A stretch of 60,667 nucleotides of DNA, filler included, from Sphacelaria rigidula (lineage: Eukaryota), in NCBI GenBank assembly GCA_964200075.2. It is 5 parts of 5 records of this genome, joined end to end, with 100 filler letters (N's around TTAATTAATTAA, not from the genome) between each part and the next. Parts side by side here need not be neighbours in the genome. Positions count along the whole stretch, not along the records: positions 48,617 to 60,667 come from CAXNAA020004189.1; 4 more parts are not named here. One strand, 5' to 3'. Positions 1-60,667 of the stretch are shown piece by piece. The notes under the pieces are model-generated. The model was not told where the DNA came from. It searched no databases and saw nothing but the letters and a program-made list of their open reading frames with translations. Each line of letters begins with the position of its first letter. Position 1 is the stretch's first letter. The translations under genes were made by a program, and so were the position numbers.

Positions 1-641
1 ATCTAGGTGCGATTAGCGTACAATATGCTGCCTGATTTAGGGCCGAGGCTCTGGAGAGTAGGAGACGCGCGCACTGCGCCAAGTGTAAAGGGGGTTTTAG
101 TGGGTCGGACCCCGACGCTGCCTTGAGCAAAGCTTTCAAGGGTCGGAAAAATCCATGATTCGTCTGGAAATTACTTGGTTTTGGTGTAATTGATTCGAAT
201 CGTACGAATCAATCCCTAGGCTTTGTTTTCAGCGTTGCAACCCAGGTACACGCAGCCCAGACTCGTTGAATGGCGCAAAAGTTGCGTGGATACCAGCGGT
301 CAACATGTTTCTGCCTTTTGGGCAATCAGGCCAAAGAAATCGTGGATTTGGTGATTCGTAGTCATGATAATTCGTCCTAACCGTGAAAGCTTTCGACAGC
401 TCGCCTACCCCACATGACTGCCGCGAGGCAGTCTGGCCAAGCCTTCAAGTAGTCGGCACACTTGCCCGCTTGTGGGGTAAGTGTAGGGTCAGGTTTCTCC
501 CTTCTTTTAAGGGGGAATATATATATATATATATATACACATACAAGGTCCCCCTTCGGGAGGTTGGTACGGGCCTTCTGGGGGTGACTCAAGTCGAAAA
601 TATATATTTTGTCAAGTTTTCCACGATCGATCTTGAAGAGG

Positions 642-857
642 CTTTTGTGGTTCGGGATCGATAACCCGCCAAAAAGGGCCAGTTTGAGCGACATTCGGTG
701 GCCAGAACACGCGACACAAGTATCAGATGGCGCCCAAACCTGAACGGTAATGTACCGCTGAGCCTTCTCGGTGCGCTGCAACAGGACGTGTGGGAAAAAA
801 TGCCTTACCGCCAAAGAAAATTCGGCAAAAGCGGTGAAAATGTGAAATGATACATGT
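642..857. repeat. Dispersed ~220-bp repeat, copy 1 (probable non-autonomous TE fragment)
   Basis: Directly aligns with 1739-1960; shared blocks tggccagaacacgcg, cccaaacctgaacggtaatgtaccgctg, gtgaaatgatacatgt. Confidence 0.85.
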
Positions 858-1738
858 GCATGATATACATTGCGCGTAAAAGCACTGACAGCGCTTGCAC
901 GACGGTGCCTCCTGAAGTGAGTACCTCTGCAGGCGACACCAAGATAGGTACCGCGGAAAATGACATCATCCAGAGTGTACCCAATACGGATCGATGCTCG
1001 TTTGCAGGGGCAGGAGCCACTCAGCAGGTCATGATGTGGAAGTGAGCGCATCTGCGTGTCCATAGATGCATTCGCTGACGTCTCACACAGTGTGGGTCGA
1101 GGGGACTCCGTTTTGAGGGCGTATCGATGACATTGGCCAGAGTCCGTTTTCACTTCGAGCGTCTGGCGCACCACGTAAAACGTGCCGCCGATCCGGGAAT
1201 ATGCTGTCTGTGTTGTGGTCTACCCCTGTGCCGATTTTCAGGCTGGTTCGTTCAGACACGGCGAAGAAATCCACAAGCAAAGTAACGCTTGACGTGTACT
1301 CAAAATACAGAACTAATAAGCCGTCGAAAGATACATGAGGTGCGTACTCGTATGATTCTCCCTGCCATCCCTGTCACAAGGATATCCCTGCGCCACTACT
1401 TCACAAGTGCATCCTACGGGTTGCATGATCACGGGGATTTCGGCACCCCGCTTTGCTGGTTTTACACGGTTGACTCACAGTGGGGACGTTTTCCCACGTG
1501 TGTGCCTTGTTCAACCCGTCAAAGGCTCACCGCACGGTCTGGTGTTTGCTGCTGACTACGGCGAAGGTAATGTTCAATTGTTTTCAACTGCATTGCTCTC
1601 ATGTTCTCGTGACATTGGCGGCATAGGCGGTGTACTCATGCTCACAAATGAATGAGAACCCGACGAAGAGAAACACGGGGGAAAAATACCCCGCCAACCA
1701 TCATCCTGCTGCTTGAAGTTTTCATGAACTTGGGAAAG

Positions 1739-1960
1739 CTTTTGTGGTCCGGAATCGACACCCCGCGAAAAAAAGCCAGTGCGGGCGACTTTTGATGGCC
1801 AGAACACGCGCCACAGGTATCAGATGACACCCAAACCTGAACGGTAATGTACCGCTGCGCCTCCTTCGTGCACTGCAAAAGAAAGCGCGTGATGAGAGAT
1901 GCCTTGCCGCCGGAGAAAACTCGGCAAAAAAAGTGGTGAAAAAAGTGAAATGATACATGT
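1739..1960. repeat. Dispersed ~220-bp repeat, copy 2
   Basis: Same orientation as 642-857, with many substitutions. Confidence 0.85.
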
Positions 1961-2139
1961 ACACACACATATATATATGCTCCATGATCCCTGATGCAGA
2001 TGAAGATGTTCGAAGTAAAAATACGTACTATCATTTAGTATACAATTTCAAAAATACTTTTTTTTCTTCCTTCTCTCACACATGTATAAAGCATGATAAA
2101 AAAAATAGCAAAAAAAAAAAAATGAGCAAAGAACCTCAC

Positions 2140-4142
2140 CACCAAGACATGCCCCCGGCCAGCGCTTCCAAGTCGTCGGCATCCTGAAAGTCAAACGCGA
2201 GACCTCTCTTGTTGTTGCACTCTGTTGGCTCCAGGGCTATCGGCTCCGCGGACCCTGATCAAAAAAATGTACGAAAACATGTTCGAAGGGTTGGACGAAT
2301 GATGATTCGTCTTAAGATTGCTTGTCTTTGAGTGCTGTACAATGGTTGATTCGCACGGTAGGGAGAAAAATTCCTGGACTTCATTTTTCACCTTGGGCGC
2401 GCGCACTCTGGACACGTGAAATATCGCAGACTTTGTGTAAGCAACTTCGTGACTCACGATGAAACGTTTCTCTCTTTTTGCGATCGATTAGGCCTCAGAA
2501 ACAAAAAAAAGTCGTGGATTTCGAGATTCGAATCAGCGATGAACGTGTGCGTCCCTTGAAATGTTTCATGCTGCTTTCTCTCGATCTCTCTATTCTTCTC
2601 TCAACGAGCGCAAACATACACACAGTCCCGTGACACAATCACGTTTTTCTTTTTTGGAAAAAGAAAAAAGAAAGCATAACGCGCCAGACGACGACGGAAG
2701 CACGATGAGCAGCCGCCGCGTTTTCACGCGATGTACCGTCTGGACTACGACAGCACAGGGCGGAGCACGCAATTGCCAACCGACAGACACGAACTACGTC
2801 GCACGACGACACACCCCAAAAGAGTTGACGCAACATGTCATGTTCTACGGAAAGCAACGTTTTCTCCTTTTTTTATATATTTTTTGTTGCTTGTGATGTT
2901 TTTCATCTCGCTTCCGGGTTTGAGAGATCGGAGTAATGTGCGGAAAATAATAAATCATAATAACGCGATGTTTTTCGTCTTCATTTTCATCGCATTACAA
3001 TTTGGTCCCTTGGGGCCACTTCTTACGGCGGGCACACATAAAAATGTTGAAAAGGGCCTTTTGGGGGGCTTTTACGTCGCTTTACGCCATAGAAGAGAGC
3101 GTTGTTACAGGCGAATTTCGACACCTTGGAATGCCTCGCTGTACCCGTTAAGACGGTTCCAGTACACCTGTGCGTTTCCATCGTGGTGACTGTTTTTACT
3201 ATGGCCAATCTTGCACTGTTCTCGTGGACCGGTCAAGTCCAGAAAATCTCGGAAAATTTCGGGACTTGACCGGTTCCGAGAACAGTACAAGGTTAGGCAT
3301 ATATATATATATATATACCGCCACCGGGAAAACGCACAGGTGTGCTGGAACCGTCTCAACGAGTAAAACAAGACATTCCAACGTGCGAAAAAAGTCCTTG
3401 CTCTCAAACGCGCTGAAAACAAATATTCTCAAAGTGCGACAAAAAAAAATCTTAACTCTCTTTTACGGCGTAGAATGACGTAAAAGCTTCAAAAAGACAA
3501 TTTTCCATATTTATATTTTTGTCTGCCATAAGAAGCGGCCTCCGTCAAGTGTGGTATCCCCTTAACGTTTTCTCGATGAGGTGTTTCTTTTTATTCTACA
3601 CTCTGATCCTGAGACATTTGCACTCTGAGATGACGAGAAAGCGTTTTACGAAACTCTCTACTAACACCGTCTTGTATGGCAACCAATCTGTGTTTGTACA
3701 AATTTAAGGATCTCAACCTGTCTTCATCAGATTTTCTCACGTGGATTGATTTTTCGCGTCATGCCTGGACCGTCGGCCGGAGGAACTGTTCCTAGGCGAC
3801 GCCCGCAGTCAGAGGGTTGACAGAAAGATTATGTGCAATGTAATGTATACATATACAATGAAACGGTGACGGCGTGGTTCATGATTTTGTTGAACCGTCG
3901 CAAGTTGTGACACAATTTACACACGTATAAGCCCTTGTTGAAAAACCCGAAGATACAGGCCGTATCGCCTGAATTCGCAACAACGTACAGTACCTACCTC
4001 CCCGGGAGAGAATCTCGTAGCACGTGAAATCGTTCGTGTCCTCGAAGGCGGTTGCGCGCCGAGCAGTTGATCCCTTCAAGTAGCACACCGCCTCCGTGTG
4101 GTCGAAAACCGCCACATAGCACGAAACGTGTTCGCAGCACAT
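2140..4142 (-). CDS. Partial multi-exon gene: PAN/Apple-like Cys domain plus the start of a GH128-like (Glyco_hydro_cc) beta-1,3-glucanase domain. Exons 4142-3998, 3791-3741, 2254-2140.
   Basis: Three AG..GT exons with compatible phases (0>1, 1>1, 1>2) translate to MCCEHVSCYVAVFDHTEAVCYLKGSTARRATAFEDTNDFTCYEILSRG-GTVPPADGPGMTRKINP-RSAEPIALEPTECNNKRGLAFDFQDADDLEALAGGMSW(W). KRGLAF...DL.AL..SWW fits the recalled GH128 N-terminal motif. CC-x4-C...CYLK resembles PAN/Apple. The next exon (expected YNW) was not found before position 1, and upstream exons are unresolved. Confidence 0.62.
3014..3540. mobile_element. Foldback/MITE-like ~525-bp imperfect palindrome in a GH128 intron
   Basis: Ends ggccacttcttacggc / gccataagaagcggcc are inverted. 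Inner arms acggttccagtacacctgtgcgttt / aaacgcacaggtgtgctggaaccgt and accggtcaagtcc / ggacttgaccggt converge on ~3250. Confidence 0.8.
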
Positions 4143-4225
4143 CTACCCAGAAGCATGAAAATTCGCACGGAGTTTGGTCATGATTTTTTCACCTGGCATG
4201 TTATGTTGTTGATTAAGCATATTCA

Positions 4226-4264
4226 TTTGTTGTTGTTGTCTCCACATTAAAAACCGTTCCGATA
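4226..4264 (-). mobile_element. 3' tail fragment of a non-LTR retroposon with (CAA)n tail
   Basis: The reverse complement is atcggaacggtttttaatgtggagacaacaacaac; near-identical to 9470-9514 (-) and 8722-8772 (+). Confidence 0.65.
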
Positions 4265-7200
4265 TCTGCGCGGTACATTCGTACTGGGCATCTGATGCGG
4301 ACGCCTTCGGTGGTCACAGGCTAGCTACTGTACCTATAATAAGGTATCCGGAAATGAAACAAAAGAAGAACAAAAAAAAAAGCAGTTCGATGTGTTAATT
4401 CGACAATTTTACTGAAGAATTAGTACAGCGGAAAACAGTTCTTTCTACACCCGATTCAATACGGGTAGTGTTGATTGAATATCATCACGTCGAAGCCCAC
4501 GTCACCGTTGGTGGTACTGCAGTGCAACAATAAACAACGCAAGGGGAAACAACACGGAGATACACATGTGCAAGAACCTGTGGAGCGGGGAGGGGAGAGG
4601 GGAACATAGCGATATTTTCCATGCCCCCGACACCTTCTAATCGGAGAACGACTGTGGGGGAAGGAGAGGGAGGATACTGCAAATGCTACTGTCATTTTTC
4701 ACCGTGTTGCAGCGGTACTGACTGATTATCCAATTAACGCATGAGATGTATGACTGGGCACTGCCTGGGTTGTGAAAAATCAATATTTGGCGTAGAAAAC
4801 GACAATGAGATGTCCATATTTTGTCCGAAACAACCGGCGGGCGAAGGGTTTATGTGTGTGTGGGAGGGTAGGTATGACTTTTGGGAGAAAATTACGTGTC
4901 TTATTGCTACAACACGAAGTGAAAATCATACAATTCTTCATCCTTGTACCCGCAAGGTTGCTCATTCGACCGAAATTAAGGTACAGCAAAAATGAAGACG
5001 ACGACGACGACTTGGATCGTTTTGTAATCGCCCGAGCGCTTGTCGACTTCGATGTCATCATCTGAACACACAGGGACGAGTCGCCAAACATTGAAGGTGA
5101 CGCAAAGAATAATGCACCTACGGTACGAGGCTAGCAGGGTGCGAGCACGTGAGTATCCCTATCCAGTGGACTTCAATAAATAGAAGGAGGAGGGATACCT
5201 CTCCACTCGATACGCTTGGCAGTTTTGCGGGCCGATCGCAAACCGCAAGTGTGCATACCGAACCGTACTGTTTCCACCGACAGCGCGCTGGACAAACTAC
5301 TCGCCAACAGTCATGTTCAGGTAACGCTGTCCCAACCGAGAGCGTTCTCTCCCCCAAATGAGGGATAGCATCTGGATACCACTGTGTTTACCATGGGGCA
5401 CTTTATCAACAAAGCAGCTGCCTCCGCGATTCGTCCCGTTTTACAACATACTAGTAATCTCCTGAGTCCAATATATGACAGTCAATCAATTCGAATTCAT
5501 TATTTCCCAGGTGTGGGATGAACGCGGTGTCAGACACGACCCGCAAAACGACCGTTTGGTCCGTGGCCAGGGGCTCGGCGGAGGCTGCGCATGTTGACGC
5601 TACTGTTGTACTGTACAGTGGTTTGCTGACATCTCGAATATAGATGTTCACGATATTGCTCGGTATGTCCATTCTTACGGTTGTGTCTCAGTGACTGTAC
5701 CGAGTGGGTGACCATACGACGCCTGTAAGTGCGTAACGCTGACCTTAAGCCCAACCTAATGACGTGGGCATGATATCATTTCCGGTTTTACGGGCCGATC
5801 ACGTATACTGTACGTGTTTTGCGTCCGAACCATGACATTCCGGTGTTCTGTGAAATCTGTTCGATTCAGGCCAAGAGGCGTTCTGCGCACGTTGTGGGGG
5901 CACCCGGGACTGTCAGCACTCGGAACTTCGGAATGTGACAGTCTACGTCATAAACCTCCTGTTCATTCAACCCCTTAGTGTAGCAGGTTTGTGTTTCGGT
6001 GACAGTGTATGATGTTCTATTGTAACACATACATATCGGAGATCGGTGAAGACGATATAAATATGAACATATTACCATTATACATCATTTACCGAGAGCG
6101 CAGCGAGCCCCACGAGCACAGTGAGGGATCGAGCCAAGCCGAGGGAGCTCGTTGTGCGAACCCCAACCCCTCCCCCCCTCTTTGGTGAGGGGGCTCCGCC
6201 GGAGGCAACAGAATTGTGCGTTTTCGTTTCATTTCCCATCAAAATTGGTCCAAAGAGCGCCATCAGATTAGGTGATGTGCAGGCAGCTGAAGGCAGCAAA
6301 AACGTTACCACGTGATAACATCATTTCTTCATGTAGCACTGTCGAGATGGCCATACGAGGAATACTGGTGGGGTGGGGAGCTGGTTCTGTCCGTTGACAA
6401 GAGGGCACCGGCGTACAGATTCCGTGGAAAACTCATCTCATTCTCGTGTGTCTTCCAGGATTGACTACTCGTAGTGGTTCACTTTTTATTTCTATTTTGC
6501 GGGGGCCACCGCCAGCAGGGGCCGCATCGTGTTGCACATAGGGGCGTCAGTCGCTTGATTTTTAGAACTCTTCAGTGAGCGCTGTAACAGTGCGTACTTG
6601 TGGTCTACAGCTGTGACATAAACGCGTCGGCTGGCGTGCTGCGTGATGATGCGACATACGAAACTATCAATGAATCCCCTGTTTTCCTCTTTAGTTGTTA
6701 TATGCTTTTTCACTCTGTATCCATCAACACCCCTCAAACTATCGCTTGAACTACGAGTATCGGTCCGATTGCCCTGCGTTCGATACAGTACAGTGCCGGC
6801 CCATTCTGACCAAAAAAACTGCAGTCTAATTCTTACTCTGGTCATTTCTTTTCCTAGCCATTTCTTTTCCCAGCCCAGCAATCCCTTCATGTTTCTTATG
6901 CCAGGTATTCTTCATACATATGTACGAACTCTCGTTGCATGGTATTGATCGATCTCCTTCTAATCCATTTCTTACGGCAAATTTCTTAGTTTTTCGATAA
7001 TTCGAGGGCCAGTGTCTTCCGAAGGCATTTCTTATGAGCGGGCGGGCTCTGTACTTACATAATATACTTGTCGACCGATCAAGGGTTTGTAGGGAGAGTA
7101 TTTTCGGGCACGGAGCCCCCCCCCTCCTCCTGGTGAAAATATATCTACATAGCCCAACGGACACGGCGAAAAATTTCAAACTGTGAAATTGGGTGGGGAA

Positions 7201-7589
7201 CCTGGACCTGCCGGAAAGAAGGAAAAGATAAAAAAGCAGTAGTCGAGTGGAGGAGGAAGTGGATGCACAGAATTGCCCCTGTGGCGCAATAAACAGCAAA
7301 ACTCATGCAGTGGCAGAATGTGAACTATACGAGGAGGGACGGGACGCGCTAGAGAGGGAAATGCGGGACGTGAACAAAGGCGGCATGCTATCGTTTGATC
7401 CATTAGACAGTATATAGTATATAGGGAGAAATCGATGGCGAAACAGGACGAGGATGAGGTATGGAAAAGGTTTTTGCGTAGTGTATGGAAGAAACGTAGT
7501 GAGGACTTAAATGTTGCTGTTGTCTCAAATAGGAGTAGGAATGCTGCTCCGTTTCGAAAGGGATGGGTGGTCAATGATCAAACGACTAA

Positions 7590-8120
7590 GGTGAGCAACG
7601 AATACGTACGACCCCCCCCGCCCTCCAGGGGGCAATGTTTCGAAAATTGTCATGTTTTTTTTTCTTCTTTTTCTGTCAGTATTGTTGAAGAAACCGATCA
7701 AGAAACACTGACAAAAAGTCTGGTGGGCTTTGCGAGGTTCGTATATTTGCTTCTTCTCCTTGCCCGCTCTGTCCCCATAACCTCGGATGCCGGCCACGCT
7801 CACACACATGTATGCACACGAGCGCACGGGAGCGACAGCCTGCAGTCGAACTAGCAACATTATCTCACACCTCGCCAAACTCGCCCGGACTACTGGCTGG
7901 TCTACTGGTAGGGATTCGAGGCACACGACACGGAAAATGATCCCATGAATGTAAATACGGTAAATGGTGGGCTTGGGTGGGCGGCGCGTCCGCGATCTCA
8001 TCGGTCTCCATGCCAAGGATCGCTGTACACGGCGGCTGACGACATCCGCCAGCGCCTCGGCAATAAACGAGGGGACAGCAGGCTACCCCCCCCCCCCCCC
8101 CCCCCCCCACAACCCCCCAA
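7590..8120 (+). mobile_element. MITE-like dispersed element, same family as 33790-34442
   Basis: About 500 bp align to the reverse complement of 33860-34400 (e.g. cattatctcacacctcgcca, tccgccagcgcctcggcaataaac). A copy of the family TIR (agggtttgtagggagagtattttcgggcacggagcccc) lies at 7082-7120. Confidence 0.75.
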
Positions 8121-8617
8121 GGTTTTTTTTTTTTTTTTTTCCTCTTTTTGTCNNNNNNNNNNCTTCCTCTCTTTCCTCTGTTTTTCCTTTCCCCTCCCCC
8201 CCACAAAAAACCTCAAGAGTTTTTTTTTTTTTTTTCCCAACCTGGGGCCCCACCCTTGAACCAATAGTATCAAGTGTACCGATGTCGATACACGGCCCTA
8301 CAGCATAGGGAAAAACTTGTCATACACTCGCGTGCGTCGGTAAGATTCTAGCGCGAAGTGGCGTTGCGGTATTGCAACATCGCATAATTTACACCCGTCT
8401 TCGGCGTGTGGCACATTCCTTGTGTCAACAGTTACCGCGGTATGGTATACCGAGAGCTACTCCAGTACTAGCTAATGGTCTCGGTTCCTGAGGGATTGTG
8501 GGGGTATATATCCATCCTATTCGATCCTTTTTCCTTAGGCAATACTGTATGCTCCTCATGGACACATGGTTCAAATAACTAACAACTGATCGTCTAGAAG
8601 ATTCTTGATTGTGGTTT

Positions 8618-11116
8618 TCATTTGTGCTTGGCTTCGCGTGTCGAGTGAGAGCAATGGGCTCTGTTTCCATCATCCGAATGGTTGCCTGCGTCCGCATCAC
8701 GACCACAAGGTACTGCACAGATTCGGAACGGTTTTTGATGTGCAGAAAGGAACAGCAACAACAGCAACAACAGTATAGTACAGTACAGTGAAGACAAATC
8801 GTGTAAAAAAGCTTTTCCGGGGAGGCCTCTCACCAGCCGGAGGGGCGACGGTGGTCGCGGCTTCGCTGTGATTAATGTCGCACTGACAGGATACAGGATC
8901 CAGTGTGTATTCGGGATCTGGACGGTTGCGCTAGTACCCTACACTACATTTTCATCTCGTCGTTGTTCGAGTACAAAAACCATTATATTGACAGGCAGTT
9001 ACTTTTCACATGTTTCCATCCATTTCCATCCATGATGTATACTTTTACTGTATAAAATGTATAAAACTACGGATGAAAATGGACGACAGTATCAAAAATA
9101 CAACTCATGAACCCTTATTTTGGGACCGGACCCCCGGAAACATGTGGTTTGCACGCAGGGGCGTTTACGTGAATCGGCATCACTTTTACTTGGAAACAAT
9201 TAAAATTGTCCAGATGGACAAAAAGGCTACCGATTCAGAAGAAGGGTCCTTGCGTGCAAACCACATGTTTCTGGAAATCCGGTCCCAAAAGGGAGGTACT
9301 GTATCTCAAACCCGAGGTTCCCGGCGTGTGAAACTGTAAATTACTTCCTCCTGTGTTGACCTTCCTCCTCTGTGACCTCGGCTGATGTGCCCACATATAC
9401 TGAAATGTGTGGACCGGCGTCCATAATAGATGGCACGAGACCACACACACACACCAGGAACCTCGAGTGTGTTGTTGTTGTTGTTGTTGTCTTCACATTA
9501 AAAACCGTTCCGATAGTGTGAGATTAGCTTTATTGGTGCAACAGTCTTATCGTAATTTAAAGACGACAACCAAGTGAACGGCTTTCTCCCCCCAAACTGT
9601 AACTGCAGCCAGCTGGAAATACGTTTCAGGAAACGATTTCTGCACTCGGTACCGCACTCAATCACCAGTATCGGCCAAACAGTTTGCATGACCAACCAAT
9701 TCAGGCGACCTCCATGTATCTATCCCTGCACCTGAAAACCTGATCGTAGTTCACCAGAAAAAATATCGTATCCTTTCGTGCCCGTTGATGAGAGGTGTGG
9801 AATAGGGAGGGTCGTGAACTGTACGAGGTACGCTAATGCTGCGATGGTATTGCCTGGCTAACTACTGTCGATCCACTAATTGTGGACTCTTGACGTGGTC
9901 ATCAGCCAAGTCCTTGGCTTTCACCTGAATGCAGTGGTCTTCATTAAACGCGACGACACCGTCCCAGGCGCCGATGGAAAAGGGCGTCACGGCGGAGAGT
10001 GCAGATTCGCCGATACTGGGACCTGCAATATCGATGGGGAACCCCAACGGAAACAATATCAGCAGAAGACAACGCTGCCATTGTAGTCTGCTGTAACGTA
10101 CGAAAAATTATGATCTCATCAAACTCGACACGCGAGCAAAGTTTTAGACCACACACTGCACCACAGCACAGGTGAAATCAAAACGTATGCTGTACTGCGT
10201 ACCAACATTCGCCACATCGTTTCCGGTCACCGGTTGGGTGGCATCGTCAGAGGCCATTTTCAAGTATCTACTGCAGCAGGATTTATTATGCAATAATTTC
10301 CGATTTTGAGAGTTTGATATTCCAGCAGTTGTGTGAGAGTACTTTAGTGCGGAAGTTTTGTGCACTCACACAGGAGGGAGCGCTACAGTGTAAGTGAAGT
10401 GGCTTGTTGTGCTACAGTCTTTGAGAGGCACCGAATCAGAATCAAACTGAGCCCTAACTTGTCCTCGACCTGTCCCGTCGCCCGCGTAGTTTCCGGGCGA
10501 GCACCTCGATTCACAGAAGGTGAGCGGACCTAAAGTCATCTTGCGCTGCCATCTGATAGTACAGTAGAACACCCTCGGAAGCATTTCAAATCCGATTCTA
10601 CTGGATCATTACGAAGCAACTGATCATCGTTTAAAAACTGTTCACTGTTGTCTCAAAGCAATCAGCGTCGACCCGTACGGGCTCACTGGTACTGTGGTGG
10701 GTGTTCTCAAACATCGCACAAAGCTGCGCTGTACTGCTGCGCTGTACTGCCTGCACTAGAGTATATGATGTGCCGCGCGCACTGTTGTGGGCATCATGTG
10801 TGTAATGCCGACGGCACGGTTGTTCCACATAGGGTGTTATTCACCGTATCATGCAGTGAGGTTGTGTACGAAGTTCAAAAGTGCGCTGATGAGCTGTTTC
10901 CATGACGATCCAAGATATTCGTGTCCCATACAACGGCAAGCAGCTTCGCAAGCGACGGCAGTTGGTCATCACGAAACGCGCTGGCAAACAACCATCACAG
11001 TACAGTAACCCACCGTTGTTTGTCATGTGCTCCCGGGTAACCACTTCGCAGGAGTACGCGTCTCCTTCCGTTGGCAGCAGCGCCCCCAACACCAGAGCGG
11101 CCACAGACGCTCTCAT
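8618..11116 (-). CDS. Predicted orphan protein with N-terminal signal peptide. Exons 11116-10845 (optionally split by an in-frame intron 11013-10894), 10552-10370, 10270-10203, 10022-9960, 9731-9666, 9399-9345, 8865-8834, 8712-8618.
   Basis: All introns are GT-AG and phases chain without a stop (2,2,1,1,1,2,1), giving 277 aa, or 237 aa with the extra intron. The start MRASVAALVLGALLPTEGDA|YS looks like a signal peptide. No recognisable domain. The exon-4 donor (ACG|gtgtcg) is the weakest link. Hand-built model. Confidence 0.5.
8722..8772 (+). mobile_element. 3' tail fragment of the same non-LTR retroposon, (CAA/CAG)n tail
   Basis: ttcggaacggtttttgatgtgcagaaaggaacagcaacaacagcaacaaca. Confidence 0.6.
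9470..9514 (-). mobile_element. 3' tail fragment of the same non-LTR retroposon
   Basis: (ttg)n-tcttcacattaaaaaccgttccgata, matching 4226-4264. Confidence 0.65.
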
Positions 11117-11519
11117 GATTCTTCGATCGCCCATCGTGGTGAGGGCAACGGGACAGATTTATTTATGAAAATCTTGAAAAATGACCGTAGCACTTCACCT
11201 CGTTTGGCGTTCAGGCCTATGTAGGCTATCCTGCCGAGCTCGGGCTGGGAGCACGCCAGGGGTCAGGGCAGAAGAAGTATCTCTGGGTTGTGACAGCAGC
11301 AGGACGTACAGATCGACACTCCAAATTCGAACAACCAAAAAAAATCTTTTGACAAAATAACCGTTGTACGTCTATTAGTGGCATCTGTACGTTGGTATAT
11401 GGTTTCGAAGATACGAAGAACGTGCGCGGACGGAATAAAAAACTCGACGTTCCCGACGTATTTCACAGTACATACAGTGATATACAGTAGTTTAACATAC
11501 ATATGGGGAACCTTCCCTT

Positions 11520-11735
11520 ATATCCGACTGGATATTACGTCCAAATATACTGGGAACCTCGAGTTTGACATACCTTGATACAGCTAGACACATCTTGCCG
11601 CCGCGCCCCGGTGGTGTGATGGTCCGAATGTCGCTATAAGAGTGAACCACACCAGCCGGAGATACTCCATCGAGACATCCGTTGTCAAACTCGAGGTTCC
11701 CGGTATATTTTAAGTATAGTGATATACAGTCGAAC
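11520..11735. repeat. Inverted repeat pair (~50-bp arms); a diverged direct repeat follows at ~11800-11860 / 11920-11985
   Basis: aatatactgggaacctcgagtttgaca versus tgtcaaactcgaggttcccggtatatt; aaaatc..ccaaccatccatcctca occurs twice. Confidence 0.7.
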
Positions 11736-12055
11736 ACATATATCGGGAACCTTGGTATATTGTCTATTGTTCTTGCCTTGTGCAAAAAGTAAAGTACTAT
11801 CCTTTCCTTGCCCAAAAAATAAAATCTGTCCAACCATCCAACCATCCATCCTCAGTCAACCTTTAGGTAATTAATTAATTAAATTAAATTAATTAACTTT
11901 ATATTGTCAACTTTTATTGTCTTTCCCTTGTCCAAAAAGTAAAATCCAACCATCCATCCTCAAACAATCTTCAATGTATTAATTAAGGGCAATGGCCTAG
12001 AAAAGGTATACCTTCTCGTTTTTTGCCTAAGAAAGGTACGAAAAATGGCCAGAAA

Positions 12056-12155
12056 NNNNNNNNNNNNNNNNNNNNNNNNNNNNNNNNNNNNNNNNNNNNT
12101 TAATTAATTAANNNNNNNNNNNNNNNNNNNNNNNNNNNNNNNNNNNNNNNNNNNN
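12056..12155. other. Artificial contig linker N44-TTAATTAATTAA-N44
   Basis: 12-mer with stops in all six frames, flanked by exactly 44 N on each side. Confidence 0.98.
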
Positions 12156-13889
12156 CCCGGTCCCCCCCCCCCCCCCCCGCCCCCCTATCGTACAAATGAG
12201 TACGCCCCCCTATCGTACGATGACCCCAAAGTTTGAATTCATTTTTGTCCAGCAGTTGGAGTGTTATTCTGCTTGACGTTCATTGTTTACCGACTATCTG
12301 CATCATGAGTAAAATCTTTCTAATACGGTTTTCTTTGCATAGCGGTGATATAAGGCTGACGCCGGGACTACTGTCCTGATGTGATACCTTGGGCTGCTGC
12401 CGTCGTTGCTGTTGGTGATAATGAGGTGATATTCGACTATGCCCGCACTAGATCCTCTTCGTGTGTAATTCCTGTGCATGTGTACTTGCTGCTCGATCGT
12501 CTGCAGGCAGGGTAAGATGAATGCGTAACGGGATAGCGATGCAACACCAAATTGAACCCCTCAGACGGTCACGCGTTGTCGCAGTGGACGTTACACCCGT
12601 TACCTTCCTACTACGACACATGTATCGCGTATGTATCATTGCTCAGCAACAGAGCACTTCATGATATCACCTCCGTTCGGTGTGGGTGCTTGGAATAGCA
12701 GCTCAGCGTGTGCGGTCTATGGTCTACATGAGTGGCGAGTGAATAATGCATAAAGTGAATAATTATATACAGAAAACGATCATTCCTGTGCTGTTTTTCC
12801 CAGATATACAATTAGCGCTCGCAGCGAGCCATTTGGCTCGCGCACAGAGCTTTGCAAGTAAGCAGAGCCATGCTTGAGAGGACGACAATTCAGCCAACAG
12901 TAAGAAGAACAGTGATTGAGGGCAGTTAGCTGGATAAGGAAGTTTTCCGAGCACTCGAATCCTGGACCATAACGTGACGATGAGTCCAAAAGACAGATTG
13001 AGAGAAGAGTTGAGGCGGACTGAAGGACAGTAGGAGTACACGCCTGAAGCCGCAAAATGCGAAGCAGTAGCACAGTACGAAAAAGATGGAGAAAAAGATG
13101 GAGAAAGCGATAGAGGTGTGCAAAGTGGCGGTACAGGTCTGATGCAGAACCTTCTAATACGAGAACAGCTAGCCAAGATTAGCACCTTATCCCAACAGAA
13201 CCAATCCGGCATCAGTACATGTCGGGGCAAGCAAGTCGAGAAAGTATTGTTCATGTACCCAATCACCGCCTTATGCCCCCTGGGGATGGCTCTGTGAAAG
13301 CAGACCCTCGAGTCCAAGTTTCGTGTCTTTCGGGTGCAGTTGGTCGCGTAATTTGAAAAGAAGAATTATTTGATGGTCTTTACACCCCTGTTCCCGTAGA
13401 GTTTGGTTTTGATCGAAACAGATAAGTTATCCCCGATCGTGGAAAATATATAGCCATGTTCGGACGCCCCACCCGAATCGTGGGATGATTGTGTACATTT
13501 TCCGACAATTTCGCCAGCTGCTGGCAGAATTTTTAGATTGGCCTTGGGGAATCATCATTGGTTTCGTCGGTAGAACTGACCTAATCGGGCACAAACGTTG
13601 GCGATTTGGTTTTTCGATTTTGGACTCGGATGTGCCAATAGGTATTACGCCCGTCCTTTTCCCTTAGATTTTCGACATTCAGCGGGGATACTGCTAGCAA
13701 TGAATGAATGAAATAGACACGCAGACGTTAGAGGGTATCATAATGACTGAGCACGCCGCAGTAGAGTTGCCTATTTGTCGAGCAGGTACTAGTGTAAGTC
13801 ATGTCCTCGCTGCCACTGCATCTGGCGATTTCGGAAGTGTTACCTGAGGGGGAAAGGGACAATGATTTTTCTTGCAGAAATTGCCAAGG

Positions 13890-14311
13890 AACACGAGATC
13901 TTACTAATTGGGGATGGATCTTTTATTGGGGTTGAGAAACCCGGAGAATTAAATTTTCGTGTCTACACCGAATCTCGTTCCATTTCTGATAGCTATTGAC
14001 AACTGCTACACGCCATAGAAACTTGGATTTCGATCACTGAAATGGTGGGGTCCTACGTGAAAGACCAAATATGGAGCCATTTTGGCGTCCATTCGAACAC
14101 CCGACTTTCCCCCGCATTGGTTTTTCACCTGGGACCCCATTTCGGTGATCGAAATCCAAAATTCCATTGCGTGTTGCAGTTGTCAATAGCTATCAGTAGG
14201 TGAAGAAATGGAACCATATGTCGAAGATTTGCTGTGGATACGAAGACTATAATTCTCCGGGTTTCTCATCCCCAATAAAAGATCCATCCCCGACTTTTAA
14301 GATCCCGTGTT
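13890..14311. mobile_element. Long-TIR palindromic MITE, copy 1
   Basis: aacacgagatctta...ggggatggatcttttattgggg is inverted to ccccaataaaagatccatcccc...taagatcccgtgtt; arms pair over ~180 bp. Homologous to 26469-26835. Confidence 0.85.
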
Positions 14312-14340
14312 GAGGGCGTGGTAAAAGCCACCAACATGAC

Positions 14341-14388
14341 AACCCTAGTGAAGACCACTGTAAGCACGCGGTCCTCTCACTCATTACA
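14341..14388 (+). mobile_element. Isolated right end of the telomere-repeat-carrying element family (see 18565-18844)
   Basis: aaccctag ... taagcacgcggtcctctcactcattaca matches taagcacgcggtcctctcatgcattaca at 18817-18844 (26/28). Confidence 0.75.
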
Positions 14389-14449
14389 CCACCATCACCT
14401 AGAGTATTATAGGTCTAAGGGGGGTCCGAGTGACGGTCACATCCCTGAG

Positions 14450-15570
14450 TTGCCACCCCATTCGGCCCGATGCCGCCAGTCTCAACGTCTCCCGCAACCC
14501 CCGCACGACGATTCACAACCTTACCAAGGATGGTATTGCCCTACAGGTGTATGTCACGATTGTGTTTGTAGGATGGCCTGCGGTGTTCAGTAAGATACAC
14601 CTAGTCAGGGTAAGGTACAACAGTCTAGTGATATACCTGTTTGAGTTCCGGGTACTACGCGGAATGACTTTATATTGTGATGTTGGTGACTGGACATACA
14701 TGAGTGGTGCTTGTCGCATCTTGGTACCTTGGCCCCCATAGGGCCCACTCCCCTTCCTTCCCTCTTCATCAACAAAGCTTTACATACATTTCTACCTCAT
14801 CTTGATCGGCAGTCAGCCGTGTCCATTGATCGACTATCGCAGTCGTGTCCATTGATCGACTATCTGAGTCGAGTCTGTACACCATCCTCTCACGGGGTCA
14901 CGAAGCTACAAACACTCAAACAGATTGTAGTGATCAACACGACTGTGCACATTCCTGTGAAGGTAGGATCAGGAGTGTCGATCGCCACCAAGGCGGTCGA
15001 GGTTTCAGATGAACTTCAGACACGTGTGCAGCAGAAGACCAACCCGCAGCACATTACGGGGGACCCCACCCCCTCGTTATTCTTCACTTATTCGCGTGCC
15101 TAATCCGTGCAATTGTCCGCACACCACACCGATGACGTAGATAACCACATCTCCGTCGACGCTCACGCTTTCGAGGGCACGGGTTTCGCCTAATGTGTCC
15201 AGTAATCGCTGTCACCTCCACCGTATGAATCCTGATAGAAGCGCCATCCCATCAAGTTCAACACCAACCACCGCACATGCGCGACGCCCCCCAATATCCA
15301 CATCCCTACCCACAATATGCACCTGAACGTCCAGCTCCATTTTGCCTTCAACCGACGCAAAGTACTATCCACCACACCGACCATATGACTACCACCAAAC
15401 TCACTACCCTCTGTCGTCACCCGACCCTCGACAGCTTTATCCATATGCCCCCCCCCATACTTTGTCATCTACCGCGTTGTCTTCCCCTGATGCTTCTTCT
15501 TCGGTGCATGCGCAGCTTTGCATGGCGCGTTCTATGGCAACAGGTCGGTCAAGTTTTCAAATTGATGGTT
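14450..15570 (-). pseudogene. Heavily decayed tyrosine-recombinase-like ORF (DIRS/Ngaro/Crypton type)
   Basis: Motif remnants appear in the expected order across frameshifts: VDSTLRRLKAKWSW, GVGSPVMCCGLVF../HVSEV (cf. R-x-S-E), ADQDEVE../DEEGRKG (cf. SKGDQ..G), PLM, GHPTNTIVTYTCR (cf. HSLR). From motif recall only. Confidence 0.4.
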
Positions 15571-16814
15571 TGATTTGGGGGTGTTTGCGGGCGTGACATC
15601 ACATGCCCGGGAGCATGCAGAATATTCGTTTTTGGCGACCCCCCCCTCACGTTGACGAGAATGCAACTGTAGGTGATGGGACGACATTCTCGGCAAAGGC
15701 AGTTTATAGTCAAAAATTGAGATTCCACGTGCGATCTTGTACGGGTTTGCTGCTTCCTCCACAGATTTGTGTGTCCAGTCGACAAATGTATAATTACAAG
15801 AACGTACCTAGTTCGATTTATTTTCATTGCACCACGTGTGCAGAAGGAGCAGAATATCATCCTAAACCAGGCGAGAGTGCATTTGCAATATACACAGGCT
15901 ACGTTTCGGTTCATTGTCAAGCCCTGCAGACAGGTGCACTTTTGGTGTATTTTTCACTTGATTTCAAAGCACACATATTTTGGGGTCATTTTGTTCTCTG
16001 AAGCTCTGTAAAGTCAGCATTTCTTTCGTACTTGAATTACTTTATTGTATTTCATTTTATCCGTCACATTAGCTCGATCTCTCGAACCCGTGGTCACAGA
16101 GTGCGAGGAGCATACCACCAGTATACCCATAAGCCAAGCAGCCCGCAGAAGAAGGTAAGAAACAGAATATCTACACGAATACGAGTGCAATATTTCGCTC
16201 ATTATACGTTGATGTGAAGACAACAACATACGTATCACCCTCTTCGGTGCATTTCGCTGGGCATTGCGGGGCGTTCGGGTCCTGCTTCGATTTTGGGGTG
16301 CATACCCTTTCCGCGCTGTGCTCTCCCGGGCATATTGACGTTTGATGCATGTAGTCGTTGGGCGGGGAACCCTTCAACCGTCGGAGATGCCACCTCTTAC
16401 CGTACACAGGCCCCGAATTCATTCGTGTAACCGGTACCATTTTCGCTTGAAAATTGGATCGACATCATGCTCAGTTGGATGGGCTGTGCGGAACGGCTCG
16501 CTGTTCAATCTCGGAGCAATGCTACGATAGGGGTTGCACTTTTTGTTTCTGGGTCTCGTTCTTGTAGGAGCCCAAATGTATGGGGCTTACTGTGCAACCC
16601 AAATCTCCGGGGACAGGACATGGAGATGCACACCGGGGCCTTTTCGTGAATCGGCATCGTTTTCAGTCTTTTTCAAGTGAACATGATGCCAATTCTCAAA
16701 ATGATCCGTGCAACACCCCGAGAAACATTTTCGCTCAAAAAGTGCAACACTATCGAAGCATCACTCCTCGGGGCACACCGGGAGCATGTTGTGATCTTTA
16801 GTCGGCAGTCGGTC

Positions 16815-17038
16815 GCCCCGGTGGCTCAGTTGGTAAACCCGGAACGTAATGACGGTTAGGTCGTGACCTCGGACCTCAGTGCAGTTACACGATCTGGAAC
16901 TTTATCTCACACCTTGTCTAGCAGTGGACGGCGACTATGTCGTGGATAGACAGAATTCGATTTCACGGTCGACGAGAAAAAGGGACCGCTGAACCTCTCT
17001 AACGATGAAAACATTGACCGACCACCACATAATTTTTT
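16815..17038 (+). mobile_element. tRNA-derived SINE-like element
   Basis: tRNA-like head gccccggTGGCTCAGTTGGtaa with a consensus A box, a decayed B box (ggtcgtgacctcggacctc) ~30 nt later, a non-tRNA body and a T-run at the end. Does not form a full cloverleaf. Confidence 0.6.
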
Positions 17039-17716
17039 GTGTTGATCTCATTCTGTGCGACAGACGTGACGCACACAACTATCATGCATCTATATCGCAT
17101 GATCTCAACTTCACTTCGTGTTAAGCGTTTGAATCAACCGGTAGGGTAGTTCATCTGGGCCATGCAGTAATTTGTCAAGTCCAAGTAACTGATGCTGATT
17201 CAAAACCAGATAACCCATCATGGCCGTCAAATTGTCAAACTCGTTCCAACTATACTGCTATATGTGTTCTTGGTATGCGGGGGCGGTCAATTCCTCAGGT
17301 TCACCTTTGGTTGTGATGGGTTATGTTGAGCATTCGTATGTACTCATCATCCATGTTGCCCTTCGGGCTGAAAACGGAAAAAGAAGGGGTTTTGTGGAAC
17401 CAGCAACGAATTTACACAAAATCGAACCAGCATCATGCTATAAAACAATCACAATAAACGACAAAATTTTCCAGCCGCTCTCCATCAACCCTTTGACGGC
17501 GAGAAAAGTGGGTCATCTGCTGAGGTGGCATCATCAAGTTTTGTCAATTCAAGTATCCACGATCCAGGTTGACTACCGCACTTTACCCATGAGCTGCTGC
17601 GGCTTTTTCTCCAAACTATGACATTTGCCATTACGCAACGCACATAGCCATCACCGGTGCTCATGTTCGTCTGTTGTCGATCTACTGATCGTGGCGGCGA
17701 AGCCGCAGAAACTCTC

Positions 17717-17718
<2 letters not shown>

Positions 17719-17752
<34 letters not shown>
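17719..17752. repeat. (TA)n microsatellite; shorter ones at 517-537 and 3299-3316
   Basis: Directly visible. Confidence 0.95.
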
Positions 17753-17756
<4 letters not shown>

Positions 17757-18564
17757 AGTGGTAGACTACGTTTTGATCCCAATTCACGATCGTCATCGCG
17801 TTTGGCCAGCCGGCTACTCCCCACACACGGCTACATTGTGGCGCCTTCAGTCGCAAACCCTTCATCTCCGCAATTAGTCAGTATGGGTACGGTCGCGCGT
17901 GACGCTGAAGAGTCTAGTTCCAGCCCTACTTCAGGTAGTGGCGTTGACGATTCTTCTCCCTGTGTGGAACCTCGTTCCTCGCCGGTCGGCACTTCCCCAT
18001 ATCGAGTAGCGGGGTTGCTTCTTCTCCCACTATAGAGTCTCGTTCCCCCAAGAGCGGAGTTGATATCCCCCCTCCGTAGAGCCTCATTCTTCGTCCGTCG
18101 GCAAAGCCGCTACTACATCAAGTGGCGCAGTTAATTATGTTCTCCCATGTGTCGACACAGCCTCAGCGTCATAAAGAAATATTTTGTACTTCATTGTCCC
18201 CACGGTGTTGACTTACAGTATATCTTCGCCGGGGGCGTTGTATATCCCCCCATTCGGTGTTTGTGTCCATCCCGCTTTCCCAAAAGGGTTGTACCTGTAC
18301 CCCAAGGTGTTTGTGCCCAGCCAGCTTCATCGGCGGTAAGCAGTATACCTTTTTCGTGAGCTGTCTCGCGTGTGTAGCTCCTGCAACCGCCGACGATGTC
18401 GCTCGCCGGCAGGGAGGGGAATTAAGTTACTACCGTTGACAATTCGCCGGCATTCCTGTAGCCGCTGAATCACTCGGGGAAATTCGAGTCGCTACTGACG
18501 CTGCCGCTCCCGTCGACTTCGCTGATACCGCCGCCATTGTCGTCAACATAAGATAAGGTTGTGT

Positions 18565-18844
18565 TGTAATGCGTGAGAGGACCTCGTGCTTCGAGGACCG
18601 CGTGCTTAGAGGACCGTGCCGTAATTCAAAATACCTCAGGATCGACGTTTTTAAAAAACAATCGGGTCAATCTCTCAAGGTACCTCGCCCCTGACCCTAA
18701 CCCTAACACTAACACTAACCCTAACCCTAACCCTAACACTAACACTAACCCTAACCCTAACCCAACCCTAACCCTCACCCTAACCCTAGGGGTGTTCAAA
18801 TTCCGATGCGATCCTCTAAGCACGCGGTCCTCTCATGCATTACA
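18565..18844. mobile_element. 280-bp non-autonomous TIR element (TGT...ACA ends, 4-bp TSD; Ginger-like hallmarks) containing a (CCCTAA/CACTAA)n array
   Basis: Left end tgtaatgcgtgagaggacc..gcgtgcttagaggaccg; right-end reverse complement tgtaatgcatgagaggaccgcgtgcttagaggatcg. GTGT directly flanks both ends (18561-18564, 18845-18848). About 17 hexamer units at 18689-18789. Confidence 0.85.
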
Positions 18845-20053
18845 GTGTCCGAGCCCCCGCAGTCGATACCGCTTCCGTGAACTTTGCTGATACCGCCGCG
18901 AACACATGACGCGATGGTATCCGAGCCCCCGCGGTTGCTGCCTACCGTCGACTTCACCGACACTATCTCTGACAACGCCAACTCCGCTGGCATCACCGCC
19001 CACAATACCACAGCCGTTGCCGCCGCCGCTTCCACCTACTGCGCCAACCACATCGCCGCTGCCAACAAATCACACGGTAAAAATTGAGCCACAGCCGCCG
19101 ACGCCTTCATCCATACCATCGCAGCCGATACCGCAGCCGATACCATTGCCGTCGACTCTGTCGGCCCCACCACGATCAACACAACAGCCGCTGCCGCTGC
19201 CACCGACTCTGGCGGCAACACCGCAAACAGCATAACAGCCGCTGCCACTATCGCGTACTTTGCTGACAATGCCACAGCCGCGGTCGCGGCCTCTGTCGGC
19301 ACCGCCGCCAACAGTGTTGCAGCCGCTATCGATCCTGGAACCAAGCCGTTCTACGTGTGGCGTCATCCGTTCCGGGCGACTGGAACAGAGGGACGCAGAG
19401 GCATACCGATGCGCTCGAGCATGGAGGGCTATGGTAGCGGGGGGGCACGAGAGTTGCGCGGGAATGCTGGGAACCTGTCGGTCTTGCTGCATGGACCACG
19501 AAGATAGAGCCGAACCTCACGGCCAGTTGAGAAATACAGAGGACGGAGATGGACGCTGGAGAAGTGTATGCCCCAAATGAGGCCGTGTCAAGTGCTCTCT
19601 TGACGACATCTCTAGCCTATCATTAGCGTCATGCTTTCGATCATTTTGATTTTGACCGGGCTTTCGACCCATTAGTTCGAGATGAGGCCGCAATGACATG
19701 ACCATTGCCTGGTTGTATTGCTTTAGTTGACAAAATGGTTGAAGGTTGGCAATAGTTTGATAATTGTCGTGTTTTACTAGGTATTTTAAAATAAACGGAC
19801 CCACCGAACGTTTGGCTGGCGTCAAAGCGCTTGGATGTTCAGGCTGTTAATTTTGATTATATATAGGGATTTTGGTTCGATCTTTTTTGCTTGTTTCGGA
19901 TGATCAGTTCGTAACTGTGATTTACGAAAGATGTATGGCTTGCTCGTTCACTGCGGGAGGGGGCGGGCGCTTCGATGAGCGTTCCTGCCTGAAAAATTAT
20001 CGTTCAGGTGTTTTTTTTCATCCCTTTTCAACATAGGATTTCAGGTGTTACAC

Positions 20054-20250
20054 CTGGTAACTAATGTGGCCACCGCATCAAACTCCAAGCATATCGACAT
20101 TCGCCCCCAATTCCTTCGCGACCGGGCGACAAACGGGAAGTTTAGGGTGGTTCATGTGAAGTCGGTCTTGCAAGATGCTGATTTTCTCACAAAACCGTTG
20201 CATAAGAAGGAATTGTTTTAGGCATCGCAACTTTATGATGGATATCCTCT
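20054..20250 (+). pseudogene. Ty1/Copia RNase H C-terminal remnant
   Basis: Translates LVTNVATASNSKHIDIRPQFLRDRATNGKFRVVHVKSVLQDADFLTKPLHKKE, containing the Copia KHID and ADxxTKPL motifs. Confidence 0.85.
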
Positions 20251-20899
20251 ATATCCATACATATTCGGGTTGGACCCCTTCTCGTTTGTGCGTGTTGAGG
20301 ACGAGTTCAGTCTGGATAAATCTTTCGTTTTCGATTGCGTTTGAGATCTAGAAGGAGACAACTTGGAACGACATGCCTCATTTCCAGTCTGAGTAATATT
20401 GGTTTCGCTGTTGGTTGGATATGAGGTCTTGAAGGAGACGCCTCACTTCTCATATAATCTAACGCGTAGCTTTGTTTTCTTGTTTGAGTGAATTTAAGCT
20501 CTTTGGACGGTACAACGATGTATATGTTATGTAACCGTTACAATACACGCTTGACCTTCCTGTTGGGTGGGATAGTTCTTACTGCATTTGAGGTGGATAG
20601 TGCTGCCATAGAGTTTTAGTAGAACACTATAGGTGAGCAACCAGTATATATCTATATATATATTGGGATGAAGCTCAGAGGCGTTGCAAGATATCACGAT
20701 TCGCGGGTCTGCTCGTAGATCCTGGGGGCCATGACGCGTTGTATCGCGTTTGTTATTGCCACTATCATGTGTTATTCGATGGTGCCTAAAGCACCACGCC
20801 CTACCTGGCACTTGCCTAGCTTGCACCCTGCTCTGCTTTTATGACTGTGCCCCGGCTGTACTGAGTTGCAGAGCTGCTTGTAGATAAAATATGATGCTA

Positions 20900-23100
20900 T
20901 CGATTGTGGCCCAACGCAACTGCGAACCCTTGAAATTACCACTGAGGAAAGCCAGCGGTTCATGCGTCATATCTTCGACCGGCAAGCGTGTTTGCATTTC
21001 AACTTCAGGCGCCTGCGTGACAAAACTACCCCAACGGCACTCAGATGCTTCCGGAAACATTAACATCTGACAATCAGGACGTGGATGGAACAGCGTCACG
21101 GCATAAGCTACCGGATCCTTCACTGCCGCCAACGCCTGCAGCCTGCCCTCCGTCCACGATGCAGCCTTCTTCGAAACGGCCATATTCAGACTGGACCACC
21201 CCACCTGCAAGTTCCGTAACACCAACCCGAGCGCTAAACAAGCTGCCCTGCGCGACACCAACCAACTCGACTTCACTGGATCGTACCGCCGCGGCTTTGT
21301 CTTCACCGCGGGCGCCCCAGGTCTTAGCTGGACATGCATGGGCTCCACGCGCGCAGGGGGGTTACCCCGCAGCGCACGACGAAACGCGTTGACACGGCCA
21401 TGCAATATGCTGCGCAGGCGCTCCGCTGTTGAAGCGCTGAAAACGTTCGCCTCAGCATCCGTCACGCTCTCCCCCAGCGCGAGTTTCCGAGCGGACTCAT
21501 GTTCCGCCGGATCCATGAACATCTCCGGGCCGCGCTCCACCAAGCGTTCCACCGCCGCATCCCGCTCCTGGGTCACCTGTCCTCCAGCCTCCTGAAAAGC
21601 ATCCACCGACAACCTCACGCGAGCACTACCCAAAAAGGCGGGCGCCTCCAATCGCAGACCAGGTGGAGACATTCGCGTCTTGATGGAGTCCCACAACGAT
21701 GCATACGGGCCGACTCTAAGATCCTGAAGCGTCGGTAATCCCGGAAGATTGATGCCATCCGACTCTGACATGGTCGCAAACGAGATTGGAGGTAACGGCG
21801 CCGGCCCCAGGAAGTCGTGAAAGTCAGCTGCAGCGGAACAGTACGCTCTGTCACGTAAACACGCTCATCTGACGCGTTGACGCCGCACCCCGAGCGAAAA
21901 CAGAACGCGTGGCAGCACACCCGGGAGAAGACGCTCCGACATCTCTACAATCTGCACCGACAGACTCACATGACTCGTGAAGTGGGCGCCAGAATCCGAC
22001 ATAGCCCGAACCGCAATGGCCTCACGCTGCCGTTGATTCGGAAGACACAGCTTCGGAGGAACGTACTTGTGTGCAAACTCGACTGGCACTTCATTCGCCG
22101 ACCGATGCGCCGCCGGTCCCACTTGATGCCATGGCTACGCAAGCTACGCACGCGAAGACGCCCAGGCAGGTTAAAACGGCACCGCCGGCGGGTACGGCCC
22201 CCAGCCAGCTGACCAAGAATTCGGCGAACTCCGACCAGCGCATCAGCAGGCGTCGCGCTTGGCGCTGCTGCCGGTGTGGCCACCGGCGCCACCACCGGCG
22301 CCGACGCCGTTTTCAACACTGCAGAAAAGGGTCCCACTCGCACCGCGGTTGCAGAGCAGCAGCACATACGGCGGCGCCAGACCCAGAACAAGACCCATGC
22401 TAACGCCGCTACCCCTGCTGCTATTACTACTGCTGCTGCTGCTGCTGCGGAGGACTCGACTTCGACCCCCCACCGCCGGAGGATTCGCCGCTGCCACCAC
22501 CCTCATTACCTCGTCCTTTGTCCTTGTGCCGACAATGCTGATGGCGCGCGGCATGAGACTGCCCAGACTCTCCATCGGGAGATGTTGGCCAATCGCGCGC
22601 GTAACGGCCGACCTGGCAACGACAGTGGCAAGTGCCCGCCGCATGCCCAGCATGCGTTTTGATCGCCGCAACCAATTGCTGCGGGTTGATTGTGCTTTTT
22701 TCATGTTCCACACACGCAAACACTCTTTACACATGCGTCGGCACCTGTTGAGCTATCGACACTGCCTGGTGTCGCACTGCATATCCTGGGTTAGCGTGCT
22801 CCAGACGCTTACCGTACTCTGCGTCCTTTGCGTGGAAAGTGCGAAATGCACTTTCGGAGTACCTATCGACGTATTGGGGAGGTCGCAACTCTTTCCGCAT
22901 AACCACGGGCGTCACGCTGGACGCATTACGCTAGACGGTCGCTATAGCTGCAGCCGGCTACCTGCGAACCTTTCGCAGGCCAGCGGACCTTCGCGAATTA
23001 CACATTTTTTTGCTTCGTCGCCGCACCACGAAGTCGTAGGAGCCTCCGAACTCCCGCTGCACGTAGCTTTAGCAAGTCTCTAGTCTGGATCAATCACCGG
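20900..23100 (-). mobile_element. Decayed Ty3/Gypsy element (gag-like, protease, RT N-terminus fused to RNase H); same family as 37260-41560
   Basis: Protease MSDSGAHFTS; RVEPM..RRYDPVKSSWL..MAVSKK joined directly to ASWTEGRLQA..VTLFHPRPDCQMLMF..HEPLAFLSGNFKGSQLRWATID. Collinear with the contig-4 copy. Confidence 0.9.
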
Positions 23101-23249
23101 TCAGCCGCCTTTATTCAGCTGCCGTCAGCTTGACCCCCTCCACGCGTCCGTGGTTTATCAGGTTTTACCACAGCTTCCAGACTCCTCCGCGGAGCGTCTT
23201 GAAGCAGGTTCCGCTAGATACTATCCCTAGTACAAACTCATATCGCTAT

Positions 23250-23504
23250 TGTGACGCCAGCCAGAAGAAGAACTGGTGGATCACTACCGATGAGGGACTC
23301 TCCAGTCTTACTGGCCTCAGTTTCAGTTGTCAGCCTTCACAACATTTTCATTGTCAGGGGTCCCTTACCAGGCACCAACTTTCCAGACACGTAGGGTATC
23401 ATCCCCGTGTCCCCGTAGATTTCCAGAATCCTCCCAGAATCCTCCACAATCCCCGTGCTCCCAGTCATTGTACCAGCTCGACGTAACAGCATAGTTTCGT
23501 CACA
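23250..23504 (-). repeat. Candidate 5' LTR (255 bp) of the minus-strand Gypsy element
   Basis: Bounded by inverted 7-mers TGTGACG...CGTCACA just upstream of the gag-like region. No matching second LTR in the contig. Confidence 0.4.
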
Positions 23505-24209
23505 ATGCCCAAACCTGGATATTATATCGTCTCAGTTTTTGAGAGTTGTGCTATGAAATTTCGTATGAAGAACCTCTAGTGCAAAACAAAAAAATGGCTT
23601 TTCATCTTTTCAAAAGGCGAATGCGCTGGCCAATAGTAAGAGTTGGAGCGTAAACTTCGGTGTGGACCATGCATAGGGCATTATGAACAAATTACGAACG
23701 CACCGAATTTTGTTTTTCATGAGTTAAGGGCAATAATCAGTTTTCGGGTTTCAATAAAATGTCCTTCACCCACGAAAAAAACAGAAGACATTTTGGTGTT
23801 GACGCTTTTTTTCTTTGCCCTCTATGCATTTTCCATACAAATTTATACGCTCCGACTCTAAATATTGACCGGCGCGTGGGCGTGCAAACTTCGAATCCGC
23901 GTCGGGGCTAGCCCAGCTCGTAGCGAACAAACCCATCAATGCGACGTAATCGCTTGCAAAGCAAGGCCACGACCCAAGATGGGAGAGTATGTGGCTTGCT
24001 GATCCTGTGTTCGACTTATGATATCAAAGCTGAATGTTCTCTCTCAGTACAATAGCCAGCTGTCTAAGTTGGAACAGCCCCACAGCCAGCAAACAAGTAC
24101 AATGGTAATGGAGGGTGATAGTACAGCACAGCTAAGACTCACGTCAATAAGGCTGTGGACTCGCGACACTGAAGACAGGAGATCGGTGGGTAGCTGATGA
24201 GCAAAGCTC

Positions 24210-24309
24210 NNNNNNNNNNNNNNNNNNNNNNNNNNNNNNNNNNNNNNNNNNNNTTAATTAATTAANNNNNNNNNNNNNNNNNNNNNNNNNNNNNNNNNNN
24301 NNNNNNNNN
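24210..24309. other. Artificial contig linker
   Basis: Identical N44-TTAATTAATTAA-N44. Confidence 0.98.
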
Positions 24310-24957
24310 CCTTTCCCACCACGCCCCCCTTCCGATTCCATTTGCCTATGGCATACATGATCATGAGTACCCCCCCCCCCCCCCCCACCCCCGCTCAGCG
24401 CCCAAATATTGGAAGTGTCTCTATTAGGTAGGAACGGTGCTCCGTCTCAAAAGGGATGCGTGGTCAATGGTCAGATACATGACGAAGGCAAGCGACCAAC
24501 GAATATCCCCCCAACTTGATCCTCATTTACAGCACCACATGTAGGCTGCTCCCGCACATGAGGAATGGGTTCGACAGGTGTGTCGATATGGCGTAGATCA
24601 TCAATTTCTCTGACATATCTTGAAGCTGTCGTCATATGTTCGCCATACATTTCTCCGTGGGGCCGAAAGTTAATGATTGTACTGAATTTCTCCATTGCCG
24701 CCCTTTTATATATTTTAAGCGGACGGAGCTGACCTCGTCGTGATTCAATCGCGCTCGTCCTGGTGTGACCCTTGATTCGCGTTCCTGTTGCTGCTGTCCG
24801 GTGTGCGATTATACACGTTGAAATCGCTGCTTGATGAAAAACACAATTGCGCAGGCTGCACGCACGGTTAGACTCCACCCCCAAGTATTATACGTACACA
24901 CCGTACAAGGCGTGGAGTGATAGGGGATAACCTGTGCGACAAATGGGTGTGCTACAG

Positions 24958-25431
24958 GTCGCAGCTATCTTCAGGCAGATATTTCAGGTGTTTTCTGTCA
25001 TTGTGTAACTCCTTGTATATAGATATGTGCTGTTTTCCGGCGTAAGAAGAGGCCAGAGTGTACGGTTGGCACAGAGAGAGAGAGGGAGCCTTCACTGTTC
25101 GCCAATGCCCTAGCAGTTTGTTGACGTCGCGTCCATCGAAGGGCTGTCTGAAGGTTGGGTACAAAAGTTGTATCCAGAGATGAGTGTATTTGAGGTGGTG
25201 ATGGTATTATCGCCGAAGCAGCGAAGTAGTCTCTAGTCTAGCACTGTGTAGTCGGCAATCACCCTCGTTTAGTGCAGTTTTTTGTTGCAGATATGTCAGC
25301 ATGTACATAGTCATTGCTTTTATTACAGCATGGTAGCATTCGAGCAAGTTGGTGGTCTTCATAGCGGGATTTTGGACTGCGTGGACGCCAACACTGCCGA
25401 GGCGACTGGACTGCAACTTCCACTTCCCTGA
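24958..25431 (+). CDS. Tentative 3' exons of an unknown gene (24958-24987, 25117-25153, 25337-25431)
   Basis: A phase-compatible GT-AG chain reads VAAIFRQIFQ-FVDVASIEGLSE-AFEQVGGLHSGILDCVDANTAEATGLQLPLP*. A stronger acceptor 8 nt upstream of the last exon would give an immediate stop. Confidence 0.25.
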
Positions 25432-26468
25432 TCGCTGGACATCGGTCACTGAGAGCGCACGACCTAGGTCACGCGAAATCGCGTGTGAAGCTAGAATAGA
25501 TTCACATGGCACTTGATAATGATCATTTTGGTTTGGGTACACGGTACAGTGGGTTCCACAGTTCAAGGCTACCCCCATGCATGGAGAAAAACCCAGCCTT
25601 ATCGCCGTTTTCGGCCGGCATGGACACGTCACGTGTTAACGTCGGATCGGTCTTGAGCCGTATGATAGACTGTAAGGTCGATTCCGTCCTCAAACCGCAG
25701 ACATCCAGACGTGCGGCTGGATGGGCCTGTGTCCACACTAAAATGAACGTGTTTCAACAAGTATGGGGTCCTGGGACACGCAGTATATGGGTTGAGGAGC
25801 AGAGTACGAAAAAATGCGGTCCCAGTTGCTGCATGTGCCTCGACTGTAATAAACAGCCACCTTGTAGCAACTGTTGTGAAAACCTGCGCCAAACGACTAA
25901 CGTTGGAAGATGATTCACAGCGCAGCCCATTCCGCGTATGTGGACACTTTTTTGTGCAGAGCATTTATTTTTGTTTATTTTCAAGACACAAGAAAAAGAC
26001 GCAGACAAACACCCCTTCAGTGCTCTCTGCACGATCACGCTGTGTCTTTAGTTGCCAATTTTGCGAAATTAAGAAGGAAAGAACCGGTACACCAGTATCC
26101 GATATTAAAAGTTCCCCGTATCACACCTACACGGTACAATTCCCCACTGTCCATACCACCTGCAAACCGCCCATCAACTGCGGCCGATAGTATGTATATC
26201 CGTCTACAATTCTTCTTCAAGTGACCGCCGATCTGAAGATGGATTTGGTGCCCGGCGGGGTAGTACGATTGAAGACCGGACTGGGCCTCTGCGAGTGAAA
26301 TCTGACTTACCGCTGTTTTGAAACTTGCAAGCCGAAAACCCGGCATTCACGAGGCAATTGCCTCAAAGTGTTCGACCTAAAAGTGTGGAACCCACTGTTC
26401 GGAGGAGTAGACTCGACGCCTGGGCTCAGATTTCGACCACTTCCTTAATAATTTTTCACACATGGTAC

Positions 26469-26835
26469 AAACACGGGGTTTTACAAATTGGGGATGGATC
26501 TTTTATTGGGGATGAAATACCGGAGTTGACATTTTCGTATCCACATTAAATCTTCGAAATATGTTTCCATTTCTTCACGTGCTGGTAGCTATTGACAACT
26601 ACTACACGCCATACAAGTCTGGACGGACGCCAAAATTGATTCTTCACCCAGGACCCCGACATTTCCGTTATCGAAATCCAAATTTGTATGGTGGATAGTA
26701 GTTGTCAAAAGCTACCAGCAAGTGAAGAAATGGAAGCATACTTCAAAGATTTGGTGTGGATACGAAGATTTCAATTCTCTGGGTTTTCATTCCCAACAAA
26801 AAATCCATCCCCCCAATTCGTAAAATCCCGTGTTT
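26469..26835. mobile_element. Long-TIR palindromic MITE, copy 2
   Basis: aaacacggggttttacaaattggggatggatc is inverted to atccatcccccaattcgtaaaatcccgtgttt; homologous to 13890-14311 with a shorter centre. Confidence 0.85.
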
Positions 26836-28813
26836 ATATCTTGTTTTGCCATATATCGAGATTTCGGAGTTCCCACAGTATGGAGTCGCTGGCGTACCAG
26901 ATAGAGAAGCAAGATAGTTTCCGCGTGCCGGAAGTCACAACACGACCACGACGCGTTGTTCTGTGACATTCGAGGGGGACATGTGAAAGTAGATATTTTG
27001 TTGTTCGCGTCAATTTTGTTCTCTTCGCATGACCGCAGCACCCTGAAATGTCGACAAAAACGAGAGTCGCGAGGAGTAAGAGAACCACCGGCGTGACAGA
27101 TTGGTTACTCCTTGCGGTTGAAAACCCCTTCCGCCGCGGGTGTGGGGGGCGCAACCCTTCGTCGTTTCACCGATATTGGAAAGCAGGGTTCTTCGGCCTC
27201 ACGGCCAATGTTTCTTGTACATGTCGGAGGAAGAGGAGAACGCGGCATATGCGCGTGGTCGGTAGTATACGTTTTACGTTTATTCGACGACCAAGAACCG
27301 AAGCGATGAGCTCTTTCACTGGTCATGAATGTCACGGCCTGATCCGAAGGTTGTAGCGCGCGTTGGCAGAAGGTAAAATTGGGTGAACACTGTTGGCACA
27401 ATGCCGTGAAGTTGAGTTGGTACGGCAACCGTCCAGCGAACTCTCAGCCGGCAGTTGGCACACCACCGCTTGCTGTGTGTGAACGTTATTCTCCGCCGGT
27501 CATACTTCCAAGTGAAACACCAGGCATTCTGCCCACCGAAAATAATCTTCGACTCGTCTCACCTCAGACCCACTGCGCCTCATCGTCTAACTTGGACTGG
27601 AGGGAGGAGGGAGGCATGTACACTGCTATGTCCATCACCAGATATTAGTTGACTGCCAAGTAAAGCCATCGTAATCCCCAATTCGAACGTACAGTACCGG
27701 GTGTCCGAAAAGTGGGTCACACACGATAAAATGGAAGGTGCAACGAATATAGAGAAGATCTTCCTACGACACGAAGAACTCATCGTCATCCACGCGTGCC
27801 TGTTGGCCACGCTGAACTTTCACACGAAACCACGTGCGCCTGACGATAACTTACTCAAAATGAGCGACGAAGACTATTCGCGTGAAAAAACAGATGATAT
27901 TCACGTGTCTGTTAATTTTTTCTGGCTCGTGGAGTAAGCCGTGACGGCCAACTTCCCGTATCTCAGCAGGACTGACCGCCTTTGCCTGTCCTAGTCTCCT
28001 CTGGTACTCCACACGCCATTTGCTTCCCTGGGTCGAATCTAGACGTAGTGAGAGAGGGTCCAAGTACACCCCACGCCGCCGTAAATACGACGGTCTCTGC
28101 CCCACGCCAAGTTAGCTTGCTCGTGACCGTTGTATATATGGCCATCTCCCCATCGTCACGAGTCATTGCTCTCCTCCAGACTTCGCACTCGCACATTCAT
28201 CCAGGCGTTGCGCAATCGGGTCTCTATGGATCCGTTGTCGTCATTCGACGTCGACAACCTGCCTCCCGAAGACGTGTAGCAAGGAAATACATGCATTAGA
28301 CAAGACAACGAAAAACTGATGATGTTGCTCGGTGTGTGGCAGTGCCTTGACCGCACCGCCTGATCACGAAACAAGCGTTTTGTGGAACACTCATCCCGGG
28401 GGAGCGGGGGGGGATGCATCATATGCCGAGAAAGCACGACCAGAGATGGTTGTGCCCAGGGGAAAAATGCTATCGGTGTGAGCGGACGTTGATGACAACG
28501 CACGATGGGAGTCACCACGAGCGAGGCAGCTGACTGCCAAGCAATGGCGAATCGCTCCAACTTTGTATGGTCTTTTTCACCCAGCACGAGTCCAGCCCGA
28601 ACAGCAGGCTCTTTCCAGGGTCGGTGATGCCAGAGGATCCAAATTTTGGGAGCTACGGTGCCATGTATAATGTACTTTCTTCATCGACTGCACGGTAACA
28701 ACGAGAAGATGAAAACTTGTTCACTAGTTGGAAATTCTTCACCAGCACGAGATACATAATTAAGCACACCGAGAAAAGTGACGCTGTGCTCCACAAAGAG
28801 TATACGATGTCAC

Positions 28814-31800
28814 TCACACCTCTGGCTCGATCGAAGTAGTGTCGTCCTTTTTGAGGAAACCCTTCACCACATATTTGTCCACCGCTGGTGTTAGCGCCAG
28901 CGCTAGCGCAATGCGCAACGGCACCACCAGACGCGCAAACGTCAGGAATCCCGCTGATAATCCGAACAGCTGGGGGAAACGCGTGGGGGCGCAGGGGACA
29001 GAAGCATAGCAATCGTCGCGTTGTCGGTATCGATGGAACAGGAATGCAAATGTTGGTTCACCATTGGACTACGGTCATTTGGCAACAACATTTTTGTCGA
29101 AAGACGTAAATACCATAGATCATGAGATGTGCTCGCATCATTTGAAAGCGCAACAGGTTAATCGAAGAAATTCAATAATGATGGAATGATTTATTTAATA
29201 TCTCACATCAGCTGATTGCAACAATCCAGCCCGTGGTCAGCAGCAGCAAAAATAGAACATAATAATAAAGAAAGAAAAAAAAAAGGACAGGAATATGCGA
29301 GTGGCATACTGCTCCACTCCAATAGTTTCATGTGTGTGGGGGGGTCGAGAATGTCGCGAGAGCGAACTCGAAAGCGCGGGAATCCCGACAACACAGATTA
29401 TGAGACTCCAAATGGCCGAGTGGACCGCAGTCTACTTGAACAACGTGCACTTGATCTAGGCGAAAGTTTGCTATTACTCTCTGCCGCCTCTCACCCCTGC
29501 TCCTTCCCAACAAAGCAGTGCAGACAGACTATCTCGTGACGGCTAGGAAGTTTCACCGCCTCACAGGCAGACGTACAGATGTATTTAATGCACCGCTGCT
29601 CCCCGGTGGTGTTAAGGTGCAGCTGGAGTACACGAGTAAGGAGAATATGGGTTCGACTCCCGGTAGATGTATGTGCCCTTCGTTCTGCACAAATATTCGA
29701 TTTCGGCAGTTGAAAGCACGAGGGTATGAATGACAAAAACAGTCCATGTTCCGAGAATCGACGAGGTGCGGGAGTGCTGATCCAATCCGCGATGTCAAAG
29801 TGTAAGGCATGTACGGGGGGAGAGATTTGTTGATACCTTGAGACCACGGACTTGTCTTGAGAAAAGGGAGGAGTTGGAATGGGCTTACAAAAAGTCCACT
29901 CGGATACCCCCTCCCTGTGGTAACTTACGAACTGAACACACCTTTTCCTTCCCTTCCAACGATGACAGGTCAAGCCACTCTCCCGTACTCTCGTAGTATC
30001 CAAACACAGCAAGCGGGATGCTGATTACCCAGAAAGCCAGCTCTGTTCCTCCGTACGCGAGCGCGCCGGCAAGCCCCGCCGACTTGATCTTATCCTTCAG
30101 ATCGATCTCGGGTTCACCCGGTGGGCTCTTCACCCCCCACGCCACAAGTGCCTTGTCCAACGCCTGCTCAAGATTGAGAAGAGGATATATAGACCAGGCA
30201 ATCGACGAGATGAAGTTTGTCAGGAAGGGATCAAACGCTCCGCTGCATTCTCTGCACTACGATCACGTCGGTCATGGGCACAAGGACTGCGTCTGTCGGC
30301 CATGTCAACTGAGGATCCTCACTGTTCTTCATGACGACAACTCTCATTTTCTCCACATGTACTTGTCGATGGGCACAAATCTACACGCGCAGTGGCGCAA
30401 TCTATTGGCCAGCATTTAAAAATTACGAGGTAGAATGTAGCCTCTATAGGCCGATCCCATTTCCAAAATCTTCTCTAAATTTCCTGCCGCAAGCATTTCC
30501 TCACGTTCATTTCCCCATCTTCGGCTGCGTCGGCGGAAGCATTGCTCACATTCATTTCCCCATCTTCGGTTGCTTCGGCGGACATTCGAAGCAGTGGCGC
30601 CGACTGCTGCAACCGCTGCTCTACGCGGCACCTTCGGCTTGACCGCAGCGGTGATCGACATCCTGTACAACACAGCATTCCGGTGGTTCAGGCAGGGGAT
30701 CAGGAGATATTGGAAGGGAAACAAAGCCCACCGCTGCTCTGCGACGTTTGCCGCACGACGATCTCCATTACCCTCTTTGGCCATAAGTAGCACTGGTGGC
30801 GGTACCGTATGGCACGCGCCCGAGTGAAACTACGCCGTACGACAGTCTTTCCGTATGCTCCACAGATGTTGTGGACTCGTTCCTCTGTTTCAGGTTTTCG
30901 GGTTTCTAAACAACTATGCCGCAGGGGACGATGGAACAAACACATCAGCATGCGTTCCACGCCAACGTACTGCCATGACCTCGGCACGTTTTCATGAACG
31001 GTACGGCATGTACCCCCTGCTGCCGGAGAGTATTTCCATTCGTACTCCCGAATACCCCGCGCCTTTGCGGTGAAAGTGATGATCGTTGGACGGGTTCACG
31101 GAATTGGGAGATCGTGGCCCTGTCGGCGTAGACTGCAAGTGTGTTTGGAACACACACATGAAAAAATCGACGCGGTGTATGTAATGATAATAGCTTAGCT
31201 ACATAAATGGCACCCAGAGGAGGGGCAGCACGGTCGAGTAGCTGTCTGTATACTGTACAGACAGCGCAGGCCTGGCTGAGCTGGTGTACAGTACAGTACA
31301 GCCCAAAACACCCGGCCGACAGCGCAGGCCTGGCTGAGCTGGTGCCACAGTCGGCACAGTAGGACTTAGAGCACAGATACCCGGCACGGCTGTCGACAAT
31401 CATGTTCCCGACAGAACAGTATCATATCGTCTCGGTCGCCAGCGAGGTAAGTGTTGGGTTGGGTTTCCTCCTTCCATCAAGGAAAATAAAATAAAAAATA
31501 ACAGTATAGTATTACCCAAAACAATACGAGTAAGACAGCGCAGGCCTGGCTGAGTTGGTGTCTCCGTCGGCACAGTACTTCCTGGAGCGTAGATATTCGG
31601 CATGGCGGTCAACAACCGGTTGATACCGACAGAGCAATATTGTAATGATCTGAAGACAAAATGCGTAGGTAAATTGAAGCTGAACAAGCGCGGAGTGAAG
31701 GCGACCACCAACGCCAATCTCCTGCCTTGCATCATCTGTACACACGGTCACAACCGCCGCCAAGGCCCTGGTGCCCGCGAACAGGAGGTGTCTTCTCTGT

Positions 31801-32443
31801 ACGGTACTATCAATTGAAGCCGACAAAGCAGTACACAGCGGTCAGTACGGTACAGATCGCTTGGGTACACCAACACAAACTGCGGCACTGTCGCGTTTCG
31901 CCGAACAAGATTCTAATCGATCAATCCAGCGTGCCTAGTGATGAGCTACTGCGATGTCGGCGCAGAAATACATGGCAGCATGAGTACCGGTACACGCTAG
32001 TGGCCCAATGCGAGTTCTAGAAGGCGTACTACGGTATTGTACTGTACAACCCGACTTAGACAAGGAGAGGACACCTCACGATGTTGATTATATTCCATCC
32101 AACGTCCGCACATGATGGCGGTCACAGCAGTACAGTGTGCATGTTCATGATAAATCTGGTGGGCCACGAAGACAAGCGTATACGGGGTGGAGTACAACAA
32201 CTGAACTGTTGGGCAGGGAAATGATAGACGCTGGGCTATCTTATCCATCTGAACACCACTTCTCAAGGGCTGGCCGGGGGTTGTCAACAGTCTGTCGCCG
32301 TCTTGAGCCGGTTGCCTCGTTGCACAAGACTCACCTACGGCGCGCGCGGGAGCACTCGAGATGAAGGCATCGGCGGGCGATGAAAGCAGCACAAGCGCGA
32401 GTGACGCCAGGAATAACACCGATTTCTTCCGTGTCGCAGTCAT
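28814..32443 (-). CDS. Complete 4-exon gene, 199-aa plastid-targeted membrane protein of unknown function (possibly DUF1279/FAM210-like). Exons 32443-32335, 30662-30550, 30163-29942, 28969-28814.
   Basis: Exons sum to 600 nt with GT-AG junctions (phases 1,0,0). Signal peptide MTATRKKSVLFLASLALVLLSSPADA|F (ASAFAP-type), Arg/Ser-rich transit peptide ending PLLRMS, then KIKSAGLAGALAYGGTELAFWVISIPLAVFGY..TGEWLD and FARLVVPLRIALALALTP. Confidence 0.88.
29600..29665 (+). other. tRNA-like/SINE-head remnant with intact B box, antisense in intron 3
   Basis: tccccggtggtgttaagg ... GGTTCGACTCC (29650-29660); no complete cloverleaf. Confidence 0.4.
31261..31580. repeat. Three copies of a ~26-bp motif in intron 1
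   Basis: acagcgcaggcctggctgagYtggtg at ~31261, ~31319 and ~31535; two are followed by gtcggcacagta. Confidence 0.85.
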
Positions 32444-33372
32444 TATCGGCAAAACCTAGCTGAGAGATAGAGACGGTCGCTTGGATGTCGCTCAATGCGC
32501 AGTAGGTATTCAGAGTATTCGGACGTCGCAACCTGAAGTACGTAGGTGTTCGTATGACCACATGCATACGCGTGGCTGCTAGGAAGACTTGCGTGTCATA
32601 CTGGGGAGTGTGGAGTGCAGCGAGTCATTTTATTATTTCACCCGCTTTTTTTTCATTTTCTTCTGTATGCACGACATAGAGTGTCAATTGTTACTACAAA
32701 GTTTACCGCCGGGATGGCATATTCACGAACTACTATTTTTCAACCCCGTTAATACTTGCGATCCGTATCCAAAGCTTATGCAGATGTAATCGACGGGAAG
32801 TCTGATGCCATTTCGAGTCGGTGTGGGTGTAACCGCCTTTTTGTTTTTCGTCCTATGTCGATTTCAAGAAGCCGGCGGGGCGGCTGTGCTCTGCCAGGTG
32901 TTGACGACGATCGTCCATCGCTAGCTTACCTTCGCACCATGAGAAGAGGCGGTGTCGATGATCCAGAGGTATAGACGTGGCTTTGAAGAAACAGGCAGAA
33001 ACATAAAAGTTAAACGTACCCATCGTCTATGCCACAACACGACATGTCCCCATACCCTGACTTTGTGTGAACTACGAGCACTCGTACCCTGCATTTTCTG
33101 CAGTCGATTCTCAACTTACTCCGGAGTACTCAATACTTTGAGGGGACGTAGCTGGAGGGGTGCGACGTTGCAGTGATATTCACTTCCATGCGAGCATGTA
33201 CATGTCATTTCTTATCCGCAGACTGTACCCCTTCCCCCCGTTATGCAATCTTAGTTGCACGGGGTATACGAATAATGACACGTTGGGCGCGAGAGTTACC
33301 CGCAAATGATGTACAACCACCGTCCCGGTATGATAGATCGATCCTCTCCACCACTGGAATTTCAAGGAACAG

Positions 33373-36261
33373 ATGCCCCGTGTTCAGTCAAAACGCCGCA
33401 TTCCATGAGTCAGGGGTTTGAGACTACGGATTACGGCATGCCATCATTCTGGGTGGTGCTTTCTATCACAGAGGAGCTGCTCAGCAGTAATAATGTCAGG
33501 GTTATCCGCAGTGAAGGGCTGCCGACGACAACTGTTTCGGAGGACGACCTCTCGCGCAAAGGGTGAAGGTCATTCTGGAGCAGCAGCGCACATACGGAAA
33601 ATAATATGCACACTTGGTTCTATCGTTGTACAAAAACACCATGACGTGATTTTGTAGCTCGCTTTTCTCGTCCCGGTAAGACAGATCCGGCTATACTTTC
33701 AGCAGTCGATACCCCAGGTATTGTACATTGCTCGGTAATGTGAGTATTCTGGAAATTCCGGAGTACCCGGAGTTTTGTACGCTACCCAAGTGTCTGTGAA
33801 GAATATATTTCGGGACACGTAGACCCCAAGATCGCAAATTCGAGTTTTTGAGGGGGAGGGGGGGGAGGGGGGGGGGCACCCAGCCTCCTGTCCCCTAGTT
33901 TATTGCCGAGGCGTTGGCGGATGCGGTCAGCTGCCGTGTACCAAGATCTTGGTATGGAGACCGCTGAGATGACGGACACACCGCCCTTCCAAGGTCATTG
34001 CCTATTATGATAACATTCATGGGATCATGTACCGTGACGTGTGCCTCGACTACCTACCACTAGTAGTCCGGGCAAATCTGGCGAGGTGTGAGATAATGCT
34101 GCTACTTTTGCTACAGGCTGTCGCTACCGTGCGCTCGTGTGTTGTACAAAGAGATGTGTGAGCGTTACCGGCATCCGAGGTCATCGGAACAGGGCGGGCG
34201 AAGAGCAGAAACAAGTATACAAACCTCGCAAAGCCCGCCAGACTTCTCGCTTGTTGTTAGTGTTTGTTGATCAATTTCTTTCGAAAATTTCAACAAAGAA
34301 GGGAACCCCCCCCCAAAAAAAAACACAAAGAAAACGCAAAAAAAAACCCAGAAAAATCATGAAAATGTTCGAAAAATTACCCTCCGGGAGGGGGGGGGGG
34401 GGGGGGCCTCCGTGTCCGAATATTTTTTCTCGACAGACCCTTGCACTACCTCAGACAGCATTGAAAATACTTGCGCTGTGAGCAACAGGATGATGGGTGA
34501 GCACCGCGTCGTTGAAAAACTAACATCCATGTAGCTGTGCGTGAAAAGTCTCACTATTCGGTAGGCCGTCACCCCAAACTTTTGTCATTCGCATTCTTGC
34601 ATATTTCCACTCTTGGACGCCTGACATCTGTGTTTTATTCACGCGCATGGGCATTTCGCACAACTGCCACATGTTTCATGTCTTGCGCACAAATTCGTAT
34701 AAGGGAGCATCTGCGATCATTTTTTTTTGCGTAGATTGGTTGAACTTGGTCATGCTCCAGTTTCGAAAATGCGCTACAGTGAAGCCGCAGGTACTACGGG
34801 GGAATGGGGTGGATACAGTTCACAGCGTGCAGCGTACCGTACCGCTATACGATGCCGTGCGTAGCGGAATACGCGCGCAAAGTCCGTTCGCACACACCGA
34901 AGTCACCCGGTGATCTAGTGGGCATACATATCGCATATTGCGTTCACACTCACGAATTACATCATGCATATTACACACTTTCTTGCAATGCGCTGGGAAT
35001 ATGACACGCTGGACGCTTGAAGGGTTTTAGGCGTAAATCATTAGAAGCCTTAACCCTAGACGCTTTGGTGTATGCTCAGTGGGACATCTCCCTGTCAGCA
35101 CATACACTTGCCCTCCTCACCGGGCCCGTGGACACCTTATTTTGTCGCCTGTCGTTTTTTATTTGATTGATTGATAGTCGCACTTTAACTGTTGTACGTA
35201 TCGTAAAAAAAGACCACTACTCGTAATGTCGCTCGGTTACCGCCTGTGAACACAGAAGCATATATGCCAGCTAACCTGGAAGTACCCCTCATCATGATGT
35301 ATCATCTTTCCCGCAGAAAGATCCGTCGCTGTTCCCGGAGAGCAGGGTCCGACCATGGATCGTGGATGAAGCAGCCGAGCGCAAGGTGGGCACTTTCACT
35401 GCTATGCATTTGGTGTCTTGAAGCACCGCGCTCATATCGACCGCTGGAATACGAGAGCATTTCCGTCGCCTCTCTTGGTGGTTTCGTTGATCGGCCTTCA
35501 GTTAGCTTTAGTTATGTAGGAAGCATTTCCACTGACGATGATATGAATGACCAAGTCGTTCCGAATCCACACGACTCCTACAATATTAGAACTGTTCCGA
35601 AATTTACGGCCGCCATCGCCCTATATCCAGCGTTCTTCCTGCGCTAAAAATATGCCTGTCGCCGTAAGAGGCTCAACAACCCCCATGTTTCGCATCGACT
35701 CATCGTCTGCTGCGGTGTATGTAGCGATTGTCGTATTCAGGTTGGCTTCAAGATGAGTGAGGAGTCTTTGCAGTGAGGATCTATTAATAGTGTCTTACAA
35801 CTTGAAGCATTTTACGTTTGATCACTGTATCCATACTACACTATTGTTGGGGTGTAGTCACTCTCTCACGCCGTTTTTGCGATCGAGAGTAATTTCATTT
35901 TTATGCTGACGAAACGGATATTGCCTGTTTAATACGCAATACCGACCGAACAATACTGGGCCTATCCGATATCCTCTGATCAGCACTCCCTGCTTCATCC
36001 AAAATTTTTCATGACAGCAAAGCATACCACGGCTCAAACACATCTTACCTACAGGTTCGAGACGATCGGGATGATCTGGAGAGAACTCTCACTTTCGTGT
36101 CGCCGGTGAAAGGACAGGGGCTAAGCACCCTCGATCGAATCCTCGCCGACGACCAGCGAGGGTTCATGTTTTTCAAAGAGCTAGAGCGTCTTCAACTCGA
36201 GAAAAAAGCTTCAGATGAGAAGCAAGCTTCTGGCGTATGCGCTCTACGACCGATCGGCGAG
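33373..36261 (+). CDS. Partial multi-exon gene of unknown product, divergent from the plastid-protein gene. Exons ~33373-33562, 34791-34881, 35317-35385, 36055-36261; continues off the contig.
   Basis: Phase-compatible GT-AG chain: ..YGMPSFWVVLSITEELLSSNNVRVIRSEGLPTTTVSEDDLSRKG-YYGGMGWIQFTACSVPYRYTMPCVAEYARK-KDPSLFPESRVRPWIVDEAAERK-VRDDRDDLERTLTFVSPVKGQGLSTLDRILADDQRGFMFFKELERLQLEKK.. The first exon is unresolved (candidate ATG exon 32939-32968). Confidence 0.45.
33790..34442 (-). mobile_element. MITE-like element with imperfect TIRs and poly-G tracts, intronic
   Basis: Left gtgtctgtgaagaatatatttcgggacacgtagacccc versus right-end reverse complement gggtctgtcgagaaaaaatattcggacacggaggcccc; body homologous to 7590-8120. 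Confidence 0.75.
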
Positions 36262-36363
36262 GTAGGTCCATTCATCGCGTACGTGAAATACGATTTCACA
36301 AAGTCCCTCCGTGGGTGCGAACTCCCCACCTCGGTTGTGGTCGAACCAGGCGTGTGTACAGAG

Positions 36364-36463
36364 NNNNNNNNNNNNNNNNNNNNNNNNNNNNNNNNNNNNN
36401 NNNNNNNTTAATTAATTAANNNNNNNNNNNNNNNNNNNNNNNNNNNNNNNNNNNNNNNNNNNN
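36364..36463. other. Artificial contig linker
   Basis: Identical N44-TTAATTAATTAA-N44. Confidence 0.98.
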
Positions 36464-37259
36464 AGGTTTGAAGACCCTAGCCGTTGAATGACGAAAAGCC
36501 CTTAGGAGTACCGCACGACGCTGCTGATGCGCAATTTTTAGGAGGAGTAGGAAGTGCGTCCGTGGTTTCACATGCCGCCCATCCCTGGTTAGCTGCGGGC
36601 GACGGAGCATAACAACGTTTGTTTGATCGTCGACGGATGTTTTCACTGTTGTTCATGTCGAGGCTCGTGTCCAGACAAAACTCTCGGGCGTCAAGTTGCT
36701 GTCAGTAAGGTCAGTAATGTGCTGTCAGTGACGTGGTGGGGGGATATCACTGCCAACGCAGTGATGTGCCGAGCGGATGATTGGGCGTCCACTGTCCTGA
36801 AGAATCGACGGCCGATGCACAACGTGAGTAGTTTTTTGGACGACTCAACCGTACTGCAAATACCCGTCGAGCTTTCCAATCCGGTTCGAGCATATATGAG
36901 GCCGCAATGTCTCTGTCGAAAGAAAAATCGTTGGCATCCACCCCAAAGACCGCTTCGTACGGTCCCGCCGTACACGCCATCGCAACACCGCATCATGCTA
37001 CATGACAGCATCTCGACCCCGCCCTGAGCCGTACGTTCGAGGCCGCATCCCGACCTGTATGTGAACCAATTGCTTTCACTCTCCAACTGCGCCACTACAA
37101 CTCGAGACTCGAGCGTCATCACTAGTTGCTATTGCCATCACCACCATCATCACCATCGCCATCACTTCCAGTATCACAGTCATCATGGTCATCATCGGGG
37201 GCTACCTCGTCCTCCAACCCCTCTCGACCCGTGTCGCGTCTGACCCTCAGTCACCTTTG

Positions 37260-40200
37260 CTCGAATCCCGTTGTCACTGCTGTGGCCAGGTCGACCATTA
37301 GGTGCGCGATTGCCCAATGTCTTCCGGTGGGGAGTCCGGGCAGTCTCATGCCGCGCGCCATCAGCATCGTCAGCACAAGGGTAAAGGATGAGGTGATCGG
37401 GGTGGTGGTGGCGGCGGATCCTCCGGCGTTGGAGGATTACAGTCGAGTTCTCAGAAGCAGCAGCAGCAGCGGCGGCGGCGGCGGCATCAACGTGGATCTG
37501 GTTTCGGCGCCGCTGTAGGTGCTGCTTCTCCGCAACGGATGGTGCAGGTGGGACCGACTTCTAGAGTGTCGAACACTGAGCCGGCGCCGGTGGCAACGCC
37601 GGCAGCGGCGCCGGGCGTGACGCCTGCCCATGCGCTGGTCGGAGGTTCGCCAAGCTCTTGGCCTGCTAGCCGGTGGTCGTACCCGCCGGCGGTGCCATTA
37701 AAAGCTGCCGGGGCGTCTTCGCCCGCGCAGCCCGCGCAGCCGTGGCGTCAAGTGGGATTAGTGGCGCATCGGTCGGCGGATGAAATGGCAGTGAGGTTTG
37801 CGGACAAGTACGTTCCTACGGAGCTGTGTCTTTCAAATCAACGGGAGCGTGGAGTCATTGCGGTTCGGGCTGTGTTGGATTCTGGCGCCCACTTCACGAG
37901 TCTGGCGGTGCAGATTGTAGAGACGTTGAAGCGTCTTTTCCCGGGTATGCCGCTGCACATTCCGTTCTCGCTGGGAGCGCGGTAGGCCGTCAGCGCATCG
38001 GGTCAGCATGTTTCCGTCACGGAACGCACTGTCCCGCTGCACCTGGCTTTGACGTCTGCCTGGGGGGGCGGCGCCGTTGCCTCCGGACTCGTTTGCGATC
38101 ATGCCGGGGTCGGGTGGCGTTATTCTTCTGGGGTCGCCGACATTCCTTGATCTTGAAGTCGACCTGTATGCGCGGCTGAGGGATTCCATCAAGACGCGGA
38201 TGTCTCCGCCTGGTCTACACGTGGAGACGCCCGCCGTTGTGGGCAGTCGTCGCGTGAGCTTGTCGGTGGATGCTTTTCAGGAGCTGGGGGGCAGGTGACC
38301 GAGGAGCGGGATGAAGCGGTGGAGCGCGTGGCGGAGCGAGGCCCGGACATGTTGATGGATCCGGCGGAAGAGCAGTCCGCTCGGAAGGTCGCGCTGGAGG
38401 GGAGTGTAACGGATACTGTGGCGAAAAGCCTCAGCGTTTCAAAAGCGGAGTGCCTATGCGGCATCTTGCATCACCGCGTTTCGTCGTGCGCTGCGGGGCG
38501 ATCCGCCTGCGCGCGTGGAGCCCATGCGTGTCCAGCTAAACCTTTGGGCGTCCGCGGTGGAGACAAAGCCGCGGCAGTACGATCCGGTGAAGTCGAGTTG
38601 GTTGGCGTCGTGCATAACGGCTCTTTTGGTGCTCGGGTTTGTGTTCCGGAATATGCTGGCCGTGTGGTCCAGTCTGGCTATGGCGGTTCCGAAGAAGGAC
38701 TTTTCCCGTCTGGTAAGCGACTACCCGGCCATGAATGAGCAGGTTGAGAAGTCGCCGGGTGTGCTACCCAACCAAGAGTCGAACGTGCTTGATCTGTTGA
38801 GTAATCGCTTTTTTGGCAAGTTGGACCTGCTCCACGGTTACTGGAAGATGCCGTTGGCGGAGGAGGCGCTTGGGATTCTCACCGTCACGACTCCTTTTGG
38901 CTCGTTTTACCCGAAGCGAGTGCCGCGAGGCGTGCTGAATGTCACGGCGTATTTTCAAGGCATCATGACAGAACTTCTCGTCCGCTACGAATGCAATTTA
39001 TGGGTGGATGATATGTTTTTCTTCGCGGACACGGAACACGAGCTTCTAGACACGCTTGATGCTATCTTGGCTCGTTCAGAGAGTGTTGGTTTGTTTGTGG
39101 CTGCGCACAAGTGTACCTCTTTCGCTAGTAAACTCGTGTGGTCTGGGAACACGCGTGTCTCATGCCTTGTCAGATGGCAAGGCTTGTCTGAGATGCGCGC
39201 CCGGAGACGGCCGCAGAACTCATGCAATTCTTTCAGGCCGTGAACTGGATGCGTACCTCGTTGCCGCGTATGGCAGAAATCGTAGCTCCCTCGCGCTTTT
39301 TCCTCAAAGAACTCATGGCGGGTGCTGCAAGGCGGACGAAGCGTGTGGCAAAACACCGCGCTGTTCCGCCTGCATCGTGGACGGAGGGCAGACTGCAGGC
39401 GTGGGCAGCAGCGAAGGATCTGGTGGCCGCTGTGACGCTGTTCCATCCTCGTCCCGATTGCCAGATGTTGATGTTTTCGGATGCTTCTGAGTACCATTGG
39501 GGTGGTTTTGTCACGCAGGTGCCTGAAGTTGAAATGCAACGACGCTTGCCGGTCGAGGACATGACATATGAACCGCTGGCTTTCCTCAGTGGTAGTTTCA
39601 AGGGTTCGCAGCTGCGATGGGCCACCATCAACAAGGAAGGATTTGCTATCGTGAGTACTTTTTGGTTTGGAGCATCTTTTGTGGAATGGCGTGCACATTT
39701 TCACGGATCACCGAAATCTCGTGTATATTTTCAACCCGGAAGCGTGCGTTACGTCTGTGTCGAAGGCGTTGGTGCAACGTTCGGAGGGTCGGAAAGGTGT
39801 TCTTGGCCAGCATCGTTACTCGATTTGCCACATTTCGGGTGACCGTAACGCGTGGGGTGACTTGCTTTCGCGTTGGGTGAATATTCCGGCTCTGCCTGTG
39901 AGCGCTGTGGCTGTGTATGGTCCGTGTGAACCTGATGACTCGATGCCATCCAAATCTGCTGTCCACCAAGCGCAACGGAAAGAATTTGGGGCGGGAGATG
40001 CGGATGTGCAATCTTCCGAGTCGGACGTTGGTACTGCCATCTTGGACAATGGAAGTATTTTTCGTGTGCATGCGCGTGGCCGAAGCGTTTTGTGGATTCC
40101 GAGTCCTGGCAAGCAGTTGCAGGTACATCTGATGACTTGCGTGCACATGCGCGACGCCGGGCATCGTGGCGTGGCTGCGACGCTCGAGCGCTTGTAGGAG

Positions 40201-41560
40201 TTAGTTGTGTGTTTCGCAGGAGAGGGAAACTATATGCGCGAATCCGTCTGCCAATGTCTTCACAGTGCTGACTCGAGGGCGGGCGATGTTGTTCCCCGCC
40301 CGCTCGGTGAAACGGTCGATGAGACGATCTTGACCGAAGTCGTTCATTTTGACTGCTTGTACGCCGGCGAGAGTGACCCGCTGGCTTCCCCAGGTTTCTC
40401 GGGGAACACTGGGTTTCGATACATTCTGGTAAGCATGGATGACTTGAGCAACTGCGTGTCCCTGGAAACAGTAGCAGTGTGCATTGCCGAATCGATTGCT
40501 GCATCTTTGCTAAATTGGTGCAAGACTTTGGGGGTGCCGCGTGTGTGGATGAGTGACACCGCCACGCATTTTTAAGAATGTGATTTTGGCCCAATGGCGA
40601 GGAGGTTTGCAGGTTGATCACCAGGTTGCGGTGGCGTATTCTCCGTGGTCTAACGGCACGTGCGAACGCATGGTCAAGAAAGTCGTTCATACTCTTCGCT
40701 CTGTCCTCCTCGAGCAGCATAAAACGAGCTCCGAGAGGGTGAACGTGTTGCCTGCGGTGCAATGGGCGCTTAATACAGCGTATCGTCGTCGTTACGATAG
40801 TACGCCGTACCACGTGATGTTTGGTCGTGCTCCTCGGACATCTTTCTCGGTGTCAACGTCTTTGTCGGCGGGGGAATGGAGTTGTGATGCTTTGAAGGAC
40901 GGTCATATCAAGCGTGCATTGCAAGGAGTCTTGGTTATACGAGAACATTTCACAGACCGCCGATGCAACTTGTTTCTGCTTTTATGCAGACTCGCAGCTT
41001 CATGTCATGGCTGACGTTAGGGACGTGCTCCAGCAAGCTTTCAATCAGTGACAATTTCACATGGCTGGTTTCGTCCGAGTGGTAACAGCACACCATCGCT
41101 CATTGTTCGTGTTGGTCGACTGGGTTGGCTTCGAACTTAAGAAGCGTACGTGGGATCCTTTCAAGGATATTTTTGAGGCCGCTCCGAATTTTCGCACGAA
41201 GGAATCGCGTAACTTGCGTGTGACAATTTCACATGGTTGGTATTGTCCGAGTGGTAAAAGCACACCATCGCTCATTGATCATGTTGGTCGACTGGGTTGG
41301 CTTCGAACTTGTGAAGCGTACATGGGAGCCTTTCAAGGATGTTTTTGAGGCCGCTCCGGGTTTTCGCACGAAGGAGTCGCGTAACTTGCGTGTGACAATT
41401 TCAAATGGCTGGTATTGTCCGAGTGGCAGAAGCAGACGATCGTTCATTGACCGTGTTGGTCGACTGGGTTGGTTTCGAACTTGAGAAGCGTACGTGGGAG
41501 CCTTTCAAGGATGCTTTTGAGGCCGCTCCGGACTTTCGCACGAAGGAGTCGCGTAACTTT
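37260..41560 (+). mobile_element. Decayed chromodomain-bearing Ty3/Gypsy retrotransposon (PR-RT-RH-INT-CHD), multiple frameshifts and stops
   Basis: PR VLDSGAHFTS; RT FGKLDLLHGYWKMPL, RVPRGVLN, LWVDDM; RH FSDASEYHWGG, ATINKEGFAI, IFTDHRNL, NAWGDLLSR; INT HMRDAGHRG, VVHFD, MSDTATHF, WSNGTCERM, STPYHVMFGRAP; CHD VLVDWVGFELEKRTWEP. The RT-RH-INT order indicates Gypsy. Confidence 0.95.
41048..41559 (+). repeat. Three tandem 172-bp units, each encoding a chromodomain-like peptide
   Basis: Units start gtgacaatttca at 41048, 41220 and 41392; ORFs at 41061, 41233 and 41405 give the same peptide in three different frames. Confidence 0.95.
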
Positions 41561-43775
41561 GTGCAAAATACCCACATCCGGCGCCTACCATCTACTACTC
41601 TTTCACCCACCTTCCAACCAGAGAAGTCTGAAGCATCGGTGAGCCTGATTGACTAAGTTAGATTAGATTGGTTGATTGAATACTGGAAGGTAGAGACAAG
41701 ATAATGAAGGAGAAGAAGACGAACTGTGCATGAGATCATTCCGAGGCAGTTGCCATTTGCCGAACTTGTCTTGTGCGAGTTGGGTTCTGTTGTTCCACCT
41801 GGCTGTTCAGCCTACGGATTGTCCACTTGCCTTGTGAGCCTGTACTTGGACTGCAAGCTGTACCTTGCTATAACAGCACCGCATCCTCATTACATTTGGC
41901 GTTTGACTAAGGAGCTTCTTCTTTTTTGCAATCGCGTTTCCCTTCTAGCACCGATTTCATCCCTGCTTGTTGAGCTGCGTGCGCGTGGCTTTTGTTGCAA
42001 TCGGTGCACTTTACGGTTTTGGGATTTTTGTAGCCAAACTTACCTAGCAAGTTTGCTAGATAGTCTGTCGTTACCTACTGCGAAAATTCCAACCTGTGCG
42101 CTACACCGCCCGTAGTACTCGTGACTCCCGGCTCTTACCGCTTGCTGCTTGCTGCAGCGCTTGACTGCACACCTGGTGCGGCGTGGGGTCAACGCGCATC
42201 GCACGCCAGCCTTGCCTTGTTGTGTGTTGTGTCTTTTTGTGACATACACACCTGTACGTTGCACTGTGGTGCACAACGTAACATCCCCTGGAGGTCCAGT
42301 ACAGGACAGTCACACGCCCAGCCATCTCTGACTCGCGTATTTGGTCTTGTTGCCCCCTTCCTTCTGGCAGGAGAAGTCTTCTGCTACAGGCTTTTTATAG
42401 AACACCAGTGCACAGGGTGCACCGTTTCTCATAGTCAGCCGTTGTTCCTGACCTGAGCTTCTTGCCAAGTCAGCAATCTTCCGCTCTCATATTTTAGTGT
42501 CAGTTGTACACGACTGTTGCATCATTTGTTCACGAAATCACTGAGCAACACCACCCGTGCTCCCAAATGGGTGACCACGGACATCTGTACACGAGCTTTG
42601 TATCCGTTCCGGCACGTCATTTTCGTCGCTTGTAGCTACATTGTTGTTATTGTTCTTTTCTGGTGTACTTCGCACAGCTGTAGAGCAGCGCTGTACATCA
42701 CTGTGATAAGTAACAATGCACAGCACAACGAGCTGAGAGCTTTCCCTCATTGACCCCCTCTCGAACAAATAATAATTAATCGTTCCGAGACAGTGTCGTC
42801 GCGATAATACTCGTTGTGATATTTCAGACCTACGTTGCGTGCTCCCTTGGAGTAGACGGCACTCGAAACCAGTGCCCCTTGCCTGTGCACTACATTTTTT
42901 CGGCACCCGCACTCAGCGTTGCCCCTGCTGCGCACAACTTCAACTTCGTTTCATATACGTACGTTGTCCCAACTCCGTTGTGTAACAAGCTTTCGCCCTG
43001 CACTACGCAGTCCGATCTCGCGGTCTACACCCCAAGCTTTGTAGAAGCTTTTGTGCTGCCCTACGCTGCACGATCTTTCGGTGCTCATCGAACACAAATT
43101 TCATTGAACACCGCCAGTCGTTTCTCAGCTTGTGCCGGGATAATACAGTTATAGTCTGCCTGTGACGCCATAACCGCAAAACGTGTGACTTCTACTACTT
43201 TTACGTACCAGCGCTGCTACAGACAACTGGATTTTGCTTTCCTTGACCCCATACGTCTGTTCTGTGCGCAATCCCGAGCTTCCGTTGATAGCTATTTCCG
43301 CCACAACTTAGATAGTTGTATTGACCAGACATCGGACATTGTTGTTACATACAGCAATCAGCTTGAATAATAATACTCGAGTTCATCCGGTTCCCAAGGT
43401 CCCCTCAGGCGCTATTAGGCTTCATTATCCCGTATTTCCGGATACAAGCTTCGGCCGTTGCACTTAGCATTTCTTGGTGTCACGCTCCTTTGATTAGAGC
43501 CCGACGACCAGACACACTGCCTCTGCCTTTTTAAGCACACAAGTTGCGTACGACTATCATGTCGCACGGACATAACGCTGGCTCTTCCCCCCACTTGGGA
43601 AGCCAATCGCTTCGTCGGACACGGAGTCGAATCACTGGCGGTCCGAAATCTTTTAATATGAGTGTCAAGTCACCTTCAACTCATCGACGCATGTATGCGA
43701 GCGCTGTTCAATCTCCGGGATCTGAAGACCAACCTTCGAGCGATACTCGTTCTTCGAGATTTGAAGACACACGAA

Positions 43776-43873
43776 TGGCCCTTGGGGTGCCTGCAACCTC
43801 ATATTTGGACGTTACAGACGTTGCACAAGGTCTGTAACGTCCTCATTTGAGGTTACAGGCACCCCAGTGGCCA
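43776..43873. other. 98-nt long stem-loop
   Basis: Arms 43776-43819 and 43830-43873 are reverse complements at 38/44 positions, plus one G-U pair. Confidence 0.9.
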
Positions 43874-46800
43874 CCCGTGCAAGACTCTGACGCTGCGACC
43901 TGTTCTCTCACGTTCCGACTCGGACTCAGAGAACAGGCTTGTGCCACCGGCTGACTCATTGGCTTCTGACGGACATGTCAGTGTACCCATAACGGTGGAT
44001 TCCGTAGCGCCCCCCTCGCTGCGTCCTCTTCTTCCGAATCCCAATGTGGAATCCGAAGACAGGATTGTGCTCCCAGCTGAGTCGTTGCCCCTAGACACAC
44101 GTATCCAGCTTAGCCCTGTAACGGTTGCTTCAACCGTGGCACCCCGTCGCATGACGGCTGACAACTCTCGAGACGATTCAGTCCCGACGAAGCGTATCGC
44201 TTCTGGAGCAAGAGACTTTGTCACGCGGGTTGCTTCCGTTACGGACCCCCATCGCACGACTTTCGATAGTCCCGTGCGCCCTGCTGCACAGTCCATTATC
44301 GGACCAGCAGTCGCGGCCATGCATTCTGCGCTGCAGACTATGCATCGCACTTCCTCGGCGTCGTCGCACTCACCAGCTTCAGCTGTCATCGAGGCATTCA
44401 CGGCTTTCTGTCAGGCCACGCTCCAAGATCAATCGGCGTCTGCTCACGTGCAATTCAATGATGATTCTGCACCTGCCACGCCCAAACCCGTACGTTTGGC
44501 GCCCCGATCGGCGACGTCGCGTCCTCCGTTCGTCACTCATAAAATATTCAACGAACATGGGTCCATCCCCTGCTCGACGTCAAACCAGCGTCTTGCTCGC
44601 GCTTCTGACCGGCGCCGCACACCGACAGTTGGTCACAACCACGTCACCCGTGCTGGCAGTTCAAAGGACAACTCCCAGCAAAGCTTGAATTCATCGCGCA
44701 TTTTTACACGTCCGAAGAACGCCGCTCATGGTCGCACATATGACGGTAGTTCACGCCATACTTACAATTCATCACGCGCTCAGAAGCGCCCGGTGAATGT
44801 CAACCGTGACCGTACTCAGGAGGATGATTCGCGGCACAGATCAAGTTCATCGCGCGTTAACTAGCGCTTGAAGAACAACGATCATGCAACCGCGCGCACC
44901 CCTCCTGCGCTACCTCCGTTACGCCGCCGTTATTTACGCATTGATAACACCGTACATACGGACGATATTCAAAATATGTTTTCGGACATGTCACCGGCTC
45001 TGGAATCCTCAATTGAGGGATCCGGCCGCACTTCATCGCAAAACCGACGACCCCGCAATGATCGCGATCAACCATCCCGCTCCGACGCTACGCTTATCCG
45101 CTCTTTTCAACAACGATTGACAGATCTTGAGCGACAGCTCTCAACCATGGCGACTTCAAGATCCACTGCCGCCGCTGACAAGATCACCACGGAGCCCACT
45201 GGCGTTCCCGCAGCTACTGCTGCCGCTACAATCGCTGCTGCTCTGGCCGCTGCGCCTTCTGCCGCCCCCACGACGGCTCCTACACTCGCTACCGCCCCGT
45301 CTGCGGTTGACACTGACGCCTATAGTGGTCCAACCACTGGCCCATCCGTGTCCCCATCTGTGGAGGACCTCCCTCCGCTCGGCGACGAGCGATGCCCTAC
45401 CGGGCTTCTGTTGGGGCTGTTCAGAAACCGCCCCCGCGCGGAGCAGCTGTAGCTCATTGAAGACTACGCCTCACAAGCCCCAACACTTGCAGAAGACATA
45501 CTCGACCAACAACGAGAAGCTGACGCCGCCGCTACCCGCCTCCTTGTGGAGGAACACGCCGAGAAAGAAACGGATCTCCGGCGGCAGGCCTCCCACCTCC
45601 AGTGCACCGCCACGGCTGCCCAACGAGCGCTTCACGAAGGTTGCACTGCTGCCATAGCGGCTAAGAGATGGGTACGGGAACTGCGAGATCATGGCCGACA
45701 GACGGCCCACGGAGCGGCTACGCCGGTGGCGCGTTTGTCAAACCATCAAGCCTTTCCGTCTGCCACCAGCAAAATCAGTGCTCGTCCTCCTCGCCAGCCT
45801 TCGGCCCAAGCGGCCCCGCTTAAGACTGGTCAGTCATCTTACAAAATCCCACGCAAATCTGACGAACAGCCGTACGCCGCGGCCGCTGCCGTCCCCACGA
45901 CGGCCCCAACACCACCGCCTCGAGGAGCTAGCTCGGCGGTGAATGCCGCCCCTACCCAAGGTCTGCAACTGGCACCTCACGAACGAGTGTGGTTTTCTCG
46001 TTCCGTGGCCAACCATACAGGTCCTTTCCGCCGCAGCAACCACCTACACTGCTCCCGCGAAGCACGGGCCCTGATTTCGCAGCGAATGCTCTACGCCGTT
46101 AGTGTTTACGCGGGGCAGGGTGGCTTCTTCCCCGATGAGGGCGTGTCAGTGCTCACCTTGGGCCAACTGGTCCTTCAAACGACTATCGGCGATCACCCGC
46201 AACACCAGAGTTACGTCGACGCTCTCACCAAACCTTTTGCGGCGCTCCGCGCCGCTTACAACCCTCATCCCGGCGCCACCATCACCGACGATGATGAAGA
46301 TGAAGATGAAGATGAGTGGACTCCCGCAACTCCCAACTGCTGGGGCCAAAAGAAGAACCGCCGCCGGGACGATGGCGACAACGATGGAGTTGGCTCACGC
46401 CGCCGCCATGGTGGTGAAGGATCCTCTTCGGGCGGTTCCGGACCGAGCCGCCCGGCTCGCGACCCCCGCGACCCGCCCCGCAAAATATCCGGAGGTAATT
46501 CTTCCGGATCTTCCGCAACCGGCTGGAACCGGTCCGGTACAGACCTCCCCCCCCCCGGGTCTGGCGACCCCCAGGCGAGTGATCCCTAAGTTGGCTGATG
46601 TTTCGGCCAGCATTTTAGATTTATCCGATACGGACACACCTGACCGTCCTTTGTCTTCTACTGCAGCCCGCGCTTTAGCAACCGCTGCGGCTGACAAAGA
46701 ACGTTCCGAAGCTAGTAAAAAGCAGCTCCCGATAGAGCTGAGTCTGCCCGAGTAGCTGCAATACAGAGACAGTATATTCAGATGAATGTGAAAAACCTCT

Positions 46801-48217
46801 GGCACATTCAAACAATGCCTGCTGCGGATAACGAAGAGTTGGGCCAGTTTACTTCTGCCCTTATCACGTCCATTCGCCGCACTGTTTGTAACATCCTTTA
46901 CTTGGCGGATGCAAGTGGCACACAATGATTCGAAGATCCCGACTGGGTAGAGGGCTTGCAGACTCCCTTGTACAAAGTATTGCATCGATTCATCAGCCGC
47001 CGCTCTCCCGACATCGCTGCTTCTTTGACGCAGATTCTCCACGGCTTCCTCGCCGAAATGGATCCGGACCGTGCCAAGGGGAAGACAGGCCCGGAAATTA
47101 CTCTCTGATTTGGAGAGGGGTTTGATTGGCTACTTCGACAAACGTGACCAGGCCAGCGCCATCCAGAGGCTGAGTTCTTTTGTCGTCGCATCGGATGTCC
47201 CCTTCGCGGATTGTCTCCGCGAATTCAAGCTTTTGGTTTCGGGTACTACGGGTGTCGGACGCCAAAACGGACCGGGCGATGCAGTGTGTCAGACTTACGT
47301 TGGTAATAGCGTTGCTCAACAGTTTCCGGCTCTGATGCCGTCGTTGTTTTCGGGTGTCTTGGCGCATCGCGAGGTGCCTTACGCCTCCGTTGATACTATG
47401 TGGTCCGCTTCTGTACACCAAGAGGGTAACCTAACGCCCGCCATACGTGGCAAACCCTCTACGTCTTTGCGTTCACAACCTACGATTGTGTCTACCGCTT
47501 ATGCCCAAGGGGCTCGCGGCAGGAATTCGAGCTCATCTCGCGCTTTATGGACCCCCGACTCGGTCGTCGGTTCAGTTGTGCATGTTCAGAGTACCAGAGA
47601 TGCATGCAGCGCGAGTTTTGATGGTTGGCCGGTTTCCGAGAAAACTTGAGATGATACTTATTTGAATTTAACAACGGCATTCATTACCGATGACCCCCAT
47701 TTGTGGAACCCACTTATTTCGTCTTCCGCTAGACGCAATGCCTTCAGCAGTCATACCAACAGTTGAATCAACTGTAGTGTCCGAGGCAACAGTATGTGCG
47801 ACTGCGACAGTCCATGTATCAATACCTTTGATCTCATGAACCTGGAATTGCGGGACAACGAACCCGCGTGGCGCCGATGGCAAAAACGCATGCGCGACTA
47901 CCGCCCACCAAATCGGAATTACCGTAACAATTTGAACCCACGTGGCAACAAAAGCTCTAATCGCTGTCGCCGACCAAACAAAAATCACGCAAGCCCTCGC
48001 CGGAACGTTCAAACTTTTCGCGACCACAAATGTGCCGCTGATAGACACCGGCGGACGGCACCGACACAAAGCTCGAATACCAACACCAGAAACCCTGGTA
48101 CCTTCACTACGGATAACCTGGATCCATGACGTGCCGACGCCTTTCTTCGGTCTTTCACGTCGCGGACAGCACGAGCGAAGACTTCCTCAACACAGTCCGC
48201 GGAGTCCGTGTCTAAAA

Positions 48218-48420
48218 CTGCTCACTCGACTCCCCCGGCATTATCCAGGAGCGTAACTGACGGCCGTTCAAACCGACCCCCGTCTCCAACCTCCACACAC
48301 TTTTCAACACAGCCCGCAGAGCCCAAGACTACGATTGTTCGCCCGGCTCCCCCGGCACTATGCAGGAGTGCAACGGACGGCCGCTCATATCGACCCCCGT
48401 CTTCACCGCTCCACACATCG
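48218..48420 (+). repeat. Diverged in-frame tandem duplication, ~117-bp period
   Basis: PPALSRSVTDGRSNRPPS versus PPALCRSATDGRSYRPPS. Confidence 0.8.
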
Positions 48421-48516
48421 CGTAACAGTTGTGTCACCCCGGAGCAATGCTACGGTAGGGGTGCACTTTTATCGCGAATTTTTGTCTGGTTCAGGGGCTC
48501 CTAACGATTCTAGACG

Positions 48517-48616
48517 NNNNNNNNNNNNNNNNNNNNNNNNNNNNNNNNNNNNNNNNNNNNTTAATTAATTAANNNNNNNNNNNNNNNNNNNNNNNNNNNN
48601 NNNNNNNNNNNNNNNN
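48517..48616. other. Artificial contig linker
   Basis: Identical N44-TTAATTAATTAA-N44. Confidence 0.98.
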
Positions 48617-50102
48617 CAGGAAGGGCGGTGCTGCGGCAATAACAGATCAATCCGATTTGAACTTGGGGGGTGATTTTCATCGTTGATATTCGCCGACCTC
48701 TCCCAAGGGGGTGCCCGAGCAGAAGAGCAGAAGGGCCTGTCACACGCCAGTTGAGGGGGGTGTATGAGAGATCAAACACTTGTAGAGACCTTTTTGACAT
48801 GTAGAGTGAAAAAAGATATCTATGGTGGTGACCTAACTGTTGCTAGCGTGGCGCATAGGCAATGTGTGAAGAAAAATGCCACTTCAACACCATATTTTGT
48901 ATCAACCCCATTATCTAGGATTCACTGTTGACTGCTGTTTGGTACACCAAATGGGCAGGCTCCATCTCGGTGTGATACCCGCCACACTTTTTCCGAAGTC
49001 ACGGAAAACAGTTTCAGGATCTGTTTTCGTCAAGAAAGGTTGTTGGAAAAATTTTACGGCCCGAAACTTTCCAGAGTCTTTTCTCGGCTCATAAGATGCA
49101 AGAAGCGGCCTGAGGAAGACGAAAATCCTACTTGGATGCTTCATCGAATCATAAGAAGCCGCCACGGGAGGGCACACAATCTCGAGGTTTGAAACATCGG
49201 CGATCATTTTGGTGGGTGCAGCCGTTACTTCAAGTTGAGGGTTGGAAAGAGTAAGTCGTGAAAAAACATGAGCCACAATCAACCATCTGCCTATCTCGAT
49301 GAAACCCATGAAGAACTCGACAACCATCACACCGTTTTGGCCAAGGCTACCTTCGCTGGTACGGTGTCACTCACAGCGTTCTGCGGGTATTGACGCTAGC
49401 TGCAGCTGTGTCGTGAGTTGCGCGTGGAACCCAAACCGGTTTCAGCTGTTCAGACAACGCACTGCTGCATTATCACGTCTCCGAAATCCTTGAAATCACT
49501 GCTGTGAACTGTCCGTGTGTAGGATCCAGCTTCTCGAGCATGAGTTGCCTTGGGCAAGCGTCAAATCGTTCGCCGTGCTCAGTCACTTGGAAAGAAAGCT
49601 TAATTGCAAGCGGTATTCATCTGGCATTCTGCTTGCAGGTGGTAGATAACGCGGTGTGTGTCATGCGCGTACATTGTGTAGTGTCTACTGATGGGTGCTG
49701 CCGTGTTTCTGTGATGATTTTCAATGAGTGTCGTGTCGTCTCCAAAGCTGTACGTAGGTAAAGCAATGGTCGGATTTCGCTGCGGCTAAGCTGTCGGGAT
49801 CGGGGGGAGGTGTTGCGAAGAGGGGGAAATTTTTTTTAGGCCACCGTTGAGCGTCGGCAGCACAAATTTAGCGTCATTCCTGTATGAAAAAGATACATTT
49901 ATGTGCTCTTCCGATGGAAAGTTACGATCATATACCTTATTCTGACATTGAATTTCATGTGAACTACAACGAGGGTGTGCAGGGCTTTACGCCTAGTTTA
50001 CAACAGCAGGAGTGACAATAGCTCGTATACTTTTATCAGGACGGGGAGCCATTCATCCACTTTCCCGCTGCGCGATGTGTCTGTTTTCCGACGGCATGAC
50101 AG

Positions 50103-51002
50103 AATTGAAGACTACTTCCAAACTAACTCGACGAAGGCGGGGCTGCCATCCTTCGAGATTTTTGATAGTTTGTCTCCGATCGTAACGATCGAGCAGAATT
50201 TCGACGAGCTTCTCATCCCGCCGGATCACGTGAGCCGTCGGCCATCAGATACCTACTATGTAGACGCCAAGCGAGTGCTCAGGTGCCATACGAGCGCCCA
50301 TCAGACGGCACTGCTTCAGAAAGGGCATGATGCATTCCTCGTTTGCGGAGATGTGTACCGGCGAGACGAAGTAGATAGTACGCATTACCCCGTGTTCCAT
50401 CAAATGGAGGGAGTGCGGGTGATGACAGACGCCCAGGTGAGTAAAATTTTAAAGTGGCTTCACGTTTTGTGTCGTGAGCGCAAGCCACTGTTGCAGTGGG
50501 ATACAAACAGCGTCGCATCCCGTGTACTTGATGTTGCTAATGCAGAACGTGTTTTTTGGGCCAGGAGGGAGCACAGGTGGTACACACGCTCAGCTGTGTC
50601 CGATTGAACGTCACTTCACGAACTCAAGCCATTGCTCTGTTGCAACACAGACAGCGGTGCCATCCCGTGGCTAGTGCTGATGTTGGTATCATATCGCCTT
50701 TCACTATAGGCAAGGTACGAGGCTAGAAGGCATTCAGCCTTGACTTGGATCAAGCGGCACCCATGGCCGTTTTTTGTTATACACCATACACGCCTCAGCG
50801 CTCTGAGGCAAATTTGTCACAATCCCAATGATAGGTGCCTCCAGACCTGCGCCACAGCGAAAAGAAGATCTTGGCAAATAAGGCTCTCCGGGAAGGACTG
50901 GAGGGGTTGGCAAGAAGCCTCTTCGGCAATGTGGAAATGCGTTGGGTGGATGCATATTTCCCGTTCACTGAACCATCCGCTGAACTAGAAATCTTCTTCA
51001 GG
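50103..51002 (+). CDS. FARS2: Organellar (monomeric mitochondrial/plastid-type) phenylalanyl-tRNA synthetase, two internal exons 50103-50436 and 50835-51002
   Basis: [54 protein letters not shown], then [19 protein letters not shown]. Junctions ag|A, CAG|gtgag, tag|GTG and AGG|gtaag are in phase. Confidence 0.95.
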
Positions 51003-52149
51003 GTAAGTCTATGAAAGCATGAAAGCAAACTGTAACACTTTACCTCTGGAGTCGGAGACCGTGTGCGCCTGTGCTGTATTTATCTCACATGAAAGCGTCA
51101 AAAATACTCTCACGCACCAACCAATTCATTCAAGCGCGTCTAACCAACGTTTTCTCCTAAAGATGTTTCGTACATCGCTGCTCCTTACAAACTATGATCG
51201 TGGTTAAAAAGTCCGCCATGGTGAGATGTGTAATGCCATCCCTCACGAACCAACCTCTCCAATGGTGGCCCGATCAAAGGTCGCAATGGCAATAAGCTTT
51301 GGGATCGATAGCTTGTTCACATCATGTAAGAGGGCGTGCTGCACCCCAACATTCCTTCGTGTTTCCCCTTCTCGCCGATGTAAAACGCCGCGAAACAAGA
51401 GACTAGCGGCATACCTGCTATACTTTATTGATGCCTATTTCGTCTCTGCAAGAGCTCTAGAAGCGGAACCACACCACCATAGGCATCGCTCATCAACCAT
51501 GCCACGTCCCACGTTGATGTAGAGATGTAGGGTGGTATTTTTCTTGCAAATATAACACATTGGTGTAAGCGCCGATATCGAGCATTATGTGTATGCGCTA
51601 AGTGGGAATTTAGGATGTGCGAAGAAGCTTCTTTCTATATATTTTTCGTCCACCACCAAGAACAGAGCACTCGTACTCTGACAAGACGTGCAGCACTATA
51701 TAATATTAGTTGCGTCATTTTTGTTACATGAAGGGTATGCATTGATTGCTGTCGCACATCATATATGAACTCGTTCTGTTGCGTATAATTTATAACCAGA
51801 TTGGTGCGAAAAAGGCAAAAATTGCCCATGGCTGTTGTCGCACCCTCTGCCACAATAGCTTTGCCCACCCAGCAGCTCTGGACCGTAACCGCTGGCGTCA
51901 CTCCATCATCTGTATCCTAGATTGTGGTGGGTGTTGAGTCCGTGACCTCGAGGGGCATATTGATGAAGGTGTGACCGCAGATGTTCTTCACTGTCATGTG
52001 TGCAATGACTGGATGCGTGCAAGCACTCTTTTTTACGTTCTCGGTATTTCCATGTACGATACAGTAACTTTTTAACAAACGACAAGAAAATGGGTGAAAC
52101 TATATCGTTTATATGGTAGAGTGCTTTACACCCTGGACAACACAATATA

Positions 52150-52540
52150 TTTCCAGTATATATTAGGAGGTCATGCCAGAATATGGCGATATATTGCCGA
52201 TGTGAAACACATTGGTGTCATGGGACTGCAGGCGTATTACCTGCCCAGTATATACTGGCACCATGGAATTGCCCACATATTGTCTCATCAATATATATTG
52301 GGACCGTGTGGACGAGGACATATTGCACGACCAGATGTATTGGGGCCGCATAGGTAGCAACATAGCAACATATGGGCCGGCCGATATATATTGTGGCCGT
52401 GTGGGTGACAACATTTTCGCCGACCGATATATATATTGGAGCCGTATGGGTGACAACCTATTGCCCGGTCAGTATATATTTCGGGGTAGCGTGTGCGATA
52501 ACACGTCACCCACCCAATATACACTGGGCGGGCGCATCGA
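52150..52540. repeat. Degenerate minisatellite, ~43-bp unit, roughly 8-9 copies
   Basis: Recurring ccRRtatatattggggccgtRtgggtgacaacat-like unit. Confidence 0.75.
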
Positions 52541-53088
52541 TGCCGAGTATATGCTCCACCGAAGTATTTTATTCAATTGGTGTCATCTGCCACGGCCTGG
52601 AAGCCATCCCGTCTAATCAATCTCCCATTCAATGTATTTCAAGCAGTAAATATTCTCTTTTCGGGGTGCAGGATGTTATACGAGCGTCAGTTCGAATCAT
52701 TCCGAGAAAAAAAGGAGGTGAGAGTCGTTGAGTCGCCCCTTTGAAATTCCCTGCTTCTTAGTTTCGCAGTGAAGAAGGGCGGAAAATGCGGGTCGATGTG
52801 CGCCTTTTGCTGCCCCATCTGGTCACCGATCTTGTGTTGCTTATACCCTGGACACAACTATATATCCCAATACGACACCAATACTTTCTATTGAAAACAG
52901 CACTTATACCCTGGACGTAACAGTAGTATATATATAAAATATTTCGAACGCACGAGCGTGAAGCATATTTTGTAACGAGGCGTCCACGAGATGTAATGCT
53001 GATGTTAGTGTGCAAGTCCCTCCGCACCCGCCCCGTGAGATGACTGCTCGGGCCACTGTCAATGCTAGGGGTCCGGTTCGTGGATTCG

Positions 53089-54015
53089 TGCTACATTTTG
53101 GGTAGGTGTTAACGGTGTACGTGGTCTGTCTTTTCGGAACCGTTCAAGCATTGATGATCAGTGGTATTCGCGCAGGTGGAAAATTTCTGTTTTACCGGGA
53201 GCAGTTGACGCCCCAACGGAACAGTATCTCCGCCGATGACGGAAAATATAATTGGACAGTAGCCTATACCGGCAACCCCGATTGCGCACACAAAAATTCA
53301 ACGGTAATGAGCGGCTAGATATAGAGTGCACAGTGCTGCGGGGCAGGTGAGAAACATCAAAGACGTCACATGTCAAACTGTCAGACTAAACGGTAATGGG
53401 ACGGTGGGGGGTAAACGGAGAATTTGCCGTGTCTTTCATGCTACATTTTGGGTGAGTGTTGGTGGTGTACGGGTTCTGTCTTTCGGAACTGTTCAAGCAT
53501 TTATGAGCAGTGGTAACCGCGCAGGTGGAAAATTACAGTTTTACTAGGAGCACGTGACACCGCACCTCAACAGTGTCTACCCCGATGACGGAAAATATTA
53601 TTGAAGAGTAGTCTATACCGGCAACCGCGATTGCGCAAAGAATCCAATAACATGAGCAGTTGTCGTTGCAACGGAACAACCCTTCCCCCCCCCCCTCTTT
53701 GGTGCAAAGATTATTCAACAATTCATCCCGGCAACCTCGATAGCGCACACGAAAATTCAACCCTAATGAACGTTTAAATATAAAGTGGACAGTGCTGCGG
53801 GGTTATGAGAAACATCAAAGTCGTCATAGTGTCGAACTGTCAGGTTGAAGGGCGGTGATGGGACGGTGGGGGGATACAAAATACGGATAATTTGCGGGAG
53901 GTTGCCATCCACATATCCCACACGGGATTCTTCCCATCGCTTGAAGTCCACGCGCTCTGTCTTTCCAGATACCTTCAAGCTCTGATGAGCAGTGGCCACC
54001 GCACAGGGGGAAAAA
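53089..54015. repeat. Diverged tandem repeat, 350-bp unit, about 2.3 copies
   Basis: tgctacattttggg at 53089 and 53439; gatgacggaaaatat, acagtgctgcgggg and tgggacggtggggg each occur twice; a third partial copy starts near 53950. Confidence 0.85.
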
Positions 54016-54812
54016 AATCGTTGATTCCGGAGGAACTATATTCAAGTTAATATTTCGACAACCAGATTGACACGTGCATCACACGCGCATCCACTGCAGG
54101 CAACATATCGGTACCGCACCGAACGATGGAGTAAGCTACTGTATGCTCAACCCTCGAATGTCCTTAGAGTAGTCTTTTTAGATGCTGTGTGTGTAGTCAG
54201 CAGTGGGTTGTGCTATTGGCGTCACATGCCGTCTCCGTTTGAAGACAAACCCAAGAGAATTTGACTTGCTTTTAACTGAACTTCAACGTTGCGCGGCGGT
54301 ATGAGAACACTGAGGTATACACCGACAATTTACCCGACGAGCTCCCATGTACGCGTCGCGAGGCGTCATCGAATCATCAGGCAGGTTACCGCTTAGACGG
54401 CGAGAGTAGGTCGTCTGCTGAATCGGTACAATTTCGCTTGGATGAAGTATGCATGATTCAGATGAACTACCCTTGTGGTCTAAGGGTGAAATGATATATG
54501 TTTGTCGTTGAGCGTTCTCGCCGACCGAAAATCACCGAACAGTTTAAACCGTGTTGCTTCCTTTCTTCTTTCCTTTCTAAGGTCGTTTCTTCTGTCTTTT
54601 CCTGTTTCTTTCATTCTTTCTCTTGTTGTAATATTCTGGGGGTTGTCTGCTGCTCCTTACCACAGGCTGGTTTTGCAATCAGCTAATGTGAGATAATCTA
54701 TCAATCAATCAAACCATGAACATTATGGGTACAGCGATAGTGAACATGGGGCGGGTGTCGTTTTCCAAGGGTTAGGAGTAGTGGTCACTACACAGGGAGA
54801 TACTTACATATT

Positions 54813-55830
54813 TGTGAACCGGACAGCCTTTTCAGGGCGTGATGGAATCGTCAAACAGGTGAAACAGTATCTGTTTGTCGTTGAGTACCTGTCGAGTGTA
54901 CTGGCACCTCCGCCGGGAATCAACGAACAGGTTACCGTGACACAATGGGTGGGCAGCCGTGGTGGGTGTTATGGGGCCGGTGACGCCGACACCTGCCCGA
55001 GAAAGACGGAAAGTAAACAGGTCGTTTCTATCTACTCTCTCTTATCGTTTGATCCGCATGGCCCGCATGGCGGTACTCTTTCTGTTCTTTCTATCTTCGA
55101 CATCAAATTGAAACCGCGGCTCATTCCCCACGAGAGCTTGGCAACGCAAGAATATCGCGACCCTGCAAGAAGACAGACGGGACCGGGGCTACCGCCCCGG
55201 TCCCGGACGGCTTGTATAGATATATTTTGTGTTGAGATCTCCTCGGAGATATTGAATCGATAGTACATATTTCTCATGTCACGATCGTGAAGTATCGCAT
55301 GCCAATATGTATTGGACATGCACTCGCTCCGGGAACAAGAAGTTCAACATATGTTGTTCATGCCGTGCGTGTATGTGGTGAAATATCAATATAGATTGAG
55401 TCGAAGCGACGCATTACATATTGTCGTGTGGAGACCATCCATGTATGAGCGTAATGAACACCAGAATACACGCGTAAGCAGGAGAAACAGTCTCAGGAAC
55501 GGGGTCCGCCAGTGACATGCATGAGCGGACTCGAAAGGTTTAAACCTGTGAGACTGGATCTTTGGCAACCTAGGCAACGGGGTCTCCAGTGGAAAGAGCT
55601 CGGAATAATAGAGCCACCGCATGAACACTGGTTGAGCGTTGCCAGTTCTGCCATACCGGCTCGTTCAATTGTTCTTCTTGCCTATCATCGGTCACGGCCA
55701 AATCCTTGCCTAAACCACAAGAGAGAGATTTACGCCTCGCTTTGGAGATTCTTCGGCAGCAGGGCACGACAACGTTCTCCTTCGGGACCCGTAACTCTAC
55801 CGCCTGGCCCCTAGCGAAGCCTAGTTCACA
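54813..55830 (+). repeat. Candidate 5' LTR (~1.0 kb) of the contig-5 Gypsy element
   Basis: Inverted termini TGTGAAC...GTTCACA; the right end is directly followed by tRNA-complementary sequence. Left boundary uncertain; no second LTR in the contig. Confidence 0.4.
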
Positions 55831-55831
55831 A

Positions 55832-55904
55832 TGTGGTCGGCGAAGAGATTTGAACCCGCGCGTGCAGAGCACATTGACTTACGCGTGCGGAGCACATTGA
55901 CTTA
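55832..55904 (-). other. 3' half of a tRNA-Ser(GCU)-like sequence at the PBS position (55832-55881) plus a 23-nt tandem duplication (55882-55904)
   Basis: The reverse complement TAAGTCAAT-GTGCTCTGCAC-GCGCGGG-TTCAAAT-CTCTT-CGCCGAC-C-ACA has the anticodon 3' side, long variable hairpin, T-loop and acceptor strand at eukaryotic tRNA-Ser spacing. The D-arm and 5' half are absent. Confidence 0.8.
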
Positions 55905-56659
55905 CCGGTGGCGACATCATCCGAAACAAGGAAGCAAGGAGCGCTACAGCAGGTGAAACGTATGGGTCATATGCACATTTATTCGAGTTGAGAGGGTTGT
56001 AGCGGTCATGTGTTCGGAACAGCGCGGAATTAGTCTCCTCAGTGTGCATTAGATTTCACCAGCATGGCTAGTCAAACAGCGAAGCCGCACTTATCAACCC
56101 ACCTCTCACTACCATGGTGCAAGAGGCACGGCAGTCAATCAAGCAGACCGACCTCTGGGAACGCGGTGACTCGAAGTAGCACTAACAAAAAATTTACCCA
56201 ACCTACGAATGCATTACCTTGTCATGTCATGGCCCACCATTTAGCAAGCAAAATAAAAGGGTGTATTGGACGGTCGCGCCGAGTCTCAGCTCACAAGTTG
56301 AGAGGAGTTACAAACGGCAGATAGTTCATTCTTTCACGTCTCAGAGCGCATGCAGTGGAGAAAAAGTACCAACTCTCTGATGGAAGATATCGGAGAGAAG
56401 TGGGTTTTCTGGTCAGTACAGTAACTCCTCCGGTGAGGCACCAAAACAGCCCCCAGTTGTGACGTGAAAGTACATACTAGGACGAAACAGAAGCTGAACA
56501 AGAGCAAGACAGGTAAAAAAAAGGAGTGCGGTGTATAATATAATCAGCCTCCGTACTTGGAGTTCGTTCCTAAGCAGCCTTTATAACAGCCGTCGATAAG
56601 CGATACACCGGGCACGAGTCCAAAGTCGTCGAAATGAAGCTCAAATCGTTCAGGCTCAT

Positions 56660-59600
56660 ATCATGTTGCATTTTGCGCGGTACCCCAAGGAATCGGTAAC
56701 GTTACATCCCACATTGACACATGTTCAACCTGCCGCCAGGATAAACGACAATTTTATATTCAGTGGCTGTCGATTGCTAATCGGAGCTGCCCATACTCCC
56801 TCTAAAAGGTCATCCGGTCACACTCTAGTTACATTTAGCACCGGGATATTTATATCTGCATCTTCAACTGGAACAATTGCCGTTCTACACCGAAGAGGGT
56901 GATTTGCTTGCCATACAATAGCCCCTTCAGTGAGATCGTGTGCGAAGTCTTACAAAGAGATAGCGAAAGTACATGATGAAATCATGCAGAAGCTCAAAGT
57001 GAGCAACACAAGTCGAAATATGGTGCAGTGTAGCCAGCCTTCATACTTGGAGGGTGTTCCGCAAGCAGCTTTTATAGATCAACCGTCATGTAATATCGAC
57101 GCAAAACACCGATCAAAATCTCGAACTCCAATACTGTCAACACTTCAAAGCACTCCACTATGTCATCGTTAGCGCGGTATCCGAAGGTACCTGTAACAAT
57201 ACATCCGGCTTTGGTCAGAGTCCAGGTACAAGCTAAAATAAACGATAGTGCTGTGCAGGCCCTGACGAAAGATCCACTTCAGACCTGCCTATCGTCAGCC
57301 CAAAGTTCATCCGTTCGCACCGTACTCTGAACAGCGGACATCAAACCAGTTCCAAGCAGAACTTTGGATCTTAGAAGCGTAGTCGGTTTCATTCGTTTCG
57401 ACCTCACGTTAGAAAGGAAAAACCCTGGCCGTTGAAGCATTTGTTCACGCGATTTGAGTCCCGACCACACGCCGATCGATAATTCACTGATGGGAGCATT
57501 CGGAGACATTTTAGGCTGGGAAGCTGAGACATAGTCGTTCCGAAATTCTAATGTTAGTATCAAAACTACACACAAGAGACGGAACGGGCAAAGTAACGCT
57601 ACACTCAGGGGACATGACGCATGTTCCGTTGTCAGAGTAAAAATTGCGGCGCAACATGTCCCAATATTTATCAGAAGAAAATGTGTTGTTCCTCCGCAAA
57701 CTGAGGTAGCTCTTCATGTCGACTCGGATGAACCTCCTGAAGTGACAACCACTGCAATAATTGAGCCACGGGTAGTCACGGAACAAGAGATTCAATTGTT
57801 AGACACACCCCAGGCTTTCAAAAGACTGATCGTGGCCCGAATAGTCTGTATATGGTCAGCGGTGAATAGAACAGCTATGGTTCAGGTAGCCAGTCCATTT
57901 AGGAGACACGTCCGTATTGAGCGTAACACTCTGTTAAGATACATTACACCTGCATCAGAGGTTAGAACAGCGAAAACGGTACACACAAGCCGTGCAATCG
58001 CCGAAAACAAACAAAAAACCCCTGACACGCGTCAAGAGTTAAAAAAGGCGTTCAAAAATGCCTTCACAAGATCTACATTTACGCAGGCATAGAGAGACCA
58101 AATCCCTCATCTGTGTACTAAATACTGGACAGTCTTTTCGCTCGCACCGCAGGAGTTAGGATGCTGCATGGTAGGTGAAGCCACATTTCCACTCCAGCCG
58201 GGTACACAACCAGTTGACAGACCGCCCTACATGGCCAACCCAAGCATAAAATATGGCAACACATGCATACACGAAATGGAAAGAGACGGTATCATCGAGC
58301 AAAGAGCTTGCCCTTGAGGCCTTGCGGTAACTGTTGTCGCTTAAAGCGATGGTACGGCTCGACTTTGCGTTGACGATAGGTCTACACTCAACTAACCTCT
58401 GGTACGTAAGTCATGGTCGATGCCTCAAATGGAATCTCATATTGATACAGTGTCGGGAGCAAAATACATCTCTGTCTTGAATGTGCAGAGTGCATTCCAC
58501 CAAATCCCTATAGCGGAAGAAGAAGAGGAGAAAAAAGCCTTCGTCACAGGCGAAGGTAAATGGGTATTCAATCGCCTCCCATTCGGATCAGCGTCACCCC
58601 CATTTATTTCACGAATAATGGCTCTCACCTTCTCATCCTTTTAACCGGAAAGCGACCTCCTGGTGTACATGAACGATTTAATCGCATGTTCTTCTTCGTG
58701 GGAAAGCCACCTAACTCTACTTGAGGACATGATCAAGGCACTGCAAGCAGCGGGCCTCTCCCTGAAACCGCAAAAGCACAGTTTGGACGAAAGGAAATTG
58801 AATACCTAGGACACACTCTGTCAGCAGACGGTATCAAATCAAGTGACGACCGTATTAAAGAAATACTGGACTTACCCAGACTAATCAACATCAAGCAGAT
58901 CGCTCATTGCTCGGCATGGTCGATTTTGTGCGAAACTTAATCCCAAATGTGGCCGAGATCACCGTACCCTTGTTTGATCTCACAAAGGAAGACGCGGTCA
59001 AAGAAGTAGCAAAACGTTGGAAGGCAGAACATGACGAATCTCTCGCGGACGTGAAAGGACTTTTGACGACTGCCCCAGTATTGTACTTCCCTGACTTCTC
59101 CAAGCGAGTTTTGGTCCAAGTTGATGTCCAGCAATGAGGGAGTAGAAGCCCACTTATGGCAGAAGAAAGGCGACGACCGAACGATCATAGCTTATTTCAG
59201 ACAACGCTTTAACCCTGCCCAAAAGCACTATTCTGCGACCCTCAAGGAATGTTACGCCGATATTCTAGCGATCCAATACTGAAAACACTTATTACGGGGC
59301 AGAATTTTTACTAGCGTGGCAGATCATGCAGCGCTGGGTTACCTGTATACGATGCAAGATACAAGCAACATCCTAACCAGATGGTCAATTGCTTTGCAGT
59401 CATATGACTTCACAGTACAGCATAAACCGGGAAAGCTAAAAAACATACCCGACACTCTATGGCGACTCTTCAAATTCGAGCGACGGCGAGAGGGTGACGT
59501 CAAACGCCTACTCGGTCTGATTTGTCGATCTTGCCGGAAGATCCCGCATTACACTCGGGAAAACCGCACCAGCCATTTCAATTATCGGCGGATAAACTGG

Positions 59601-60230
59601 ATGAACTAAGCCAGTACAAAGCGACAGAGAGTGGTTGGCAGTAAAGTCGGTCTACAACAGCGCAACGAATATCTTCATGTCTGTAGACAAGCAGAAATTG
59701 CAAGCAGAACAGGCAAAATAATATGGACCCTACATTCAGTATTTGACTGATGGCACTGCACCAATTCCGGAAAAAAAACGCTGGCAACCGTGTCCTACTA
59801 TTCAGTCCGAGATAATATTTGGTACAGATTTTATTTGCCAGGGCATCTCCGGAAAAGAGGCACCTTTTGTGATCAGCTAGTCTTACCCACAGCTCTAATA
59901 AGGTTCGTACTACACTCGTATCACGGCCATGCGTTATCCGGAGGCCACCTCGGCTTCAAACCGACTCACGATAAGGTCAGGGTGAAGTATTGTTGGCCGT
60001 CAGTAAGCCGGGACGTACGAAATAGATGTGGAGACTGGCAGGCTTGCCATATACCTGTGGAAAGGCTATTCCAACGTGTATCGATGGACTTGGTCGAATA
60101 TTAGACGATTTCAAAATCTTCAGCTGGAGTGCCAGGCAAGTACGTCATGTCCGTGATGGATCGTTTGACACCACGTTATGCAGTTTTTTTCCCGATCCCA
60201 AACAAGTCAGCCGTTACAGTTATGGGGGTG
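56660..60230 (+). mobile_element. Decayed Ty3/Gypsy pol (PR-like, RT, RNase H, integrase N-terminus), a different family from 37260-41560
   Basis: RT RLCVDDR, ISVLNVQSAFHQIPI, AFVT..RLPFG, LVYMND(YMDD); LLTTAPVLYFPDFSK; RH HYSATLKEC, DHAAL..LTRWSIALQSYDFTVQHKPG; INT HGHALSGGHLGF..W..C..C and FQRVSMDLVE; truncated at ~60225. Confidence 0.93.
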
Positions 60231-60667
60231 AATGGGGCCCGATTTTGGGCACTATATATCTGTAAAATGGAACGACCACGATCCACTGCGGAAAAAATGA
60301 CCCGTAATCGAGCCAATCGTAGCAATCACAAATACAGACGTCATCTCCGAATGACGATCTCGCTAATATGAAATGAACTCTAACTTGAGTACATCCTTAC
60401 AAGCCTGCGAGTGGTCGGTGTCGCGGATATGTAGTTGCTCCAGCGACTGCACTGATATATTGTTGTGTGCTTGTATTGTTTAGCTGTTGCACTCGGGAAG
60501 CACACGCGCACTACGTTCCACCCCACATCCACCGTCCTTCTTAACATCAGCAGTCAAGAACACGAAAAGTGGCAGTAGTTGCGGGCGTCACAACCCCACT
60601 TGACCCTTTTACTCACATACCGCAAAAACGAAGCAGCAGAGAATATTCGAACAATTAGCACAAGTGT

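Follow-up and report, generated by a model that had tools for sequence, protein, structure and literature searches.

A Contiguous Complement of the Serine tRNA 3′ Half at the Candidate Primer-Binding Site of a Decayed Ty3/Gypsy Family in Sphacelaria rigidula

Introduction

As described in the part of PMC8599865 drawn upon here, reverse transcriptase (RT) copies the first 18 bases of the primer tRNA during plus-strand strong-stop synthesis and, as a rule, comes to a halt at m1A58, m5Um54 constituting a second stop. Departures from this rule are documented in HIV-1, where 44 defective proviruses carry tRNA-Lys3 inserts of 7–54 nt directly after the primer-binding site (PBS); the sections of PMC12657518 available to us ascribe these to a deferred second-strand transfer past m1A58. 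In the excerpts of both sources used here (PMC8599865, PMC12657518), such read-through of the primer tRNA appears as a dead end that yields defective proviruses.

Several LTR retrotransposons provide further points of comparison. Among Ty3/Gypsy elements, the 17.6 group of Drosophila errantiviruses is known to employ tRNA-Ser, as given in the consulted part of PMC3383448. The sites of copia, Ty5 and the fungal Copia/Helenus elements pair with the 5′ part of a tRNA, such that the 3′ end of the primer lies in the anticodon loop (PMC5371799 and PMC10886601, each as far as excerpted here). The same portion of PMC10886601 describes a tRNA-like sequence within the LTRs of Helenus. In Ty1 and Ty3, the T arm of the primer also pairs with the element RNA, through separate boxes, which in Ty3 are situated ~4.8 kb away, in U3 (PMC5371799).

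Here, we describe a locus of Sphacelaria rigidula at which an apparent PBS for tRNA-Ser continues, contiguously and in register, well beyond the 18 nt of the canonical site. In the literature searched, we found neither an LTR-retrotransposon family with a contiguous ~50-nt tRNA complement at its PBS nor any account of brown-algal primer sites.

Sequences and Methods

The window, i.e., the whole stretch of DNA analyzed, is a 60,667-nt joined sequence from the Sphacelaria rigidula assembly GCA_964200075.2, in which the part bearing the element (CAXNAA020004189.1) occupies positions 48,617–60,667. It stops at 60667, within the integrase, and the 3′ LTR of the element falls beyond it. Logan contigs from four runs (X1–X4) were aligned to positions 54000–58000 of the window at 80% likeness. 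Likeness to tRNAs was judged solely against tool-derived tRNAs, namely those called by ARAGORN in GTDB and metagenome contigs. The GTDB loci were found by scanning with a 23-nt pattern derived from the window, which returned two matches, both archaeal.

The window contains 362 N, at 8153–8162, 12056–12155, 24210–24309, 36364–36463 and 48517–48616; at four of these five places, the N form paired blocks of 44 nt, which recur at intervals of about 12,154 nt and appear to be masked or withheld letters rather than biology. Other repeats in the window include a satellite-like 172-nt unit present three times in tandem at 41048–41563 (87–92% alike), local direct repeats of 150–200 nt at 53085–54014 (82–84% alike and 350–460 nt apart), and two distant segments, 54599–54710 and 29184–29293, that match each other in inverted orientation over 116 nt (74% identity).

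Results

A Repeat Terminus Adjacent to the tRNA Complement

The aligned contigs support position 55830 as a repeat terminus that behaves as an LTR end. Among the loose ends listed, one at 55830 is found in X2 only, where 38 contigs leave the window at this position into unlike sequence with a median length of 255 nt. Because the flanks that these contigs enter are also mutually unlike (agreement 0.37), the position is best understood as the end of a repeat. Other contigs, diverged copies included, bridge 55830 straight into the leader, and entire short contigs stop at 55815–55823. Summed contig depth, which by the aligner's own warning is not equivalent to copy number, drops about two-fold from the bin 55742–55875 to the next in X1, X2 and X3, and does not do so in X4.

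The repeat that ends here is probably an LTR. Its candidate 5′ copy spans 54813–55830 (+ strand), with an end (...GTTCACA) supported by the contigs and an uncertain start, for which the candidate is the motif TGTGAAC at 54813, related to the terminal GTTCACA as its inverted complement. This start remains a guess because the contig numbers climb only from about 55450. No second copy of the LTR was found within the window. Just upstream of the candidate LTR, 54392–54712 constitutes a separate and very abundant repeat with a TCAA-type microsatellite. Loose ends are seen before 54392 (71–74 contigs in X1–X3) and behind 54712 (102 contigs apiece in X1, X2 and X3), and the peak summed depth of the stretch lies in the bin 54670–54803.

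In retroviral replication, the first base joined to the primer becomes the LTR end. With the repeat terminating at 55830 and a single base left before the tRNA complement, the annealed 3′ end of the primer is placed at 55832. Reasoning from this terminus, we infer that the block starting at 55832 would be the working PBS of the family for tRNA-Ser. An earlier note on this DNA had proposed that a CA-ending LTR end directly precedes the tRNA complement; this stands, with 55830 acting as the terminus and followed by the usual one-base spacer. The converse possibility which it had raised, that 55830 might not be an LTR end, is not what we observed, as far as the contig data reach.

Antisense Homology to the 3′ Half of a Serine tRNA

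Inspection of the sequence between 55500 and 56300 showed that ...GTTCACA, ending at 55830, and a single A are followed by a 50-nt stretch, 55832–55881 (+ strand), which on sequence comparison is complementary to a long-variable-arm serine tRNA over its 3′ part. The reverse complement of 55831–55920 is identical at 29 of 30 positions to the tRNA-Ser(tga) called by ARAGORN at 1175–1259 (− strand) of an archaeal contig (L011), in a match that extends from the end of the anticodon stem across the complete variable arm and through both T stem and T loop. This alignment has a score of 55, compared to a maximum of 23 among shuffles (n = 500). ARAGORN called a tRNA-Ser gene in L011 and none in L012, the other of the two archaeal GTDB loci. 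The T arm and acceptor strand of the block further match a 92-nt long-arm tRNA from a metagenome contig (L005) at 22 of 25 positions. The L005 tRNA (68–159) has an encoded CCA and is labeled tRNA-Ile(aat) by ARAGORN, an odd anticodon for a tRNA with a long variable arm.

With the tRNA numbering set by the ARAGORN anticodon position in L011, the homology of the block runs in register from tRNA position 76 down to position 36, which is a U (T in DNA); in the tRNA sense, nothing tRNA-like precedes position 36. The block can be divided into two parts. The first 18 nt (55832–55849, + strand) are the equivalent of a canonical PBS, being the complement of tRNA positions 76 to 59 in the register against L011 and L005, with TGT replacing TGG. 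Here, a complement of the tRNA 3′ end starts at 55832 with a single spacer base (55831) after the CA terminus, as is seen in a PBS. The remaining 32 nt (55850–55881, + strand), contiguous and in register with the first part, are the complement of positions 58 to 36, taking in the T loop and T stem, the variable arm, the anticodon stem's 3′ strand and positions 38–36. The tRNA complement is hence uninterrupted past position 58, as is typical of a read-through insert.

The remainder of a tRNA was not recovered. The best local scores for a 5′ tRNA half after the block are 10–14, i.e., at the shuffle level of ~13; ARAGORN found no tRNA gene in the window (0), and Rfam returned no tRNA match in 55600–56100 at E ≤ 10. 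The lack of an ARAGORN gene or an Rfam tRNA match is as expected, since only half a tRNA is present. The Rfam search gave just two sub-threshold lncRNA matches (E ~0.7–0.8), which we read as chance.

The block departs from a perfect complement at a few positions. Compared with the textbook CCA, rather than a host tRNA, two of the three bases of the CCA complement agree, with TGT at 55832–55834 instead of TGG. The base at the discriminator-complement position is G, whereas eukaryotic tRNA-Ser generally has G73, which predicts a C. The implied 3′ strand of the T stem, CTCTT, would face GCGGG with one C–U mismatch and two G–U pairs. In all, the 50-nt block of the window copy has 2–3 apparent departures, i.e., no extra conservation, and these are compatible, together with the difference at one of 23 positions between the tandem units described below, with neutral decay. 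To our knowledge, among tRNAs with long variable arms, U36 occurs under the standard code only in Ser(GCU). The long variable arm and U36 of the block thus suggest Ser(GCU) as the primer isoacceptor, an identification that comes from the genetic code rather than from a match to a host gene. Two further claims of the earlier note agree with these results: that ~50 nt complement the 3′ half of a tRNA-Ser up to anticodon position 36, as seen in the register and the 29/30 match to the L011 tRNA-Ser, and that the CCA complement is imperfect, being TGT followed by G.

A Tandem Duplication Ending with the tRNA Homology

The last 23 nt of the block are repeated in tandem, as the earlier note had stated and TRF now corroborates (55859–55905, period 23, 2.0 copies, 95% matches, score 87). 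The two units, at 55859–55881 and 55882–55904 (+ strand), differ at one of 23 positions (A/G), and the second represents an extra copy of tRNA positions ~50 to 36. The right edge of the duplication is the same base at which the tRNA homology ends. It had been stressed previously that both copies stop at the same base; while this is partly inherent in any tandem duplication, the coincidence of the right edge with the end of the tRNA homology stands.

The units are followed by CCGG and then TGGCGAC (55905–55915, with TGGCGAC at 55909–55915, + strand, by direct reading of the sequence). The second TGGCGAC claimed in the note is therefore present, but the motif is no more frequent in the window than chance predicts (8 observed versus 8.55 expected), and no tRNA match extending beyond 7 nt was found for it. 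In RNA folding, it is able to pair with 55836–55842; the fold of 55826–55925 is no better than those of shuffles (z −1.07). The CCGG–TGGCGAC segment might be the landing site of an aberrant transfer, the relic of a PBS start, or chance.

The Downstream Gypsy Pol and the Leader

Downstream on the same strand lies a decayed Ty3/Gypsy pol (58093–60368, + strand), detected through matches to the Pfam domains RVT_1 (58396–58641, + strand; 4.4e-07), RT_RNaseH (59067–59606, + strand; 2.4e-08 and 3.6e-05, with RT_RNaseH_2 also matching) and Integrase_H2C2 (59751–60101, + strand; 6.4e-10). The order of RT, RNase H and integrase zinc-binding domain is that of Ty3/Gypsy, and the frames are broken with many stops. 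The same-strand Gypsy pol previously reported is thus real, though badly broken. In the leader and gag-side region, the frames 56600–56899 and 57535–58089 matched no Pfam family.

The contigs tend to break at ~56796–56858 and the summed depth is ~10-fold lower after 56813, so that the putative link of the LTR, PBS and leader to the pol at 58093–60368 is one of position and strand. X1, X2 and X3 each contain a contig in which 56101 is connected to 57459 through 38 other letters. The breaks and this joint suggest the presence of deletion derivatives, or of non-autonomous elements with the LTR, primer site and leader in common. The module of LTR, PBS and leader would be much more abundant than the pol part, and non-autonomous derivatives are perhaps the cause.

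A Large, Diverged Family with a Colinear Block

The region belongs to a large and diverged family. In total, 3523 (X1), 3677 (X2), 3352 (X3) and 1107 (X4) contigs aligned to it; those of X1 are distributed over likeness classes of ≥99% (142), 95–99% (510), 90–95% (1286) and <90% (1585). Five listed pieces bridge the block, reaching from 55830 to at least 55960, with 13–17% other letters relative to the window: X2 record 8 (55448–55960, net −3 nt, 5 gaps), X2 record 9 (55702–56101, net −5 nt, 15 gaps), X4 record 23 (55706–55961, net −4 nt, 8 gaps), X4 record 24 (55737–55999, net +1 nt, 5 gaps), and X1 record 2, which equals X3 record 16 from the same sample (55754–56147, net −19 nt, 21 gaps). 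Colinearity here refers to the lengths and gap counts of these five pieces among more than 12,000, and pieces from different runs may represent one genomic copy.

As the net changes range only from +1 to −19 nt, none of the bridging pieces can lack the 77-nt block. An ordinary PBS of at most 18 nt in other family members, named in the earlier note as an outcome that would speak against its proposal, was thus not encountered among them. Likewise, the net changes of +1 to −5 nt in four of the five make the loss of a 23-nt unit implausible in these, while the fifth (X1 record 2, −19 nt) is ambiguous with respect to the second unit. No skip of 23 nt is seen among the joints or deletions listed. 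Given that the block is colinear through diverged pieces, it would predate their divergence and have been spread by retrotransposition; the block, with both 23-nt units, is probably ancestral to the family.

The search for copies in other sequences was negative. The window holds no other LTR or pol copies; a pattern scan of metagenomes gave 10 loci, all chance or unrelated tRNA-like matches, and 0 copies of the element; two DNA patterns gave 0 and 0 matches in viral contigs, where two protein queries returned no confirmed relative; and the GTDB contigs held only the two archaeal loci of the tRNA-Ser type, with no copy of the element.

Discussion

Comparison with Described Primer Sites

The closest parallel to this locus is with the read-through inserts of HIV-1 (PMC12657518, in the part consulted). 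As in these, the primer complement follows U5, continues in register past the 18-nt PBS, and then gives way to non-tRNA sequence; its 32 nt beyond the PBS fall within the 7–54 nt seen in HIV-1. However, whereas the HIV-1 inserts of that account are found in single, defective, deleted proviruses, the one described here goes back to the ancestor of a diverged family represented by thousands of contigs. It differs further from the HIV-1 case as presented there in having an extra 23-nt partial copy, in residing in an algal Ty3/Gypsy element, and in deriving from tRNA-Ser.

With the 17.6 group, the element shares the Ty3/Gypsy pol order and a PBS for the 3′ end of tRNA-Ser beside the 5′ LTR (PMC3383448, in the excerpt used). 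The hosts of that group belong to a different kingdom than that of this algal element. We know of no complementarity extending to the anticodon loop in 17.6-group elements.

As in copia, Ty5 and the fungal Copia/Helenus elements, the complement ends in the anticodon loop, such that a cleaved tRNA is a possible primer (PMC5371799 and PMC10886601, in the parts at hand). Those elements, however, use the tRNA's 5′ part with a primer that ends in the anticodon loop, while the pairing here involves the acceptor 3′ end and the 3′ half. The locus therefore does not fit half-tRNA priming of the copia/Ty5 type: complementarity begins at the acceptor's 3′ end, and no complement of a 5′ half is present. 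While the T arm of the primer is likewise paired in Ty1 and Ty3, their extra contacts are separate boxes as opposed to the contiguous in-register copy found here (PMC5371799). An arrangement of the TRIMp3/Helenus type, with a tRNA-like sequence in the LTR that serves as a promoter (PMC10886601, as far as drawn upon), does not fit either, the block being antisense and lying outside the 55830 terminus.

Origin of the Extended Site

The reading we favor, and consider moderately probable, is that the block is the working PBS of a high-copy, decayed Ty3/Gypsy family primed by tRNA-Ser, which was extended by an inherited copy of primer read-through. On this proposal, plus-strand strong-stop synthesis in an ancestor would have passed the 18 primer bases without halting. 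RT would have continued past A58 and across the T and variable arms and the anticodon stem's 3′ strand, reaching position 36 before a deferred plus-strand transfer to the minus strand. The over-long product might then have been established in both strands through repair or replication and passed on, so that the element RNA thereafter carried 50 contiguous bases complementary to the primer. Once the extension was part of the RNA genome, read-through to position 36 would give a plus strand fully complementary to the minus strand, and further read-through up to this position would consequently be harmless; a longer homology would also be available to plus-strand transfer. These two effects would explain how such a copy founded a large family, if the extended site did confer any benefit. 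The 23-nt duplication may stem from the same aberrant transfer, through a backward jump along the tRNA template, or from later slippage, and would in either case be older than the divergence of the copies seen.

The earlier note's interpretation is partly supported by this: read-through past A58 is plausible and is a documented retroviral event in the consulted parts of PMC12657518 and PMC8599865. A stop at a modified base of the anticodon loop, habitual priming from a 3′ half cleaved at the anticodon, and renewal of the site with every cycle did not gain such support. The family size is what suggests that an insert-bearing copy could replicate, the HIV-1 inserts being marks of deleted, defective proviruses. 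What would be new here is the fixation of a read-through product in a replicating Ty3/Gypsy family, a claim that we regard as reasonably likely.

The main competitor of an inherited read-through copy is that long priming is routine: either the primer is a 3′ half of tRNA-Ser(GCU) released by anticodon cleavage (positions 36–76), or RT routinely reads to a fixed stop at position 36. Then, each cycle would copy 41 tRNA bases plus CCA and restore them to the element, and an end-of-template jump would have produced the 23-nt repeat. This would account for the tRNA homology and the duplicated unit ending on the same base, position 36, with nothing tRNA-like thereafter, a coincidence of edges that random 23-nt slippage within ~100 nt would produce in a few per cent of cases. 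The hard stops expected for this tRNA are a copy ending at 38, due to the modification at position 37, or at 33, due to m3C32, and not at 36. A free 5′ end thus suits position 36 better than such stops do. Against this, one historical read-through and one duplication would yield identical DNA, and the block of the window copy is without extra conservation, neutral decay being sufficient. Moreover, the HIV inserts formed on full-length tRNA end at many positions (7–54 nt; PMC12657518, in the part used), and 3′-truncated tRNA primers are reported, in the accessible portions of PMC5371799 and PMC10886601, for Copia lineages only, which use the other tRNA half. Hence, we hold routine long priming to be unlikely, though it is the most credible of the alternatives.

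Two other readings dissociate the block from priming. One could place the true PBS at the TGG-initiated site at 55909, with the 77-nt tRNA-Ser block as inert cargo or a part of U5. Although TGGCGAC looks canonical and has an intact TGG, a PBS at this point would set the LTR end at ~55907, yet the contigs diverge at 55830, and the 7-mer is at chance frequency with no tRNA match beyond its 7 nt; we therefore give this arrangement a low probability. Still lower is that of stray tRNA material, i.e., a truncated pseudogene or SINE fragment that came to lie antisense beside a repeat end without any relation to priming. The T arm does contain a B-box-like motif common to tRNA-derived repeats, and the imperfect CCA complement would be in keeping with such an origin. 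However, the fragment begins at the very 3′ end of the tRNA, one base from the CA terminus, with the orientation and spacing of a PBS, and the repeat terminus sits where a primer annealed at 55832 would place it. Furthermore, the A-box half is absent, no cloverleaf gene is recognized (ARAGORN 0, Rfam none, 5′-half scores at the shuffle level), and diverged family copies are colinear across the block. The stray pseudogene or SINE, which the earlier note had envisaged as the outcome that would overturn its proposal, is accordingly not what the five diverged, colinear pieces point to.

Implications

If the family indeed carries a read-through product, then an accident otherwise regarded as a dead end would have become heritable, and the primer site would have gained 50 instead of 18 complementary bases while becoming immune to further read-through. 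This raises the questions of whether the host tRNA-Ser is without an effective stop at position 58, whether 3′ tRNA halves act as primers, and how tRNA sequences enter retroelements. According to an old idea, tRNA-derived SINEs originated as strong-stop DNA, and the entry of tRNA sequence into retroelements bears on this strong-stop origin. If, on the other hand, the less likely routine long priming were true, it would add a third mode to those known for tRNA priming, namely the use of the native 3′ end with an 18-nt stop and the 5′-half priming of copia and Ty5. It would also link stress-induced tRNA halves to retrotransposition.
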